Notes: generated from the letters alone by a model not told the origin. Positions 1 to 64,000 are shown, counted from the stretch's first letter. The stretch is 64,000 nt of DNA from Acidobacteriota bacterium (GCA_040005235.1 JBDTZG010000003.1:128001-192000), one strand, 5' to 3'. Numbers and translations are program-made.

Positions 1-83
1 GGATTCTCGGCTATTCTAACGCTCGATCGTCCCGGCGGATTCCGCCCCCTTCCCCACTCCTCCCGTTTTCCGGAGATCTACCG

Positions 84-854
84 ATGCCCCGGCTGCCGTT
101 TTTCCTCGCCCTTCCCACCCTCCTGATCTGCGGCATCGGCGAGGCGTGCGCTATCACCGCTCCTCTCGCTCCGGTCGGTCCCGTCCCCGTCGCGACGCCC
201 GACGCGGGCGGAAAGGCGCTGCAAGTCGCGTTCTTGGTGGTCGATGGGGTCTATAACACCGAGTTGATGGCGCCCTATGACGTGTTCCAACACACGGTAT
301 TCCACGCCAAGCCCGGGATGGCCCCGTTCACCGTCTCTCCCGACGGGAAACCGATCACGACCTTCGAGGGATTGGTCATCGATCCGAAATACAGCTTCGC
401 CGACGCGCCGCCGATCGACGTTCTGGTCGTGCCGAGCGCGGAGGGGAGCATGACCAAAGACCTTGAAAACCGCGGGCTGATCGACTGGGTGAAAAAAACG
501 GCAAAGAGCGCCCGGATCGTGATGTCGCTCTGCGACGGCGCTTTCGTGCTCGCCCAGGCCGGACTGCTCGACGGCCTGCCGGTCACCACCTTCCCAGGCG
601 ACTACCAGAAGTTCGCGGCCAAGTTCCCTACGCTCGATTTGCGAGTCAACGTCAACTACGTCGATGCCGGTAAGGTGATCACCTCGCAAGGGGGTGCCCG
701 CAGCTACACCGCCGCGATGCACCTTGTCGAGCGGCTCTTCGGTCTCCCCGCGGCCCAAGGCATCGGCCGCGGCCTACTGATCCCCTGGCCCCCCGGCAGC
801 GAGAGCGAGCCGGCGGGGGTGGTGGAACCGGGGGCGCTGCCGGCGGGTCAATAA
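84..854 (+). CDS. DJ-1/PfpI family protein, probable N-terminal signal peptide
   Basis: VAFLVVDGVYNTE, DVLVVP, nucleophile-elbow SLCDGAFVLAQAGLLDG, VITSQGG; hydrophobic N-terminus. Confidence 0.85.
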   Translation: MPRLPFFLALPTLLICGIGEACAITAPLAPVGPVPVATPDAGGKALQVAFLVVDGVYNTELMAPYDVFQHTVFHAKPGMAPFTVSPDGKPITTFEGLVIDPKYSFADAPPIDVLVVPSAEGSMTKDLENRGLIDWVKKTAKSARIVMSLCDGAFVLAQAGLLDGLPVTTFPGDYQKFAAKFPTLDLRVNVNYVDAGKVITSQGGARSYTAAMHLVERLFGLPAAQGIGRGLLIPWPPGSESEPAGVVEPGALPAGQ

Positions 855-902
855 AGCGGGAAACTCGTGGCGCGAACCTAGCTCTCCAACCTCCCCTCGC
901 TG

Positions 903-1277
903 CTAGCCGGTCGTGCCGATGAGCTCGTCGTCGTCGAAAAGCGCGCGCTGGCGGGAGGGTTTCATCCGATCGCCAGGAGACGCGTCCACGTCGAAGGTCA
1001 AGCCGGTCAAGTGACCAGAGGACTTGAACTTTGGCCGTTGCAGCACGGATGGAGACGGGTTTGCGGCGCCTGAATCGGCACCTTCTGGAGGGCCAGGCTC
1101 GCCGCGATCCGCGCCATGTTCGGCCTCCTCGAGGCGCTCCAACCCCCTGCTGGTCGAGGAAACCGACTCGCGGACGCGCGAATAGATCTCGACCGAATCG
1201 GCCATCGTCTTTTGCATCTTAACTACGCGACCACCGAGGAGTTCGCGTACCAACTGTGCTCTCTGTGGGGTACCCAT
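903..1277 (-). CDS. Hypothetical 124-aa protein, putative partner of the upstream MBL-protease fusion
   Basis: Strong RBS (GAGGAGG) just upstream of ATG; starts about 30 nt after the stop of 1307..3862 on the same strand. Confidence 0.65.
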   Translation of the reverse strand: MGTPQRAQLVRELLGGRVVKMQKTMADSVEIYSRVRESVSSTSRGLERLEEAEHGADRGEPGPPEGADSGAANPSPSVLQRPKFKSSGHLTGLTFDVDASPGDRMKPSRQRALFDDDELIGTTG

Positions 1278-1306
1278 AGTCAGCCTCCTCTGTGATTGTA
1301 CTCCCC

Positions 1307-3862
1307 TTACCAGCCAAGGCCTAAACAGGTGAACTGGTCCAGGATCTTGAGCTCTATCGCACGCGTGTCATGGTTGTCGGGCCCGAACGGAATGCCCTTG
1401 AGGTATAGGCGCTTGGCTTCGCAGAGCGCTAGAGCGGGTGCCTTGCCTCCAATGTAAAAACGCCAAAAGTATTCGTGCATCGGCCCGCCGAAGTACCCAT
1501 ACGGCGCTTTGAGGGGGGAATAGTGGACTCCGGTCGAACCCACGAACGCATTGGCGCCGGCCAGTAGAAGCGACAAAGGGATGGACGCCTCAGGAGTTCG
1601 AGGAGCAACCTCCTCGCCGGCACGCATGAAGCCCGCAGGAGACTTCACGACCAGGGCACCCCAGCAAGCGCCCGACAGAACCACCGCACCCGCCGCCTTT
1701 CTCACGCTTGAGGTAGTAATCGCTTCCACTTGGCCGCCGATGACTGCCCGGTCGCCCCAGAAAGCGCGACCATCCCAGTACGCACCATGAAGCATGAAGT
1801 AGAGAACGTCACGCTCCAATGAGTCGGCCGGGAGCTGGCGAGCCTCGTGAGGCTCAGACACATAGGCCGAGTCCGTCCCGGGGAGTAGCCGCTCGAAGAC
1901 TTCTCGCGCAAACGGACGCATACAGTTGAGGATACCGGTCCGAGCCTTCGGGGTCGCTGCGCGGTTCGCTCCAAGCGCCGCCCGCACCAAGTCCGCCGAT
2001 CGGCCGTCAGGAATCCTAGAGACCGGCCGGGCAAATCGATGATTGTCCTGGATACCATAGTCGTCGTCGCTCCAAACGACGAAGGAATCCTCGTCTTGCG
2101 CTGCGGAGGGAGAAATTAGGGCGCGGAGGTTGTCACCGATGGTGTCTCGGACGCAGCTGGGCACGACGTCATAGCCGCCGAGAAGGACAACGCCGTCGAA
2201 CTTCGCCGAGTTTTCCTGGACCGTGCCGACCGCGTCAAGAGTAGATACGCCCGCGTCGAGGTTTAGAAGCGCTGCGACCCGCTCCACGGCTGTAATGGCC
2301 TCCTTCGCCTCTGCCCTGCCGATGCTCTTGGCGAGCGCGGCGGGTTGAGTGACGAAGAGAAGTTTCGGCAGCGCGCGACCGCCAGCAACGAGCATACCCG
2401 TTAGGTCTGGGCGAGGCCCGGGGGGACGAGGCGGTGGCGGGTCGGGCGGGTCGGGCGGATTGGGTGAAACAGGCGCCTGTAGCGGGTCGCCTGGGGTAAT
2501 TTCAATCGTCACCGTGACCTTCGTCGCCCGGTGGGGAATCGAGATCTTGGCCTCGACAAACTCGGTCTCTGTCCGTTCAACCGTAACTCGCGGCGTGACC
2601 GCTGGGGCGACTTGGGTCACGGATATCGATGGGGCGACAACCGCAGCCTCGGGAAAGGTGTCCTGACCGTTGGGAGTGCTGTCATTGAACTGTCCACGAG
2701 TCTTCGACCAACTGACCGTGCCATCTGGGGCGACGTGGATACCGATCAACCCATTGCGATCCGTTCGCGTCCACTTAATGGCGCTGCGGTTGGCGTGGAG
2801 CAGGTCCAGCACGCCGGGATCCGGATGTCCGGCATCCTGCAGCCCACCGCTCATCGTGTAGTAGACGGTTTTTCTCATCTCGCCGAGCACACTCTCGTCG
2901 AAGCCGTTGTAGCTTGCGTGGTGGGAGAGTTTAACAAGCGAATACTCGCCTGCCAGTAGGCCCCGGAGTGTCCGCATTGCCGGGCCGAGGCCGGCTATCT
3001 CAGGCTTGGCGAACTGCATGTCACCTGCGAGCAGAGATCGCTGGCCGTCGCCGCCGATCGTCATTACAAGGCTCTGATTGTTGAGCGCGGCGCCCTTGCC
3101 GGGACTATCCGCACCCTCAAGACTGTCGGTCGAGACCGATACTGCGTCACGGTAGGCGCTAACAAGATCGTCCGTGTCTGCATTCGGGCGGCGACTCAGG
3201 GTGTCGCGGGCATTCGTCTGAAACGCGGCCAGAGCGCGCGCACAGATTATCAGGTGCTCTTTGGTGGGTCCAACGACGCGCAGACCCAGCGCACGGAAGG
3301 CGGCCTCGACGGGCTTGGCGTCCGAGGGCTGGGTGTATAGGTGGACCCGGGCCTTTTGGTCGATTAGGGCCTGGATCATCGCGCGATAGCGTTGATCCTG
3401 AGTGGCAGCGTCCGCGATGAACTCGCGAAGTGCTGCGTCCGAGAGACGCGAGCGATCCTCTTCGACCAGGGCGGCGATTAGGTTCCGCTCCGGAAGCACC
3501 ATGCCCCGTAGAGCGTCTCCTCCGCCGATTCTGCCTGTTCCGAGGTCAGGATCGGCGACCAAGGCCCAATCGGCCTTCAGATCCCCATCCTCGACCAGTT
3601 TTGGCAGGCAGCCAATGTGGTCCGCGTGGCAGTGGGTGACGACGAGAAGATCGACGTGAATAGGCTCGTCATTCGCGAGACCGAGAAGTGTGCGCAGCTG
3701 TGTAGGAAGGGCTGGGGTATCGGGGCTCCGCTGTTGCCAATCGGCCCGATGGCCTCCGTCGATCAGGATGATCTTGCCGGCACCTTGAACGAGAATTGAA
3801 TCCCCGTACATCTCAAGGCCCATGTCGAGTAGGTGAACGGAATAGGCAACCGGATCTGACAT
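1307..3862 (-). CDS. ComEC/Rec2-type MBL-fold metallo-hydrolase fused to a C-terminal C25 (gingipain/caspase-fold) cysteine peptidase domain
   Basis: Start MSDPVAY at 3862 with AAGGAG RBS; MBL motifs LIDGG, THCHADH, NNQS, LAGD, KLSHHAS, GHP, RTD; Pro-rich linker; protease-like motifs VVLLGGYDVVP, VSRIP, YFMLHG, SGACWG, FVGST. Confidence 0.75.
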   Translation of the reverse strand: MSDPVAYSVHLLDMGLEMYGDSILVQGAGKIILIDGGHRADWQQRSPDTPALPTQLRTLLGLANDEPIHVDLLVVTHCHADHIGCLPKLVEDGDLKADWALVADPDLGTGRIGGGDALRGMVLPERNLIAALVEEDRSRLSDAALREFIADAATQDQRYRAMIQALIDQKARVHLYTQPSDAKPVEAAFRALGLRVVGPTKEHLIICARALAAFQTNARDTLSRRPNADTDDLVSAYRDAVSVSTDSLEGADSPGKGAALNNQSLVMTIGGDGQRSLLAGDMQFAKPEIAGLGPAMRTLRGLLAGEYSLVKLSHHASYNGFDESVLGEMRKTVYYTMSGGLQDAGHPDPGVLDLLHANRSAIKWTRTDRNGLIGIHVAPDGTVSWSKTRGQFNDSTPNGQDTFPEAAVVAPSISVTQVAPAVTPRVTVERTETEFVEAKISIPHRATKVTVTIEITPGDPLQAPVSPNPPDPPDPPPPRPPGPRPDLTGMLVAGGRALPKLLFVTQPAALAKSIGRAEAKEAITAVERVAALLNLDAGVSTLDAVGTVQENSAKFDGVVLLGGYDVVPSCVRDTIGDNLRALISPSAAQDEDSFVVWSDDDYGIQDNHRFARPVSRIPDGRSADLVRAALGANRAATPKARTGILNCMRPFAREVFERLLPGTDSAYVSEPHEARQLPADSLERDVLYFMLHGAYWDGRAFWGDRAVIGGQVEAITTSSVRKAAGAVVLSGACWGALVVKSPAGFMRAGEEVAPRTPEASIPLSLLLAGANAFVGSTGVHYSPLKAPYGYFGGPMHEYFWRFYIGGKAPALALCEAKRLYLKGIPFGPDNHDTRAIELKILDQFTCLGLGW

Positions 3863-3905
3863 AACTATCTCCTTTGGCGACAGATGCTTAGGGTAGTCGC
3901 CACAC

Positions 3906-4784
3906 CTATCGCGCCCCGGTGAGGAGCGGTTCGAGCGCCGCCAGGGCGGCCTTGGCGTCGAGCAGCTCGACACCGATACCGGCGAGGAGATTGGGGCCTC
4001 CCAGGCCGTCTCCGCTTTGCGGATCGATCCGGTGAACGACCCGAGCCCGGAGGCGGACTTGTCCAGCCAACGGCGCCGGCAGGTGCAGCTCGATCTCGAC
4101 CAGGTCGCCGATCCGTGCCGGCTGGACGGTCGAAACGAACAGTCCGCCCTGGCGCAGATCGCGCTCGTAGACCGACAAAAACTGTTCGATCGAGCTGAAG
4201 CGGACGGCGATCGGTACCTGGGCATGAGGAAAACCCAGAGCCGCCGGCCCCGAAGGTGCAGGCGCGCCCACGCGGACGATCGGCACCCGGTTCGAGGGGA
4301 ACGAACCAGGAGTGGGCGGACGCGGCGGCGGGACCGCGGGCACGGGAGCCGCCATCGGAGTCGCGGGGGACAGCTTCGGAGCAGCGGGCACCCGAGGCAG
4401 CACGGGCTGGGGCAGGGAGACGATCGGCGACTCGGCGGTGAGCCCGCCGCGATCGGCGCGGACCGCCTGGGGGAACAGCTCGCGGACGAGATCCTCGATC
4501 GGCAGGAAACGGACGCCCATCCCCGAGGGACCGAGAGCTGAGAGATCCAGGCTCACTTTATGCGCGTGCGCCACCTCGGCTTCGACGACGAACCCGGAGC
4601 GTGGATCCAGTACCTCGACGCGGATCCGCACGGCCTTGGGCAGCGGCTGGTGGGTCACCACGAACATGCCCGTGGTCGAAATGTTCGTGGTGTAGCCGGT
4701 GACCGACCGCTCCTCGCCCACGCGCCAGAAGCGCACCGGCAGGCGGCGGACGACCCGGTCGCTCTCGCGTCGATTGGATATCAT
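3906..4784 (-). CDS. Double PilZ-domain protein
   Basis: N-terminal RRESDR...NISTTGMFV; Pro-rich linker; second PilZ-like domain VRFSSIEQFLSVYERDLRQGGLFV...GIGVEL. Confidence 0.8.
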   Translation of the reverse strand: MISNRRESDRVVRRLPVRFWRVGEERSVTGYTTNISTTGMFVVTHQPLPKAVRIRVEVLDPRSGFVVEAEVAHAHKVSLDLSALGPSGMGVRFLPIEDLVRELFPQAVRADRGGLTAESPIVSLPQPVLPRVPAAPKLSPATPMAAPVPAVPPPRPPTPGSFPSNRVPIVRVGAPAPSGPAALGFPHAQVPIAVRFSSIEQFLSVYERDLRQGGLFVSTVQPARIGDLVEIELHLPAPLAGQVRLRARVVHRIDPQSGDGLGGPNLLAGIGVELLDAKAALAALEPLLTGAR

Positions 4785-4807
4785 TCCGGGAATTCTAACG
4801 GATTTGT

Positions 4808-5917
4808 TTACCGAACACCGGGCATCGGTTCCCACGAGCCCGGCGCGGCCCACGGTTTCGCGGCGGCGCGGACGATCAGGCGCTCCTCGTCGTGCCAGTG
4901 GCGGTCGAGCATGTAGATCCGCGGATCGACCGGGGCGAGCTCGCCGCGGGGGTCGCGTCGGCGGACCTCGAAATGCAGCTGCGGCGCGAGCGCCCAGCCG
5001 CTCTTGCCGACCGTGCCGAGCTGCGTTCCGCGGGCGACCCGAGCGCCCGTTCGGACGTCGATCCGTTCGAGGTGGCCATAGGCGGTCGCGAACCTATCGC
5101 CATGGCGAATCACCACCACCTGACCGAGGCGAAACCAGGACGGGCTCGAACCGATCGATGCCTGGCCGGCGAAAGCGACCACGCCGGCCGCCGCGGCGAC
5201 CACCGGGGCGCCGGCGGTCGCCGCGAGATCGACGCCGGGATTCGATTCGAGGTCCTTGGTGAACGGGTTGCGGTGGTTGCCGAACGGCGTCACCAGCACC
5301 AGGTCGTCGCCCGAGAGTGGGCAGCGCGACGGGATCTCCGCCACTTCGGCCGGATGAGCCACTTCATAGCGGCGAACCTCCGCGAGCCCCTTATCGAGCG
5401 CGGTCAGGTTTCGCACCACCACCGAGCGGATGTGCTCGCCTTCCGCGATCGCCCCGCCGTAGATCGAATCATCCTCGCCGGAGGCGGCATCGGCCGCCTC
5501 CATGTGCCGGGGCGGCAAGCCGTAGGCGAGCCGGAGCTTGGCGTGCTGAAGGCGTAGCCCCTTGGTCTGCTCGTCGAGCTCGGAAAGCTGGGCCACCATT
5601 CCCTTGAGCCGCGCCCCCTGGTGCGTCCGTTCGACCTCCAGGGTCTTGATCTCGGCGCCGCCGAGCGCGGCGGAAAGGACGTCCTTGGCGAGCGCCAGCC
5701 CCAGCGAGACGAGAAAGAGATAGCCAAGGACCAAGGAGCAGGCGACGGTGAGGGCGAAGCGGCCCAAGATCAGGTAGCGGACCTTCCGGCGCCCGTCGGC
5801 CGGGTGGATCTGCACCTCGACGAACCAGGGTCCGGTGGGAGGACCCGCCGCGGTACCGAGCGTCTGCGGCCGACCGGGGCGCGCGGGCCGGCTCGGCCCG
5901 GTCGACCTAGGACTCAA
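4808..5917 (-). CDS. M23 family metallopeptidase with N-terminal TM helix and coiled coil
   Basis: NPGVDLAA, TAYGHL, GTVGKSG, PQLHFEVR; TTG start overlapping suhB stop (TTGA); first Zn-ligand His of HxxxD appears as Asn. Confidence 0.8.
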   Translation of the reverse strand: MSPRSTGPSRPARPGRPQTLGTAAGPPTGPWFVEVQIHPADGRRKVRYLILGRFALTVACSLVLGYLFLVSLGLALAKDVLSAALGGAEIKTLEVERTHQGARLKGMVAQLSELDEQTKGLRLQHAKLRLAYGLPPRHMEAADAASGEDDSIYGGAIAEGEHIRSVVVRNLTALDKGLAEVRRYEVAHPAEVAEIPSRCPLSGDDLVLVTPFGNHRNPFTKDLESNPGVDLAATAGAPVVAAAAGVVAFAGQASIGSSPSWFRLGQVVVIRHGDRFATAYGHLERIDVRTGARVARGTQLGTVGKSGWALAPQLHFEVRRRDPRGELAPVDPRIYMLDRHWHDEERLIVRAAAKPWAAPGSWEPMPGVR

Positions 5918-6804
5918 GCCTTCCCCTGGACGGTTTCGCTTCCGCCATCCGCGCGTTGATCCGCCCGTTGATCTGCCCGTTGATCTGCCAGCAAGCGCTC
6001 GGCGATCCCCGCTTCGGTCGCGTGCCGGGCGATCTTCGCCAACAGCTCGGGCTGGACGCCGGAGCCGCCGGCCACCACGTTGCCCGAAACGAAGGAATCC
6101 TCCCCGCCGTCGACGTCGGTGACCACTCCCCCTGCTTCGCGCACAAGGAGAATGCCGGCGGCGATGTCCCAAGGCGAGAGCCGGAACTCGAAGAAACCGT
6201 CGTAGACCCCCGCCGCGGTGTAGGCGAGATCGAGCGCGGCGGCGCCGCAGCGGCGAATCGCCTTCACCTCCAGAAAGATGTCGCGGAACGCCTCCAGGTA
6301 GAGATCGAGCGTCGGGTGCGCCCGCCAGGGATAGCCGGTGGCCAGAAACGCGCCGCGTAGGCCCGGCCGGGCGGAAGATCTCATCGGCCGATCGTTCCAG
6401 GTAGCACCCTGACCCGCCGCCGCCGCGAACCGGTTGCCCCCTTCCGGATCGAGCACCACGCCGGCCAGCAGCTCGCCGGAGCGGCGCCGGCAAGCGATCG
6501 AGATGCAATACACCGGCAGCCCTTGAAGGAAGTTGGTCGTCCCGTCGAGCGGATCGATCACCCATTCGAATTCGCTCGCGCCCCCCGCGTCGATCCCGCG
6601 CTCCTCGGCGAGGACGTGATGATCGGGAAAACGCTCTCGCAGCAGCCCGACGATCGCCGCCTCGCTCTCGCCGTCGGCGCGGGTGACGAAATCGTTCTCG
6701 GCTTTCTTGCGCACCTCCAGGTCGGCGGTGCGGAAATAGCGGCGGAGCACGGTCGCTCCGGCCTCGGCCGCGGCGAGTGCGGCGGCGAGCAATTCAGTCG
6801 TCAT
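5914..6804 (-). CDS. suhB: Inositol monophosphatase family protein
   Basis: DFVTRAD, LAEE, WVIDPLDGTTNF, RRCGAAALDL, PWDIAAG. Confidence 0.92.
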   Translation of the reverse strand: MTTELLAAALAAAEAGATVLRRYFRTADLEVRKKAENDFVTRADGESEAAIVGLLRERFPDHHVLAEERGIDAGGASEFEWVIDPLDGTTNFLQGLPVYCISIACRRRSGELLAGVVLDPEGGNRFAAAAGQGATWNDRPMRSSARPGLRGAFLATGYPWRAHPTLDLYLEAFRDIFLEVKAIRRCGAAALDLAYTAAGVYDGFFEFRLSPWDIAAGILLVREAGGVVTDVDGGEDSFVSGNVVAGGSGVQPELLAKIARHATEAGIAERLLADQRADQRADQRADGGSETVQGKA

Positions 6805-8738
6805 GGGGTTCCCTTCGAGTGCGGAGCGGTGAGGCCGGGAGGAGTCGATCGCGCGGTTCCGAGCGCAAAAAAGTCGCGCACCGCCGCCTCGGCGGGCCGG
6901 CCGAGAAAGCGAAAGTCGGCCCGGCCGGAGCGTTGCGCCGCCGCGCTCTCGTCGCTGAACGACTTCCAGACGAATACCCCGGCGAGCCACGGCCGGCGGC
7001 CGAGCGCGGTGAGCAGCGCACGATAGGCGCGCAGCTGGTCCTGCTCGTCGAGGTCGCCGCCTTCGGCGTTCGGCTCGCGCCAGGCCGCGCGGCGCGCCGA
7101 AAACCCGACTTCGGTGAGCAGCAGCGGACGGCGCGCCTTCTGGGCGATCCGCGCGAGGCGGCCGACGACCTCTTGGGCTCCGCGATCGAGATCCGCGTCG
7201 GTCGCCTGATCGCCCGCGGCGAGCGGATAGTAGGCATCGACGCCGACGAAATCGAGCGCATCCCAAAACGGAATCTCCGGCGCCCGATCCCAGTTCGCGG
7301 CGTAGGTCACCTGGCCGGGAAAGATCGCCCGCACCGCGGCGATCAGCTCCCGCCAGGAGCGCTCCCGTTCCGGCCCGATCGCCGTCCGGTCGAGCTCGAC
7401 GCCGACGCAGAAGAGCTCGGCCTGCGTCCAGGCGGCGAGCATCGCGTGATGGAGCACGTAGCGCCGGTAGCCGCTCCACCATTGCGCCCAGGACGCCTCG
7501 TCGCGCATTTCGATCTCGCCCGGCCAGCTGTCGTGCCCCACCCAGAGGTGCGGTTTCCAGAGCACGGATAGACCCTGCGCGTGGGCGCGCCGCGCGGCAT
7601 GGATCAATCCGACATCGGTCTCGGATGAGGGGTGATCTCCCAGGAAGGCCAGCCCCGGCGCGTGGGGGTCGCGCTCGAAGGCGAACGGCATCAACGAAAC
7701 GGAGTCGGCGCCCAGCCCGGAGAGGCGGGCGTACTCCCGGTCGACGCTCGGTGCGTGGTAGCCGCCGTCGATCGAGTTGAGCATTGCGAAGGAGACGCCG
7801 CGCAGAAAACGGCTCGGGCCGAGGCTGCCGGCCGCCAGGGCGAGGGCGTTCTTCGGGGTTGCCCCGGAGGCCATGCCGGCGGCCCTACCGGCGAGTGCCG
7901 CCAGCTGGGACCCGAGCGCGGCCGGCTCCGGCAACCCTCCACCGAGCTTTTCGGCCAGCGTCTTGCCCGGGCGCCGGTCGATCCACGCCGCCGCGACCGG
8001 CGTCGCGAGTAGCCGGGAGGCGTCTCTCGGCCGATCCACGGCGAGCAGCTCGGCGGCGGAGGGAAACGCGCCGGCTCGCGCGAGCGGGCCGAGCCACTCC
8101 TCGAAGGGGCGGCCGTACCAGGTCCCTGCGGCCAGCCAGAGCGCAGCGCCGTCGGCGATCCCCGGCGGAAGCGCCGGAAGCGCCGAGCGCGCGAGGAGCC
8201 GGTGCGCCACGGCAAATCGATACGCCTCGCGGTCGGCGGGATCGAAGACCAAGGTCAGGTCGGCGCGTCCCCCCGCCACCGCTTCGCCGACGGCGCCGGT
8301 CGCCCGCGCCTGGGCGGTGAAGTCCGGCTCGACCGCGATCTCAACGTTGAGGGCGCCGAGGCCACCGAGGCCACCGAGGGCGCCGAGCGGTCCCGCGTAG
8401 GGCAAGCGAGCCGCCATCGAGTGGAGCGAGCGATCCAAATCGGCCGCCAGCTCGGCCAGCTCCGCGCGATGCGGATCGCCCGAAGACACCCGCAGCGCGA
8501 TCTCACCGCTTCTCAAGATCTCCGTCCCGGCGACAACCTTGGCCGGATCGGTCGCCGAAGCCGGCGATGACGCTGGAGAACCGGCCCGGGCCTCGGCCGA
8601 CGCGTCGGCTGACGCGAACGGAGGATCGGGAGCCGGCGCCGCCTCGGCCTGCTCGGCCGGCCGGCAGGCGGAGGCGACAAATACCAGCAGGAAGAGCCCG
8701 AAGGGCCGAAACTCGAAGCGCGAAACGCGGAAACTCAT
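6801..8738 (-). CDS. Lipoprotein with C-terminal GH113-like TIM-barrel glycoside hydrolase domain
   Basis: Lipobox VASAC; WKPHLW, GVEL, TYAANWD, FWDALDFVGVDAYYPL, LTEVGF. Confidence 0.75.
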   Translation of the reverse strand: MSFRVSRFEFRPFGLFLLVFVASACRPAEQAEAAPAPDPPFASADASAEARAGSPASSPASATDPAKVVAGTEILRSGEIALRVSSGDPHRAELAELAADLDRSLHSMAARLPYAGPLGALGGLGGLGALNVEIAVEPDFTAQARATGAVGEAVAGGRADLTLVFDPADREAYRFAVAHRLLARSALPALPPGIADGAALWLAAGTWYGRPFEEWLGPLARAGAFPSAAELLAVDRPRDASRLLATPVAAAWIDRRPGKTLAEKLGGGLPEPAALGSQLAALAGRAAGMASGATPKNALALAAGSLGPSRFLRGVSFAMLNSIDGGYHAPSVDREYARLSGLGADSVSLMPFAFERDPHAPGLAFLGDHPSSETDVGLIHAARRAHAQGLSVLWKPHLWVGHDSWPGEIEMRDEASWAQWWSGYRRYVLHHAMLAAWTQAELFCVGVELDRTAIGPERERSWRELIAAVRAIFPGQVTYAANWDRAPEIPFWDALDFVGVDAYYPLAAGDQATDADLDRGAQEVVGRLARIAQKARRPLLLTEVGFSARRAAWREPNAEGGDLDEQDQLRAYRALLTALGRRPWLAGVFVWKSFSDESAAAQRSGRADFRFLGRPAEAAVRDFFALGTARSTPPGLTAPHSKGTP

Positions 8739-8940
8739 CCTCGCGAGGATACCCCGACTCGTCGGCCACGCTTTCGGGCATGAATCGTGCGTTAAGGCCG
8801 AGACGAGACGACCCGAAAAACAAATTTCACGAAGTGGTCATTTGGTTGTCCCTTCAAACGGGTCGAGCGGAAACGGATAGGAGAGGGAGAGAAATTTCTT
8901 GCAGCGTGTCCTTTCCGAAGGGCACGAGGAGGAGAGACCG

Positions 8941-9294
8941 GTGAGCAAGGCAACAGATAGCAAGGAAGCGGGCAGCAAGAACCTGAAGCCGATGGCGATC
9001 CAGGAGTTCCTGCGCGCACGGTCGAGCCGGAAAGACAATCGCGAGATCGTCCGCGACCTGCTGCGCGGCGTCGGCGCCGAAACCATGGCCGCAGCAGCCA
9101 CGAAGAGCGGCGTTGTCTCGGCGCTGTCCGGATTCGGTGACAGCCCTGACCGTTTCGATCCCGATCCGAGCCGCTATTCCGACGCCTTTTCCCGCCTGCT
9201 CGGGCCGGCCGCCGAGCGGGCGAGCCGCCCCGCTTCCGGGCTCGAATGGCAGGTGGTAGACCGGGAGGTCGTGGCGCTCCCGAACGTCGGCTGA
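8941..9294 (+). CDS. Small hypothetical protein
   Basis: GTG start with GAGGAGG RBS; GC3-rich codon usage; helical IQEFLRARSSRKDNREIVRDLLRG segment. Confidence 0.55.
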   Translation: MSKATDSKEAGSKNLKPMAIQEFLRARSSRKDNREIVRDLLRGVGAETMAAAATKSGVVSALSGFGDSPDRFDPDPSRYSDAFSRLLGPAAERASRPASGLEWQVVDREVVALPNVG

Positions 9295-9437
9295 CCTCCG
9301 GCACGAATAGAACCGCCGTCGGCTCCCCTCCGGCGGCGCTGGTTGTAACGCCGCCCTCCCTCCGGGCGCCTATCATGGGGCGGTTCCAGTGAGGCCTGCC
9401 AGCCGAGCAGGAAGAGTTGCGCAAAGTCTTTCCCTAA

Positions 9438-9466
9438 TTGACCTTCTCGGTCGATCGGCCTAAAGT
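9438..9466 (+). promoter_or_regulatory. Putative sigma70 promoter for the S74 fibre gene
   Basis: TTGACC-N17-TAAAGT about 150 nt upstream of ATG 9618. Confidence 0.5.
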
Positions 9467-9617
9467 CAATCCTCACGAAACGAGCCTCACGTGGGAGCCC
9501 CAAAGGCCCCCTGCCTGTGTTTTTCTGTTCTGACGCTCCGGCGGTTCCTCTCTCTTTTGTGCGAGAGGTCTCTCCTCCGGCCGCCGGGGAGCGCCAATTG
9601 GAGGGGAACCAAGGAGA

Positions 9618-11330
9618 ATGGGGATGAAAAACTTGCACGCCAAGAGTCTGGTACTGGCCCTCGTGTTGCTCCTGGGAGCAACTGTCGTCCCGGCGCACGC
9701 GGACGACTTTGCGTCGAGCGCTCTCGGCTCGAATCGCGTGACCTGGGACATCGCCGGGAATTACGATCGAGCGGTCCTCACCGTCTCCCGCCCGGACGGT
9801 ACGGTCTTCCGCAAAGAGTTCAAGGCCGGGGTGGTCCCCGCCTTTGACCTCACGGACGCCGCGGGCAACGTGGCCGCCGACGGCGCCTATACCTGGCAGA
9901 TCGTCCTTTCCCCCCGCCTCGACGCCCGGCAGAAGGACGCCCTTGCCGCCGCCCGGCGCACCAACGATGCCGCCGTCGAGGCGCGCATCCTCGCCGCCAA
10001 CGGGCTCAATAAGGCGCGCATCCAATCCGGATCGTTCGCCGTCGCGGGCGGCAGCACGGTCGCGCCCGACCTCCAGGAATCGACTCGCGCCGCGGCCCCT
10101 CGCGCCGCCGCGCCGCGCGATCCGGGTCCGATCACGCCTAACGACCAAGTGATCCCGGACGATCTGATTGTCCAGGGCAGCGCCTGCGTCGGTCTCGACT
10201 GCGTCAACAATGAGAGCTTCGGCTTCGACACCATCCGTCTAAAAGAGAACAATACCCGGATCAAGTTCGAGGACACCTCGACCGGTACCGGCTTCCCCAC
10301 CCACGACTGGCAGCTCACCGCGAACGACTCCGCCGGCGGCGGCGCAGAGAAGTTCTCGATCGAGGACATCACCGCCGCGACCGTGCCGTTCACCATCACC
10401 GGTTCCGCGGCCACCAACTCGATCTTCGTCGACTCGACCGGCCGCCTGGGCCTGCGCACCGCGACCCCCGTGCTCGACATCCACGTCTCGACCACCAACA
10501 CCCCGGCGATGCGGCTCGAACAGACCTCGGCCGGCGGCTTCACCGCGCAGACTTGGGACGTCGCTGGCAACGAGGCGAACTTCTTCGTCCGCGACGTGAC
10601 CGGCGGCTCGCGCCTGCCGTTCCGCATCCGGCCCGGCGCGCCGACCAGCTCGATCGACATCAACGCCTCGGGCAGTGTCGGCATCGGCACCGCCTCCCCG
10701 TCCGCCAAGCTGCATGTCCTAAGCAGCGGCGCCGCGGTCGACGATGGCAAGTTGTTCATCCAGAACTCCAGCGCCACGGTCCTCGCGCGCGAGATGCTGG
10801 AAATCCGCAACAACGGCGCCACGCTGCTGATCTTGAAAGACAGCGGCAACGCCTCCCGTTGGAGCTTCGGCTCGATTGGCGGCAATTTCGTGGTCGACGA
10901 CCAGCAAGACGCCGCGGTCGAGATGTCCCTCACCGGCGCCGGCAACATGACGATCGGCGGCACCCTGACTCAAGGGTCGAGCCGCGAGATCAAGGACGGC
11001 TTTACCGCCCTCGATCCGAAGGCCGTCCTCGCCAAGGTCACCGCCCTGCCGCTCACCCAGTGGAGCTACAAGGTCGACGGTCCGACCATCCGCCACATCG
11101 GCCCGATGGCCGAGGACTTCGCCGCCGCGTTCGGTCTCGGCGCCGACGATAAGCACATCGCCCCTAGCGACCAAGCCAGCGTCGCCCTGCTCGCGGTCCA
11201 AGGGCTCAACCAGCTGGTGCAGGAGAAGGACCAGCAGCTCGCCGACCTCAAGGCCCAGAACGACCAGCTCGCCTCCCGCTTGGCAAACCTGGAAAAGATG
11301 ATGCAGGACCTGGCGGCCCAGCAGAAGTAA
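9618..11330 (+). CDS. Secreted fibre-like protein with C-terminal intramolecular chaperone (peptidase S74 / tail-fibre domain)
   Basis: Signal peptide; VGIGTASPSAKLHV repeats; SSREIK...WSYK...HIGPMAEDF..AFGLG; C-terminal coiled coil; AAGGAG RBS. Confidence 0.85.
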   Translation: MGMKNLHAKSLVLALVLLLGATVVPAHADDFASSALGSNRVTWDIAGNYDRAVLTVSRPDGTVFRKEFKAGVVPAFDLTDAAGNVAADGAYTWQIVLSPRLDARQKDALAAARRTNDAAVEARILAANGLNKARIQSGSFAVAGGSTVAPDLQESTRAAAPRAAAPRDPGPITPNDQVIPDDLIVQGSACVGLDCVNNESFGFDTIRLKENNTRIKFEDTSTGTGFPTHDWQLTANDSAGGGAEKFSIEDITAATVPFTITGSAATNSIFVDSTGRLGLRTATPVLDIHVSTTNTPAMRLEQTSAGGFTAQTWDVAGNEANFFVRDVTGGSRLPFRIRPGAPTSSIDINASGSVGIGTASPSAKLHVLSSGAAVDDGKLFIQNSSATVLAREMLEIRNNGATLLILKDSGNASRWSFGSIGGNFVVDDQQDAAVEMSLTGAGNMTIGGTLTQGSSREIKDGFTALDPKAVLAKVTALPLTQWSYKVDGPTIRHIGPMAEDFAAAFGLGADDKHIAPSDQASVALLAVQGLNQLVQEKDQQLADLKAQNDQLASRLANLEKMMQDLAAQQK

Positions 11331-11511
11331 GGGAAGGTCGAGCAGTTGATCGCCCAACCGGCGACGGGATCATTCCTGCCGCCGGTTGGCCCGCGAAGGA
11401 ATCAAGACCTTCGTAGAGTCAATTTCTCGGCGCAGAGTCCGGTACGGGCAGCTAGGAGTTCTGGCTGAAGAATGAAGGATCGGAGAACGAGGCGCATCGA
11501 GGGTCCTCAAG

Positions 11512-13833
11512 TCACCGATGTGCACTCGGTTCACTCGTGGCACCGCTCCCACCTGTCTTAGCCATGTCCAGATCAAGTACGCCGCCAGCCTCCAAATTAC
11601 CCCCCACGCAAGAACGAGAGTCCACCAAGCCTGCGTTGAGAATCGCGGCGTCGAGCGGCGCGAAACAGGCTTGATACCTTCCGGGCGCCAGGCCCGGGAT
11701 CACCAAGCGGGGATGAAACGGAATGATGGGCGACCCCTGTTTCTGCGCCCACTGTGCGAGCGCAGAGAGGGAGAGGAACAGGCCGTCTTGAGAGATGGCG
11801 AGCATCTCCTTTCGATTCAAGCGCTCTTCGAAATCGTCCGGGAGCTCGATGGCGAGGCTTCCTTGTTCGGGTGACAGATATACGGTGCCTCCCGGTCGCG
11901 GAAGACGCAAGCCTCGTAGACCGTAGCCGGGAGCGAGAACGATCGTGATGGCCTCAGTCACCCGGGCAGGAAGGTGGGCCTCGAATCGGCCGTCGAGATC
12001 CGACTGCACCGTGTCGGAGAGGTCCGGGCCGGGCTTTGACGAGAAGAGGAGGATGGAAGCCCCAGCCACAGGACCGGACTCGCTCTGAACACGACCCGCC
12101 CAAGTACCTGCCCGGCGAAGTTCAAGAACGATCGGTCCCGTCGCCGCTTTGGCATCGACCACTCGCACCAGCGGCTCGCTGGATTGCCGATCGCCGCGTT
12201 CGCCAAAGTCTGCCACGAAAGTCGCTTCACCTTCCGGTATGCCATAGAACTCGAATGCGCCTTTCTTGTCGGCCGTGGTGTGAAAGGAGCCTCCCTTCTT
12301 GGCGCTAACGGCCACCAAGGCAGCCTCGGCCGGTTGGCCGGCGGCGTCGACCACGCGCCCGAAGACGCGACTGGCCGGGATTTCAATCTCGACGTCGGCT
12401 CGGTGCTCGCTGGTTGGCTCGACCTTCACCGAAACCCTAGAGGTTCGAGAAGGCTCTCCCCATTCGACATCGACCACCCAACCACCCCCATGCGGGAGCA
12501 CGCCAAAAAACTCGCCGCTGTTCGCCTCCATTTGAACCCGTTCCGCACCGTACTTGCCACCAAAAAGGAGCACGGCATCGAGCGCCTCGTCGGCCCGCCG
12601 AACCGTCCCGCGGATACTCAACAGGTCGAGGCGGATCTCGCGCCGTTCTCCGCTCGCTCCTCCTACACGAAACTGCTGGTCAAACCAATAGTTGTTGCCG
12701 ATCGCATCACTGATCGTTGCGCTGTAGGACCCCGCTTCCAGGCCTTTCGCATGCACGATGCCTTGCTCGTTCGTAGCCCCCTCGAAGGCCGGTCCGTAGC
12801 TGACTCTGTCGCTATGAATGAGCGTGAGCTGCCAAGGCTGCCCCTGCGGGTCCGCCTCAGGAATGATCACGACCTCCAGGTCGCTCGGCGCTTGCAGCAC
12901 CGCAGCGTCCTGCAACAGTGTCTGAATTCCCGCCAACACTTGGATCGGCCCCGAGACGAAGGGCGAGAGGCCCGCCTGGTCGACCTTCAGGCGATACACC
13001 CCGGGTGTGAGTGCGACAAATTCGAACGAGCCGTCCGGCGCCACCAGGCTCTCGTGGCCTGTACTCTGAATACTCAGGCCGAGTCGGGGGTTGCCGTTCG
13101 AAGGTCCGAGGGCGGGCTCGATCCGCGCGAAGCAAAGTCCAGGTGCAAGGGCTCCCCCTTCGACGCGGACCCACCCGGCCACCGAGCCCCCTTTACGCAG
13201 AATGAGTGGCTGAACGCTGCGGGCCTTGGACGCCGAGATCTCGACACTCCGGACGTACCCGGGGGCGAAACCGCCGCCAGGCTGAAACGACAGGTCAAGC
13301 TTCGTCGCCGGCAAGAGACATCGAAAGGTTACCGTTTCCGCGTTCTTGGGCTTCAGATCGCAGCCTGAACGGCCGTTCGGACCCTGTGTCTTTCTCTCCG
13401 CCGGAAGAAGGACGGCGATCTCAAGAGTCGTCGGCAATTTGTCGCGTTTGTCGCTGAGCTTCAACTCGCCTTCCACCACACCCAGAGGCCAAACCTCGAT
13501 TCGAACCGGTTGCTCGGTGAGCTTGGCTTCTACCGTGACAACCCGACGAACGGCCCAAAAACCTTCCGCTTCTAGACCGATCTCCCAGCGCCGCCCCAGA
13601 GGAAGCTCGACCGAGGAGCGCGCTCCGGGTCGAATCTCAACCCGGATCGGGTCCCCCGAATCCGCCGGACGCAGGATCCAATGACCGGCTGGTGGTTTCG
13701 GCGATTCCGCCTTGAGCTCAGCAACGAGGTCAACGCGGACGACCGCAGGCGCCGCCGAAGAGGGTTCCACCGATGCCCATGCCGCCAAGGCAAGAGCGAT
13801 GCTCCCGATCAGGAATGCGCTGAGAGATCTCAT
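11512..13833 (-). CDS. Secreted carboxypeptidase-regulatory-like (Cna-B/transthyretin-like) repeat protein
   Basis: Signal peptide MRSLSAFLIGSIALALAAW; repeated GRVVD..G.P..A.V / TD..G.F.F..L.PG.Y motifs. Confidence 0.75.
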   Translation of the reverse strand: MRSLSAFLIGSIALALAAWASVEPSSAAPAVVRVDLVAELKAESPKPPAGHWILRPADSGDPIRVEIRPGARSSVELPLGRRWEIGLEAEGFWAVRRVVTVEAKLTEQPVRIEVWPLGVVEGELKLSDKRDKLPTTLEIAVLLPAERKTQGPNGRSGCDLKPKNAETVTFRCLLPATKLDLSFQPGGGFAPGYVRSVEISASKARSVQPLILRKGGSVAGWVRVEGGALAPGLCFARIEPALGPSNGNPRLGLSIQSTGHESLVAPDGSFEFVALTPGVYRLKVDQAGLSPFVSGPIQVLAGIQTLLQDAAVLQAPSDLEVVIIPEADPQGQPWQLTLIHSDRVSYGPAFEGATNEQGIVHAKGLEAGSYSATISDAIGNNYWFDQQFRVGGASGERREIRLDLLSIRGTVRRADEALDAVLLFGGKYGAERVQMEANSGEFFGVLPHGGGWVVDVEWGEPSRTSRVSVKVEPTSEHRADVEIEIPASRVFGRVVDAAGQPAEAALVAVSAKKGGSFHTTADKKGAFEFYGIPEGEATFVADFGERGDRQSSEPLVRVVDAKAATGPIVLELRRAGTWAGRVQSESGPVAGASILLFSSKPGPDLSDTVQSDLDGRFEAHLPARVTEAITIVLAPGYGLRGLRLPRPGGTVYLSPEQGSLAIELPDDFEERLNRKEMLAISQDGLFLSLSALAQWAQKQGSPIIPFHPRLVIPGLAPGRYQACFAPLDAAILNAGLVDSRSCVGGNLEAGGVLDLDMAKTGGSGATSEPSAHR

Positions 13834-13834
13834 G

Positions 13835-14001
13835 TCAGATCCGCTGCCCGCCGCCACAACCGCCGCCGCTCCCGGTGCCGCCACCACCGCTGCCGCCGCC
13901 GAAGTCGGGGTTGAGACAAGCACCGCCACTTTTCCTTGGAATGTCCTTTCAAGAGTTGTTGGTGCGCTCGACCTCTGAAACGTGACAACTCAGGTTTTCA
14001 T
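13835..14001 (-). pseudogene. Probable remnant of a small Gly/Cys-rich protein gene upstream of the Cna-B-like gene
   Basis: AAGGAG RBS and ATG giving only MKT*; another frame reads KDIPRKSGGACLNPDFGGGSGGGTGSGGGCGGGQRI* and ends 1 nt before ATG 13833. Confidence 0.4.
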
Positions 14002-14301
14002 GTCGCGTTGCTCCTTTCCCGCGGCGCCTCCCGCCACCCCACGCTCCGCCGCAAGCCGCTCCCCCACCCTTCGCCGAAGGCCTGCACCCGGATTCCACCC
14101 GCTGACCCTCAAAGACCCAAGAGGCCGCGACTTCAATTCACACAATTCGCCGGGCGAGCTCGGCGGCCGAGCGTTGGAGGGGCGTAGCGCGCGGCCGGAC
14201 ACGCACGTCCAAAAGGTTTTCCATCGAACGCCGGCGGGAGCATTCCCCTGCCGCCGTTGTGGTTCGGGCGGAGCTGAGTCGGGATGCGCCCGCAACCTTC
14301 C

Positions 14302-14742
14302 CTACTCTTGAGCTCTGTCCGACGCCGGCCCGACCCGCCGCTCGAACCGCACGGCCAGGCGCATGATTTCCCTCCGCTGTTCCGCCGCCCATTCGCACAA
14401 TCGCCGGTCGACCGGATCGAGCGTCGCCCCCTCGACGGAGTCCGCTGGCTGCGGCTCGGCCGCCACCTCTTCCACGAAATCCTGGAGATGTCGTAGCTCG
14501 CGCCCCACGGCACGAAGCTTCGCCCGCCGGACCGATTCGCCGAGCCGTTTGGGGTCGAGCGGTTGCTCGCCCGCCCCTTTGTACAGCGCCTCGGCGACGT
14601 ACTCGACGATCTTCCGGATATTGGGTACCCACCGGAATCGCAGCAGCGCCGTCTCGCGCAACAATCCTCCTCGTCGACGCGCCTTCTCCATCTTGTCCAG
14701 CTCCTTTTCGATCGTTTCCTGGATCGGCCCCGGCTTTTTCAC
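14302..14742 (-). CDS. Hypothetical helical protein (146 aa)
   Basis: GTG start overlapping the upstream stop (GTGA); charged helical sequence. Confidence 0.55.
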   Translation of the reverse strand: MKKPGPIQETIEKELDKMEKARRRGGLLRETALLRFRWVPNIRKIVEYVAEALYKGAGEQPLDPKRLGESVRRAKLRAVGRELRHLQDFVEEVAAEPQPADSVEGATLDPVDRRLCEWAAEQRREIMRLAVRFERRVGPASDRAQE

Positions 14743-15353
14743 CGCGCCACCCCCAGATCCCGCCACCACTCGTCGCGCAGCGCGCGCCGTGCGCGCCGCC
14801 GCATTCGAAGGAGATGGAGGAAGGGCCCCGGCTCGATCTGACCTCGGCGAAGGATTGCGGCCCAGACGCGCATAGAGATGTGACCGCCTTCGGGCAAGGA
14901 CTCGGCCCCTTCCTTCGCCAGGTTTTCGATCCGGCCGGCGAGGCCCGGAAGAAGTTCGCCGTGATTCAAAAAAAGAAAGGTACGCCCCAGCTCCAAAGCC
15001 GCCTCGGCAGCGGCGAGCGGGTCGTTCAGGTATTCGTACGCCCAGGCCGCCCGTTCGAACTGCAAGGCCGCTTCGGTGAAGTCGCCGTCTTTCGTGGCGG
15101 TTTCGCCGCGGTGCATGAGCATCCGGGCGAAGCGGCGGACGCTCCTGTCGTCGGGAAAGCTCGTGCGCGCCTTCCCGCGAGAAGCCCGGGGAGGGGGCGA
15201 GGGCGTGCCCTCGCCTTTTGTTGCGGCGGTGGGGTGGGCTTCGGTTTGCGGAGAAGGAGAAAAAGGAGGGCGCGCGTCGATCCTTCCTGCCCGCGCGCCC
15301 CGGGAAACGGAGGGCCGGCGCCTGCTCGAATTGCGGTTGGGGGCGTCGGCCAT
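14739..15353 (-). CDS. Hypothetical protein with a short TPR-like helical region
   Basis: GDFTEAALQFERAAWAYEYLNDPLAAAEAALELG resembles a TPR/SNAP helix pair; start uncertain; divergent from the XRE-TPR gene. Confidence 0.55.
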   Translation of the reverse strand: MADAPNRNSSRRRPSVSRGARAGRIDARPPFSPSPQTEAHPTAATKGEGTPSPPPRASRGKARTSFPDDRSVRRFARMLMHRGETATKDGDFTEAALQFERAAWAYEYLNDPLAAAEAALELGRTFLFLNHGELLPGLAGRIENLAKEGAESLPEGGHISMRVWAAILRRGQIEPGPFLHLLRMRRRARRALRDEWWRDLGVAR

Positions 15354-15570
15354 GCGTCAGACGATAAGCACGAGCGCCACCGCAGTCTTTGAAGCTGGGC
15401 AAGATTTCATGCCCCGGGTACTGCGAATGACAAGTTCGTTCCGAAGACGACGCCCGTCCGGCCATGGGGTTACCTGGCGTCGCGCGAGGTGTTTCGCGGG
15501 GCCGCAAGGCACGTAATTCCGTGTCACGCTAAGCACTTGGTGCGCACCTTCAATTCAAAGAGATCCCTAC

Positions 15571-17007
15571 ATGTCCCGCACGACGGACCCGGTGCTGCTG
15601 AGCGCGTTCAAGGCTCTGTGTTCTCTCCTGGAATGGAGCTGGGGGGAGTTTGCCCGCGCCTTGGGCCTTTCGCGCAACACGCTCCACCGGATCGAAAAGG
15701 GATTGTCCAAGCTGTCGGAGGAAAAGCAGGAGAAGGCGAAAGCGATTCTGGGCGTCACTCCCGAGGAATTCGAAGCCGCCGTCCATTTGGCGACGCTGAT
15801 CTTCAATCGACGCAACGCGGGGATCGCTTCGCCCGCCCCCGGCAGCCGCCGCGCCCGGCTCGCCAAGCATTTTGACGCGGCGGTGCGCGACACGCGCGCC
15901 TTTCTGGAGTCGAGAATCCGAGCGATCGAGGTCGACGAGGCAAAGGAAGAGGCGGAACAGCTCTGGAAGGAGTTGGCCACGAGGCCCCAGAAAGAGCGAA
16001 TCCTGCGGGTCGAGACGTGCGACGAGTTTCTGACCCCGGCGTTCATCGCCCGGGTGTGCGACGAGAGCGTCAAGGCCGCCGCCAAGCGAGCGTCGGATTC
16101 GGTCGACCTGGGGAATCTTGCGTTGAAGGTCGCAGAGCGCGCGCCCGGGACGGAAGCGCAACGGGCGGGGCGCTTGTGGCAAGCCTGGGCTTTCGTGGGC
16201 AATGCTCACAGGGTATGCAACGAATTCGGAGAAGCGGACCTGGCGTTCGCCTCGTCCGGCGAGACCGGCAAATTGGGTGAAGGCGAAGAGCCGGAGTTTT
16301 TCGATCCAGCTAGACCCTTGGACCTAGAGGCTTCCCTTCGAAGGAACCAGGGGCGATTCAGGGATGCCTTGTTGCTGCTCGATCGGGGATTGCAAATCTG
16401 TTGGCCCTCCTCGCGTTCTCGGATCCTTCTCCAACAGGCGACAACACTGGAGCAGAATGGTGACCCGGGGAAAGCAATGGCGGCCCTGGAGGAAGCGCGG
16501 CCTGCGATCGAGCGTGGCGAAGGTGAGCCTCGGTCCAGATGGGTGTTGAATTTCAATGTGGTGAAGAACCTGGTGCATCTGGACCGCGGCGCCGAAGCCG
16601 AAGCCAGGCTTCCTGAAGTGCGGACTCTCGCGGCGGAGCTGGGGAACAATCTTGATCTCTTGCGCACTCGGGCTCTTGGAGGCCAAGTATTGGCAGTAGC
16701 GGGTCACCGTTCTCTGGCATTGCGCGAACTTCGAGCGGTGCGCCTCGAATTTTCGGCACTCTTTTTACGGGCCGACTCTGCTGTTGTTGGCCTCAACGAA
16801 GCCGCGATCCTCCTCAGCGAGGGCCGAAACGTCGAAGTACGGGCGCTGACTAGTGAGATGCGCCCGGTCTTCAATACGCTGGGTCTCGAACGACAGTCAC
16901 TCGCAGCCGTACGGCTGTTCCTGGAAGCCGTGGAGCGTGATGCGGCTACGGTAGCCCTGGCGCGAGAAGCCGCCCGCTGCATTTGCCGGTTGCCTCGCCG
17001 TAGTTAA
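15571..17007 (+). CDS. XRE-family HTH + TPR-repeat regulator (paralog 1)
   Basis: WSWGEFARALGLSRNTLHRIEKG XRE HTH; TPR helices (EASLRRNQGRFRDALLLLDRGL). Confidence 0.85.
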   Translation: MSRTTDPVLLSAFKALCSLLEWSWGEFARALGLSRNTLHRIEKGLSKLSEEKQEKAKAILGVTPEEFEAAVHLATLIFNRRNAGIASPAPGSRRARLAKHFDAAVRDTRAFLESRIRAIEVDEAKEEAEQLWKELATRPQKERILRVETCDEFLTPAFIARVCDESVKAAAKRASDSVDLGNLALKVAERAPGTEAQRAGRLWQAWAFVGNAHRVCNEFGEADLAFASSGETGKLGEGEEPEFFDPARPLDLEASLRRNQGRFRDALLLLDRGLQICWPSSRSRILLQQATTLEQNGDPGKAMAALEEARPAIERGEGEPRSRWVLNFNVVKNLVHLDRGAEAEARLPEVRTLAAELGNNLDLLRTRALGGQVLAVAGHRSLALRELRAVRLEFSALFLRADSAVVGLNEAAILLSEGRNVEVRALTSEMRPVFNTLGLERQSLAAVRLFLEAVERDAATVALAREAARCICRLPRRS

Positions 17008-17048
17008 GTTCTCGATCCACGGAGCGCGCTCCGAGTTCATTCCGTGGC

Positions 17049-17351
17049 TCAGTGGTTCGGTTGACCGTTAGGGTCTGCCTCAATGCCGATGTCCTGAGAA
17101 CCGGGACCGGCGGCCGGCTGTCCGTTAGGATGGGCGACAGCGCCATTGTTGCCAACAACGATTCCGGGTGCCGGCCGGTCGCTCGGATCGACCACTGCGC
17201 CGAGTTCCTCCCAGAGCGCCGAAAGCAGGCTCCAGGGGGAGGAGAAGAAGGAACAGTCCCTCGGCGCGGCCCCGGCGGGCAGGGCGAGGAAAGCGAGCAG
17301 GAGGAGGGCGGCGACGGATCGGTGCGGGCGGCTTTGCGGGGAGGGGTTCAT
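17049..17351 (-). CDS. Small secreted protein / putative propeptide with three GxxxDPNG-like repeats
   Basis: AAGGAG RBS; Sec signal ending AGA; cores ELGAVVDPSD, NNGAVAHPNG, DIGIEADPNG. Confidence 0.75.
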   Translation of the reverse strand: MNPSPQSRPHRSVAALLLLAFLALPAGAAPRDCSFFSSPWSLLSALWEELGAVVDPSDRPAPGIVVGNNGAVAHPNGQPAAGPGSQDIGIEADPNGQPNH

Positions 17352-17498
17352 GGGGTCTCCTTGGGTTTCGAGGGCGGCGGGCGGCGGAAGTGCCGAACCG
17401 AGCCCCTCGAAAAGAAAGTGTCGCGTAGGACAAATGTCGCGCTGGAATCATGGGGCATGCACGGGCGGGCGGCGAGAGGCTCCAAACGGGAGGTTCAG

Positions 17499-18974
17499 AT
17501 GAGCACCCAGGACGAGATGGCCACCCGAATTCGAGTCTCTCGGGCACTCAAGGGCTGGAAGCAGGTCGACGTCGCCCGCAAAGCTCGGATGGACCCCAGC
17601 GCCCTCTCTCGCTACGAAAAGGAGGGGGGAGACGCCGCTCCTCGGGACGTGACGGAGCGGATTCACGCAGCAACCGAAGTTTCCCTCGCGTTCTCCGAGG
17701 TGGTCGTCTCCTCGTACAGGGTTCTCCAACGTCAAGCGAGTCGGCCGACAAGAAGTGAAAGGGGCTACGAGGACGATTTGGTCGCCGAGGTGGCCAGCCG
17801 TTTCGCTGCGTCGCTCGCTCCCGCTTTCATCGTGCTGCCTGTCCCGGACGTCCAGCCGCCCATGAACGATTCTCCTCCTACAATGGAGAATCGAGCCGAA
17901 GGGGAAATGCTCTTCCAGCGGCTCGTGCCCCTCCCGGAGAGCGACCGGCTTTTAGTAGTCGCCAAGGGATGCCAATTTCGAACGGCCGCGCTGTGCGAGA
18001 GGCTCTGCGAGGAGAGCGTTTTCTGGGCTGCAAAGAGCGCCGACAACGCCCTCCATTGGGCGGAACTCGCCTTGCGGGTTGCTGAGCGGATTCCCGGTTC
18101 GGAAGGGAAACGTGCGAGAGGAATGGGCTATGCCTGGGCTTTCGTCGGCAATTCGCTCCGAGTCGCCAACGAGTTCCCCGCGGTCGATGCCGCGTTCGCG
18201 CAGTTCCGGAAACTGTATGCCTTAGGTGACGAAAGAGCGTCTGGCTGGTTCGACGAGGCCCGTGCGCTTGATCTCGAAGCGTCCCTCCGCCGAAACCAGG
18301 GTCGATTCGGTGACGCACTGAAATTGCTTGACCGGGCGCTCGAAATCGGCAATCCCTCTCTGCGCACCCAACTACTTCTGAACATGGCGGTGACCTTGGA
18401 GCAGGATGGCCGGGCCGATCGGGCGCTCCGTGCACTCGAGGAAGCACGGACCGCTATCGAACAGGGCGAAGGAGGGCCGCGCTTCCTTTGGGTCTGGCAA
18501 TTCAACGTGGTGAAGAATCTGGTCCACCTGTACCGGGCAACTGAAGCAGAAGCGCTGCTGCCGGAGCTGCGGCTGCTCGCGGCCAAGTTGGGCAACGATC
18601 TTGACCAACTGCGCACCCGGGCGCTTACGGGCGAGGTTCTGGCGGCTTTGAGGAAGCGGGACGAAGCCCTCGCAGACTTTTCGGCGGTCCGAGCCGAGTT
18701 CACAACCCGGAGACTTTTCGCAGACGCGGCCGTCGTGGGCCTCCATGAGGCGGTGATCCTGCTGGAAGGCAGCCGCTCGGCGAAAGTCCGCACCCTCGTC
18801 CGCGCCATGAAACCGATCTTCGATTCGCTCGGCCTGAAGCGGGAAGCGCTCGCCGCCTATCGGCTGTTCGTCGTTGCCGTCGAGCAGGAAGCCGCAACGG
18901 CCACCATGGCCCGCGAGCTGGCGAAAGCGATCGAGCGGGCCGGCCGAAGGGGAGGCGGAGCGGCGGCGGGGTAA
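17499..18974 (+). CDS. XRE-family HTH + TPR-repeat regulator (paralog 2)
   Basis: GGGAGG RBS, ATG 17499; WKQVDVARKARMDPSALSRYEK HTH; blocks shared with paralog 1 (AWAFVGN, LDLEASLRRNQGRF, FNVVKNLVHL, LRTRAL). Confidence 0.85.
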   Translation: MSTQDEMATRIRVSRALKGWKQVDVARKARMDPSALSRYEKEGGDAAPRDVTERIHAATEVSLAFSEVVVSSYRVLQRQASRPTRSERGYEDDLVAEVASRFAASLAPAFIVLPVPDVQPPMNDSPPTMENRAEGEMLFQRLVPLPESDRLLVVAKGCQFRTAALCERLCEESVFWAAKSADNALHWAELALRVAERIPGSEGKRARGMGYAWAFVGNSLRVANEFPAVDAAFAQFRKLYALGDERASGWFDEARALDLEASLRRNQGRFGDALKLLDRALEIGNPSLRTQLLLNMAVTLEQDGRADRALRALEEARTAIEQGEGGPRFLWVWQFNVVKNLVHLYRATEAEALLPELRLLAAKLGNDLDQLRTRALTGEVLAALRKRDEALADFSAVRAEFTTRRLFADAAVVGLHEAVILLEGSRSAKVRTLVRAMKPIFDSLGLKREALAAYRLFVVAVEQEAATATMARELAKAIERAGRRGGGAAAG

Positions 18975-19077
18975 GACCGCCCAGCTCACTGCAGCGCAGG
19001 ACCAGATCGCCTCGGAAACGGCCCGGCTCACCACGGCGTCTGCCTAGGTCACTATCGAGACGACCCGGACCACCATA

Positions 19078-19434
19078 AAGCTGGGCCAGATCACTACTGA
19101 GCTGGACCAGATCACTACTGAGCTGGACCAGATCACTACTGAGCTGGACCGGATCACCACTGAGCTGGACCAGATCACCACTGAGCTGGCCCAGACCACC
19201 AGTGAGCTGGCCCAGATCACCACTGAGCTGGCCCAGACCACTACTGAGCTGGACTAGATCACCAGTGAGCTGGCCCGGACCACCAGTGGCCTGGCTCAGA
19301 CCACCAGTGAGCTGGCCCAGATCACCACTGAGCTGGCTCAGACCACCAGTGAGCTGGCCCAGATCACCACTGAGCTGGCTCAGACCACCAGTGAGCTGGC
19401 CCAAATTACCTCTGAGCTGGCCGGGATCACCCCT
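19078..19434. repeat. Tandem repeat, 17 x 21 bp (consensus GAGCTGGCCCAGATCACCACT)
   Basis: Counted units at 21-nt period (19078, 19099, 19120, 19141 ... 19414); no spacers. Confidence 0.95.
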
Positions 19435-19837
19435 ACCCGCCCGGAAACGCATCCCGGATCAGCGTATACGTCCAGCCTCCGGAAGGGCTGGCGTCGAGGC
19501 CGAGGACGTCGAAGCGGCAGGGGCCATCCCAAGGGTGGGTGGCGAGGTAGAGTCCGGCCGCTCGGGCGAGACGGCGTTGCTTGGAGCGGGGGACGGCGGC
19601 GATCGCCGGGCCGTAGGCGTCGGTGGAGCGCGCTTTGATTTCCACGAAGGCCAGGGTTTCGCCTTCGCGGGCGACCAGATCGATCTCGCCGCAATGGTTG
19701 GTGACGTTGCGCTCGATCGTGGCGAAGCCTTGAGTGGAGAGCCAGGCGACGGCGGCGTCCTCGCCCACTTTGCCGCGCCCGCGGTGATGGGGAACGCGGG
19801 AGAAATCGCTCGGTTCGCTCGGTCCCGGCGCTTCCAT
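19433..19837 (-). CDS. yraN: YraN family (UPF0102) putative endonuclease
   Basis: GKVGEDAA..L, GEIDLVAREGETLAFVEIKAR, CRFDV. Confidence 0.9.
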   Translation of the reverse strand: MEAPGPSEPSDFSRVPHHRGRGKVGEDAAVAWLSTQGFATIERNVTNHCGEIDLVAREGETLAFVEIKARSTDAYGPAIAAVPRSKQRRLARAAGLYLATHPWDGPCRFDVLGLDASPSGGWTYTLIRDAFPGG

Positions 19838-19881
19838 GGGCCGCGGCACCGCCACGGGCCGGCGCGGCGGAGCGGGCCGGT

Positions 19882-21312
19882 TCAACGGCGCTTCCAGCGG
19901 GTGCCGTGAGGCGTGTCTTCGAGCACGATGCCGCGGGCGGCCAGCTCGTCCCGCAGGCGGTCGGAGGTGGCAAAATCGCGCCCGGCGCGCGCGGCGTCGC
20001 GGGCGGCCACCATTTGATCGATCTCGGCCGCTTCGCTGTCGTCCGACGTGTCGCGCCACGCGTCGGCGTCGAGCACGCCGAGCACCGTGTCGACCGAGGC
20101 GAGGGCCGCTCGGACGCGCTCTGGGTCGCCCGCCCCGAGAGCGCCGGCGTCGATCGCGACATTCGTTTCGCGGACGAAGCCGAACAGCGCGGCGAGCGCC
20201 TCGGAGGCGTTCAGGTCGTCGGCGAGCGCGGCGGCAAAGCCGGTGAGCAGGCGTTCGGCGGCGGCGGCGATCTCCGACCGGGGCTCTCCCGCTTCAGGGG
20301 CGTGGTCGAGCCGGTGGCGCATGTCGTCGATCCGGCGCAGGGCGGCCGCTGCGGCGTCGAGCGACTCGAACGTGAAGTTCAGCTTCTGGCGGTAATGGAC
20401 CGACAGGAACAGATAGCGCATCGCTCGGACGGAAAGCTTCTTTGCGATCAGCTCGTCGAGCCGGTACTGGTTGCCGAGCGACTTCGACATCTTCTGGCCG
20501 TCGACGATCAGGTGCTCGGAATGGAGCCAGATCCGCACGAACGGCTGGCCGAACGCCGATTCGCTCTGGGCGATCTCGTTCTCGTGGTGCGGGAAAATGT
20601 TGTCCACCCCGCCGCAATGCATGTCGAAGCTCTTGCCCAGCAGCTTCATGCTCATTGCGGAGCACTCGATGTGCCAGCCCGGCCGGCCCGGCCCCCAGGG
20701 GGAATCCCAGGACGGCTCGCCCGGCTTCACGGCTTTCCAGAGCACGAAGTCGCGGACGTCCTCCTTGTCGTATTCGTCGTCGGCCACCCGCTCGCCGCGG
20801 CGCGCCGCGTCGAGTTGGAAGCCCGAGAGCTTGCCGTAGTCCGGATCGCTCGCAATGCGGAAGAACACCGAGCCGTCGGCCTCGTAGGCGAAGCCCTTCT
20901 CGATCAGCGTGGCGATGATCTCGATCATCTCGGCCACATGGTCGGTGGCGCGCGGGTAGTGCTCGGCGCGCTCGACGTGAAGGCGATCGAGATCTGCGAG
21001 GAACGAGTCGATGAACGGCGCGGTATACACGGAAAGGGGAACGCCTTTCTTGTGCGCGCCGAGGATCGTCTTGTCGTCGACATCCGTGATGTTCATCACC
21101 TGGGTGACATGAAAGCCGAGAAACTTCAAGCTGCGGCGGAGGAAATCCTCGAACATGAAGGTCCGCAGATTGCCGATGTGCACGTCGTTGTAGACCGTCG
21201 GGCCGCAGGTATAGAGGCGGACGTTCGGAGGATCGATCGGAACCAGCGGTTCGAGCCGCCGGCCGAGCGTGTTCCAAAAGATCGGTTGGGGGAGAGGCAG
21301 GTCTTTAGACAT
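19882..21312 (-). CDS. cysS: Cysteine--tRNA ligase
   Basis: YTCGPTVY..HIGN, DFVLWK, GRPGWHIECSAM, FPHHENE, KMSKS. Confidence 0.98.
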   Translation of the reverse strand: MSKDLPLPQPIFWNTLGRRLEPLVPIDPPNVRLYTCGPTVYNDVHIGNLRTFMFEDFLRRSLKFLGFHVTQVMNITDVDDKTILGAHKKGVPLSVYTAPFIDSFLADLDRLHVERAEHYPRATDHVAEMIEIIATLIEKGFAYEADGSVFFRIASDPDYGKLSGFQLDAARRGERVADDEYDKEDVRDFVLWKAVKPGEPSWDSPWGPGRPGWHIECSAMSMKLLGKSFDMHCGGVDNIFPHHENEIAQSESAFGQPFVRIWLHSEHLIVDGQKMSKSLGNQYRLDELIAKKLSVRAMRYLFLSVHYRQKLNFTFESLDAAAAALRRIDDMRHRLDHAPEAGEPRSEIAAAAERLLTGFAAALADDLNASEALAALFGFVRETNVAIDAGALGAGDPERVRAALASVDTVLGVLDADAWRDTSDDSEAAEIDQMVAARDAARAGRDFATSDRLRDELAARGIVLEDTPHGTRWKRR

Positions 21313-21375
21313 CGGGATTTCCGTAAGTGATCGAGTCGAAGGAAGGTGACGAACGAAACCCGGCAAGGGTTTGCC

Positions 21376-21936
21376 CTAACGAACGACCTGGACGCTCCCG
21401 GCGAGGAAGGACGTGGTGAGCCGTTGGCCGGTCGGGTCGACCGCGGTGCTGTTGGCGAATTCAAACGCGCCGGTGCCCGCAGTGCTGGCGCTGAACTGGA
21501 GCGTCATCAGCACACCCGAGCCGTCGACTCCCTCGGTGCCGCCCAGGCGGGTCAGCCCCACCACCAGGTTGCCGGGAGGGTTCTCGGTGACTTGAAAAGC
21601 GGTCTGCACACCCCCGGCGGAAAGGAACGTTCCTTGGGTGCGCCCGGTAAAGCGAAGCAGGGTCGGAACCTTGAGGTCGAACGAAAGGCCGTAGAGCTCC
21701 TGGACGCTGGTTGCGCGGACGTCGAGGAACAGGTTGTTCGCGTCGGTGCCGACGCCCTCCTGCAAGGAAACCGCGTTCATCGGGTTCGTGCCGGCCGGAG
21801 AGAAGATGATCTGCGGCGTCGGCGGCGGCGGGCTGGTCGGCCCGCCCCCTCCTCCCCCGCCACAGGCGGTGAGGGCGAACACCGCGGCGATCGCTACAAG
21901 GCTCCACCCACTCTTACGCGACGATCCTGCGCTCAT
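21376..21936 (-). CDS. Lipoprotein with cohesin-like beta-sandwich domain
   Basis: Lipobox LTAC + GGGGGGG/PPPP linker; LYGLSFDL, GTFLS, GVDGSGVLMTLQF; ATGA overlap with def. Confidence 0.7.
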   Translation of the reverse strand: MSAGSSRKSGWSLVAIAAVFALTACGGGGGGGPTSPPPPTPQIIFSPAGTNPMNAVSLQEGVGTDANNLFLDVRATSVQELYGLSFDLKVPTLLRFTGRTQGTFLSAGGVQTAFQVTENPPGNLVVGLTRLGGTEGVDGSGVLMTLQFSASTAGTGAFEFANSTAVDPTGQRLTTSFLAGSVQVVR

Positions 21937-22454
21937 ACCAGCACCCCTTGCTGCTCTTCGACCAGGCGGCGCAGCGCCCGTTTCGCTTTGTCTTTCTTCA
22001 AACCGCTCAGGCGGTCGGTAAACAGGACGCCGTCCAGATGGTCGAGCTCGTGGCAGATCGCGCGCGCCATCCAGTCCTCCGCCTCGACCGAGAACGGCTC
22101 GCCGTTCGCATGGGCCGCCTCGACCACGATGCGGGTCGGCCGCTCGACCTTCTCGGTGATGCCCGGCAACGACAGGCATCCTTCCACGTCGACCGCCGAG
22201 CCTTCCTGCTCGACGAGCCGCGGATTGATCAGGACCAACAGGGCGTCTTCGGCTTCGCCGACCGACAGGTCGACCACCGCGACGCGCCGATCGCGGCCCA
22301 CCTGCGGCGCGGCGAGGCCGATCCCGGGAGCTGCGTGCATGGTCTCGATCATGTCGGCGACCAGTGTCGCCAGCTCGGCATCGAACGTTTCGACCTCGCG
22401 GCAGCGGGCGCGCAGCACCGGGTCGGGATAGAGGCGAATCGGCAAAATCGACAT
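21933..22454 (-). CDS. def: Peptide deformylase
   Basis: GIGLAAPQVG, EGCLSLP, CHELDHLDG. Confidence 0.97.
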   Translation of the reverse strand: MSILPIRLYPDPVLRARCREVETFDAELATLVADMIETMHAAPGIGLAAPQVGRDRRVAVVDLSVGEAEDALLVLINPRLVEQEGSAVDVEGCLSLPGITEKVERPTRIVVEAAHANGEPFSVEAEDWMARAICHELDHLDGVLFTDRLSGLKKDKAKRALRRLVEEQQGVLV

Positions 22455-22460
22455 GAATTC

Positions 22461-23330
22461 TTACATCCCCGAGCGTAGCTGGCGCGCCGCGGCGAGCACC
22501 GCCCGGTCGGTGCGTTGCTCGCGCAGGGCTTCGAGCAGGCCGCGCGGGTCGGGATTGCCGAGCAGCGCCTGCTCCAAGCCGTCCCGGTCGAGCCGCAACA
22601 GGGTGACCGCCTCAGTCACCAGATAGGTCGCCGGCCACTCGCCGTGCTCCAAGAGCACCGATTCGCCGAGGATATCGCCGGAGGTGAAGCTGCGCAGCAA
22701 ATGGTCTTTGCCTCCGGCCTTGATGCGCGCTTCGACCAGGCCGCGGACCAGGATGTAGAGCACGCCGTCCTTGATTCGCACCTGGGCCAGGATCTCCTTC
22801 TCGGCGACGTGGCGCAGGTCGACCCGCGAGAAGAGCCGCTCCAGCTGGTCGCCCGCCAGATGCTGCACCAGCGTCGAGCTTGCCAGGTGGTGCCAAAGGC
22901 GCTGCAGTTCGAGCGCGGAGGTGGCCGAGCCCCCTTCCGCCTTCTTCAAGCCCGCGAGGGCCAGTACCCGGACGCTCTCCAGGCTTTTTTCGCGCTGGAT
23001 CTTTTCGATCAGGTGGCGTACCGAGGAACTGTTCGGGGCGAGCTTCGCCGCGCGCGAAAGCAGCGCGATCCCCTTGTCGTAGAAACCGTCTTCGGCGTAC
23101 TCCTCGGCGACGAACCCGTATTCGGCGACCGCCCGGTCGAATTCCTTCAGCTCGGTATAGACCTCGGCCAGCTTCAGGTGGGAATGGAGATCCTCCGGGT
23201 TCGTTTTCAGCCGGGCCTGCAGCCTCTCGGCGGCCTCTTGATACCGCTCGACGACGATCAGGTCGTCGATCGTCAGCTCGCGTTCGGCTTTCTTCGCCGC
23301 CCCGCCACCGAACCAGCCTTTGAGCGCCAC
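22461..23330 (-). CDS. TPR + cyclic-nucleotide-binding domain protein
   Basis: GTG start with AAGGAG RBS; N-terminal TPR; LYILVRGLVE...GDILGE cNMP-fold motif. Confidence 0.75.
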   Translation of the reverse strand: MALKGWFGGGAAKKAERELTIDDLIVVERYQEAAERLQARLKTNPEDLHSHLKLAEVYTELKEFDRAVAEYGFVAEEYAEDGFYDKGIALLSRAAKLAPNSSSVRHLIEKIQREKSLESVRVLALAGLKKAEGGSATSALELQRLWHHLASSTLVQHLAGDQLERLFSRVDLRHVAEKEILAQVRIKDGVLYILVRGLVEARIKAGGKDHLLRSFTSGDILGESVLLEHGEWPATYLVTEAVTLLRLDRDGLEQALLGNPDPRGLLEALREQRTDRAVLAAARQLRSGM

Positions 23331-23639
23331 TCTAGAGCTCCTTCTCCGGATGGACTGCAACCCCACGCGCGGCCGCATTTTCCTGGTGCCGTCGACCGTA
23401 CAAAACGAGCCTATGACAGGCCCGACCCTTCCAAGGGACGGCAAGCGGCGTGATTATAGACTTAGCCCGCGCCAAAGAGATTCCTCGGCGAAGCGCTTCG
23501 CCCCAGCAGGGGGGCCGAACGCCCCGTGACCGGCAGATTTCAGCCCCTGGCACAGAAGCTGCTGTTCCCCTAGGACGGCGGGGTCGAATTTCCCGCCCCT
23601 TGCGACTGCCCAACGCGGTCCCTCTACCAGGAGAATGAC

Positions 23640-26012
23640 ATGACGCCTCGAACCCGTTCTCGCCCTTTCTTCGCTCTCGCCCTCGGAGTCGCCGGCCTCG
23701 CGCTCGCAGCTCTGCCGGCAAGCGCTCAGGATGGCGGCAGCTATTCCTACATTCGTACCCTCGATGGGTCGGCAACCGTTACTCTCGCGGGGTCGCAGAC
23801 GCGTGATCGCGCCGAGATCAATCAGCCGATCCTGCCCGGCGACCGGCTCATCGTAAGCAATGGTTCGCGCGTCGAACTGGTCCTGTCCGACCGTAGCCTG
23901 GTTCACGTGGCCGGTGCCACCGAGATTGCGTTCGATGCCCTCGCCCTCTCGCCCGACGACACGTCGGACCTGAGCTACGACGATCGCGGCAATCGCGGCA
24001 ATCCAAACGATCCCAACGATCGCTATGGGGACCGTGGCTATGATCGCAACGCCACCGATCGGGGCTACGGCCAAAACGCGGATCGCTATCCGACCCGCGA
24101 CTCGTATCAGGGAAACCGGAACGGGGACGTCCGGGCCTCGGTCCTCCGGCTGCTCGATGGCGAAGTGCGGATCGAGACCGACAACTTTCCCAGCGGTTTC
24201 GAACCGCTGCAGGTCGAAACCGGCAACGCCACCGTCTATTTGGGAGAGCACGGTTCGTATCGCCTGGTCTCCGAGCAGGACGGCTGGAGCGAGGTGACGG
24301 TGCGCGAAGGGTCGGCCGAGATCGCCACCGAGCGCGGCTCGCAGATCGTCCGCCAGAGCCAGACCGCCATCGTCGACGGCGCCTCCCGTGCCCGGATCTC
24401 GCTCCGCCCGGCCGCCGGACGTGACGCGCTCGAACGCTGGGCCGAAGTGTTGCTCGACCAGGGCGACTCCTATCGCGACCGTTATGTCGACGACGACCTT
24501 CGCTATTCCTCCGTGCCCCTCTCCCGCTACGGCTCTTGGATCACGGTCGATCATCGCCAGATCTGGCGTCCGCGCGTCTCGTCCGGCTGGCGCCCCTATT
24601 CGCTGGGCCGGTGGCGCAACGGGCCGGGCGGCGCGATCTGGATTTCGTCCGAGCCGTGGGGCTGGGTGCCCTACCACTACGGCACCTGGGACTACTTCTC
24701 AGGGGTCGGCTGGGGCTGGGTACCGGGACGGGTGTTCGCTCCCGCGTGGGTCTATTGGTACTGGGGTCCTAGCTACGTCGGCTGGTGCCCGGTCGGCTAC
24801 TACACCCGCTACTACGGCGGCTCCGGCTTCCGCGACGGGCTTTACGGTTGGGCACATGGCAGCGGCAGCTTCTTTGCCGAGTGGAACTTCGTGCCGTTCG
24901 CCAACTTCGGTGATCGCGATCTCGGCCGCCGCGTCCGGCGCGGTCGCGACCTTGGGTTCGCCCTGGAGCGCGGCATCGTCACCACCGACACCCGGCCGCT
25001 CGGCCGCGAGCGGTGGAGCGACCCAACCCGGGCGATCGAGATCCTCCGCCGGGGCCGGCGCGACCTGCCCGACGTGAGCGTTTTCGTCGCGCGGAGGCCC
25101 GACCTGCCGCCGGCGATCAAGAATGAGATCGCGATCGGCCGCGAACGGCCGGGCGACCGGCCCGGCAACCGGCTCGACGGCACGCCGCTACGCCCCGGTA
25201 CGCTCGGCGGCGGCTCGGGCGGTGCGGCTCCCGGTCAGCGGACCGGCGGCGACACCCCCCGCGGCCGGACCCGTTGGAACACTGGCGGCGGCGCGGTCGA
25301 GGGCCAGCCGGCCGTGGATACCCGAGGGACCGGTCGGGATGCCGGTCGCGACTCTGGACGGTCGGGCCTGGATACCCCTGCGACGGGACGGGATTCTGGA
25401 CGATCCGGTTTGGATACCCCAGCAACGGGCCGAGACTCCGGACGATCCGGTTTGGATACCCGGGAGACGCCCCGCGAGAGGACGAACCCCACCGGCCGGA
25501 CCGGCGGCGACACGCCGGTCAACGCCGAACCCGGCGTCGAGCGGCGCCGGCCGGAACCGTCAACCCGGCCCGCGAACCCCGAACCGGGGCAACCCTCCGG
25601 CCAGCCAGCACAGGAAGAGCGGCGTCACCCGATCTACCAGCGCCCCGATTCAAGCGACTCGGGCGACTCGGGATCGAACGGACGCGAGGCGGAGCCGGTG
25701 CGGGAACGACCGGTAGTCCGCGAGCGGCCGAACGACTCCCCGCCGTCCGCTCCGCCTCCCTCGGCGTCGCGTCGCGAGGAGCCGTCGGCGCGACGGGACG
25801 AGCCGGCGCCACGGCGTGACCCGCCGTCGGCCTCGCAGCAGGACGAGCCGGTGTCTCCGCCGCCGCAGGAGGCGCGACCCCGCGAACAGCAGAAGCCGGA
25901 TTCCGGCTCCGAGAAGTCGGTCCCCGCGCGTCGGCGTTCGCAAGACCGCCGGCCGCAGAACGACGATTCGGACAACGACGGCGAAGCGGGGAGCCCGCCG
26001 CCGGGAATCTAG
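23640..26012 (+). CDS. Secreted FecR-like / DUF6600-type protein with long disordered C-terminal tail
   Basis: Signal peptide; INQPILPGDRL..GSRVEL; LSRYGSW, WRPYSLGRW, EPWGWVPYHYGTW, WVPGRVFAPAWV. Confidence 0.8.
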   Translation: MTPRTRSRPFFALALGVAGLALAALPASAQDGGSYSYIRTLDGSATVTLAGSQTRDRAEINQPILPGDRLIVSNGSRVELVLSDRSLVHVAGATEIAFDALALSPDDTSDLSYDDRGNRGNPNDPNDRYGDRGYDRNATDRGYGQNADRYPTRDSYQGNRNGDVRASVLRLLDGEVRIETDNFPSGFEPLQVETGNATVYLGEHGSYRLVSEQDGWSEVTVREGSAEIATERGSQIVRQSQTAIVDGASRARISLRPAAGRDALERWAEVLLDQGDSYRDRYVDDDLRYSSVPLSRYGSWITVDHRQIWRPRVSSGWRPYSLGRWRNGPGGAIWISSEPWGWVPYHYGTWDYFSGVGWGWVPGRVFAPAWVYWYWGPSYVGWCPVGYYTRYYGGSGFRDGLYGWAHGSGSFFAEWNFVPFANFGDRDLGRRVRRGRDLGFALERGIVTTDTRPLGRERWSDPTRAIEILRRGRRDLPDVSVFVARRPDLPPAIKNEIAIGRERPGDRPGNRLDGTPLRPGTLGGGSGGAAPGQRTGGDTPRGRTRWNTGGGAVEGQPAVDTRGTGRDAGRDSGRSGLDTPATGRDSGRSGLDTPATGRDSGRSGLDTRETPRERTNPTGRTGGDTPVNAEPGVERRRPEPSTRPANPEPGQPSGQPAQEERRHPIYQRPDSSDSGDSGSNGREAEPVRERPVVRERPNDSPPSAPPPSASRREEPSARRDEPAPRRDPPSASQQDEPVSPPPQEARPREQQKPDSGSEKSVPARRRSQDRRPQNDDSDNDGEAGSPPPGI
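25344..25460 (+). repeat. Coding 42-bp repeat, about 3 copies (GRDSGRSGLDTPAT)
   Basis: Copies at 25344, 25386 and 25428 differ mainly at synonymous positions. Confidence 0.85.
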
Positions 26013-26060
26013 TAGGCAAGTCGGGACGGTCGTAGGGGCGCACGGTCGTGCGCCCCGCCG

Positions 26061-26846
26061 CTACCGGCGCGAGCCGGTGGCGGCGACCACGACCGCCAAA
26101 GAACGCGTCAGAGCTTCGCCCGACAGGTGCGGCAGATCGAGCCCGAGCTTCCGGCGGAAGTGCTGGCCCGCCTGCTCGAACAGGTCGTAGCGGGCGCGCG
26201 GATCGAGCTTGTCGGCGCGGCGCACCAAGGCGACCAACAGCTCGCGCTCGTCGAGGCTCAGGCGATGGCGGGCGAGCCGGGCAAGGTCTGGATCGATCGG
26301 CGCCTGCCCCTCGCGCCGAAGGGTCTCCGGCAGGTCGGCAGCGGCCAGCCTTCGCCGCGAGCCCCCCTCGTCGCGGACCACCAGCGTATCGGCGAGAAGA
26401 TCCCCCAGGCGGCGGCCATCGCGATCGAGCAGCGACACCAGGCCGCCCAGGCCATAGAGCACGGGGGCGAAATCAAGCACCCGCCCGACGTTCCGGACGA
26501 ACGACTGCTCCAAAGACAGCGGCAGGCCGCGAGCGTCGACGACCCGCAGGCCCAGCATCGCCTTGCCCGGCGTCCGCCCCTCGCGGCGAACCTCGAAACC
26601 GACGTGATAGACCCAGGTGAGAACGAACGAAAGCGTCGCGATCGCGAGCGTCCCGAGGCTTTTGGGCAACAGCTTGGAGAGCGCCGACGAGGCCAGAGCG
26701 GTGAGCGCCAAGATCAGCGCGACATCGACCAGCAAGGCGAGAAATCGGCTTCCCGGGCCGGCCGGCTCCAGCCGGACCCGCACGTGCTCGGGAGTCCGGA
26801 TCTGGCGCCGGGCGCGCCAAGTCCCGGCGAGGCCGACCGCACTCAT
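26061..26846 (-). CDS. RDD family membrane protein
   Basis: TPEHV...AGPGSRFLALLVD, GRTPGK..LGLRVV, RRLGDLLADTLVV. Confidence 0.9.
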   Translation of the reverse strand: MSAVGLAGTWRARRQIRTPEHVRVRLEPAGPGSRFLALLVDVALILALTALASSALSKLLPKSLGTLAIATLSFVLTWVYHVGFEVRREGRTPGKAMLGLRVVDARGLPLSLEQSFVRNVGRVLDFAPVLYGLGGLVSLLDRDGRRLGDLLADTLVVRDEGGSRRRLAAADLPETLRREGQAPIDPDLARLARHRLSLDERELLVALVRRADKLDPRARYDLFEQAGQHFRRKLGLDLPHLSGEALTRSLAVVVAATGSRR

Positions 26847-27871
26847 GCCGCCTCTCCCTCGCTTGGGCCGCCGTCAGGCACCGCGCGGCGGCCGAACAGA
26901 AACAGCGAGAGCGCCACGAACAACACGATCGCGACCGCGATCTTCAGCGGATAGGGGACGGTCTTCGCCGATAGCTGGGAAAACGATCCCTCGATCATTC
27001 CGGCGAGCACCAGGGCCGCCGAGGTGCCGATCAGCATCCGCCAGACGGTCGGAAACGCCTCGCGCAAAGCAGCGCCGCGCGTGACCTCCCCCGGAAACCA
27101 GAACGCGCGCCCCAGCACCAGCCCGGCCGCGCCGGCAAAGACGATCGACGGCAATTCGAGCGCGCCGTGCGGTCCCACCCAGGCGACAAAGAAGACGCCG
27201 ACGCCGTCGAGCACGTAAGACGCCGCGACCGCGCCCAGGATCACGCCGTTCCAAAACAGCAGCCAGATCCCGCCGACGACGGTCGCCGCGGCCAGACCGA
27301 ACGCCAGAAACGAAACCCGAATGTTGTGGGTATAGAGCTGCGAGCCGAAATCCGCCGCCTCCTGGACGGTTGAAATCCGCTCTTCCTTCTTCTCGATCTC
27401 GGCCACCCGCTCGCGCGGGCTCGACGTGAAGAACTCCCCCGGCACGAGATCCTCGGCAAACGAGGGGCGCACCGCGACCGCGCCGAAACCGAGCAGCGCG
27501 CCGGCCCCGAAAGCGATCGAGGCGACCACCACCGCCCGCCGCGCGGTGCGGAACCCGGCGGGGATCTCGCGTGAAAAGAAGCGCACCAGGCGCCGCGCGC
27601 CCCCAAACGACTCCACCCGCCGCGCGCCGTAGACGAAGCGGTAGCCGCGTCCGACCAGGGCGTTCAGCGGGTCGATCAGCTCCGGGTCGGCGGTCGAGGC
27701 GACCAACCGGTTCAGATCCGCCGCGGCGAGCCGGTAGAGCCGGACGATGTCGCGCATCCGCTCCGGCCCCAGCTCCCAGGCAGGCGCCTTGGCCGCCACG
27801 TCGAGCAACTCGTCGAGCCGCCGCCAACGGTCGCGCCCGTCGGCGAGAAGACGTTCCAGGGGTAAGGCCAT
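26843..27871 (-). CDS. SpoIIM-like (DUF95) membrane protein
   Basis: LYRLAAADL, THNIRVSFLAF, NGVILG, PHGALEL, AGMIEG; usual partner of RDD genes. Confidence 0.88.
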   Translation of the reverse strand: MALPLERLLADGRDRWRRLDELLDVAAKAPAWELGPERMRDIVRLYRLAAADLNRLVASTADPELIDPLNALVGRGYRFVYGARRVESFGGARRLVRFFSREIPAGFRTARRAVVVASIAFGAGALLGFGAVAVRPSFAEDLVPGEFFTSSPRERVAEIEKKEERISTVQEAADFGSQLYTHNIRVSFLAFGLAAATVVGGIWLLFWNGVILGAVAASYVLDGVGVFFVAWVGPHGALELPSIVFAGAAGLVLGRAFWFPGEVTRGAALREAFPTVWRMLIGTSAALVLAGMIEGSFSQLSAKTVPYPLKIAVAIVLFVALSLFLFGRRAVPDGGPSEGEAA

Positions 27872-27928
27872 GGGAGGAGTCTATCGCGCCGCCGTGCAGG
27901 TCCTTAAACGGGCGGCCCAATGCCCCAT

Positions 27929-28049
27929 CCCAGGCCTTCAGCCTGGGCTAACGAATACGCGGCCCTTCAGGCCGCAACACGGACATTGCGGTTGATGCAA
28001 CGTGCGGCCTGAAGGGCCGCGTCACGTTAGCCCAGGTCAACGGCCTGGG
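27929..28049. repeat. REP/REPIN-like inverted doublet
   Basis: CCCAGGCCTTCAGCCTGGGCTAACG..CGCGGCCCTTCAGGCCGCA and inverted copy TGCGGCCTGAAGGGCCGCG..CGTTAGCCCAGGTCAACGGCCTGGG. Confidence 0.8.
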
Positions 28050-28728
28050 TCTGGGAGGGCTCCGCGTCGGGCGAAAACAACGACAACAACGGCAATCCCG
28101 CCCGGCGGCGCACCGCCTGGCGGCGCAGGCGTTCGCGCGCGTTTTCAATCTCGGCAGCCGGCAGGCGTCCGGCGAGCTTTTTCAGGCTTTTTTCGACCTC
28201 GGCCGCAACCGCCGCGAGGTCTTCGGGGGCAAAAGCGCGGTCGGTTCGGTCCAACATCTCGGCGTCGAGCGCGGCGAGGTGCCGCTCGACCGTTTCGGCG
28301 TAGGCGGCCGGAGAGGATAGGGCGCGCACCCGCGCCGCGATCTCTCCGGCCGCCGCCGCACCCGTCCGGTCCAGAGCAGCCCCGAGCGCCGCGAGCCGCG
28401 CCGGCAGGTCGAGCGCAGGGGCCGGCATCGTCTCGCCGATCGCCGCGAGGTCGCGAATCTCTTGCCAAGCCGCCTCCACCGCGGGGGCGAAGTAGCGGAG
28501 CGAGGAGACCCTGCCTTTGGCTCCCCGCTCTTGGCGCCTCCCCAGAACCTCAGCGAACACCCGGTCGATCAAGTCGAACGGCACCTCCGCCTCGAACCAC
28601 CCCTGCGCCACTTTCCAGTCGGCGGGCGACAAGAGCAGCGGCACCGCCCGATGGCGGGCGAAGATCTCCTCGATCGCGCGGAAGTACGCCTGATCGGGAG
28701 ATTCGGGGAACGGCTCTTCGACGCCCAA
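28027..28728 (-). CDS. Conserved-looking hypothetical protein
   Basis: YFRAIEEIF...LLSPADW..W...VP, SSLRYF..AV; GC3-rich; co-oriented with neighbours. Confidence 0.7.
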   Translation of the reverse strand: MGVEEPFPESPDQAYFRAIEEIFARHRAVPLLLSPADWKVAQGWFEAEVPFDLIDRVFAEVLGRRQERGAKGRVSSLRYFAPAVEAAWQEIRDLAAIGETMPAPALDLPARLAALGAALDRTGAAAAGEIAARVRALSSPAAYAETVERHLAALDAEMLDRTDRAFAPEDLAAVAAEVEKSLKKLAGRLPAAEIENARERLRRQAVRRRAGLPLLSLFSPDAEPSQTQAVDLG

Positions 28729-28740
28729 GGGACCGTCATG

Positions 28741-31700
28741 TTACGGCACCAGCTCGATCTTCGCCTCCCGGACCTGCTGCCGATATTTCGCCACCGCGTC
28801 GGCGAAGAACGCGTCGACCTCGGCTGAAAACCTGCCGTACGACGCATCGGCCGCGTCCAGATACGCGAGATGCGTGGGACTCGGCGGAGCCCACGACGAG
28901 GTGATGTAGGCCTGGGCGAATCCCAGTTCGGTGAACACGTCGCCGAAACGGACGATGCCCACGGTCTCCGGGCTCTGCCAGGCCTTCTTCTCCAGCTTGG
29001 CGAGGCCTTTCTTCACCTCTTCGCCCTGTTTGATCAGCGGCAGCTCGGCGGCCACCACCTCGTGCTTGCGGATCGCCTCGGCGCTCGCCGCGGTCACCCG
29101 CTCGACCACCGCGTCGATGTCCTTCCGGGTGTTGCGGATCTTCTCGATCGCCACCACCACCTGGTCTTGGAGCTTGCCCGAGCGCTCGATCGCCGCTTCG
29201 CGCGCGGCCCAATCGCCCGCGGTGTTCTGGGTGCGCGGATCGGCCAGCACCTTGACGCTCCCTTCGGCCTTCTCGCCGCGGAACTCAACCGTCACCGCGT
29301 AGGTTCCGGGCGGCAGCTCCGGACCGGTCGCATCGTGCGACCCCGTATCCTCTTCATCCGTCGGGGGCTGGCGGAACGCGTCGCGATCGAGGTTCCAGAC
29401 GATTCGATTCAACCCGCGAACCGCCTTTTGGCGCAACGTCCGCACCACTTTGCCGGAGGCGTCCCGAATCGAGATCTTGATCTTCCCCGCCTCGTCCTTC
29501 TTCGCTTTGTCGTTCTCTTTCTCTTGCCCGCCGGTCGCGACCTCGGGCACCTGGGTCTCCGCGGGCATCTTGGCGCTCTTCGCCGCTTTGAGGTCCTCCG
29601 CGCCCTTGGCCGCCGGCTTTTCATTCTCCGACTCGGCCGCCTTGGCTTCCGCCTTTCGCGCCCGCTCCAACTTCTCGTCGTGCCACGGCAGGTCGTCGCC
29701 GGAAACCGAGACCGCGATCAACGCACCGTACGGCCGGTTGTCCCCCAGGTACTCGCCGTGGCCCAGCCCATACCCTCCGCCTGAGGGGTTGGCCCGCCAG
29801 TGCTGGCGGACGTCGCCGATCTCAAACAGATGAAGCTTCTGGGAAAGCGCCTCCGCTTTGAGGTTGCGCAGCGGCCGGATGTCGTCGATCACGTAGAGCG
29901 ACCGTCCGTGGGTTGCGATCACCAGGTCGCCGTCGCGCGGCTGGACCACCAGATCGTAGACGCCGACGGTCGGCACCCCCTGGCGCCAGGGGCTCCAGGC
30001 CTTGCCGGCATCGAACGAGACCCACAGGCCGAACTCGGTGCCTAGGAAGAGAAGGTTCGGATCGACCGGGTCCTGCTCGATCGCCTGCGAATATCCGCGC
30101 AGCTCCGAGGTGCTGAGGCTCTTCCAGCTCTTGCCGTAGTCGTCGGTGCGGAACACATAGGTCGCGAAGTTCGACCGTCGATGGTCGTCGAACACCACGA
30201 ACGCCGTGCCGCCCGCCCGGCGCGACGCCCGGATGTGCGGAATCCAGGTGTTCGCCGGCACGCCGGGGACGTTCTTTTCCACACTCGTCCAGCTCTTGCC
30301 GCCGTCGCGCGTGACGTGGAGCCGGCCATCGTCCGTGCCGACCCAGATCGTCCCCAGTTCCACCGGCGAAGGCGCGACCGCGAGGATCGTCGTATAGTTC
30401 TCGGCGCCGGTGACGTCAGGGGTCAAGCCGCCGCTCTCGGCCTGCTTTTGCCATTCCGGTTGGTTGGAGGTGAGATCGGGGCTGATGATCTCCCAGGTCT
30501 CCCCCCGGTCTTTGGAGCGGTGGAGGAACTGGCTGCCGAGGTAGATCGTCTGGGGCTCGAACGGATCGATCGCGAAGCCGGCGTTCCAGTTGAAGCGGAG
30601 CTCGGTCCGCTCGGTTTTTCCTGCCACCACCAGCGGCGCGGGCGGTTTGATCTCGCGCGACTCGCCGGTCCGTAGGTTCCAGCGCGACAGGTTTCCCCCC
30701 TGCCACATCGCGTACCCCTGCATCGAATCGTTCGGATCGGGCACGGTGTCGAATCCGTCGCCGCCGCCCACCCCGTCCCACTGGAAGCTGCGCAGGCCGC
30801 CGTTCTGCCACGCGGAGGAAAGACCGCGCCACGAGCCGTTGTCTTGCAGGCCGCCGTAGACGTGGTACGGAACGTCGTTGTCGACCGCCACGTGGTAGAA
30901 CTGGGCGAGCGGCAGGGTGGTCACGAACGCGGCCGATTTGCCGCCATCGTGGGAGACCGCGACGCCCCCATCGTCGCCGACGTAGATCCGTCGGGGATCC
31001 GCGGGATCGATCCACATCGCGTGGTAGTCGCCGTGGATCTCCGAGGCGAACGGCGCGCCATCGAAGGTCTTGCCGTTGTCTTCGGACAGCCGGACGTCGA
31101 AATCGAGAGCGAACAGGCGGTTCGACGCCCGCGGATCGACCCGGATCTCACAGAAGTAGAACGGCCGCGGGTTCACGTTCGGCTTGTCGTTCGCCGTCTT
31201 CCACGACTTCCCGCCGTCTTCCGAGCGGAGCAGCGCGCTCTTCTTCGCCTCGACCAACGCGTAGACGACGTCAGGGTTCGAGCGCGAGAACGCGAGTCCG
31301 ATCCGACCGATCTCGCCGCCGGGCAGTCCATCGTCCTCGGTCGCTTTCTCCCACGTTTCGCCGCCGTCGAACGAGCTCCACAGTCCGGAGCCGGGGCCGC
31401 CCGATCTGAACGAATACGGCCAGCGCCGGTATTGCCAGGTGGTGGCGAGCAGGTGGTTAGGATGGCCGGGGTCGATCGCGATGTCGGAGGCGCCGGTCTT
31501 CTCGTCGACGTAGAGGACCTTGCGCCAGCTCTTGCCGCCGTCGGTGGTCTTGTAGACGCCGCGCTCGGCGTTTTCGCCCCACGCGTGCCCAAGCGCCGCC
31601 ACCCAGGCGACGTCGGGGTTTTTCGGATCGAGCGCGATGTGGCGAATCCGCTCCGTCCCGTCGAGGCCCAGGTGAGTCCAGGTCTTCCCTCCGTTGAGCG

Positions 31701-32076
31701 AACGGTAGACCCCGTTGCCAACGGACGCCGAGTTGCGCACGTTCCCCTCGCCGGTGCCGACCCAGACGATCTCCGGATTCGCCTGGAAGATCGCGATCGC
31801 TCCGATCGCCGCCACCGGCTGGTCGTCGAAGATCGGATCGAACGAGAGGCCGCCGTTGGTCGATTTCCACACTCCGCCGGTCGCCGCCCCGACGTAGACG
31901 ACGTCCGGATTCGCCTCCACCGCATCGATCGCCGCCACCCGGCCGCTCATCCCCGCCGGCCCGATCGACCGGGCCTTGAGCCCCGAAAGCAGGTTCGTAT
32001 CGATCCCCGCGGCGCCAACCGGCCCCACGAAAAGCATCAGCGCAAGCAACGACAGCCCCAGAACGATCCGCTTCAT
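28741..32076 (-). CDS. Secreted VPS10/sortilin-like BNR (Asp-box) repeat protein
   Basis: RSIGPAGMSGRV, many S/T-x-D-G-G-x-S/T-W Asp boxes, YGGLQDNGSW. Confidence 0.9.
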   Translation of the reverse strand: MKRIVLGLSLLALMLFVGPVGAAGIDTNLLSGLKARSIGPAGMSGRVAAIDAVEANPDVVYVGAATGGVWKSTNGGLSFDPIFDDQPVAAIGAIAIFQANPEIVWVGTGEGNVRNSASVGNGVYRSLNGGKTWTHLGLDGTERIRHIALDPKNPDVAWVAALGHAWGENAERGVYKTTDGGKSWRKVLYVDEKTGASDIAIDPGHPNHLLATTWQYRRWPYSFRSGGPGSGLWSSFDGGETWEKATEDDGLPGGEIGRIGLAFSRSNPDVVYALVEAKKSALLRSEDGGKSWKTANDKPNVNPRPFYFCEIRVDPRASNRLFALDFDVRLSEDNGKTFDGAPFASEIHGDYHAMWIDPADPRRIYVGDDGGVAVSHDGGKSAAFVTTLPLAQFYHVAVDNDVPYHVYGGLQDNGSWRGLSSAWQNGGLRSFQWDGVGGGDGFDTVPDPNDSMQGYAMWQGGNLSRWNLRTGESREIKPPAPLVVAGKTERTELRFNWNAGFAIDPFEPQTIYLGSQFLHRSKDRGETWEIISPDLTSNQPEWQKQAESGGLTPDVTGAENYTTILAVAPSPVELGTIWVGTDDGRLHVTRDGGKSWTSVEKNVPGVPANTWIPHIRASRRAGGTAFVVFDDHRRSNFATYVFRTDDYGKSWKSLSTSELRGYSQAIEQDPVDPNLLFLGTEFGLWVSFDAGKAWSPWRQGVPTVGVYDLVVQPRDGDLVIATHGRSLYVIDDIRPLRNLKAEALSQKLHLFEIGDVRQHWRANPSGGGYGLGHGEYLGDNRPYGALIAVSVSGDDLPWHDEKLERARKAEAKAAESENEKPAAKGAEDLKAAKSAKMPAETQVPEVATGGQEKENDKAKKDEAGKIKISIRDASGKVVRTLRQKAVRGLNRIVWNLDRDAFRQPPTDEEDTGSHDATGPELPPGTYAVTVEFRGEKAEGSVKVLADPRTQNTAGDWAAREAAIERSGKLQDQVVVAIEKIRNTRKDIDAVVERVTAASAEAIRKHEVVAAELPLIKQGEEVKKGLAKLEKKAWQSPETVGIVRFGDVFTELGFAQAYITSSWAPPSPTHLAYLDAADASYGRFSAEVDAFFADAVAKYRQQVREAKIELVP

Positions 32077-32186
32077 CTAGCCATCCCCCAAGTCTTCGTC
32101 GGCCCCGCGGGCAAGGCACACCCCTCCCCCACGCCGGTGCGACGGTCTCGGGAGGATCTTACGGAGGTCTCGGGGGAAAGTTTGGT

Positions 32187-34343
32187 CTAACCCTTGGGTT
32201 TCGTCGTCTCTACCGGCACCGTCTTCTTGCCGACGTCCCAGCGGTCCAGCCAGCCGAAGAACTCCTTCCACCAGAGCAGCGCCGCCTGGGGCTTCAAGAT
32301 CCAGTGGTTCTCGTCGGGGAAGATGACGATCCGGCTGGGGATGCCTTTGGCGGCGAGGACCTGATGGAGGTTGATGCCTTGGCTCACCGGTACGCGGAAG
32401 TCGCGTTCGCCGTGGAGGATGAGGGTGGGAGTCTTGAAGTTCTTGGCGTAGTAGCTCGGCGACCAGCGGACGATGCGCTGCGGGTCCTGCCAGGGGGTGG
32501 AACCGTAGTTGCCCGACCGGCCCCAGATCGAGTCGGAGGCGAACTGCGCCATTAGGTCGTAGACCCCGGCGTGGGAGATGAGCGCGGAATAGCGGTCGGT
32601 GTGGCCGAGAATCCAGTCGATCATGTAGCCGCCGTAGGAGCCGCCCGCGGCGAATAGGCGCTTGGAATCGACCCAGCCGCGCTTGATCAGCTCGTCGGTG
32701 GCGGCCTGAATATCGGCGAACGGCTTGTCGCCGTGGGCGCCGACGATCGATTCAGCGAACGCCTGGCCGTAGCCGGTCGAGCCGTGGAAGTTGACCATCG
32801 CGACCAGGAAGCCGTGCGAGGCCATCAGCCGGGCGTTCCAGCGGAACGAGAACTCGTCCTGGAAGGCGCCGAACGGCCCGCCGTGAATCGCCTGAAGGAG
32901 CGGCGCCTTGGTCTTACCTTCCTCGAAACCGGGCGGAAAGATGATCACCACGTGAACCTTCTGGCCGCCGGCCCCGGCGATGTCGAGGTCGGTCGTTTCG
33001 ATCGGGTCGAGCTTAGAGATGCGCTCGTTGTTGAACGAGCTGAGTAGAGTCTCGGAGTCGGGGTCCGAAAGCGCCACGGAGTGCAGCTCGGCCGGCGCGC
33101 GCAGGGAGGTGCGGGTAAAGACGACCTGGCCCGCCGCTCCGCAGTCGGCGCCCGCGAGCACCCCGCCGCGCGCGAGCACCTTCAACGGTTCGCCGCCGGA
33201 TGCCGGAGCGAGGTAGAGGTTGATCTTCGCGCGCTCTTCGACCAGCAGCAGCAGCTCGCCCGCCGGGCCGAAGCCGGAGAGGCTGGGCGCCACGTCCCAT
33301 TTCGAGAACAGCTCTTCGCTCTTGCTGGTGGTGCGGTCGAACCGGGCAAGGTGCGCGAAATCGGGATCGACCTCCCGGCGCCGGGTGCGCGAGTAGTAGA
33401 TGTAGCGGCTATCCGGCGAGTAGCGCGGCGAGGTCTCGTCGGCCGGCTGGTCGGCGGTCAGATCGCGGATCGGCCCGGCCGGCTCGCCGGTGGGAGAAAG
33501 CGCGAGCGAATAGACATCGCTGTTGATGTCCTTCCACGGGGAGGCGGTGGCATTGGCGGAAAAGGCGATTTCTCCGCCGTCCCTGGCGAGATCCCAATCG
33601 ATTCCGCCACCCTGAAACTGGGTGCGGCGATCCATGCCCGGCGTGAGGTCGCGCACCTTCTTGGTCGAAAGGTCGAGCACGAACAGGTGGGCGACCGTGC
33701 CCTCGGTGACGTAGGTGTCCCAGGCGCGCAGCCAGAGCCCGTCGGCGATCTTCGCCTGGGTCTTGTCATCTTTCTGCTCGCTGAGCCGCTTTTTCACCTT
33801 GTCCCAATCGTCGTTCAGATCCGGAAAGGTCGAGGCTGCGAAGAACAGGCGCGCGCCGTCCGGGCTCCACTTGGCGGCCGAGGGCGAGACCGGCAGGTCG
33901 GTCGCCGGCTGCGCCTCTCCCCCGTCAAGCGATAGGAGATAGAGCTGAGCCGGCTTGTCCTTGTCGCCGCCGCGCTTCGAAACGAACGCGATCCTTTTGC
34001 CGTCCGGGCTCCAGCTGGGGCTGCCGTCGGTCTCCTCGTTCCAGGTCAGCCGCCGCGGCGGCACGGTGCCGTCGGTGGGCACCAGCCAAAGGTCGGAATT
34101 TCCCTTGTTCTTGTCGACCGAATAGGCGGTGACCGAAAAGACCGCGCTATTCCCGTCGGGCGAGACCGCGACCGAGCCAACGCGTTCCATCGCCCAGAGA
34201 TCCTCGGGCGTCATCGGATGCGTGACGACGGCGTCCGGATCATTCTCCGCAGCGGCAGGCGGAGGATCGGCGGCGAATATCGGGACGGAGCAGACGACCA
34301 GAAGACCGAGACAGAGCCGGAGGGACAGTTTTCGCAGGTTCAT
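32187..34343 (-). CDS. S9 family (acylaminoacyl/dipeptidyl) peptidase with PD40 repeats, secreted
   Basis: WSPDG repeats, IHGGP, GGSYGG, HGERDFRV, FPDENH. Confidence 0.93.
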   Translation of the reverse strand: MNLRKLSLRLCLGLLVVCSVPIFAADPPPAAAENDPDAVVTHPMTPEDLWAMERVGSVAVSPDGNSAVFSVTAYSVDKNKGNSDLWLVPTDGTVPPRRLTWNEETDGSPSWSPDGKRIAFVSKRGGDKDKPAQLYLLSLDGGEAQPATDLPVSPSAAKWSPDGARLFFAASTFPDLNDDWDKVKKRLSEQKDDKTQAKIADGLWLRAWDTYVTEGTVAHLFVLDLSTKKVRDLTPGMDRRTQFQGGGIDWDLARDGGEIAFSANATASPWKDINSDVYSLALSPTGEPAGPIRDLTADQPADETSPRYSPDSRYIYYSRTRRREVDPDFAHLARFDRTTSKSEELFSKWDVAPSLSGFGPAGELLLLVEERAKINLYLAPASGGEPLKVLARGGVLAGADCGAAGQVVFTRTSLRAPAELHSVALSDPDSETLLSSFNNERISKLDPIETTDLDIAGAGGQKVHVVIIFPPGFEEGKTKAPLLQAIHGGPFGAFQDEFSFRWNARLMASHGFLVAMVNFHGSTGYGQAFAESIVGAHGDKPFADIQAATDELIKRGWVDSKRLFAAGGSYGGYMIDWILGHTDRYSALISHAGVYDLMAQFASDSIWGRSGNYGSTPWQDPQRIVRWSPSYYAKNFKTPTLILHGERDFRVPVSQGINLHQVLAAKGIPSRIVIFPDENHWILKPQAALLWWKEFFGWLDRWDVGKKTVPVETTKPKG

Positions 34344-34434
34344 GGCGCGCGGATGTTACACCGCCGCCGCGCCCATAGACCTGGCCCCGTTTTCACGTCG
34401 CCGTGGTGGTCGGTGCTCGGGGATTTTTTGGGCG

Positions 34435-36813
34435 TCAGACGGAGGTCGGCTCCATTTCGAACGTCGATTCGTCCGGCAGGGCGGCGATCGCCACCGGTTC
34501 CTCTTCCGGTTCGGGCTCTTCGACCGGGATGGCCAGTGCTTTACGGGTCGGCTCGATCGTGAGGTCGCGCCGCAGGACGATGCCGGAAAGCGGCGGGAGC
34601 GTCAGGCGCACGGACCAGTCCCAGGCACCGAGCGATTCTTCTTCCGCTTCGACGCCGTCCGGATTGCCGGTTCCTGTGCCGCCGTAGAGGGTCGAATCGC
34701 TGTTCAAGACCTCGCGCCAGACGCCGCCTTGGGGTAGGCCCACGGGGTAGTTCTCGCGCAGAACGGGGGTGAAGTTGAGGACGATCGCGACCGGTTCGCC
34801 TTCGGGGTCGGCGGGTTTCCTCAGGATTGCGAGGACGCTCCGTTGCGCGTCGCTGCAATCGAGCCATTCGAAGCCTTCGCTCGGTTTCGCGTCCAGCTCG
34901 TGGAGTGCCGGCTCATCGATATAGAGGTGGTTCGCGTCGCGGACGAACGCGTGGAGCCCCGCGTGCTGCGGGTCGTCGAGCAGATGCCAGTCGAGGCTGG
35001 TGTCGTGGTTCCACTCGCGCCACTGGCCGATTTCGCCGCCCATGAATAGGAGCTTCTTGCCCGGCTGGGCCAGCATGTAGGCGAACAGCAAGCGCAGGTT
35101 GGCGAAGCGCTCGGCGAGGTCGCCGGGCATCTTGCCGATCAGCGAGCCCTTCACATGGACCACCTCGTCATGCGACAGCGGCAGGACGAAGTTTTCGCTC
35201 CCGGCGTACATCGCCCGAAAGGTGAGCAGGCCGTGGTGGTGGCTCCTCGCGAGCGGATCGAGGGCGAAGTACTTCAAGGTGTCGTGCATCCACCCCATGT
35301 CCCACTTCATGTCGAAGCCGAGACCGCCGTCTTCGACCGGGCGGGAGACCAGCGGCCAGGCGGTCGATTCCTCGGCGACGCACAGGGTGTCGGGGAAGCG
35401 CTCGGCGATCTGCCGGTTCAGGGAGTGAAGGAAATCGATCGCTTCGAGGTTCTCGCGCCCGCCGTGGACGTTCGGCTCCCACCCCCCTTCGCCGCGCGAA
35501 TAGTCGCGATAGAGCATCGAGGCCACGGCGTCCACGCGCAAGCCGTCGGCGTGGTAGAGGTCGAGCCAGAACAACGCTGACGAGACCAGGAAGCTCTGGA
35601 CCTCGTGGCGGCCATAGTTGAAGATCAGGCTCCCCCAATCGGGATGGAAGCCCAGGCGCGGATCGGCGTGCTCGTAGAGGTAGGTGCCGTCGAAATATCC
35701 GAGTGCGAACTCGTCGGTCGGAAAGTGCGAGGGGACCCAATCGAGCAGGACGCCGATGCCGCGCTGGTGGAGCGTGTCGATCAGGAACATCAGGTCCTGC
35801 GGCGAGCCGTAACGGCTGGTGGCGGCGAAGAATCCCGTCACCTGGTAGCCCCAAGAGCCGTAGAACGGATGCTCCATCACCGGCAACAGCTCGACGTGGG
35901 TGAAGCCCATTTCGACCGCGTAGTCGGCGAGCGCGGGCGCCAGCTCGCGATAGGTCATCGGCCGCGGCTCTTCCCCGTCGTCCGAGGCCAGGCGGCGCCA
36001 CGAGCCCAAATGCACCTCGTAGATCGAGACCGGCGCGTCGAGCGCGTTGTTGGCTTTGCGCCCGGCCATCCAATCGCCGTCCTGCCAAACGTAATCGAGC
36101 GTGGCGACGATCGACGCCTGTTCGGGCGGGACCTGCGCGGTGAACGCGAACGGATCGGCTTTATCGGCCTGGTAGTTGGCGAAGCGCGATTCGACCCGGT
36201 ACTTGTAGCGCGCGCCGAGGGCGACGCCGGGAATGAACGCCGCCCAGACGCCGGAACCACCCAAGCGGGCGAGGGGATCGACCCCCGCCTTCCAGCCGTT
36301 CCAGTCGCCGATCAGAGAGACCCGCTCGGCATCGGGCGCCCAGACGGAGAAGTACGTCCCCGGCTTGCCGTCGGGCGAGACGCCGACGCGCGAGCCGAGC
36401 TTGTCGTACAGCCGGAAGTGGGTGCCGCCGTTGAACAGCCAAAGGTCCTGCTCGGTCAACAGGGTGAAAGGGGCGACGGAGGTAGGAGGAGTAGAAGCAA
36501 CAGCAGAAACAACAGCGTCTGGGTGGGAAGGAGCAGTCGGGGCGATCGAGGCGAGCTCAGCGCTCTCGGCCGGTTTCGCCGCTTTCTTCAGCGCCGGCTT
36601 CACCGCCGGCTTGACCGCCTTCTTCGCGGCCTTGAGCGGAGCCGCCGGGGCTTCCTTAGCCGCCGCCCGCGCACGCCCTGGAGCTATGACTTCAATTGCC
36701 TGCCCACGGGCAGGCGCCTTTTTCTTTTTTTCTTCACCTGAAGCTTTTGCTGTTTTTTCTGCTTTCGCGGGAGTTGCTACTTTCTTCTTTGGGGTCTTCT
36801 TCGTTTCGCTCAT
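34435..36813 (-). CDS. glgB: 1,4-alpha-glucan branching enzyme
   Basis: [47 protein letters not shown]. Confidence 0.97.
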
Positions 36814-36844
36814 CCGGCGATCGTATCAGGCGCTCTCTTGAGTC

Positions 36845-38947
36845 TCAGGCCAGCGCGCCGCCTTTGCGGACCTCGGCGCGCAACTCCTCCACACGTTCGA
36901 GCGTCGTCCGCACCTCCGGCAGCTCGGCCATCTCTTCGAGGGTGTAGCGGGCCTTACGCTGCCAGTTCGGCCGCTCGACGTGGGTTCCCGGGACATTCTG
37001 CGGCCGGGTCTCCCCCCAGAGGTCTTCGAGGTTGACCAGGGCGATCGGCGCAGGGCTTGCGGCCAGGTGCTCGTGGAGCGCGAGGGAGACCTGGGAAAAC
37101 TTCTGGTCTTCCGGGATGCTCCCGCCGCGGGTGATCGCCACCGCGGTAGCGAGCCGCGTTCGCAGGCGGCCCCGACGCTCGCGATCGCGTGCCGCCACCT
37201 CGTCGTCGATCGCGCCCAGCGCCTGGAGGTCGGCGATCTCGGCGCCCTGCCAGTAGGAATGAAACGGCGGCATGTCATGGGTGTTCAAAGAAGCCGCGGT
37301 GTTGGCGGGCGGTTTGCGGATCAGCTCCGGACCGTCGGGGTCGAGCTCGTACTGGGCGACGAACAGGCCCATGATGTTGTGGCGTTCCATCGCCTCATAG
37401 ACCTCGGGGGCGACGGTGCCGAGGTTCTCGCCGACCAGCGCGGAGCCGTGGCGGTGCGACTCGATCGACAGCACGGCGTACAGCTCCTCGGCCGGGTAGG
37501 TGACGTAGACCCCCTCGGTCGCGGGCAGGCCGTTCGGCACCCAGAACAGGCGGTGGAGCTGCATCACGTGGTCGATGCGCAGGAGGCCCGCGTGCTCCAG
37601 GTGATGGCGCAGGCTCGCGATCAGATAGTCGTAGCCGCGCTCGCGTTGGCGCTCGGGGTGGATCGGCGGAAAGCCCCAGTCCTGACCCCCTTGAAACAGC
37701 GCGTCCGGCGGCGCGCCGGCAGAAGAACCCCGGGCGAACAGATCGGGAAAACGCCAGACGTCGAACGAGCTGCCGTGCACTCCGAGCGGCAGGTCGAGGT
37801 AGAGCCCCGGTCCGCGGGCGCGGGCGGAGGCGGCCAGCTCGGCGAGCTGCTGCTCCGCGGCCCACTGTGCATAGAGGTGATAGCGCACCGTCTCGGGAAG
37901 GAAATCGGCGTCGGCCAGGCGCCCCTCGCGCTCGGCTTCCGGCCAGCTTTGCCACGAGGTGCCGTGACGGTCGCCCACAGCGCGGAATTTGGCGTATTCC
38001 TGAAGGTACGGCTTGGTCTTCAAAAAGCGCTCGAACTCCGACCGGCGGCCGTCCGAAAGCGACAGGGTGCTCTTCGCCAGCTCGGCGAGGACGCTCCGCT
38101 TGAGCTTCGCTGTGCGCGCCCAATCGACCGAGCCCAAGGCTGCGAGCGCCGCCGCCTCGGCGAGAAAATCGGCGCTTTCGACCAGCGCGCGGGCGCTGGC
38201 CGATCCGGAAAACTCAGGCAGGCGGCGCGGATCGACATAGACCTCGTTCCAGAACAGGCGCGAGGCGGGGGCGTAGGGGCTCGGCTCGAACGGCTCGGAA
38301 CCGAGAAAGGTCGCGAGCAGCGGCAGGGTCGCGACCAGGCCACCGCCGTACTCGGCGAGCCAGCGCGCCAGGCGGTCGAGATCGGAAAAATCGCCCGCGC
38401 CCCAGCTGTCGGCGGTGCGCAGGGCGTAAAGCGGAAGAAAGCCCCCCCAAAGACCGCGCTGCCGCAGCTCGAAACTGCGGCGCGGCGCGGCGAGGATCAG
38501 GACCTTCGAACGCTCGCCACGCACCTCGATCGTCAGGTGGTGGTTGCCGACCGGCACCGATTCGACCACCGGCAGCAGAACTTCGCCGGGGACGGCGCCC
38601 GGCCGCAGGGTGGAGCCGTCGATCGAGGTCAGCCAGCGATCGCCGCTTTCGAGATCAAGCTGGCAGCCGAACGCCCCCGTCCCGGGCGGCAGGCGCAGCG
38701 GCACGTAGACTTCCTTGCCCTCCCAAGAAACGACCACCGGCGGCGCCAGCCGCTCGGCAAGCTCGCGGCGCCGCTCGGCCAGTGCGTCGGTCGCGTCGGC
38801 GCTCCGATCGATCGGAGCGCCGAGCGCCGCAAGCACGCCCAGCAACGCCTCGGGGCTCGCCTGGCGGTCGTGGTGCCAGGCGTCGCGATAGGCGGTCTGC
38901 ACGCCGTGCAGGCGGGCGAGCTCCAGCAGATCGGAGTCAGACGACAT
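36845..38947 (-). CDS. malQ: 4-alpha-glucanotransferase (GH77)
   Basis: SPYAPASR, DLPLGV, GAPPD..GQDWG, LRIDHV, GENLG, THD, NVPGT..NW. Confidence 0.95.
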   Translation of the reverse strand: MSSDSDLLELARLHGVQTAYRDAWHHDRQASPEALLGVLAALGAPIDRSADATDALAERRRELAERLAPPVVVSWEGKEVYVPLRLPPGTGAFGCQLDLESGDRWLTSIDGSTLRPGAVPGEVLLPVVESVPVGNHHLTIEVRGERSKVLILAAPRRSFELRQRGLWGGFLPLYALRTADSWGAGDFSDLDRLARWLAEYGGGLVATLPLLATFLGSEPFEPSPYAPASRLFWNEVYVDPRRLPEFSGSASARALVESADFLAEAAALAALGSVDWARTAKLKRSVLAELAKSTLSLSDGRRSEFERFLKTKPYLQEYAKFRAVGDRHGTSWQSWPEAEREGRLADADFLPETVRYHLYAQWAAEQQLAELAASARARGPGLYLDLPLGVHGSSFDVWRFPDLFARGSSAGAPPDALFQGGQDWGFPPIHPERQRERGYDYLIASLRHHLEHAGLLRIDHVMQLHRLFWVPNGLPATEGVYVTYPAEELYAVLSIESHRHGSALVGENLGTVAPEVYEAMERHNIMGLFVAQYELDPDGPELIRKPPANTAASLNTHDMPPFHSYWQGAEIADLQALGAIDDEVAARDRERRGRLRTRLATAVAITRGGSIPEDQKFSQVSLALHEHLAASPAPIALVNLEDLWGETRPQNVPGTHVERPNWQRKARYTLEEMAELPEVRTTLERVEELRAEVRKGGALA

Positions 38948-39192
38948 GATGCGCGCTCTCCTCGAATTCGAGTCGATGTTATCCGGTTATCGCGTCCGTT
39001 CGAGCGAGCGCGCGAGGAGGTTCGCGGTGATCTGCGCGCCGAATTCGTGCCCGTCCAGGGCACCGCCCTCTCGGAAAAAGCTCTCGCTTCTACACCGAAA
39101 AGACCCCTAACTGCACAATAATCGGTTCAAACCCGTACAATAGGCGGCAGGAGCCTCCGGGCCACCCGGAAAACTTTTTCGCCGTAGTTCTT

Positions 39193-40530
39193 ATGAGGAC
39201 ATTGCTGCCCATGTCGAGATCTCGCGCACTCGCCCTCTCCTGCCTCGCACTGCTCGCCGCGCCGGCCCTCGCCGAAATCCGCTTCGTACCGGTCCCGATG
39301 TACGGTCCAGGCACGGTCAAGATCCTGGCCGAATACTCCCGCGCAACCACCGGACCGCACAAGGTGGACGTCACCCGCGTTCCCGAAGGGGTGTCCGGCT
39401 TGGGGATCGTGGCCACGCACGACCAGGTCTACATCGGCCCCTCGACCGCGACCAAGTACCCGCTGCTCAACATTACCCCCGGCGCTCCGGGGCTGATCGT
39501 TCTGAACGCGGAGCCCGGCTTGGTGGCCGACGAAGTCTCGTTGGAGCTCGGCAAGGCGCCGACCAACTCGGGGTGGGAGCTACCGCTCCTGAGCTCGGAG
39601 ACCGCCTTTCGCGCCAACGCTTTCGCCTTTGTCCAGAACTTGACCAAGACGAGCGACGCCACCAGCAACTTGAGTCTGTTCAACGTGAGCGGCCTCGCCG
39701 CCACCTGCCGGTACCAGATTCTGCGCCCGAACAACACGGTGCTCGCCGAGCGCACCGATATCGCGGTTCCCGCGGTCGGCGCCGTGCGCTTCGACGACGT
39801 GCTCGCGACCGCCGCGGTCGGTGGCGGCTACGTCGGCTCGGTCACCTGCAACCAGGCCTTCTACGCCATGGGCGCCCTCCCGAACAGCGACCGGACCCGC
39901 GCGCGGACGTACTATCCCACGACCGCGTTCCCCACCGCCGGCACCGCAACGACCCTGGTCGACCGGCGCGGCCTGTTCCTGAACGTGGTGGACGGCAACT
40001 CCTTCCTGCGCATCCCCGTGCCGCTCCAAACCGCTCCCTCCGGCCCCGGGCCGCGCTACAAGTCGTTGACCATCGACTTCGACGCCCGGACCGCCGATCC
40101 GGAAGGCTACACCGTGATCCGTAACCTCGTCGGCTTCTTGAGGAACGGCGGTCGTCGGTTCAAGAAGACCCTCTATTTCGGCAACTTCGACCGTCTCGAC
40201 GCCCTCGGAGGGCCGAAGATGATCGTCGATGTCGGCACCCCCTACATCGAAACCACGATCAAACGCCTGCTCGACCTCTCGGGTCCGACCAAGAACCTGC
40301 ACTTCCACATCGAGCTGAACGCGGACCAGAAGCTCATGGTCTACCAGATCTTCAACGCCAACAACTCCGCCATCTTCAATATGTCGTCCTCGCTTTACAA
40401 CGACGACCTGAACGCGGTGGGAGCCGACGTACCAACGCTCGAATTCGGCCTGCCCGGGGTGGCGGATGACGCCTACTACCCGCCGTACGGCTGGCGCTTT
40501 CTTAACCTGAAGGTGGTCGGCCGGAAATAA
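39193..40530 (+). CDS. Secreted hypothetical protein
   Basis: Signal peptide (AAPALA); strong GC3 bias; beta-rich; start may be ATG 39211. Confidence 0.75.
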   Translation: MRTLLPMSRSRALALSCLALLAAPALAEIRFVPVPMYGPGTVKILAEYSRATTGPHKVDVTRVPEGVSGLGIVATHDQVYIGPSTATKYPLLNITPGAPGLIVLNAEPGLVADEVSLELGKAPTNSGWELPLLSSETAFRANAFAFVQNLTKTSDATSNLSLFNVSGLAATCRYQILRPNNTVLAERTDIAVPAVGAVRFDDVLATAAVGGGYVGSVTCNQAFYAMGALPNSDRTRARTYYPTTAFPTAGTATTLVDRRGLFLNVVDGNSFLRIPVPLQTAPSGPGPRYKSLTIDFDARTADPEGYTVIRNLVGFLRNGGRRFKKTLYFGNFDRLDALGGPKMIVDVGTPYIETTIKRLLDLSGPTKNLHFHIELNADQKLMVYQIFNANNSAIFNMSSSLYNDDLNAVGADVPTLEFGLPGVADDAYYPPYGWRFLNLKVVGRK

Positions 40531-40690
40531 ACTTCGGCCTGGCAGCCGGGAGATCGAGGGGCGGAAGATCTCGGGGAACCGAGACTCCGCCCCTCGGCGC
40601 ATCCGATCGGTCCCGGCGCGATGCGGTTCTCCCCCAAAAGCCTTCTTTCCCCGGTTTTCCAAGCTAAGCTTCCACCCTGGAAGCATCGCC

Positions 40691-41755
40691 GTGCGAAAGA
40701 TCGCCCTTATTCTCGCCTCTTTCTTGCTCGCGTTGGTCGCGGCCGAAGGTGTGATCCGCCTGCTCGGCGCCGCGCCGGAGGTCGGCTGGGTCCGAATCGG
40801 TCGATTCCAACTGTCGAAAGATCCCCTGATCGGCTTCGAGCCGATACCCTCCCTCCTCACCACCGAATTCACCAACGACCTGGTCGATTACACCGGCGCG
40901 GCCAACCGCCTGGGTTTCCGCGACCGCGAACACCCGGTGGAGAAGCCGCCCGGCGTGTTCAGAATCCTGGTGCTTGGCGACAGCGTGGGCGTGGGCCTCA
41001 AGGTCGAGCGGTACGAACAGACGTTTCCCGCATTGCTCGAACAGAACCTCCGTCAAAACGGCTGGAACGCCGAGGTGATCAACCTATCGGTCACCGGTTA
41101 CAACACCCAGCAGGAAGTCGAGTCTTTCGTCGAAAAAGGGCTGAGATTTTCGCCCGACCTGGTGCTCGTCGCCTACACCCTGAGCGACCGCGAGCGGCTC
41201 GACGGCAATATTATGGAGACGCTGCTTTCGGCGGCGCGCATCGGTCCGGCCCGGACGATGCGGAAGGCGAACCCCTATCTGATTCACAGCGCGCTCTACC
41301 GCTTCCTGTTGTACCGGGTCTTCCGCCCCAAGGCGACTCACACGAACGAGGCGGAATCGAAAGAGTCGGAGCGGGCGCTAGCAGCGATCTCGGGCGACAC
41401 CGTGGCGCCTTCGCTCGCGCGGTTGGGGAAGCTCGCCCAAGAGCACCGGTTCCGCGTTCTGGTCGCCGTTTTTCCCTATTTCGTCCACCTGACCGACGGC
41501 TACAAATACCGAGCCGAACACGCCTCCGCCGCTCGCGAAGCCACCCGCAACGGCTTCGAGGTACTGGACCTGCTGGCTCCGCTGCAGAGATGCCAGCGCG
41601 CCGCCGGCCAGGCGATCCACGTCGACAGCTTCCACCCCAATGAGATCGGTCACCGCTGCGCCGCGGAAGCGATGGGGAATGCGATTCTTTTCGGCGCCCC
41701 GCCCAACCAATGGGCCCGCCACCGCAGGAAACCGCGGCATACCCAGCGGTCGTAG
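40691..41755 (+). CDS. SGNH/GDSL hydrolase family protein, membrane anchored
   Basis: N..GFRD, LVLGDSV, NLSVTGY, DSFHPNEIGH. Confidence 0.88.
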   Translation: MRKIALILASFLLALVAAEGVIRLLGAAPEVGWVRIGRFQLSKDPLIGFEPIPSLLTTEFTNDLVDYTGAANRLGFRDREHPVEKPPGVFRILVLGDSVGVGLKVERYEQTFPALLEQNLRQNGWNAEVINLSVTGYNTQQEVESFVEKGLRFSPDLVLVAYTLSDRERLDGNIMETLLSAARIGPARTMRKANPYLIHSALYRFLLYRVFRPKATHTNEAESKESERALAAISGDTVAPSLARLGKLAQEHRFRVLVAVFPYFVHLTDGYKYRAEHASAAREATRNGFEVLDLLAPLQRCQRAAGQAIHVDSFHPNEIGHRCAAEAMGNAILFGAPPNQWARHRRKPRHTQRS

Positions 41756-41876
41756 CCGTGGGGTCCGGGCTCGAAGCGCCTCGAAGATCTTCGCCCTCCT
41801 TAGGTCCCTATGGACCGCGCCGTGCCCGACACGCAGATCGAACTGCCGGGCGCGGGCGGAATTTCCGCACGGATTA

Positions 41877-42167
41877 CTAGTACCCCTGAAGACTCCGAAC
41901 CTCGTCGTAGCATCCCCCGCACAGCAACTTGATGCCCGCAAACGCCTCGGATCGTTCGTTCCAATCGCCCGAATGGCCGCCTTCGCGAATTCGAACTAGT
42001 TCGCATGCCGAGCACCAAGCGTCTCCCCGGGGCGAGTCGTCGAAGAAGAAACCAATCCTCTCTCGCGTCCGCAGTGCGCTTACCAGGTGTTGGCAAACAA
42101 ACGTCTCCTGCTGCATCCCGTGTTCGGCACATTCGACCAGTTCGCCCATAGGCTCCTTGACAGGCAT
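41877..42167 (-). CDS. Small Cys/His-rich hypothetical protein, putative Zn binder
   Basis: CxxH, CxH, WCxxC, LCxxCY. Confidence 0.65.
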   Translation of the reverse strand: MPVKEPMGELVECAEHGMQQETFVCQHLVSALRTRERIGFFFDDSPRGDAWCSACELVRIREGGHSGDWNERSEAFAGIKLLCGGCYDEVRSLQGY

Positions 42168-42205
42168 TGGCCAGACAGATTCTCAAGCGGATTGGGGGCC
42201 TACGT

Positions 42206-42280
42206 TGGAGCCGACGGCCGGGATTGAACCGGCGACCTGCTGATTACGAATCAGCTGCTCTACCGCTGAGCTACGTCGGC
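42206..42280 (-). tRNA. tRNA-Thr (anticodon CGU)
   Basis: Reverse complement GCCGACGTAGCTCAGCGGTAGAGCAGCTGATTCGTAATCAGCAGGTCGCCGGTTCAATCCCGGCCGTCGGCTCCA; cloverleaf, loop TTCGTAA, encoded CCA. Confidence 0.97.
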
Positions 42281-42554
42281 AATTTGAAGCAGGAGCGCTT
42301 GGGACCGCGAGCGCTGGCGGATTGTAGGGGATCGCCCCGGCGGGCGCAACACGCACCCCGGGGGTGCACAGGCCCCTGCCAAAGTCGCGCCGCAACCGAC
42401 TCTCTCGGGCAGCCCCGTCCGATCGCAGGCTACTTCCGAATCTGCACCCCTACCCCCTCCTGAAAGACCTTGTCAAAGCCAGACGGGATCCTCTCTTGGC
42501 CGCCACTCCAACCGTGTTAGCGTCTCGCGCGATGATCCCCGGGACTCAGTCTTA

Positions 42555-43364
42555 ATGCCCTTCCGCCGTGCCCTGCTTCTTGCCTTCCTGCTGATCGCCC
42601 TTGGGCTCGTGTTCGTAGGTCCCGTCTCTTCTTGGGCGGGCAGCCCGGATGCGTATCGCCGCCTGACGCTCTGGGGAAGCCCGTTCGGGGTTCTAATGCT
42701 CTCGACTCTCCTGGTCCCTCGCGGCGGTCCGGGAGGTTCGTTGCACGGTGCTGCCGGCGGCCGGACCGGCAGGGTCGTCGTCGCTGGGTTCGCCGCGCTG
42801 CTGGCCGACCTGCTCTATCTCGGTTACGCCCAGGCATCCCATGCGGCCACCTTTACCTATGGCGCGCAGAAGCTAGCGAACGGCCGGCTGGCGTGGGTCA
42901 TGATTTGGGCGCTGCCGATGTGGGTCGCTCTCGGTGTGTTCGCCTGGGAGCGCGCCCTGCGGGCCGGGGTCTACTCCGGCTTGCGCGTGCAGTTGGGGCC
43001 CTTCGGCGCGGGAGCGGTCGCCGCGCTCGCCGGGACGACGCTCGCGCTGCCGGCGATTCTGCCCGGCGGCGAGGTGCGGGACGCCGGATTCGTCGCGGCC
43101 GGGTTGGTGGCAATCATTGCGCGCGAGGCGGTTTGCACGATCCTGTTCGTCCGCGGCGGTTTGCTCACCGCCGGGGTTTTCCGCGGCGTTTCGATGTTCC
43201 TCGAAGCGTTCGTGATCGCCGATTGGAACTCCCTCTACTTTCCCGGATTCCAGGTCGTTTCCAACACCCCCTCGTTCTACCTGGCGCGGGCCTCAGCGGC
43301 CCTGCTCTCCGTCGCGGCGGCGTTGCTTTTGACCCGCTACTCTTCTCGAGAGGTCTCGTCATGA
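42555..43364 (+). CDS. Polytopic membrane protein, possibly degenerate CPBP/Abi-like
   Basis: About 7-8 hydrophobic segments; WERALRAGVY loosely resembles EExxxRG. Confidence 0.65.
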   Translation: MPFRRALLLAFLLIALGLVFVGPVSSWAGSPDAYRRLTLWGSPFGVLMLSTLLVPRGGPGGSLHGAAGGRTGRVVVAGFAALLADLLYLGYAQASHAATFTYGAQKLANGRLAWVMIWALPMWVALGVFAWERALRAGVYSGLRVQLGPFGAGAVAALAGTTLALPAILPGGEVRDAGFVAAGLVAIIAREAVCTILFVRGGLLTAGVFRGVSMFLEAFVIADWNSLYFPGFQVVSNTPSFYLARASAALLSVAAALLLTRYSSREVSS

Positions 43365-43394
43365 GCGAGGCGAAGAAGTAAGGCCGAAACTCGA

Positions 43395-44600
43395 CTACCC
43401 CGCGAACGGCCGATCGAGGAATTCCTTCGCCCGGTCGCGGGCGTCGCCGACGCTCTTCATGGCGAGGACCTCGCGGTAGCAGCGGAGCGCCTCGTCGCGA
43501 CGGCCGAGGGCGTCGTAGGCCATGCCGCGGCGAAGGCGGCCGACCGCCTGGTAGTAGGCGTCGTAGGTGTGCTCCGAGGCGAGGAACTCAAGCCGGTCGA
43601 GATATTCGAGCGCGCCGTCGTAGCGGCGCTGCCCCATCTCGACCCGGGCGAGCCAATAGAGCGCCTCTTCGGCCACTGCTCCGCTGTAACCAGGTGCGCC
43701 CTCCACCTGGCGCTCGGCGACTTCCTGGAGGATCACCCCGGCTTCGGCCCAGCGCCCCCAGCGGGCGTACATCCGGCCCTCGGCGACGTGGAACAGCGAG
43801 TTCGTGGGATAGGCCTGCCGCAGCTGCGCCAGCTCGGCCGAGGCGCGCGGGAGATCTCCTTCGAACTGGTCGAGGATCTGGAACAAGGCATAGCGCGCCT
43901 CGGTCTTCGAGAACCGGCTGCGTTCGGCGGCGCGGCGCAGCTCCGCCATGCCGCGCGCCTTGTCACCTTTGGGAAAGAGCCGGGCGATCGGCCTCAACCA
44001 CTTGTAGCGCTCGGGCACCGCCTCCACCAGGTAGTCGAAAAGTCCGATGCCGAAGGCGAGGTCGTCGTTGTTGGGGTCGCGCTTCGCCAAGCGCCGCATG
44101 TCTTTAAGTGCCCGGCGCCCGTCGAGTCCCGCGCGCATCCAACTCCCCCGATAGGTGGCGAGGCGCGCCCGGAACGCCGAGGCTCCCGCCTCGAAGAACA
44201 GGCCGTCGACGTCGTTGTCGTTTTTGCGTAACCGGCGTTTGGCCAGATCGAGCGAGCGGTCGATATGGGTGAGGAAATCGGCGTCGAGCGAACTGTTTTC
44301 CGGATCGATCAGCAGGCGCCACCAGGGGACCAGCGCGCGCAGCAGCGGCCCGGCCGGATGCTCGGGAAAATGCCGCTCGACCTCGGCGAACTGCGCCTCG
44401 GCGGCCGGAAAATCCATCGAGTACAGCCGGTCGAGCCCGGCGAGCACCCGCTCGCGGAAGTAGGGATCGTCGAAGATCGAAGCCGGCCGCCGCGCTGCCG
44501 GTACCGCCGCGGCGCGGGCGGGCGTAACCGCGGATCCGAAGAGGCCGAAAGCGAAGAGGAGGGCGGAAACGAATGCGGTGCGGCGAAGAGCTGTCAACAC
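43395..44600 (-). CDS. Secreted TPR-repeat protein
   Basis: Signal peptide; multiple TPR helices (RRGMAYDALGRRDEALRCYREVL). Confidence 0.8.
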   Translation of the reverse strand: MLTALRRTAFVSALLFAFGLFGSAVTPARAAAVPAARRPASIFDDPYFRERVLAGLDRLYSMDFPAAEAQFAEVERHFPEHPAGPLLRALVPWWRLLIDPENSSLDADFLTHIDRSLDLAKRRLRKNDNDVDGLFFEAGASAFRARLATYRGSWMRAGLDGRRALKDMRRLAKRDPNNDDLAFGIGLFDYLVEAVPERYKWLRPIARLFPKGDKARGMAELRRAAERSRFSKTEARYALFQILDQFEGDLPRASAELAQLRQAYPTNSLFHVAEGRMYARWGRWAEAGVILQEVAERQVEGAPGYSGAVAEEALYWLARVEMGQRRYDGALEYLDRLEFLASEHTYDAYYQAVGRLRRGMAYDALGRRDEALRCYREVLAMKSVGDARDRAKEFLDRPFAG

Positions 44601-44642
44601 GGGGAAAGCTTACTCTCGTTTGAAGAAAACGGAACTCGGGCG

Positions 44643-45353
44643 CTAGGGTTTGCGCGCCGGGACGGCTCGCAGGACGATCGTCACCTCGCTGCCGTCCGGC
44701 GGCAGCACGCCGTCGCGCACCCGGAAGGTCGTGGTCTTGTTCGTGTAGTCGCGCACCGTGTAGGCGCGATTGCCGATTTTGCTGCCGGGGCAGGAATAGA
44801 GGCAGATCAGGCATCCCGAGTGCGACAGGTGGATGTTGCCTTCGTGGCCGCCGAACCGCATGTCGAATCCGCGCCGGGCCGGGTCGGTGAGGACGTCGCC
44901 CAACCCGAGCAGTTTCTTGCCGCCCGGCAGGCGAACCAGCACCTCGATCCCCGGCCCTTCGATCAACTTGTCGCTCGCAGGCGATTGTGCGTCGTTGCGA
45001 TCGTTCCAGGTCTCCATGCCAAGGGCGTTGCCGGGTTTCAATCCCAGCCGTTCGAGCGCGGCGAGAATCGCCCCGTCCGAGACCCGAGAAAGAAACAGCG
45101 CCGCCCCGGCAGCCCCCCCTTCTTTCCAGACCAGAAGGTGATACCCCGGCATGCCGAAGCCGAGCAGCTCGCGCTCGAACTTGGCGCGGTTGACCACCGC
45201 GGGAAGCTCGATGCGATCGCGATAGGCCCGGATCAAGCTGCCGCCATCGTCCGATCCGCCCGAAGAGGCCCGGCAAGCGCCGGCCGCCACCAGGCTTTGA
45301 AGCGCGAGGACGAGGACCGCGAAGCGGCGCGTGAGCCTGGACATAGGCATCAC
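44643..45353 (-). CDS. YdjY-domain lipoprotein
   Basis: Lipobox AGAC; YHLLVW.EGGA, LGLKPGNAL, SGCLICLYSCP. Confidence 0.7.
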   Translation of the reverse strand: MMPMSRLTRRFAVLVLALQSLVAAGACRASSGGSDDGGSLIRAYRDRIELPAVVNRAKFERELLGFGMPGYHLLVWKEGGAAGAALFLSRVSDGAILAALERLGLKPGNALGMETWNDRNDAQSPASDKLIEGPGIEVLVRLPGGKKLLGLGDVLTDPARRGFDMRFGGHEGNIHLSHSGCLICLYSCPGSKIGNRAYTVRDYTNKTTTFRVRDGVLPPDGSEVTIVLRAVPARKP

Positions 45354-46675
45354 GAGCCTTCCGTGGCCGGAGCGGCGGCTCGGTTGCGGACCTCTTCCGG
45401 GGAGCCCACGGCCGCCCGGGCGAGCAGCGACCAGCGCTCGCGCCGGGGCTGGAACGGGAAAAGGCGCTGGGCGAAGCAGAAGAAATCAAACAGCCTCAGG
45501 CGCCAACGGATCGAGAAGGCGGGCCGCGGAAAGACTTCGCCCGCGAGCAGCGAGATGAACGCGCGGTGGATTTGGAGCGGTCCTACGCCGGACATGAACA
45601 GATCGCGGAACGCCGGATCGTAGAACCGGTCGACAATGCGGAAGAACGCCGAGGAGCTCCCCTCGATGTAGCGAATGTAGCGCCGCCGCGCGGGATGGGC
45701 CTTCCCGCCGGCGATCAGCCCTGCCACCTCTTCGGCGGCGCGCACGGCGCTCATCATCGCCAGGCAGACACCGGTTGAGAAGATCGGATCGACGAACGTG
45801 GCGGCATCGCCCACCAGAAAATAGCCCGGCCCGGCGTAGGGGGTGCAGCGGTAGGAGAAATCGGCGATCACGCCATTGTTGCCCGAGAATTCGGCGTTCT
45901 GGGTCAAACCGGCGACCAGCGGCGAGCGCTCGATTCCCCAGGCGAGCATGCGGTCGGCCGGCACGTTCGCCTGTCGGGCGCGGTAGTCGTCGAGCACCAG
46001 ACCGATCGAGGTCCGCTCCTCGTCGAGCGGGATCACCCAGAACCACCCCTCCTCGCACATGACGATGCGGATGTAGCCGCCTTCCACCCCGGGCGCGCGC
46101 TCGACACCCTTGAAGTGGCCGAAGTAGGCCACCTTCTTCAAGTGCGGCAGAACCCGCCGGAGACCCAGGTGCTTGCCCACCACGGTCGATTGGCCGGAGG
46201 CGTCGATCAGCCAACGGCCCGAGATCGTGCGGCCGTCCGACAGCTCGACCGCCACGTCACCGTCGGCGAGGCGCGGAAAGCCGCGCACGGCGCACCCTTC
46301 GACCACCTCGGCGCCGGCTTCGCGCGCGGCGTCGAGCAGCATCGCGTCGAACGGCCCGCGTTCGAGGTTCATGGCGCGATCCGAACCGGGAACCAGGCCG
46401 TCGGAGAAGCGGATCGAGCCTCCGTCGCGGCCATGGCCGGTGATGAAATCGGCGCCGAGCTTCGGGATCTGCGGCAGCTTCGCCGCCCGTTCGGCAAGAC
46501 CCAGATCTTGGATCAGCTGGAAATTGCGCGGCAGGAGCGATTCGCCGATGTGGAAATGGGGAAACGTCGCGCGGTCGATAACCAGCGCCCGAAGACCTTT
46601 GCGCGCCAGCGTAAGGGCTGCGGTCGACCCACCCGGGCCGGCACCGAGGATCAGGGCGTCGTAGGTTTCGTTCAT
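45350..46675 (-). CDS. Flavin-dependent halogenase-family FAD oxidoreductase
   Basis: GAGPGG, FPHFHIGESLLP, DASG, WFWVIP (WxWxIP), GDAATFVDPIFSTGV. Confidence 0.8.
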   Translation of the reverse strand: MNETYDALILGAGPGGSTAALTLARKGLRALVIDRATFPHFHIGESLLPRNFQLIQDLGLAERAAKLPQIPKLGADFITGHGRDGGSIRFSDGLVPGSDRAMNLERGPFDAMLLDAAREAGAEVVEGCAVRGFPRLADGDVAVELSDGRTISGRWLIDASGQSTVVGKHLGLRRVLPHLKKVAYFGHFKGVERAPGVEGGYIRIVMCEEGWFWVIPLDEERTSIGLVLDDYRARQANVPADRMLAWGIERSPLVAGLTQNAEFSGNNGVIADFSYRCTPYAGPGYFLVGDAATFVDPIFSTGVCLAMMSAVRAAEEVAGLIAGGKAHPARRRYIRYIEGSSSAFFRIVDRFYDPAFRDLFMSGVGPLQIHRAFISLLAGEVFPRPAFSIRWRLRLFDFFCFAQRLFPFQPRRERWSLLARAAVGSPEEVRNRAAAPATEGS

Positions 46676-46750
46676 CTCGGACCAAGTCGTTCCCCGCGCT
46701 CCGCGCCGCTGGAGTCGACCCGGGGCGCGAGATGCAGGGAGGGTGAGGGC

Positions 46751-47449
46751 CTAGGCGCGGCGGCTGCCGCCGCCCAAGACACCGGCGCGGAACAGGTAGT
46801 AGACGACAGTCATCAGCGACGAGACGACCGCCGCGACGTAGGTCATGGCGGCGGCGTTCAGCACCCGATCCATCCCCTCGCGCTCCTGGGGCAGAATCAG
46901 GCCGTTGTCCACCGCGAGCTTCTTGGCGCGGGCCGAGGCGTCGAATTCGACCGGCAGGGTGACGATCTGAAACACCAGCACCGCCGAGAAGATCAGAGCG
47001 CCGAGCACGACGATTTTCGGCGAGTGGAAGATCAAGCCACCGAGCATGACGAAGTAGCCGATTTTGGAACCGATGCCCGCGGTCGGCACCAGGGCCGAGC
47101 GCAACCCGAGCGGTCCGTAATGGGTCGCATGTTGGATCGCATGCCCCGCCTCGTGGCAGGCGACGCCGACCGCGGCGATCGACCGCTGGGCGTAGACCGG
47201 CTCCGACAGAGCGAGCGTCTTGGTCGACGGGTCGTAATGGTCAGAAAGCGAACCAGGGTGCGCGACGATGCTTACGTCCGAGATACCCCCGGCCCGCAGC
47301 ATCTCTGCGGCCGCTTGAGCCCCGGTCAATCCCCGCAGGCTCGGCACCTGGGAGTACTTTTTAAACGCCGACCGCGTGCGCCAGCTCGCCCAGAGCGAGA
47401 ACAGGAGCGCGGGACCGACGAAGACGAAATAGATGGGGTCGAAGTACAT
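46751..47449 (-). CDS. YugP-like neutral zinc metallopeptidase, membrane
   Basis: LSDHYDP, ACHEAGHAIQH, TLPVEFDASARA, AAAMTYVAA. Confidence 0.92.
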   Translation of the reverse strand: MYFDPIYFVFVGPALLFSLWASWRTRSAFKKYSQVPSLRGLTGAQAAAEMLRAGGISDVSIVAHPGSLSDHYDPSTKTLALSEPVYAQRSIAAVGVACHEAGHAIQHATHYGPLGLRSALVPTAGIGSKIGYFVMLGGLIFHSPKIVVLGALIFSAVLVFQIVTLPVEFDASARAKKLAVDNGLILPQEREGMDRVLNAAAMTYVAAVVSSLMTVVYYLFRAGVLGGGSRRA

Positions 47450-47602
47450 GGACTTCCTCCTTCGCCGAAGTGTAACAGTTGGCGGGCGACGGGCATTTCA
47501 GGAGGGGAGGGAGGGGCGCGGGTGGCCGTTCGGAGGTTGCCGGAACTACGGCCAGCATGCGCTCCGAAGGCCGAGCTGGTGCTCGGCGGTCCCGGGAAAA
47601 AG

Positions 47603-48019
47603 CTACTCCTCCACGATCTCCCGGCCCCCCTCGCCCGACCTTCGAAGCGAGAAGCGCACGGCTCCGGGGACTTCGAAGGGGAGGCGCTCGGCCCATTCGA
47701 TGAGTTTTAGGCCGGGGCCGGCTAAGAGCTCTTCTAAACCGATGGCTTCTGCCTCTTCGGGCTTCAAGCGGTAGAGGTCGGCGTGGATCAGGCGGCCTTT
47801 CGGGCCTTGGTGCTCGCGGATGAGGGTGAAGGTGGGCGATTGGATTTCGTTCGGATCGATGCCGAGGTGGAGGGCGACACCTCTTGCAAGGACGGTCTTG
47901 CCGGCTCCGAGGTCGCCGTCCAAGAGGAGGGCGGCGTCCGGGGGGAGCGATTCGGCAATCTGGCGGCCGATCGCGACGGTCTCGTCTTCGTTTGCAGAGA
48001 GGAAGCGCCGGGCGGCCAT
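47603..48019 (-). CDS. tsaE: tRNA t6A biosynthesis ATPase
   Basis: GDLGAGKT, SPTFTL, HADLYRL, IEWAER. Confidence 0.95.
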   Translation of the reverse strand: MAARRFLSANEDETVAIGRQIAESLPPDAALLLDGDLGAGKTVLARGVALHLGIDPNEIQSPTFTLIREHQGPKGRLIHADLYRLKPEEAEAIGLEELLAGPGLKLIEWAERLPFEVPGAVRFSLRRSGEGGREIVEE

Positions 48020-48024
48020 CGGGT

Positions 48025-49584
48025 TCACTCCTCGGCGAGGCGGCGAGCGGCGGCGGGGAGATGGTCGATTAGGTCGGAGGCGGCGAGCTTCGCCAGCCCG
48101 GGATCTTCGGTCCCCTGCGACTCGACGGCAAGGTCGCCTGCGAGGCCGTGGAGGTAGACGCCGAGGCGGGCGGCGTCGAGCGGTTCGAGGCCTTGGGCGA
48201 GAAGGGCGGCGAGCAGACCGGTGAGGACGTCGCCCGCTCCGCCCGTCGCCATGCCGGAATTGCCGGTCGGGTTGATCCAAACGCCCGCTTCGCTCGCGAT
48301 CAGCGTCCGGTGCCCTTTGAGGACGACCACGGCGCCGGTTTCGGTCGCGGCGCGGCGGGCGGCGGCCAGGCGATCGGCTTGCACTTCCGGGGTGGATAGG
48401 CCGAGCAGGCGGCCCAGCTCTCCGGGGTGGGGGGTGAGGATCGCCGGGGCGCGGCGGGCGACGAGGTCGGAGGCGGCACCCGCGAAGGCGTTCAGCCCGT
48501 CGGCGTCGAGTACAAACGGTATTTCGGTTTCGAGCGCGATCCGGCGGATTTCGGCCTGCGCTACGGCACTTTGGCCGAGCCCCGGGCCGATCGCGAGGGC
48601 GGTCTTGCCCCGGGAGGCGGCGAGCGCCGCGTCGGCGGCTCCCGCTCCCAGCTCCCCCTCCGGTCCGGCCGGCAGCGCATGCGTCATCGATTCGAGCGAG
48701 CCGAGGTCGACCGTCGGGAGGATCGGCTCCGGCACGGCGACGGTGACCAGGCCGGCTCCGCCACGCACGGCGGCTTTGGCGGCGAGGATCGCCGCCCCCG
48801 ATTTGCCGGGCGACCCCGCGACCAGCAGCGCGTGGCCGGCGCTTCCTTTATGCGCCTCCGCCGCGCGGCGCGGCAGGAGCGGGGCGAGATCTTCTGGGGT
48901 CATCAGGAAGAGATCGCCGTCGGCCTCGTCGATCAGCCAGGGGGGAAATCCCAGCTCGGCGATCGCGAGCGCGCCGCAGGCTTCGGCGGCAGGCGACAGC
49001 ACGTGCGGGATCTTTGGCGCTGCGAACGTGACCGTGAGGTCGGCCACAATGTGGGGCCCGAAGAGGTCGGCGCGGCTTCCCGAAAGACCGCTCGGCACGT
49101 CGACCGCGACGATCGGCAGCCCCAGGTCGCCGAGCGCTTCGACCAGCCGGGCGGGGAACCCTTCAAGCGGCCGGTCGAGACCGATGCCGAAGAGTGCGTC
49201 GACCGCCAGGTCATACCCCTTCGCCCGCGCCAATACCTCAGCGGGATCGGAATCGGCGGCCAAGTCCTCGATCGGCAGCCCAAGTTGCCGGCAGATCGAA
49301 AGCTGCATCGCGGCGTCGCCGACAAACTCGCGCCCGCCGAGCACCAGGAAGATCAGCACCTGAACACCGCGCGCGTCGAGCCGGCGGGCGATCGCGAGGC
49401 CGTCTCCCCCATTGTTGCCCGGTCCGCAGAAGATTGCCGCGGAGGAGGCGTCCCGATAGCGCTCGAAGATCGCTTCGACCACCCCGAGCGCGGCGTTTTC
49501 CATCAATACCAGGCCGGGAATGCCGATCTCGCGGATCGCTCTTTGATCGAGCGCGCGCATCGCCTCGGCGGTCAAAACTTTCAT
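48025..49584 (-). CDS. nnr: Bifunctional NAD(P)H-hydrate epimerase/dehydratase
   Basis: LMENAA, CGPGNNGGDG, DALFGIGL, HKG..G, DADGLN, LTPHPGE, ATGGAGDVL. Confidence 0.95.
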   Translation of the reverse strand: MKVLTAEAMRALDQRAIREIGIPGLVLMENAALGVVEAIFERYRDASSAAIFCGPGNNGGDGLAIARRLDARGVQVLIFLVLGGREFVGDAAMQLSICRQLGLPIEDLAADSDPAEVLARAKGYDLAVDALFGIGLDRPLEGFPARLVEALGDLGLPIVAVDVPSGLSGSRADLFGPHIVADLTVTFAAPKIPHVLSPAAEACGALAIAELGFPPWLIDEADGDLFLMTPEDLAPLLPRRAAEAHKGSAGHALLVAGSPGKSGAAILAAKAAVRGGAGLVTVAVPEPILPTVDLGSLESMTHALPAGPEGELGAGAADAALAASRGKTALAIGPGLGQSAVAQAEIRRIALETEIPFVLDADGLNAFAGAASDLVARRAPAILTPHPGELGRLLGLSTPEVQADRLAAARRAATETGAVVVLKGHRTLIASEAGVWINPTGNSGMATGGAGDVLTGLLAALLAQGLEPLDAARLGVYLHGLAGDLAVESQGTEDPGLAKLAASDLIDHLPAAARRLAEE

Positions 49585-50303
49585 CGGGCCACCTCCGAGG
49601 GAATCGGCGGCACCCTTCCCCACGATTCGAGCAACGCGCGCGTCCGGGGACATCCGAGGTCGGCGCCCTCAAGGCTCCGGGCGAGGCGGGCGAGATCGGC
49701 GGGGGTGTCGCAGTCGGAGCCGGTAGGAAGCAGCTCGACCCGCAGGCCCAGCTCCGTTGCCCGGGCGAGCGTCGCGGCGAGCACCCGCTCGGTGCTCCAT
49801 TCGATCTCGGCGAACAACCGGGGGGAGAGCGCGCGGCGGGCGACCGCGATCAGGTAATAGCCACCGTCGTCGGCCGGGCCGAGCACGACGTCCGCTCCCG
49901 CTTCGACGCGCGCGAACGCCTCTTCTACCGCCGACACGGGGAGCGTCGGATGGTCCGAGCCGAGCGCGGCGACGATTCGATCCGGCCCGCCCGCCGTTGC
50001 CAGGGCGCCGTACAGGCGGGTTCCCAGATCGGCGCCCTGTTGGCGAACGCCGGGAAAGCCGTAAAGATCAGGAATCGACTCCCCTTCGGGCAGGTCGTCG
50101 AGCGCCCAGGCGATGGTGGTCGTAAATGCTCCACCGCGCAGGCGGTCGAGCAGATCCTCGACGAACGCGGCGTGGATCTCAGCCGCCTGTTCTTTCGAGA
50201 GCCCTTCGGGCGGAGCGCCGATCAGCCGGGTCTTTACCCGGCCTGCCCGCGCGGGTTTGGTGAACAGGAGCAGGCGGCGTTCGGATAGGCTCACGAAAGC
50301 CAT
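49581..50303 (-). CDS. Glycosyltransferase A family protein (DUF2064/TIGR04282-like)
   Basis: KP..GRVKTRL, QQGADLG.RL, GSDHP, GPADDGGYYL, WST..VL. Confidence 0.88.
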   Translation of the reverse strand: MAFVSLSERRLLLFTKPARAGRVKTRLIGAPPEGLSKEQAAEIHAAFVEDLLDRLRGGAFTTTIAWALDDLPEGESIPDLYGFPGVRQQGADLGTRLYGALATAGGPDRIVAALGSDHPTLPVSAVEEAFARVEAGADVVLGPADDGGYYLIAVARRALSPRLFAEIEWSTERVLAATLARATELGLRVELLPTGSDCDTPADLARLARSLEGADLGCPRTRALLESWGRVPPIPSEVAR

Positions 50304-50425
50304 TCTACCTATCGGTCGGAGGGGGTAGCGAAATCGAGATCGAGTTGGAGCTAAAATAGGTGAAGGTTCGGCCCCCAGAGCGGCCGGTAAGCGTGCGGGA
50401 GGGGCCGGGGAAAGAGGGGTGTGCG

Positions 50426-50635
50426 ATGACTCAGTGGGAATACAAGATCATCAACATTCGAAGCGAAAACTACCGGCTCGACCCGAACGCCGCCGTGCAG
50501 ATGAACCTGCTCGGCGAAGAGGGGTGGGAGCTGGTCTCGATCACCTCGGTAAACTTCAAGTCCGGCGCGACCGATAACATTGCGATGGTGTTCAAGCGGC
50601 CGACCGGTGCGGCGCCGGCCTCCAGCGCCGCCTAG
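50426..50635 (+). CDS. DUF4177-like small protein
   Basis: QWEYK...N.LGEEGWELVS...FKRP. Confidence 0.8.
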   Translation: MTQWEYKIINIRSENYRLDPNAAVQMNLLGEEGWELVSITSVNFKSGATDNIAMVFKRPTGAAPASSAA

Positions 50636-50850
50636 CGCTTCGGGCGCGTCCGCTTCTTGCGCCAGGCCCAAGCCAGCGCGAAGCCGACGGTCCCGGCCGC
50701 CACCGCAAGCAGCAGCGGCTGCTTTTTCGGCACGATACCGAGATCGCGCGATACCGCGTCGCGTACGGCGAGCGCGCGGCGCTCGGCTTCGCTGCGCGCT
50801 TCGGCGAGCAGCATTTCCGCCCTCTGGCGGCTCTCTTCGAGCGAGCTCAC
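50632..50850 (-). CDS. Small membrane-anchored hypothetical protein
   Basis: Coiled coil, C-terminal TM helix and basic tail; GTGA overlap with upstream gene. Confidence 0.65.
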   Translation of the reverse strand: MSSLEESRQRAEMLLAEARSEAERRALAVRDAVSRDLGIVPKKQPLLLAVAAGTVGFALAWAWRKKRTRPKR

Positions 50851-51317
50851 GGCAGTTCCTCCTCGAAATCATCGTACGGCGGGTCGCTTCGCCTGGATTT
50901 TTTACCTTCGCGAGTTTCGCCGGCATCGGCCGCTTCCGCCGTGGCGAGCAGCCGGCCCTGCACCCAATCGATGTGGTCTTCGAGGCGGCGGCGGGCGACG
51001 CCGATCGGGTTTTCCACCTGGGCGACGCTCTTTTGCCCGAGGGCCGCGAGGCCGGCCGCCACCACGGCGAAGACCAGCGCGACGATCAACCCCGCAGCCC
51101 ACAGCGGCAGCCAGGTCGCAAGGCCGGCGATGGCGGCCACCACCAGCGCGCCGACCGCCCAGAAGCCGAGCGCCACCGCGCCGCCGAACAGGCCGACGCC
51201 ACGCTTCAGGTGATGACCGGAGCGCGCAAAATCATCCTCCAGCCCCTGAAGCTCGGCGCGTAGCACGTCGAGCCACGATTGACCCAGCTCGCGGACCAGC
51301 CTTCCCCAGCCCCCCAC
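50847..51317 (-). CDS. YqjE-like / holin superfamily III membrane protein
   Basis: LVREL..LRAE, two TM helices with LPLWAAGLIV. Confidence 0.75.
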   Translation of the reverse strand: MGGWGRLVRELGQSWLDVLRAELQGLEDDFARSGHHLKRGVGLFGGAVALGFWAVGALVVAAIAGLATWLPLWAAGLIVALVFAVVAAGLAALGQKSVAQVENPIGVARRRLEDHIDWVQGRLLATAEAADAGETREGKKSRRSDPPYDDFEEELP

Positions 51318-51320
51318 GAC

Positions 51321-53054
51321 CTAGCCCCCCACCACGAGGCTGCGGGCGACGAAGGATGTCGTGTTGGCGACGTCGTCGCGCAGGCCGACAGCGACCTTCT
51401 GCTCGCCCGGCCGCATCAACAGGCTCAAGGTGTAGGTGTAGTACTTCTGGCCGATCTTCGGCACCTCGTCGTTGGGGATCCGGATCGGCACCACCGCCTG
51501 CTGTACCTCCGAGACTCCTCCCTGGGAGTCCTGCGCCGCGACGAACAGGCGCGCCGAAGCCTCGCTCTCGGTCTCGCGCGGGATCATGACCAGCTTACCT
51601 AGAGGAATCCGCACGTCGACCGGCACGACGAAGAAACCGTCGGAACGCCGGGTCGGGGTGCCGAAATTGATGTCCACGCCAAGCGGATTGCTCTGAAACG
51701 GGAAGCTGAGCGCGGCGAGCGTGCCGTCGTTCATCTGCGTTTCCGCGGTCTTGTCTCGATAGCCTTCGCGGTTCCTCGCGGTCAGGCCCCTCTTCTTCAG
51801 TTTGACCTTGATCTCATGATACCGGCCGTCGCCCGAATGCTGCGGCGAGTAGCCGAGTGAATAGTAGGTGCGAAAGTCGTCGGCGATCTTTTCCAGGCCG
51901 GGCAGGAAGGCGTTGGTGTTGAAGATCGTTTTGCCGCCGGTTTCGTCGGCCATCAGGCGGATCGAGCTCTGGACGTTCTGGATCTGGATCTGGTCGATGA
52001 ACACGCCCTGGCCGGGCGTCTGGTTTTCGGCCGAGATCGAGGAATAGCCGCGCAGACCCGCGGCGTCGATCGTGTAGAACGTGACGCGGTTGGCGTTGGC
52101 GGTCGAGGTCAGCTCGCGGAAGCGGCGCGAGGTGTCGTAGTCGAAGGACTCGGTGATGCCGGTCGTGTCCTTGAATTTCTCCTGTACCGCGTAATAGACG
52201 TCCTGGCCGACGATCAATTGCAGGCCGTCGCTCACATAGATCACGGCTTTCCGGCCCGGCATGCCGGCCAAACCGTTGACGATGTCGCGCAGAGCGTCGA
52301 TCGAGAAGGCGAGGTCGTTGTATTGCGATTCGGCGTAGGAGCGGGCGTAGCCGAGCGCCTCGCTCGCGCCCTGCGCGTCCTCGATCCGCTGGAGCGCGTC
52401 GCGCCGCTCGGAATCGGCGCTGGTGCCCTGAGCCGAGATCTTTTCCATCGCCACGAGCTGCGAATTGATCAGGCTGGGATCGCTGGTCAGCTGCTGACGG
52501 ACATGCACCGACCGGTCGTAGGAGACCAGCATCATCAGGTCGTCGCGCCGCAGCTTGGTGTTCAGAAACACCCGCAGATCCTTGAGCACCCGGTTGCGGT
52601 TGAACGGCCGAAGGTTGACGTTGTCGACGTAGACGATCAGCACCAGCCGCTGGTCTTCCGGATTCGGCAAGGTCGCCGAGACCTCGGGCGCCGGTGCCGG
52701 GGTTTCCCCGTTGGGCACCACCAGCAGGGGCGCGCCGGTGGTCACCGGCTTGCCTTCGTCCATCGAGAAGAAGTTGGTGATCGCCATCGGCCGGCCGTCT
52801 TCGAAGATCTGGAAATCGTCGCGGTTAAGGCCCTTCACGCGATTGCCCTTCGAATCGGTGACGTAGACGTCGACGTTGACGACGCTGACGTTCACGGTCT
52901 CGCCGATGAAACCGCCGGCCACGTCCGCCGGCTTCGATTTGTCGGCGGGCTTGGCGGCGGGCGGGGGGGCCGGTTTCGCCTGGGCTACGCCCGACCCCGC
53001 GGCGCAGAGGGTGAAGACCAACAGGGCGGCGGCGGTTTGCAAAACTCTCTTCAT
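51321..53054 (-). CDS. VWA domain protein (acidobacterial VWFA type), secreted
   Basis: VNVDVYVTD.KG..V.GL..DDF, PGRKAVIYVSDG, YTIDAAGL, ADETGG, YYSLGY. Confidence 0.9.
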   Translation of the reverse strand: MKRVLQTAAALLVFTLCAAGSGVAQAKPAPPPAAKPADKSKPADVAGGFIGETVNVSVVNVDVYVTDSKGNRVKGLNRDDFQIFEDGRPMAITNFFSMDEGKPVTTGAPLLVVPNGETPAPAPEVSATLPNPEDQRLVLIVYVDNVNLRPFNRNRVLKDLRVFLNTKLRRDDLMMLVSYDRSVHVRQQLTSDPSLINSQLVAMEKISAQGTSADSERRDALQRIEDAQGASEALGYARSYAESQYNDLAFSIDALRDIVNGLAGMPGRKAVIYVSDGLQLIVGQDVYYAVQEKFKDTTGITESFDYDTSRRFRELTSTANANRVTFYTIDAAGLRGYSSISAENQTPGQGVFIDQIQIQNVQSSIRLMADETGGKTIFNTNAFLPGLEKIADDFRTYYSLGYSPQHSGDGRYHEIKVKLKKRGLTARNREGYRDKTAETQMNDGTLAALSFPFQSNPLGVDINFGTPTRRSDGFFVVPVDVRIPLGKLVMIPRETESEASARLFVAAQDSQGGVSEVQQAVVPIRIPNDEVPKIGQKYYTYTLSLLMRPGEQKVAVGLRDDVANTTSFVARSLVVGG

Positions 53055-53112
53055 CGGGTCTCTCTTCTCGATTCTCTGACGGCCAAGGGCATTATATGAG
53101 GCTTGACCGGGC

Positions 53113-54789
53113 TCATTTCGGAGGCGTGATCTCGACCTGCGCCGCGAGCAGGCGACCGCTCGCCGGATCGAAGATCGACAGCACCAGCTTTTGCCGGATC
53201 TTGCGCAGCTTGATCGTCGTGTCGTAGCGCAGGAAGCCGCCCGCCTGCGGCGCCTTGACCGTGGTGACCACCAGCGGCGTCACCGGCACGTCGGAGCGAT
53301 TGCCTTTTTCGTCCACCGCCGCGGCGCGCAGCTCCAGCTGCGCTTTGTACTTGCCGTCGATCGGCAGCATCGTGATCGCGTCGACCGGGATCGCCAGCGT
53401 CAAAGGTACGCTGATCTCCCGCTTCGCTGCGGGCTTGATCGCGCCGACCTGGACGGGCATCGATTCGCTCCCCGGCGGGTTGCCGAAGAAGAGCGCGCTT
53501 TCCACCATCAGCGAGACCTCGGTCGACTTCGAAAGGTCCTTGAAAGAGTCGCGGAAACGCACGGTGAGGCCCGACCGCACCGCCTCAACTTTGATCCGAT
53601 GCCGGATGTCATCCCCCTGGCGATTCGGGGTGAAGCCGAGCCAGTAGAACGACCGGGTATCGCTGGTCGCCTTTTCGAGCGCGTGGAGCGAGTTGCCGTT
53701 CAAGAGCGGCGTGCCGCCGGTCTGCCGGGCGATGAAATCGAGCGAGTCGTGGAGCTGGTTCTCGCGCAGGTTGAGCGCGCTGGTCGAAGGCGCCGGCCCT
53801 TCCTGGCTCGCGTCGGTGACGCTGCTTTCGAGCCCCGGGACGTCGACCGGATAGATCGTATAGCCGAGCAGGTTCGCGGTATCGGAGAGCGGCGAAAACA
53901 GCTTTTCGCCCTCCGGCACGTCGCGCTCCGAGACCGGGCGGTTCGGATCGTTGATCGCGTAATCGGCCGGCGCGTAGGGCCAGCCGCCGGAGAGCAACAG
54001 CATGACTTTCCGCCCCGGCGGCGAGGCGAAGCCGCGGAGCGTCGTCACCGCGGCCGATACCGAACGCTCGACTTGGCTCGCGAGCCCCTCCGCGTACTGC
54101 AGCTCGTCGATCTCCAGCCGGGTGTTGAGCCGGGTTTCGCGATCGCCGAAGAAACCGGTCACTTGGCGCCGCGAGGTCTCGAAGCTGCGCAGCTCGGCCA
54201 CCCGTTCGAGGCCATGGGCGCGGCGCACGAGCGCCTGGTCGAACGCGCGGGACAGGGCGTTGGCGGAGGACGACCAGGTGGAGAGCATGTCGACGCTCTT
54301 GCCGTCGAACGCCACGATCGCCATCCGATCCTGCGGCCCCAGGCGCGACAGGTTGTCCTTGAACGAGCGGATCACCTTGTCGCGCTGTGCCGCTATCGAG
54401 AAGTAGTCGTCGATGAACACCAGGTAGCTGGTGCCGACGTCGCTGCCCGGAGCGAGGCCCGCGAGGCCGGGCACCGGGGAGCTGGTGGCGGCGGAGCCTT
54501 CGGCGTCCGTCGAGGCCACCGCGATCGCCTGGCCGCCGCGCACCTCGGTGAAGTACTCGATCGGCACCACCTTGCCGTCGACCTTGAGCCGGAAGTCGCC
54601 GGTTTTCAAGTCGGGCACCCGGTTGCCCTGCTTGTCGGTGACGACGACCTCGACGTTGACCACCCGGACTTCGATCAGCTCGCCGAATACCGCCGGGCCG
54701 GCCGATTGTGCCCGCGCGGAAGCGGCAGATAGGAGAACCGCGCACGTCGCGGCAAAGGTCGGTAGGGAAACGGCAATTCGGTGGCGCAT
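53113..54789 (-). CDS. VWA domain protein (acidobacterial VWFA type), paralog
   Basis: VRVVNVEVVVTDKQG, PGRKVMLLLSGG, ARQTGG, FYWLGF. Confidence 0.88.
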   Translation of the reverse strand: MRHRIAVSLPTFAATCAVLLSAASARAQSAGPAVFGELIEVRVVNVEVVVTDKQGNRVPDLKTGDFRLKVDGKVVPIEYFTEVRGGQAIAVASTDAEGSAATSSPVPGLAGLAPGSDVGTSYLVFIDDYFSIAAQRDKVIRSFKDNLSRLGPQDRMAIVAFDGKSVDMLSTWSSSANALSRAFDQALVRRAHGLERVAELRSFETSRRQVTGFFGDRETRLNTRLEIDELQYAEGLASQVERSVSAAVTTLRGFASPPGRKVMLLLSGGWPYAPADYAINDPNRPVSERDVPEGEKLFSPLSDTANLLGYTIYPVDVPGLESSVTDASQEGPAPSTSALNLRENQLHDSLDFIARQTGGTPLLNGNSLHALEKATSDTRSFYWLGFTPNRQGDDIRHRIKVEAVRSGLTVRFRDSFKDLSKSTEVSLMVESALFFGNPPGSESMPVQVGAIKPAAKREISVPLTLAIPVDAITMLPIDGKYKAQLELRAAAVDEKGNRSDVPVTPLVVTTVKAPQAGGFLRYDTTIKLRKIRQKLVLSIFDPASGRLLAAQVEITPPK

Positions 54790-54957
54790 TCGAGAGATCC
54801 TCCGGGGAGTCTGGTCGCGGGCCATCACGGCACGAAGGAATCCCCTCCCATTCTTCCGCAAGAAGCGTACCCGCAAACCCTCGTCGGCAGACAGACCGTT
54901 CGAACCGAAGAAACGTCCCCCGCCGAGGACGCGGCTGCGGATTGTGCCCTCGCTTCC

Positions 54958-55995
54958 TCAGCGACCGGGTCGGCGCAGCAGGTGGCCGACGATCCGGCCG
55001 CCATGGTCGCGCGAGTTCTCGATGAAGATCCGATCGGTCGTCCGGCCGGCTTGAATGGTACCCGCGACGTAGAGCCCCGGCACGTTCGACTCGCAGGTCG
55101 CAGGATCGAACGCCGGCACCAGCGTCTCGGGTTCGATCGCGATTCCGGAACGGGCGAGCAGGTCCATCTCGGGGCGATAGCCGACCAGAACGTAAACGGC
55201 ATCGGCCGGCAGGAGTTGCCGCGCGGCGTCCGCCTCGGCTCCAACGCCGGCGATCTCGACGAACCCCGACCGGAACGCGCGGACCTCCGATTCGAAGTAG
55301 CCGGGGATCGACCCTTCGGCGATCCGGTTCTCAATGTCCGGCTTGAGCCAATATTTCACCCCCGGCTTGGTCGCCGCCCGGCGGTGGACGAGAGACACTT
55401 TGGCACCGTTGCGCCAGAGGTCGAGCGCCGCCTCGACCGCGGTATTGCCGCCGCCGACGATCACCACCGGCTCGCCGTAGTGCAGATAGGGCTCGAGATA
55501 TCGGGTGTGGACGTGCGGCAGGTCCTCCCCCGGGACGCCCAAGCGGAGAGGGTTGCCGAAATAGCCGGTCGCAAAGACGACCGCCCGCGCCCTGCGGATC
55601 CGCGGCTCACCGATCCGCGGCGAGGCGGCCTCGCAAACCACCCGGAAATCGCCGCCGGGCTCAAGCGCCACCTCGGACACCGATTCGTGGAGGACGAACG
55701 GAATCTTGTGGTGCTCGACCACGAAGCGGTAATAGGCGAGCGCCTGGCGCCGGGTCGGCTTGTCCTCCGGAATCGAAAACGGAACCTCGGCGATCTCCAG
55801 CCGGTCCCGGGTGGTGAAGAACTCCATGAACGTCGGGTACCCCTGGATCGCCGCGGTCAACCCGCCGCGATCGATCAGCAGCACCGAAAGCCCGGCCTTG
55901 CGCGCCTCGGCACCGATCGAAATGCCGGTCGGTCCGGCGCCGATCACCAGCAGGTCGAGAACCTCTTCCTTTCCTTCTACGGCGTCTGTGCTCAA
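54958..55995 (-). CDS. ypdA: YpdA-family putative bacillithiol disulfide reductase
   Basis: GAGPTG, YP..M.FFTT..LEI, KPTR.QALAYY, VKYWLKPDIENRI, ESNVPGLY, IFIENSRDHG; TTG start overlapping thiD stop. Confidence 0.88.
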   Translation of the reverse strand: MSTDAVEGKEEVLDLLVIGAGPTGISIGAEARKAGLSVLLIDRGGLTAAIQGYPTFMEFFTTRDRLEIAEVPFSIPEDKPTRRQALAYYRFVVEHHKIPFVLHESVSEVALEPGGDFRVVCEAASPRIGEPRIRRARAVVFATGYFGNPLRLGVPGEDLPHVHTRYLEPYLHYGEPVVIVGGGNTAVEAALDLWRNGAKVSLVHRRAATKPGVKYWLKPDIENRIAEGSIPGYFESEVRAFRSGFVEIAGVGAEADAARQLLPADAVYVLVGYRPEMDLLARSGIAIEPETLVPAFDPATCESNVPGLYVAGTIQAGRTTDRIFIENSRDHGGRIVGHLLRRPGR

Positions 55996-56807
55996 GCGAA
56001 ACCCTCCCCACGAGCGAAACGATAGAGATGATCGACCGGGCCGGCGCCCTGCCCCAACGGAACCGCCGCAGCAATAGCGCCACGCAAGTACTCGATCGCG
56101 CCGCCGACGGCTTCGGCCAACGCCTCGCCGCGCGCGAGCCGCGCCGCGATCGCCGAAGAGAGAGTGCAACCGGTGCCGTGCGTCGAGCGGCTGGCGATCC
56201 GGCGGTGGACGAAGCGATGAACCCCGTCCGGCGTCCAGAGCAGGTCGATCAACTCGTCCCCGTCTCCGTGCCCGCCCTTGACCAGAACCGCCGGGCCGAG
56301 CGCTCCTATTTCGGCCGCCGCGGCCAAGCGCTCCGTTTCCGTCGCCGACGGCCGGCCGGAAAGCTCTACCAGCTCCGGCAGATTCGGCGTCACGATCGTC
56401 GCGTGCGGCAGCAGCTCTTCCCGCAGGGTGGCTACCGCCTCCTCGGAGAGCAGGCGGGCGCCGCTTTTCGCGATCATCACCGGATCGAGCACGATCGGCA
56501 GACCGGGCCGTGCGTGGAACCGTAGGCGATCGGCCACCGTGCGGACCAGCTCCGGGGTGGCGAGCATGCCGATCTTCACCCCGTCGACCCCCAGGTCCTC
56601 GAACACCGCGTCGATCTGCTGCCCCACGAACTCAGCCGGGGCGCCGTGGACCGCGCGCACCTCGCGCGTGTTCTGGGCGGTGAGCACCACGATCGCGCTC
56701 ATGCCGTAGGCGCCATGGGCGGCGAAGGTCTTCAAATCCGCCTGGATTCCCGCGCCGCCGCCCGAGTCGGACCCGGCGATCGTGAGCAGGCGAGATAGGG
56801 CCGGCAT
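55992..56807 (-). CDS. thiD: Hydroxymethylpyrimidine/phosphomethylpyrimidine kinase
   Basis: TIAGSDSGGGAGIQADLKTF, DPVM.AKSG, TPNLPE, THGTGCTLSSA. Confidence 0.96.
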   Translation of the reverse strand: MPALSRLLTIAGSDSGGGAGIQADLKTFAAHGAYGMSAIVVLTAQNTREVRAVHGAPAEFVGQQIDAVFEDLGVDGVKIGMLATPELVRTVADRLRFHARPGLPIVLDPVMIAKSGARLLSEEAVATLREELLPHATIVTPNLPELVELSGRPSATETERLAAAAEIGALGPAVLVKGGHGDGDELIDLLWTPDGVHRFVHRRIASRSTHGTGCTLSSAIAARLARGEALAEAVGGAIEYLRGAIAAAVPLGQGAGPVDHLYRFARGEGFA

Positions 56808-56838
56808 CGGTTCCGCGGCGCCTCCTTGGAAGAAAACC

Positions 56839-57669
56839 TTAGGCCACGCGCCGCGCTGGAGCGCCCGGAACCGAACCCGCCGCCGGCCGGCGCATCCAGA
56901 GCCCGGCGAGGACCACCAGGATGCCGAGGCTTAAGCCCTGGGCAACCGTGAGCCCGCCCAGGAACCGGTCGTCCTTGGCCCGCAGGAACTCGACGCCGAA
57001 CCGTTCGACCGCGAGCAGAGCCAGCACCACGACGGAGGTGGTGCCGGGCCGGAAACGGCGGCGCAGAACGCTCACCCCCACCCACCAGATCAACAAACCC
57101 AGGGCGGTCTCATAGAGCTGGGTCGGATGGACCGGCACCAACTGAGTATCCGGCACCGACGCCGGCACCGTGTAATGGAAAATCTCGCGCAGATTGCCCG
57201 CCGTGGTTTCCGGCAACCCATGGGGAAAGATCACCCCGAGCGGACCGTCCGTCGGCCGGCCGTAGTCGTCCCCGACCAGAAAACACCCGATCCGGCCGAT
57301 GCCATAACCGAGCGCAAGCCCCGGCATCGCCGCGTCGCACACCTGCCAAGGAGGCAGATGCCGCCGCCGCAGGGTAAAGATCACCGCCGCCGCGCCGAGG
57401 ATGAAACCGCCGTACCAGACCAGGCCCGAGCGATCGAACAGCAGATGCCAATCACCGTAGAGGATCGCGTAATAGATCTTAGAGCCCAGGATGCCGCCGA
57501 CCCCCGCCGCGAACACGAGCGCGCTCGCATCCTCGTCGTCGCCCACCCCCTGGTAGATCAGTCCCCAACGCAGCTGAAAGTAGCTGACGAGGAAGGCTAC
57601 GACCAGCATCACCCCGAACGGGCTGATCGGAATCCCGAAATAGGGAATCTTAAATAACTCCTGGATCAT
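56839..57669 (-). CDS. lgt: Prolipoprotein diacylglyceryl transferase
   Basis: GLVWYGG, GRIGCFL.GDDYG, HPTQLYE, RF.VEFLR. Confidence 0.93.
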   Translation of the reverse strand: MIQELFKIPYFGIPISPFGVMLVVAFLVSYFQLRWGLIYQGVGDDEDASALVFAAGVGGILGSKIYYAILYGDWHLLFDRSGLVWYGGFILGAAAVIFTLRRRHLPPWQVCDAAMPGLALGYGIGRIGCFLVGDDYGRPTDGPLGVIFPHGLPETTAGNLREIFHYTVPASVPDTQLVPVHPTQLYETALGLLIWWVGVSVLRRRFRPGTTSVVVLALLAVERFGVEFLRAKDDRFLGGLTVAQGLSLGILVVLAGLWMRRPAAGSVPGAPARRVA

Positions 57670-57711
57670 GCGGCAGCTCCCCGAATCGGCACATCGTACC
57701 AGGCCGGTCGT

Positions 57712-58548
57712 CTACCCGCGGCGATTCCGCTCCCGGGCTCGTTCGACGAACTCCGGATGGGCCGGCAGGGTGACCCGAAAGTAGTTTCGTTCCGCGTCGA
57801 AATCGAAAATCGGCGGAGGGGAGCCGTTCTGCGCCATCGCCCGGAAGACTTTCGGGATCCCCGTACCTCGCGCCTCCGCCAATCGAAGCTCTTTGAGCAA
57901 CTCACCGATGCGCCGGTTTCGTGCCGGGATCGGCGGCACCTTCGCGCCGGGTTCGAATTGTTTCGCTTCGATCCCGTAGACCGGACCTGGATAGCTGATG
58001 ACCTCGATCCGGTCCGGGTAGAGGTAGACCTTGGTCGGTTCCAGCATGTTCTCGTAGCTCCGATGGTAGATCGCGTTCGCGAGCGATTCCTCCAACGCGG
58101 GCACCGGAAAGCTGGCCCAGCCACGCGTCTCCGGTCGGTCGTCTACCTTCTCGATATGCTGAGTGGACAGACCTGCGAGGTAACGAAGCGCATCGCGCAG
58201 CTGGCGGTCGAGCGGGCCGCGAAAGACGTGCTCCTCGATCACGTTTCCCGCAGGACCGTCCGGAAAATCGACGACCTCAATCCGCGCACCGGGAAACCAC
58301 TCTTCCGGATCGTCGGCGAAGAACAGGAGTGAGATGTTTTTAGGTACCTCATGCCCGTTGATCGGAGCCGAGAGCTGCATCTGACGGTAGATCTCGAGAG
58401 CATCCGGCTCGTTGAGGAGGTCACTCCGGGCCGCAGAGAGGAACTCGCGAACCATCTGTGAGCGGATCTTTTCTAGCGGAACTCTCGGTGCCTCCCGCTC
58501 CTCGAATGAAATCCAAGTCCTCAGGAGACTGTCCACCGCCTTTGTCAC
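57712..58548 (-). pseudogene. N-terminally truncated RecG-C/HATPase_c_4-type ATP-binding protein (usual AlbA_2 domain missing)
   Basis: LLFF..PE.WFPGA.IEVV, ALEESLANAIYHRSY, SYPGP, RNRRIGELLKELRLAE.RGTG; in-frame TGA three codons upstream of GTG 58548. Confidence 0.65.
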
Positions 58549-58587
58549 CGCATCTCAAATCTGCAGGTCCGAGCGCCCTACCGGCCC

Positions 58588-61257
58588 TCAGACCTCTTCG
58601 CCCAAAACCGCGTCGATTTCTTCGAAGTAGTTCTGCGGAACCAGGATCTCGCGCGCTTTGCTGCCTTGGGAGGAGCCGAGCAGGCCGTCGCGCTCCATCA
58701 TGTCGATTAGACGGCCGGCGCGGGAGAAGCCGACGCGCATGCGGCGCTGGAGGAAACTGGCGGAGGCCTGGCGTTCGCGGACGACCAGGCGGGCGGCCTC
58801 TTCGTACAGTGAGTCGTCGCCGTCGTCGTCCATTCCCTCGCCCCCTCCGCCGCTCGAGCTCTCGCGGTCGCGCAGGACGTCGGGGTCGAGATCGGGCTTG
58901 CCCTGCTTCTTGAGCCAGCGGATCAGGCCGGCCGTCTCTTGTTCGGAAACGTAGGCGCCGTGGAGCCGGACGATCCGCGAGCTGCCCGGCGGCATGAACA
59001 GCATGTCGCCCTTGCCCAGCAGCTTTTCCGAGCCGACCTGGTCGAGAATGGTCCGCGAGTCGTGGCGCGACGGGGTGGCGTAGGCGATGCGGCAAGGGAA
59101 GTTCGCTTTGATCGTGCCGGTGAGCACGTCGACCGACGGCCGCTGGGTGGCGACGATCAGGTGGATGCCCACGGCGCGCGCCATCTGCGCCAGGCGCGCG
59201 ATCGAGGTTTCGACGTCGGCGGAGGCGACCATCATCAGGTCGGCCAGCTCGTCGATGATCACTACGTAATACGGCAGCGGCTTTAAGTCCCCGGCGGAAA
59301 ACGCATCGCCCCCGTCGTCCGACAGGGCGAGCCGCGCGCGCACCTCCGGATCGGCGAGAGCCCGGTTGTAGAACGCGATCGAGCGGACGTGGACCTCGGC
59401 GAGCAGGCGGTAGCGGCGCTCCATTTCGGCCACCGCCCAACGAAGGGCGTTCGCCGCCTTCTTGGGTTCGACCACCACCTCGGTCTTCAAGTGCGGAATG
59501 TCGGCGTAGACGCCCAGCTCGATCCGCTTGGGGTCGATGAAGATGAACTGCACCTCGTCGCGGCGCGCCTTGTAGACGATCGATGTGATCATGCTCTGAA
59601 GGCCGACCGACTTGCCCGAGCCGGTGGCTCCGGCGACCAGCAGGTGGGGCATGGTCGCGAGGTCGGCGTAATACGGTTCGCCGTAGATGTCCGTACCGAG
59701 CGCCATGGTGAGCACCGAGGGCGACTTCTTGAACCGCTCGTCGGCAAGCAGGGTACCGAGGCGGATCACCCGGCGGTCGCGGTTCGGAATCTCGATGCCG
59801 AGCGTCGAGCGGCCGGCCATCCGATCGATGCGCACCGATTCGGCTTTCATCGCGAGCGCCAGGTCGTCTTGCAGGTTCACCACCTGGCTCACCTTGACGC
59901 CGGGCGCCGGCTGAAGCTCGAAGATGGTGATCACCGGGCCGGGGCTGATCCCCTCGATCGTTCCCTCGACGCCGAATTCGGCGCAACGGGTGCGGATCGC
60001 CTCGCCCAGCCGGATCAGCTCAGTCTCGTCGATCTGGGTTCGATGATCTTCGATCTGCAGCAGGTTGACCGGCGGGAGCTCGGAGGTCGGCGCCTCGGCC
60101 GGGAACGGAAGAGACGGCTGCGGCATCGCGGGCGTGGAGGATGCGACGCGGCGCAGCGGCATCGCGGGCGACGGGGTCATCACGGCCGCGGGGGCCTGCC
60201 GGAAGACCGGTCCGGGAGCGGCGACGCGGCCGGGCGGCGGCGCGAAGACCGGGGCGGCCGGCGGGGCCGGCGCTCGCGCCTCCGGCTCGTCCTCTTCGAA
60301 CCCGGGCTCGAATGCGGGAGGCGAATCGGGCCGGACGCGGCGGAACGAAAACGCCTGCTCGCCGCTCCGCTCGGTGACCCGCAGCGGCCGTAACGGCAAA
60401 TCGAGCCGATGATCCGGCGCGGACGGGTTGTCCGTAGGGATCGAAGCCGCCGCAACCGCCGCCGTTGCCGAAGCGGGAGCCGGCATGGCGTTGACCGCCG
60501 GACGGCGCACGGCCGGGGGTTGGGCCGGGGCTTTCTGTTGATCGGCGGCCTGCTTGCGCTCTTCGACCACCCGTTGCAGGTGTTTGGTCACCACCCGTTG
60601 GCGGGCCCGTTCCTTGCCGCGGCGCTCGCGTTTGCGCTCGCGGGCGAGCGCCCGCTCCTCCCAGCGCTTGTTCCACCGTTCGCGCCAGGAGGCGAGCAGG
60701 TTGCCGAGGGTCGACTGGACCGCGAGGGCGGCGCCGATCAATACCGCAAAGCCGAGCAGCAGCGCCGATCCGGCGAAGCTCAACCGGGCATCCAAGAAAG
60801 CGGTGAGCAGGTGACCGAACGCACCGCCCGCCTGGACCAACCCTCCGCGCGGCCAGGCGAAGTTGCCGAGCGTCAAATCGAGCAGGCCGGGAAGCGCCAC
60901 GAGCAGCAGCCCCGTGCCGACGCCGCGTCCCACCACCCGTTCCGCCACGTGCTTGCGCAGCCGGCGGAGGCCGGAAACGAGCAGTAGGCAGGGGATCGCC
61001 AGGCAGGCGATGCCGAAGAAACCGAACGCCACCGCCGCGGTATGCGCGCCGACCGGACCGATCAGATTGCGCGCCCGCCCCTCGGACGAGACCGTGCGGT
61101 GGAGCACGCTCGGATCGCGCGGATCGAAGCTCGCGAACGAGATCGCGAAAAACAGCGCGAACGCGAGAAGCACCAAGCCGAGCAGCTCCCGCCCCTTCTC
61201 TTCGGAAAGGGTCGGACGCTCGGGGCGTTCGGTCGTCTTGGCGAGGGCGACGGACAA
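58588..61257 (-). CDS. ftsK: DNA translocase FtsK (4TM + motor + gamma domain)
   Basis: MPHLLVAGATGSGKSVG, IIDELADLMM, LIVATQRPSVDV, EKLLGKGDMLF, SASFLQRR. Confidence 0.97.
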   Translation of the reverse strand: MSVALAKTTERPERPTLSEEKGRELLGLVLLAFALFFAISFASFDPRDPSVLHRTVSSEGRARNLIGPVGAHTAAVAFGFFGIACLAIPCLLLVSGLRRLRKHVAERVVGRGVGTGLLLVALPGLLDLTLGNFAWPRGGLVQAGGAFGHLLTAFLDARLSFAGSALLLGFAVLIGAALAVQSTLGNLLASWRERWNKRWEERALARERKRERRGKERARQRVVTKHLQRVVEERKQAADQQKAPAQPPAVRRPAVNAMPAPASATAAVAAASIPTDNPSAPDHRLDLPLRPLRVTERSGEQAFSFRRVRPDSPPAFEPGFEEDEPEARAPAPPAAPVFAPPPGRVAAPGPVFRQAPAAVMTPSPAMPLRRVASSTPAMPQPSLPFPAEAPTSELPPVNLLQIEDHRTQIDETELIRLGEAIRTRCAEFGVEGTIEGISPGPVITIFELQPAPGVKVSQVVNLQDDLALAMKAESVRIDRMAGRSTLGIEIPNRDRRVIRLGTLLADERFKKSPSVLTMALGTDIYGEPYYADLATMPHLLVAGATGSGKSVGLQSMITSIVYKARRDEVQFIFIDPKRIELGVYADIPHLKTEVVVEPKKAANALRWAVAEMERRYRLLAEVHVRSIAFYNRALADPEVRARLALSDDGGDAFSAGDLKPLPYYVVIIDELADLMMVASADVETSIARLAQMARAVGIHLIVATQRPSVDVLTGTIKANFPCRIAYATPSRHDSRTILDQVGSEKLLGKGDMLFMPPGSSRIVRLHGAYVSEQETAGLIRWLKKQGKPDLDPDVLRDRESSSGGGGEGMDDDGDDSLYEEAARLVVRERQASASFLQRRMRVGFSRAGRLIDMMERDGLLGSSQGSKAREILVPQNYFEEIDAVLGEEV

Positions 61258-61544
61258 GGGTTCTGAGTCTCTCGAAATTGTCTGAGCGTTTCGGTCTTAA
61301 GTGCCGACAAATTCTAGCATAGCCGGCCTTTCAAGCGCCGAAAAGCCGGGGCTGCCGGTTACCTGCCGGCTCCTTGCCTCCATCCGACACGTTTCGCTCT
61401 CGTTTCTCGCGTTTCTCTTGGGAGGCACCGGCACCCTGGTGTTCTTCGCGCGAGCGCTGTGATAGACCTTTCACCACAACGTCCCCACTTGGAAGAAGGG
61501 AGCCTCGGCGCGACGCGCGTCCCAGGCGAAGGGTGCGATCAGCT

Positions 61545-63443
61545 ATGAATCATGTCCTGGCGATCAGCCTGGGGCCGGTCCAGGAGTTCCTCGCCGCGGC
61601 GCGCCGGACGCGCGACCTCTGGTTCGGCTCGTGGCTGCTCTCCGAGCTGGCCCGCGCGGCGGCGAAGGCGATCGAGGCGCGGCATCCGGGCAGCGTCATC
61701 TTTCCCGCCGCGGACGCGCTGGCCGACGGCGATGCCACGTTCGCCAACAAGATTCTCGCCCGCGTGCCGGACGATCCGGAGAGTGCGGCGGGAGCCGCGA
61801 TCGAGGCGCTCCAGAAACGGCGTGACGAGCTGCGCGAGATGGCGTTCAAGGCTCTCGGCGATCTGAAAGAAACCGAATTCCACCGCGCCGCCGCCGGGGC
61901 GCAGGTCTCCGACCTGATCGAGATCCAATGGGCGAGCGCTCTGGAGTTTGGCGGAGAAGCCGGCTACGCCGACGCCCGGCGGACCGCGGAAGGAGTGCTC
62001 GCGGCGCGCAAGAACCAGCGCGATTGGATTCAACCCCACTGGGGCGCACCGGTGCCGAAGTCCGCGATCGACGGCCTGCGCGAGTCGGTGATCGACGAGA
62101 AGCTCTTCGAAGGGAATACCGGTTGGGACGCCGAGCGGCTCTACAAAACCTTCGGCGTCGAGGGGGGCGAGCGCCTCGACGGTGTCTCGCTGCTCAAGCG
62201 CCTCGGCCGCCAGAGGGGTCGCCCCCTCGATCATCACTTCGCGAGCACCGGCCACATCGCGGCCTGGCCGCTGCTCGAACGGCTGAGGAAGCCAGGCGAG
62301 GACGAAGGCGCGCGGGCCAAGGTCAAAGTGGCGTGGGACCGCCTGAAAAGTGCGATCGTGGATTCTGGCGTCGACCTCCGCGATCATGAGGTTTACGCCG
62401 CTTCGGACCCTGCCGGAAACCGGGAGGAGCACCCGATCCTCGGCCGGCTGGACGGCAGCCTGCTGTTCGAGGGGCGCCTCGCCGATCTCTTCCGCGACCG
62501 GACGGAGGTCGACGCACAGGGGAAGAGGCGGCCGATCTCGGCGGCGGACCGTCGCCGGCTCGCCGCGAAGCTGCGCGGGGCGCTCGCCGATTTCCTCAAA
62601 GCCGCGGAGCTTCCCGCACCGCTCCCCTACTACGCGATCCTCCATGCCGACGGCGACCGGATGGGTTCCGCCATCGACCACCTCAAAGAGCTGCCGAGGC
62701 ATCGGGAGCTGTCGCAGCAGCTGACCGCTTTCGCGGTCGAGGCCCGGAGGATCGTCGAGGCGACACATCACGGCGAGCTGGTCTACGCCGGAGGCGACGA
62801 CGTGCTCGCCTTCCTGCCGTTGCACGAGGCGATTCCCTGCGCCCGCGCCCTGGCCGACACGTTTGCCGGGCTGCTCGAAGATTTTCCCGACGAGGACGAC
62901 GTCAAGCCGACGCTTTCGGTCGGCCTCGGCATCGCCCACTTCATGGCGCCGCTTTCCCGGACGCTCGAGTTGGCGCGCAGCGCCGAGAAGGACGCCAAGG
63001 CGGTCCCGGGCAAGAACGCGCTCGCGCTGCGGATCGACAAACGCTCCGGGCCGACGCTCCGCTTGGCCGGGAGCTGGACAACGATCGATCTCGATCTCGA
63101 AAACTTCGCGAAGCTCCACGCCCGGGACGAGATCTCGGACAAGGGGGGCTTCGACCTGCGCGAGCTGGCGCGCCTGATCGAAGGGAGCACCGGCGACGAC
63201 CGGAAGAACCTCGAAGATCTCGCCCAGAAGGAGGCGATCCGCATCCTCGCCCGCAAGCAGCCGAAGCATGGCCAGGACGCGGGGCACAGCGAAGCGGTGC
63301 GCAAGAGGCTGCGCGAGATCCTGGAGCGCTCGAAGTCGATCGCCGCGTTCGCCGACCGGCTGATCGCCGCGCGCCTGTTCGGCGAGGCCCTGGTGCAATC
63401 CGGCCGGCCGATTCCCCCGCTCGAACCCGAGGTTGTGGCATGA
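61545..63443 (+). CDS. cas10: Type III-B CRISPR Cas10/Cmr2, no HD domain
   Basis: LGPVQEFLAAARRTRDLWFGSWLLSEL, YYAILHADGDRMG, YAGGDDVL, TLSVGLGIAH, AEKDAK. Confidence 0.95.
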   Translation: MNHVLAISLGPVQEFLAAARRTRDLWFGSWLLSELARAAAKAIEARHPGSVIFPAADALADGDATFANKILARVPDDPESAAGAAIEALQKRRDELREMAFKALGDLKETEFHRAAAGAQVSDLIEIQWASALEFGGEAGYADARRTAEGVLAARKNQRDWIQPHWGAPVPKSAIDGLRESVIDEKLFEGNTGWDAERLYKTFGVEGGERLDGVSLLKRLGRQRGRPLDHHFASTGHIAAWPLLERLRKPGEDEGARAKVKVAWDRLKSAIVDSGVDLRDHEVYAASDPAGNREEHPILGRLDGSLLFEGRLADLFRDRTEVDAQGKRRPISAADRRRLAAKLRGALADFLKAAELPAPLPYYAILHADGDRMGSAIDHLKELPRHRELSQQLTAFAVEARRIVEATHHGELVYAGGDDVLAFLPLHEAIPCARALADTFAGLLEDFPDEDDVKPTLSVGLGIAHFMAPLSRTLELARSAEKDAKAVPGKNALALRIDKRSGPTLRLAGSWTTIDLDLENFAKLHARDEISDKGGFDLRELARLIEGSTGDDRKNLEDLAQKEAIRILARKQPKHGQDAGHSEAVRKRLREILERSKSIAAFADRLIAARLFGEALVQSGRPIPPLEPEVVA

Positions 63444-64000
63444 ATGAAGGCGCGATTTTCCTCATCGAGCCGCGCGATCCGCTGATCGCCCGCGACGGCC
63501 GGCCCGCCCGGCTGGGCGAAGCGCTGGCCACCCTCCCCTTTCCGCCGCCGGGCATGATTGCGGGGGCGGCGCGCACGCGCATGGCCTCGATCGACGGGGC
63601 GTTTTCCTGTGCGGCGGAGGATCTCGACCGGCTGGTCGAAATCCCCGTCCACGGGCCGCTGCTCGCCGAGCTGAAAGAGGACGGAGATGGCGTGGCCTGC
63701 TGGTTCGCGCCGGCCCCACGCGACGCTGTGTTGTTCGGCGATGGATTCGGCGATGGAGTCGGCGGTGGAGTCGGCGACCCGGAGATTCCCACCCTCCGGC
63801 GGCTGGCACCGCGCCCGGTGCCGCACGGCGCGCTGGCCGGGGGCTTCCGCGGCGAAGGTACGCTGCCGGAAGGTTCCCTTCTGCCCGCGTTCGCCTCACC
63901 CGGCCCGGCAGGAAAGCCGCTCGCCCATCCGCCCGTCTTCTGGCGCTGGTCGAATTTCGCGGCCTGGCTCGGTGCCGAGGGGCAGATCGAACCCGCGCCG
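63440..64000 (+). CDS. cmr3: Type III-B CRISPR Cmr3, partial (runs off window)
   Basis: ATGA overlap with cas10; reads MNEGAIFLIEPRDPLIARDGRP...TLPFPPPGMIAGAART...HGPLL; absent from the ORF track because there is no stop in the window. Confidence 0.9.
   Translation, partial: MNEGAIFLIEPRDPLIARDGRPARLGEALATLPFPPPGMIAGAARTRMASIDGAFSCAAEDLDRLVEIPVHGPLLAELKEDGDGVACWFAPAPRDAVLFGDGFGDGVGGGVGDPEIPTLRRLAPRPVPHGALAGGFRGEGTLPEGSLLPAFASPGPAGKPLAHPPVFWRWSNFAAWLGAEGQIEPAP

Follow-up and report, generated by a model that had tools for sequence, protein, structure and literature searches.

Peptide-sensing receptors of the RRNPP family have been described from Bacillota and their mobile elements (PMC12700828, PMC10075063), and the use of TPR receptors in the cytoplasm to read exported, genetically encoded peptides is regarded as characteristic of the Gram-positive Bacillota with their phages and plasmids (PMC10075063, PMC12700828, PMC9765709). 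For RRNPP_detector, such a system is defined as a 250-500-aa TPR receptor adjoining a 10-100-aa Sec propeptide (PMC10075063). RRNPPA propeptides that contain several peptides have been described (PMC9765709), and some Phr propeptides hold tandem copies of the pheromone (PMC11343458). Within the window, the whole stretch of 64,000 nucleotides that was analyzed, we found a cassette with the RRNPP_detector layout in a diderm soil acidobacterium, its Sec signal being predicted from sequence features. Its nearest homologs and the related loci lie outside Bacillota, the group whose occurrence forms part of the RRNPP description. A literature search found no report of RRNPP-type systems outside Bacillota and no paper describing this cassette family.

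The locus, with its four genes X, receptor A, peptide, and receptor B, represents one copy of a cassette specific to the Thermoanaerobaculia lineage. Gene X (14739-15353, minus strand) encodes a 204-aa cytoplasmic helical protein and is divergent from receptor A (paralog 1; 15571-17007, plus strand), whose 478 residues comprise an XRE HTH, a helical linker, and a TPR-like superhelix. The 100-aa peptide gene (17049-17351, minus strand, with its stop codon at 17049-17051) is convergent with receptor A and divergent from receptor B (paralog 2; 17499-18974, plus strand), a 491-aa protein with an XRE HTH, a linker, and nine predicted helix pairs. The original prediction had described these orientations of the small gene relative to the two paralogs, with which the ORFs agree, and also two XRE-HTH and TPR paralogs of 478 and 491 aa, borne out by ORFs, Pfam, and alignment.

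Several other readings of the locus were considered and rejected. A 640-aa GTG frame for receptor B is an upstream extension, because the orthologs align from the ATG at 17499, which has GGGAGG 5-6 nt upstream. A mobile element was rejected on the evidence of the G003 ortholog, which retains the identical upstream neighbor. The small gene was rejected as a shadow ORF on account of its ribosome site, its protein-level conservation, and the intact frames of related loci. A promoter and terminator scan of 15200-19500 returned no sigma-70-like sites and two terminator-like sites, against 4.0 expected, and was uninformative.

Pfam identified HTH_3 in receptor A at 27.2 bits (cut-off 23), and in receptor B both HTH_3 at 23.5 bits and TPR_12 at 33.5 bits (cut-off 30.1). 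An HTH at the N-terminus is also the DNA-binding domain of the PlcR, NprR, Rgg, PrgX, and AimR types of RRNPP receptor. The two receptors share 55% identity across 355 C-terminal residues (E 4e-116), and their N-terminal ~125 residues give no alignment. Orthologs of receptor A in four congeneric genomes are 75-81% identical, those of receptor B 65-72%. No 19-mer of receptor A is hydrophobic enough for a membrane helix (maximum KD 1.35), and the AF2 model of receptor B (pLDDT 87.9) contains 18 helices spanning residues 129-481. The receptor is thus modeled as a cytoplasmic HTH followed by nine helix pairs of TPR type. In RRNPP receptors, the peptide is contacted by conserved Asn residues that lie on the concave side of the TPR domain (PMC4794775). 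Conserved Asn residues had been proposed here for the motifs WAFVGN and FNVVKN; conservation holds for the former, N218 being invariant in 84/84 aligned homologs, whereas the Asn residues of FNVVKN fall outside the columns conserved at 90% or above.

The N-terminal region varies across the family. An XRE HTH was found in 20 of the 34 receptor paralog ORFs scanned, and the other 14 have a different N-terminus. The motif HxxxCxxC occurs in 4/57 family ORFs of the genome, with one zf-HC2 match at 19.7 bits, under the 22.2 cut-off; this type of N-terminus is absent from both receptors of the window, which have the XRE HTH by Pfam. The family is large, comprising 2,266 cluster representatives at E <= 1e-3 among 1.84 billion proteins and has no Pfam or NCBIfam model of its own.

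Searches with Pfam, NCBIfam, and PDB profiles gave no sequence homology to a described RRNPPA subfamily. For the receptors, Pfam yielded nothing beyond the generic families TPR_12, TPR_MalT (below cut-off), and HTH, NCBIfam gave nothing relevant, and the PDB profile search returned generic TPR and XRE chains, with PlcR (2qfc) matched through the HTH alone (E 0.001). Structural comparison had been proposed earlier as a check. For receptor B, VIA-align placed RapJ-PhrC on top (4gyo; Z 22.5, rmsd 3.4, 292 aligned), with phi3T Rap (8rsv; Z 22.1), RapF-PhrF (4i9c; Z 22.0), and NprR (5dbk, Z 20.7, rmsd 3.8, 298 aligned; 4gpk, Z 19.9) next, but these scores are tied within 1-2 Z units with the unrelated peptide-binding TPR proteins APPBP2, LGN, and APC subunits. 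Foldseek favored generic TPR proteins, which rank first, with PlcR at E 5e-3.

Among described systems, NprR-NprX of the Bacillus cereus group shares with the cassette a cytoplasmic XRE-type HTH joined to nine TPR-like helix pairs (modeled here), as well as an adjacent gene for a propeptide exported by Sec. The cassette differs in its diderm acidobacterial host, in having no detectable sequence relation, and in giving each peptide two paralogous receptors, whose HTH regions are unrelated, together with a fourth gene that resembles a receptor tail. It also differs in its multi-core DPxG precursor with a conserved Trp helix and in its copy number of about 30 cassettes per genome. Rap-Phr systems, found in Bacillus with its phages and plasmids, provide the best structural matches for the TPR module and likewise comprise numerous paralogous receptor-peptide pairs per genome. 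However, Rap proteins lack an HTH and act on partner proteins, whereas the output domain here is an XRE HTH (or, in the 14 paralogs noted above, another N-terminus), and the peptide gene is convergent or divergent rather than downstream in an operon. PlcR-PapR also combines an HTH and TPR activator with an adjacent exported propeptide; PlcR has five TPRs in about 285 aa, unlike the nine helix pairs in about 480 aa modeled here, and its TPR part shows no sequence relation.

The small gene has an AAGGAG ribosome site 5 nt ahead of its ATG. Charged residues in the n-region open its product, which also has a hydrophobic segment with a Kyte-Doolittle peak of 2.0 over residues 12-30; AF2 places a helix at residues 9-22. 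These features agree with the strong ribosome site and Sec signal claimed previously, and residues 1-28 (17268-17351, minus strand) are read as a Sec-type signal peptide with a putative cleavage site; all 31 small-gene paralogs share the same kind of beginning. A lipoprotein reading was rejected because no lipobox precedes Cys33. AF2 predicts a further, amphipathic helix at residues 37-50, PWSLLSALWEEL (17202-17243, minus strand), in which W47 is conserved in at least 90% of 24 paralogs; this Trp-helix stretch is nearly invariant across eight related precursors.

Residues 51-100 (17052-17201, minus strand) hold three cores, GAVVDPSDRP, GAVAHPNGQP, and GIEADPNGQP, along with Pro/Ala/Gly spacers and, at the C-terminus, the residues NH. 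Three GxxxDPNG cores had been claimed, of which GIEADPNG fits strictly, whereas GAVVDPSD and GAVAHPNG are degenerate. Block means in AF2 are about 50 or below for residues 51-100, with segments 58-75, 82-92, and 96-100 below 50, and the ESM Atlas model has a pLDDT of 0.40. The peptide is accordingly predicted to be disordered after the Trp helix, with no stable fold past residue 50. The small protein has no Pfam family, and its nearest clusters in ESM Atlas are unnamed Acidobacteriota proteins at 0.88-0.89, beneath the counting level.

The pattern G...DP.G is commoner in the small-gene family than chance would give: its proteins contain 47 matches in 3,137 residues, whereas the six-frame ORFs of the genome contain 512 in 10.55 million residues. 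Cores from one precursor resemble one another more (0.64, n=53) than do cores taken from different precursors (0.42, n=2027). Related precursors have two to four cores each and differ through insertions and deletions of whole cores; across the family the number ranges from one to four and varies even between close orthologs. Most family members carry nine-residue Cys-closed loops of the CxxDPxGxC type, and the cores of this copy are Cys-less. The pro-region is better conserved than the cores, which counts against signaling; in typical RRNPP propeptides, the pro-region is not more conserved than the cores.

The unit is found in larger proteins as well. Three secreted proteins of 670-780 aa, none with a Pfam family, are made up for the most part of about 30 units of a DPNG[RK] repeat between two other regions. 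The unit can therefore serve as the repeat of a large protein, so that non-signaling roles for the small gene are also possible.

The regulator-peptide linkage is tight and ancient. Of the 31 small genes carried by the genome, 29 have a receptor paralog no more than 1 kb away, compared with a mean of 0.95 and a maximum of 5 in 2,000 random placements, and each of the best 23 receptor paralogs has a small gene at most 1 kb away. In five other genomes from four families, a receptor match is found no further than 1 kb from 30/31 small-gene matches. We also located 78 related loci by receptor alignment and then searched their flanks with a local HMM for the small gene, which was present at 74 of these 78 loci from named Thermoanaerobaculia/Acidobacteriota MAGs. 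The co-localization by HMM that had been suggested as a check thus proved strongly positive at all three levels. The nearest homologs and the 78 related loci all come from Thermoanaerobaculia/Acidobacteriota MAGs, three of them labeled Holophagales.

The small gene was found in 24/24 genomes of the same family, with 4-45 matches apiece. Genomes of the order that lack the small gene gave 0-3 matches to the receptor, apart from one genome with 13 (38 candidates scored per genome). Because of this number of candidates, receptor copy-number counts saturate, and we therefore relied on the contrast between presence and absence.

Around the 31 small genes, out to 5 kb, the only families that recur are the receptor, the small gene, and X; other neighbor clusters are unreliable because of shadow ORFs in GC-rich DNA. 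No transporter or protease family recurs within this distance of the 31 loci, in line with the earlier statement that no importer or protease is adjacent, nor do immunity, export, or modification genes. In RRNPP systems an oligopeptide permease takes the peptide back up, and the mature peptide binds in the concave TPR groove. Genome-wide, the candidates here for an inner-membrane importer are one SBP_bac_5 gene and three OPT genes, none of them linked to this cassette.

Gene X belongs to the cassette as its fourth gene. Of the 15 ORFs that its family has in the genome, 13 are no more than 408 bp from a receptor ORF, and X stands beside five of seven related cassettes, with a remnant in one and no copy in the other. 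Compared with receptor residues 354-477, the X family profile reaches an hhalign probability of 61.5% (E 7.8e-5); the single X sequence against the receptor alignment gives only 1.9%. The profile comparison suggests that X is probably a free-standing copy of the C-terminal helices of the receptors. This resembles antagonism of the SinI/SinR type, in which a small free-standing protein is similar to the C-terminal interaction region of the neighboring XRE regulator. Here, in contrast, the similarity is modest and the fold is one of TPR-like helices rather than the SinR multimerization domain.

Each of the two divergent promoter regions contains a conserved element. Between X and receptor A, alignment of related loci revealed a 14-bp near-palindrome, CACGTAATTCCGTG (15510-15523), within the best-conserved upstream block of 8/8 related loci. 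At up to one mismatch, it has two sites in the 6.2-Mb genome, one here and one at the same position in the closest paralogous cassette (C118). The PlcR box is also palindromic and is comparable to this element. Between the peptide gene and receptor B, a 50-bp block (17414-17463), a candidate operator or promoter, is nearly invariant in 7/8 related loci and partly retained in the C118 paralog, with variable flanks. It contains TGTCGCG-N9-TGTCGCG and GACAAATGTC, and its 25-mer has no second site in the genome even when four mismatches are allowed. An inverted-repeat finder run on both intergenic regions gave nothing useful. The palindrome and the block are conserved, cassette-private promoter boxes and candidate operators. 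No regulon outside the cassette is visible, because the palindrome is private to the cassette and its closest paralog, and this counts against signaling.

On these grounds, the reading we favor, to which we give about an even chance, is that the cassette is an RRNPP-like private peptide-receptor signaling module in a diderm. The RRNPP-like system put forward in the original prediction is upheld in its layout, its co-localization, and its Rap/NprR-like modeled fold, but not in sequence membership of RRNPP, and signaling itself is the part we infer. According to the proposed mechanism, the prepropeptide would exit the cytoplasm via Sec, the family-wide Trp helix would act as a shared handle for processing, and the variable DPxG cores would be released, each closed as a nine-residue disulfide ring in most paralogs, although not in this copy. 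The cores would re-enter through a channel in the outer membrane and then an importer of the OPT or Opp type, and bind the concave TPR face of receptor A, receptor B, or both. Binding would then alter receptor occupancy of the palindrome and the conserved block, and protein X may influence how the receptors pair by mimicking their tail. In a diderm, Sec reaches only the periplasm, and the export and return route is not cassette-linked; both observations count against signaling.

Alternatively, the small gene may encode a secreted effector, such as a competition peptide, a protease-inhibitor-like loop, or a metal- or surface-binding peptide. In that case the HTH-TPR proteins would be dedicated switches that answer another cue and do not bind the peptide itself. 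We consider this unlikely, yet it accounts for several features of the cassette. Because the candidate operators are private, no output other than the cassette is visible, and no importer is linked to it. The Cys-closed loops of most family members represent a common design of stable extracellular peptides, and the roughly 30 diverse copies in each genome, whose cores evolve quickly, would also fit an arms-race effector. Against this, a one-to-one linkage of small gene and TPR regulator over more than 100 cassettes in several families is unusual for plain effector regulation, genes for immunity, export, or modification do not recur nearby, and the sensor domain belongs to the peptide-binding TPR class, with Rap and NprR as its closest matches.

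That Sec export in a diderm ends at the periplasm would also suit a self-sensing loop for the state of the envelope, in which the precursor is cleaved in the periplasm and its fragments pass straight back in, reporting protease or redox activity or secretion flux rather than population density. Disulfide closure of Cys-type cores would presumably depend on the periplasmic redox state, and inner-membrane OPT/Opp candidates are present with no linked outer-membrane component. However, at least 30 parallel reporters for one compartment seem redundant, and the diversification of cores between cassettes suggests signal discrimination; we hold this explanation to be decidedly improbable. Finally, it is very improbable that the small gene encodes an unprocessed envelope protein in which the DPxG units make up a repeat that folds or binds ions, with the regulators linked for some other reason: the three large DPNG[RK] proteins provide a precedent, but AF2 gives no fold for residues 51-100, the core number shifts among close orthologs, and the tight regulator linkage would be left unexplained.

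Returning to the signaling reading, its widest form is a tentative one, which we hold to be possible although somewhat doubtful. Thermoanaerobaculia would maintain a dense network of 30-45 private peptide channels per genome, in which every cassette exports a precursor with several cores, and the DPxG units, for the most part nine-residue disulfide rings, are re-imported and read by the cassette's own cytoplasmic HTH-TPR receptor pair. This would be the first RRNPP-type pheromone signaling in an outer-membrane bacterium, arising either as an independent invention or as the long-sought outgroup of RRNPPA. The compact cassette lends itself to direct tests, with its defined peptides, its two receptors, and a pair of candidate operators. 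Rooting of the RRNPPA tree is named as an open point in PMC12700828, and the family, if the reading is true, would be a possible outgroup for it. It would also raise the question of how 1-kDa peptides traverse two membranes in both directions, and it would widen the range of peptide communication to an abundant, uncultured soil phylum with an outer membrane.

Reading of the open reading frames (ORFs) at 15571-18974 confirmed the three predicted genes exactly as described: receptor A (15571-17007, + strand, 478 aa), the small gene (17049-17351, - strand, 100 aa) and receptor B (17499-18974, + strand, 491 aa). Pfam places an XRE-type HTH at the N-termini of both receptors and TPR repeats in their C-terminal parts, and neither protein has a membrane-like segment. 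The receptors share 55% identity across the C-terminal 355 residues (E 4e-116), but no alignment is obtained for the first ~125, so the DNA-reading heads have diverged. The small gene carries AAGGAG 5 bases upstream of its ATG. Its product matched no Pfam family in the Pfam search; a charged and then hydrophobic N-terminus leads into a short helix rich in Trp, after which come three G-x-x-x-D-P-x-G-x-P units. The original prediction had read these as three GxxxDPNG cores; the three repeated units are present, with the strict match limited to the last.

A 21-bp tandem repeat (19079-19431; 16.8 copies, 85% matches) separates receptor B from a YraN-like gene and reads as heptads, ITTELDQ-like on the + strand and GDLGQLS-like on the - strand. 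The + frame has a mid-array stop, and the - frame is open across 18700-19458. Similar arrays (~70% match) occur at many places in this and related genomes.

We searched for further copies in the genome that the window comes from (140 contigs, 6.2 Mb). With tblastn, receptor B gave 45 matches and the small protein 22, many adjoining each other, and local profile searches of all six-frame ORFs identified 31 small genes and 57 receptor-family ORFs. Nearly all of the small genes combine a Shine-Dalgarno site with a signal-like start. The genome-wide co-localisation check proposed with the original prediction was positive: 29 of the 31 small genes lie ≤1 kb from a receptor ORF, against a chance mean of 0.95 and maximum of 5 in 2,000 random placements, and all 23 receptors with E ≤ 1e-100 adjoin a small gene. 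Twelve loci are triads as in the window, with an opposite-strand receptor on both sides; 11 are pairs with the small gene directly upstream of a receptor on the same strand, 3 are pairs with a convergent receptor only, 3 show other arrangements, and 2 small genes are orphans. The second regulator is reduced to an HTH and linker in 7 triads; both are full length in the window cassette.

All 31 small proteins begin in a signal-like manner and share a helix whose Trp is near-invariant (xFLSALWA), Pro/Ala-rich spacers and 1-4 cores that follow the pattern [DEN]-x-G-x-x-[ILV]-D-P-x-G-x-[P or C]. Cysteines bracket the core (G-C-x-x-D-P-x-G-x-C) in 11/31, the oxidised form of which would be a nine-residue ring. 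This Cys form dominates among 74 small genes of other genomes, whose C-terminus is often SGH or PGH; the window protein falls in a Cys-less branch. Within the family, 3,137 residues contain 47 instances of the strict motif G...DP.G, versus 512 in 10.55 million six-frame ORF residues, and core similarity is 0.64 within one precursor versus 0.42 between precursors. AF2 modeling of the small protein (20-row alignment) gave helices only at 9-22 (signal) and 37-50 (Trp helix), with block means of ~50 or lower throughout the core region. The precursor is predicted to be exported, disordered and multi-core.

Using a search alignment of 24 of the 31 own-genome members (leaving out one atypical copy and six others), we found small-protein matches in 24/24 genomes of the same family (4-45 each) and in 6/16 genomes of other families of the order. 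None of 150 other genomes in an even phylum sample gave a match at E ≤ 1e-8 among the 32 candidates scored per genome. In five genomes from four families, 30/31 small-gene matches lie ≤1 kb from a receptor match, mostly upstream on the same strand. Genomes of the order lacking the small gene hold 0-3 receptor matches, with a single exception holding 13. Receptor-seeded loci of named MAGs, all Thermoanaerobaculia or Acidobacteriota (3 labelled Holophagales), contain a small-family ORF in 74/78 cases. When 1.84 billion cluster representatives were searched with a profile, 2,266 proteins passed E ≤ 1e-3, 500 of them also E ≤ 1e-10.

Whole-cassette DNA matches are present in four congeneric genomes at 74-78% identity; protein identity is 75-81% for receptor A, 65-72% for receptor B and 56-66% for the peptide. 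The signal and Trp helix of the orthologous precursors are nearly invariant. Their cores differ at three middle positions (AVV, IEA, LEM, LVV, SVV) and number 2-4, changing by gain or loss of whole units. In one of these genomes, G003, the upstream neighbour is the same as in the window. Judging by the congeneric orthologs and this retained neighbour, the cassette is chromosomal and inherited vertically, at least within the genus. The neighbour itself (11512-13929, - strand, 805 aa) combines a signal-like start with three CarboxypepD_reg-like domains (E 5e-22).

The receptor AF2 model (84-row alignment, pLDDT 87.9) comprises an HTH at 6-59, two long linker helices, and 18 helices over 129-481 forming nine pairs. 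The Foldseek comparison suggested earlier did recover Rap proteins and PlcR from the PDB (E ~1e-3 to 5e-3), but generic TPR proteins ranked first. Upon VIA re-alignment, Rap-Phr and NprR structures stood at or near the top of the list: RapJ-PhrC 4gyo (Z 22.5, rmsd 3.4, 292 aligned), phi3T Rap (Z 22.1), RapF-PhrF (Z 22.0), and NprR 5dbk (Z 20.7) and 4gpk (Z 19.9), all ≤1-2 Z units from APPBP2 (22.2), LGN (20.8) and APC subunits. Given this tie, the modeled fold is that of the peptide-binding TPR superhelices; RRNPP receptors match the model as well as any, which does not by itself prove kinship. N218 of WAFVGN is invariant in 84/84 homologs, as are C170, R221 and S262; RRNPP receptors use conserved Asn residues on their concave face, according to the available text of PMC4794775.

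The window cassette qualifies as RRNPP by the operational definition of RRNPP_detector, as worded in the accessible part of PMC10075063, but not by homology, and sequence searches placed neither receptor in the family. The idea of an RRNPP-like system in a diderm therefore holds for layout and operational definition, but not for sequence homology. In the accessible portions of PMC10075063, PMC12700828 and PMC9765709, RRNPP(A) systems are described only for Bacillota and their mobile elements. Full-text literature searches, supplements aside, found no report of RRNPP/RRNPPA in Gram-negatives, diderms, Acidobacteria/Acidobacteriota or Thermoanaerobaculia.

Alignment of eight related loci revealed two sharply conserved blocks within otherwise drifting intergenic DNA. 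Upstream of receptor A, the near-palindrome CACGTAATTCCGTG (15510-15523) is followed by TCACGC; at ≤1 mismatch the genome has only two occurrences, this one and one at the equivalent position in the closest paralogous cassette. The second block spans 50 bp (17414-17463) in the intergenic region that separates the peptide gene from receptor B, contains TGTCGCG-N9-TGTCGCG as well as GACAAATGTC, and is unique in the genome. Both are candidate cassette-private operators. Gene X (14739-15353, - strand, 204 aa) is divergent from receptor A. Its family has 15 ORFs in the genome, 13 of them adjoining a receptor gene, and the family profile aligns to the receptors' last six helices (residues 354-477; hhalign probability 61.5%, E 7.8e-5). 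Over the initial 57 nt of gene X (15300-15356; N-terminus MADAPNRNSSRRRPSVSR), DNA identity is 89-96% in several congeneric loci from other genomes, compared with a much lower 74-78% for the remaining cassette.

The analysis shows linkage that is both tight and old, an HTH-TPR receptor of the cytoplasm, and conserved promoter boxes private to the cassette. We give roughly even chances to the cassette being an RRNPP-type signalling module of peptide and receptor. The precursor would be exported by Sec, with signal cleavage near residue 28, and the shared Trp helix would guide its processing. Released cores would travel out and then back in, and bind the TPR groove, altering operator occupancy; protein X may modulate. 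A single SBP_bac_5 gene and three OPT genes encode candidate importers in the genome; none is linked to the window cassette. The only SBP_bac_5 (OppA/DppA-type) gene, G000:C8:64502-65602, lies ~3.7 kb downstream of another cassette copy (C8:57949-60791), which may be coincidence.

That the flanking proteins instead regulate a secreted effector is a weaker, though real, possibility: the promoter blocks are private to the cassette, so their genome occurrences reveal no regulon beyond it, which counts for this reading. A self-sensing loop confined to the periplasm is doubtful. An unprocessed structural repeat protein is the most improbable reading, kept alive by three secreted 670-780-aa proteins of the representative library (P0135, P0158 and P0204), each with ~30 tandem G-x-x-[ILMV]-DPNG-[RK] units flanked by an N-terminal region and by a C-terminal one that carries DEWDGEVVKR repeats, and with no Pfam family or useful name.

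The TPR module also occurs in paralogs with other N-termini. By motif, 4/57 have HxxxCxxC (resembling a zinc-finger anti-sigma factor) instead of the XRE HTH, one paralog has a weak zf-HC2 Pfam match, and 14/34 scanned ORFs show no HTH; examples are G000:C100:15683-17239, C121:1576-3048, C103:48923-50251 and C104:117919-119172. Across these paralogs, one TPR sensor module may therefore feed different outputs.
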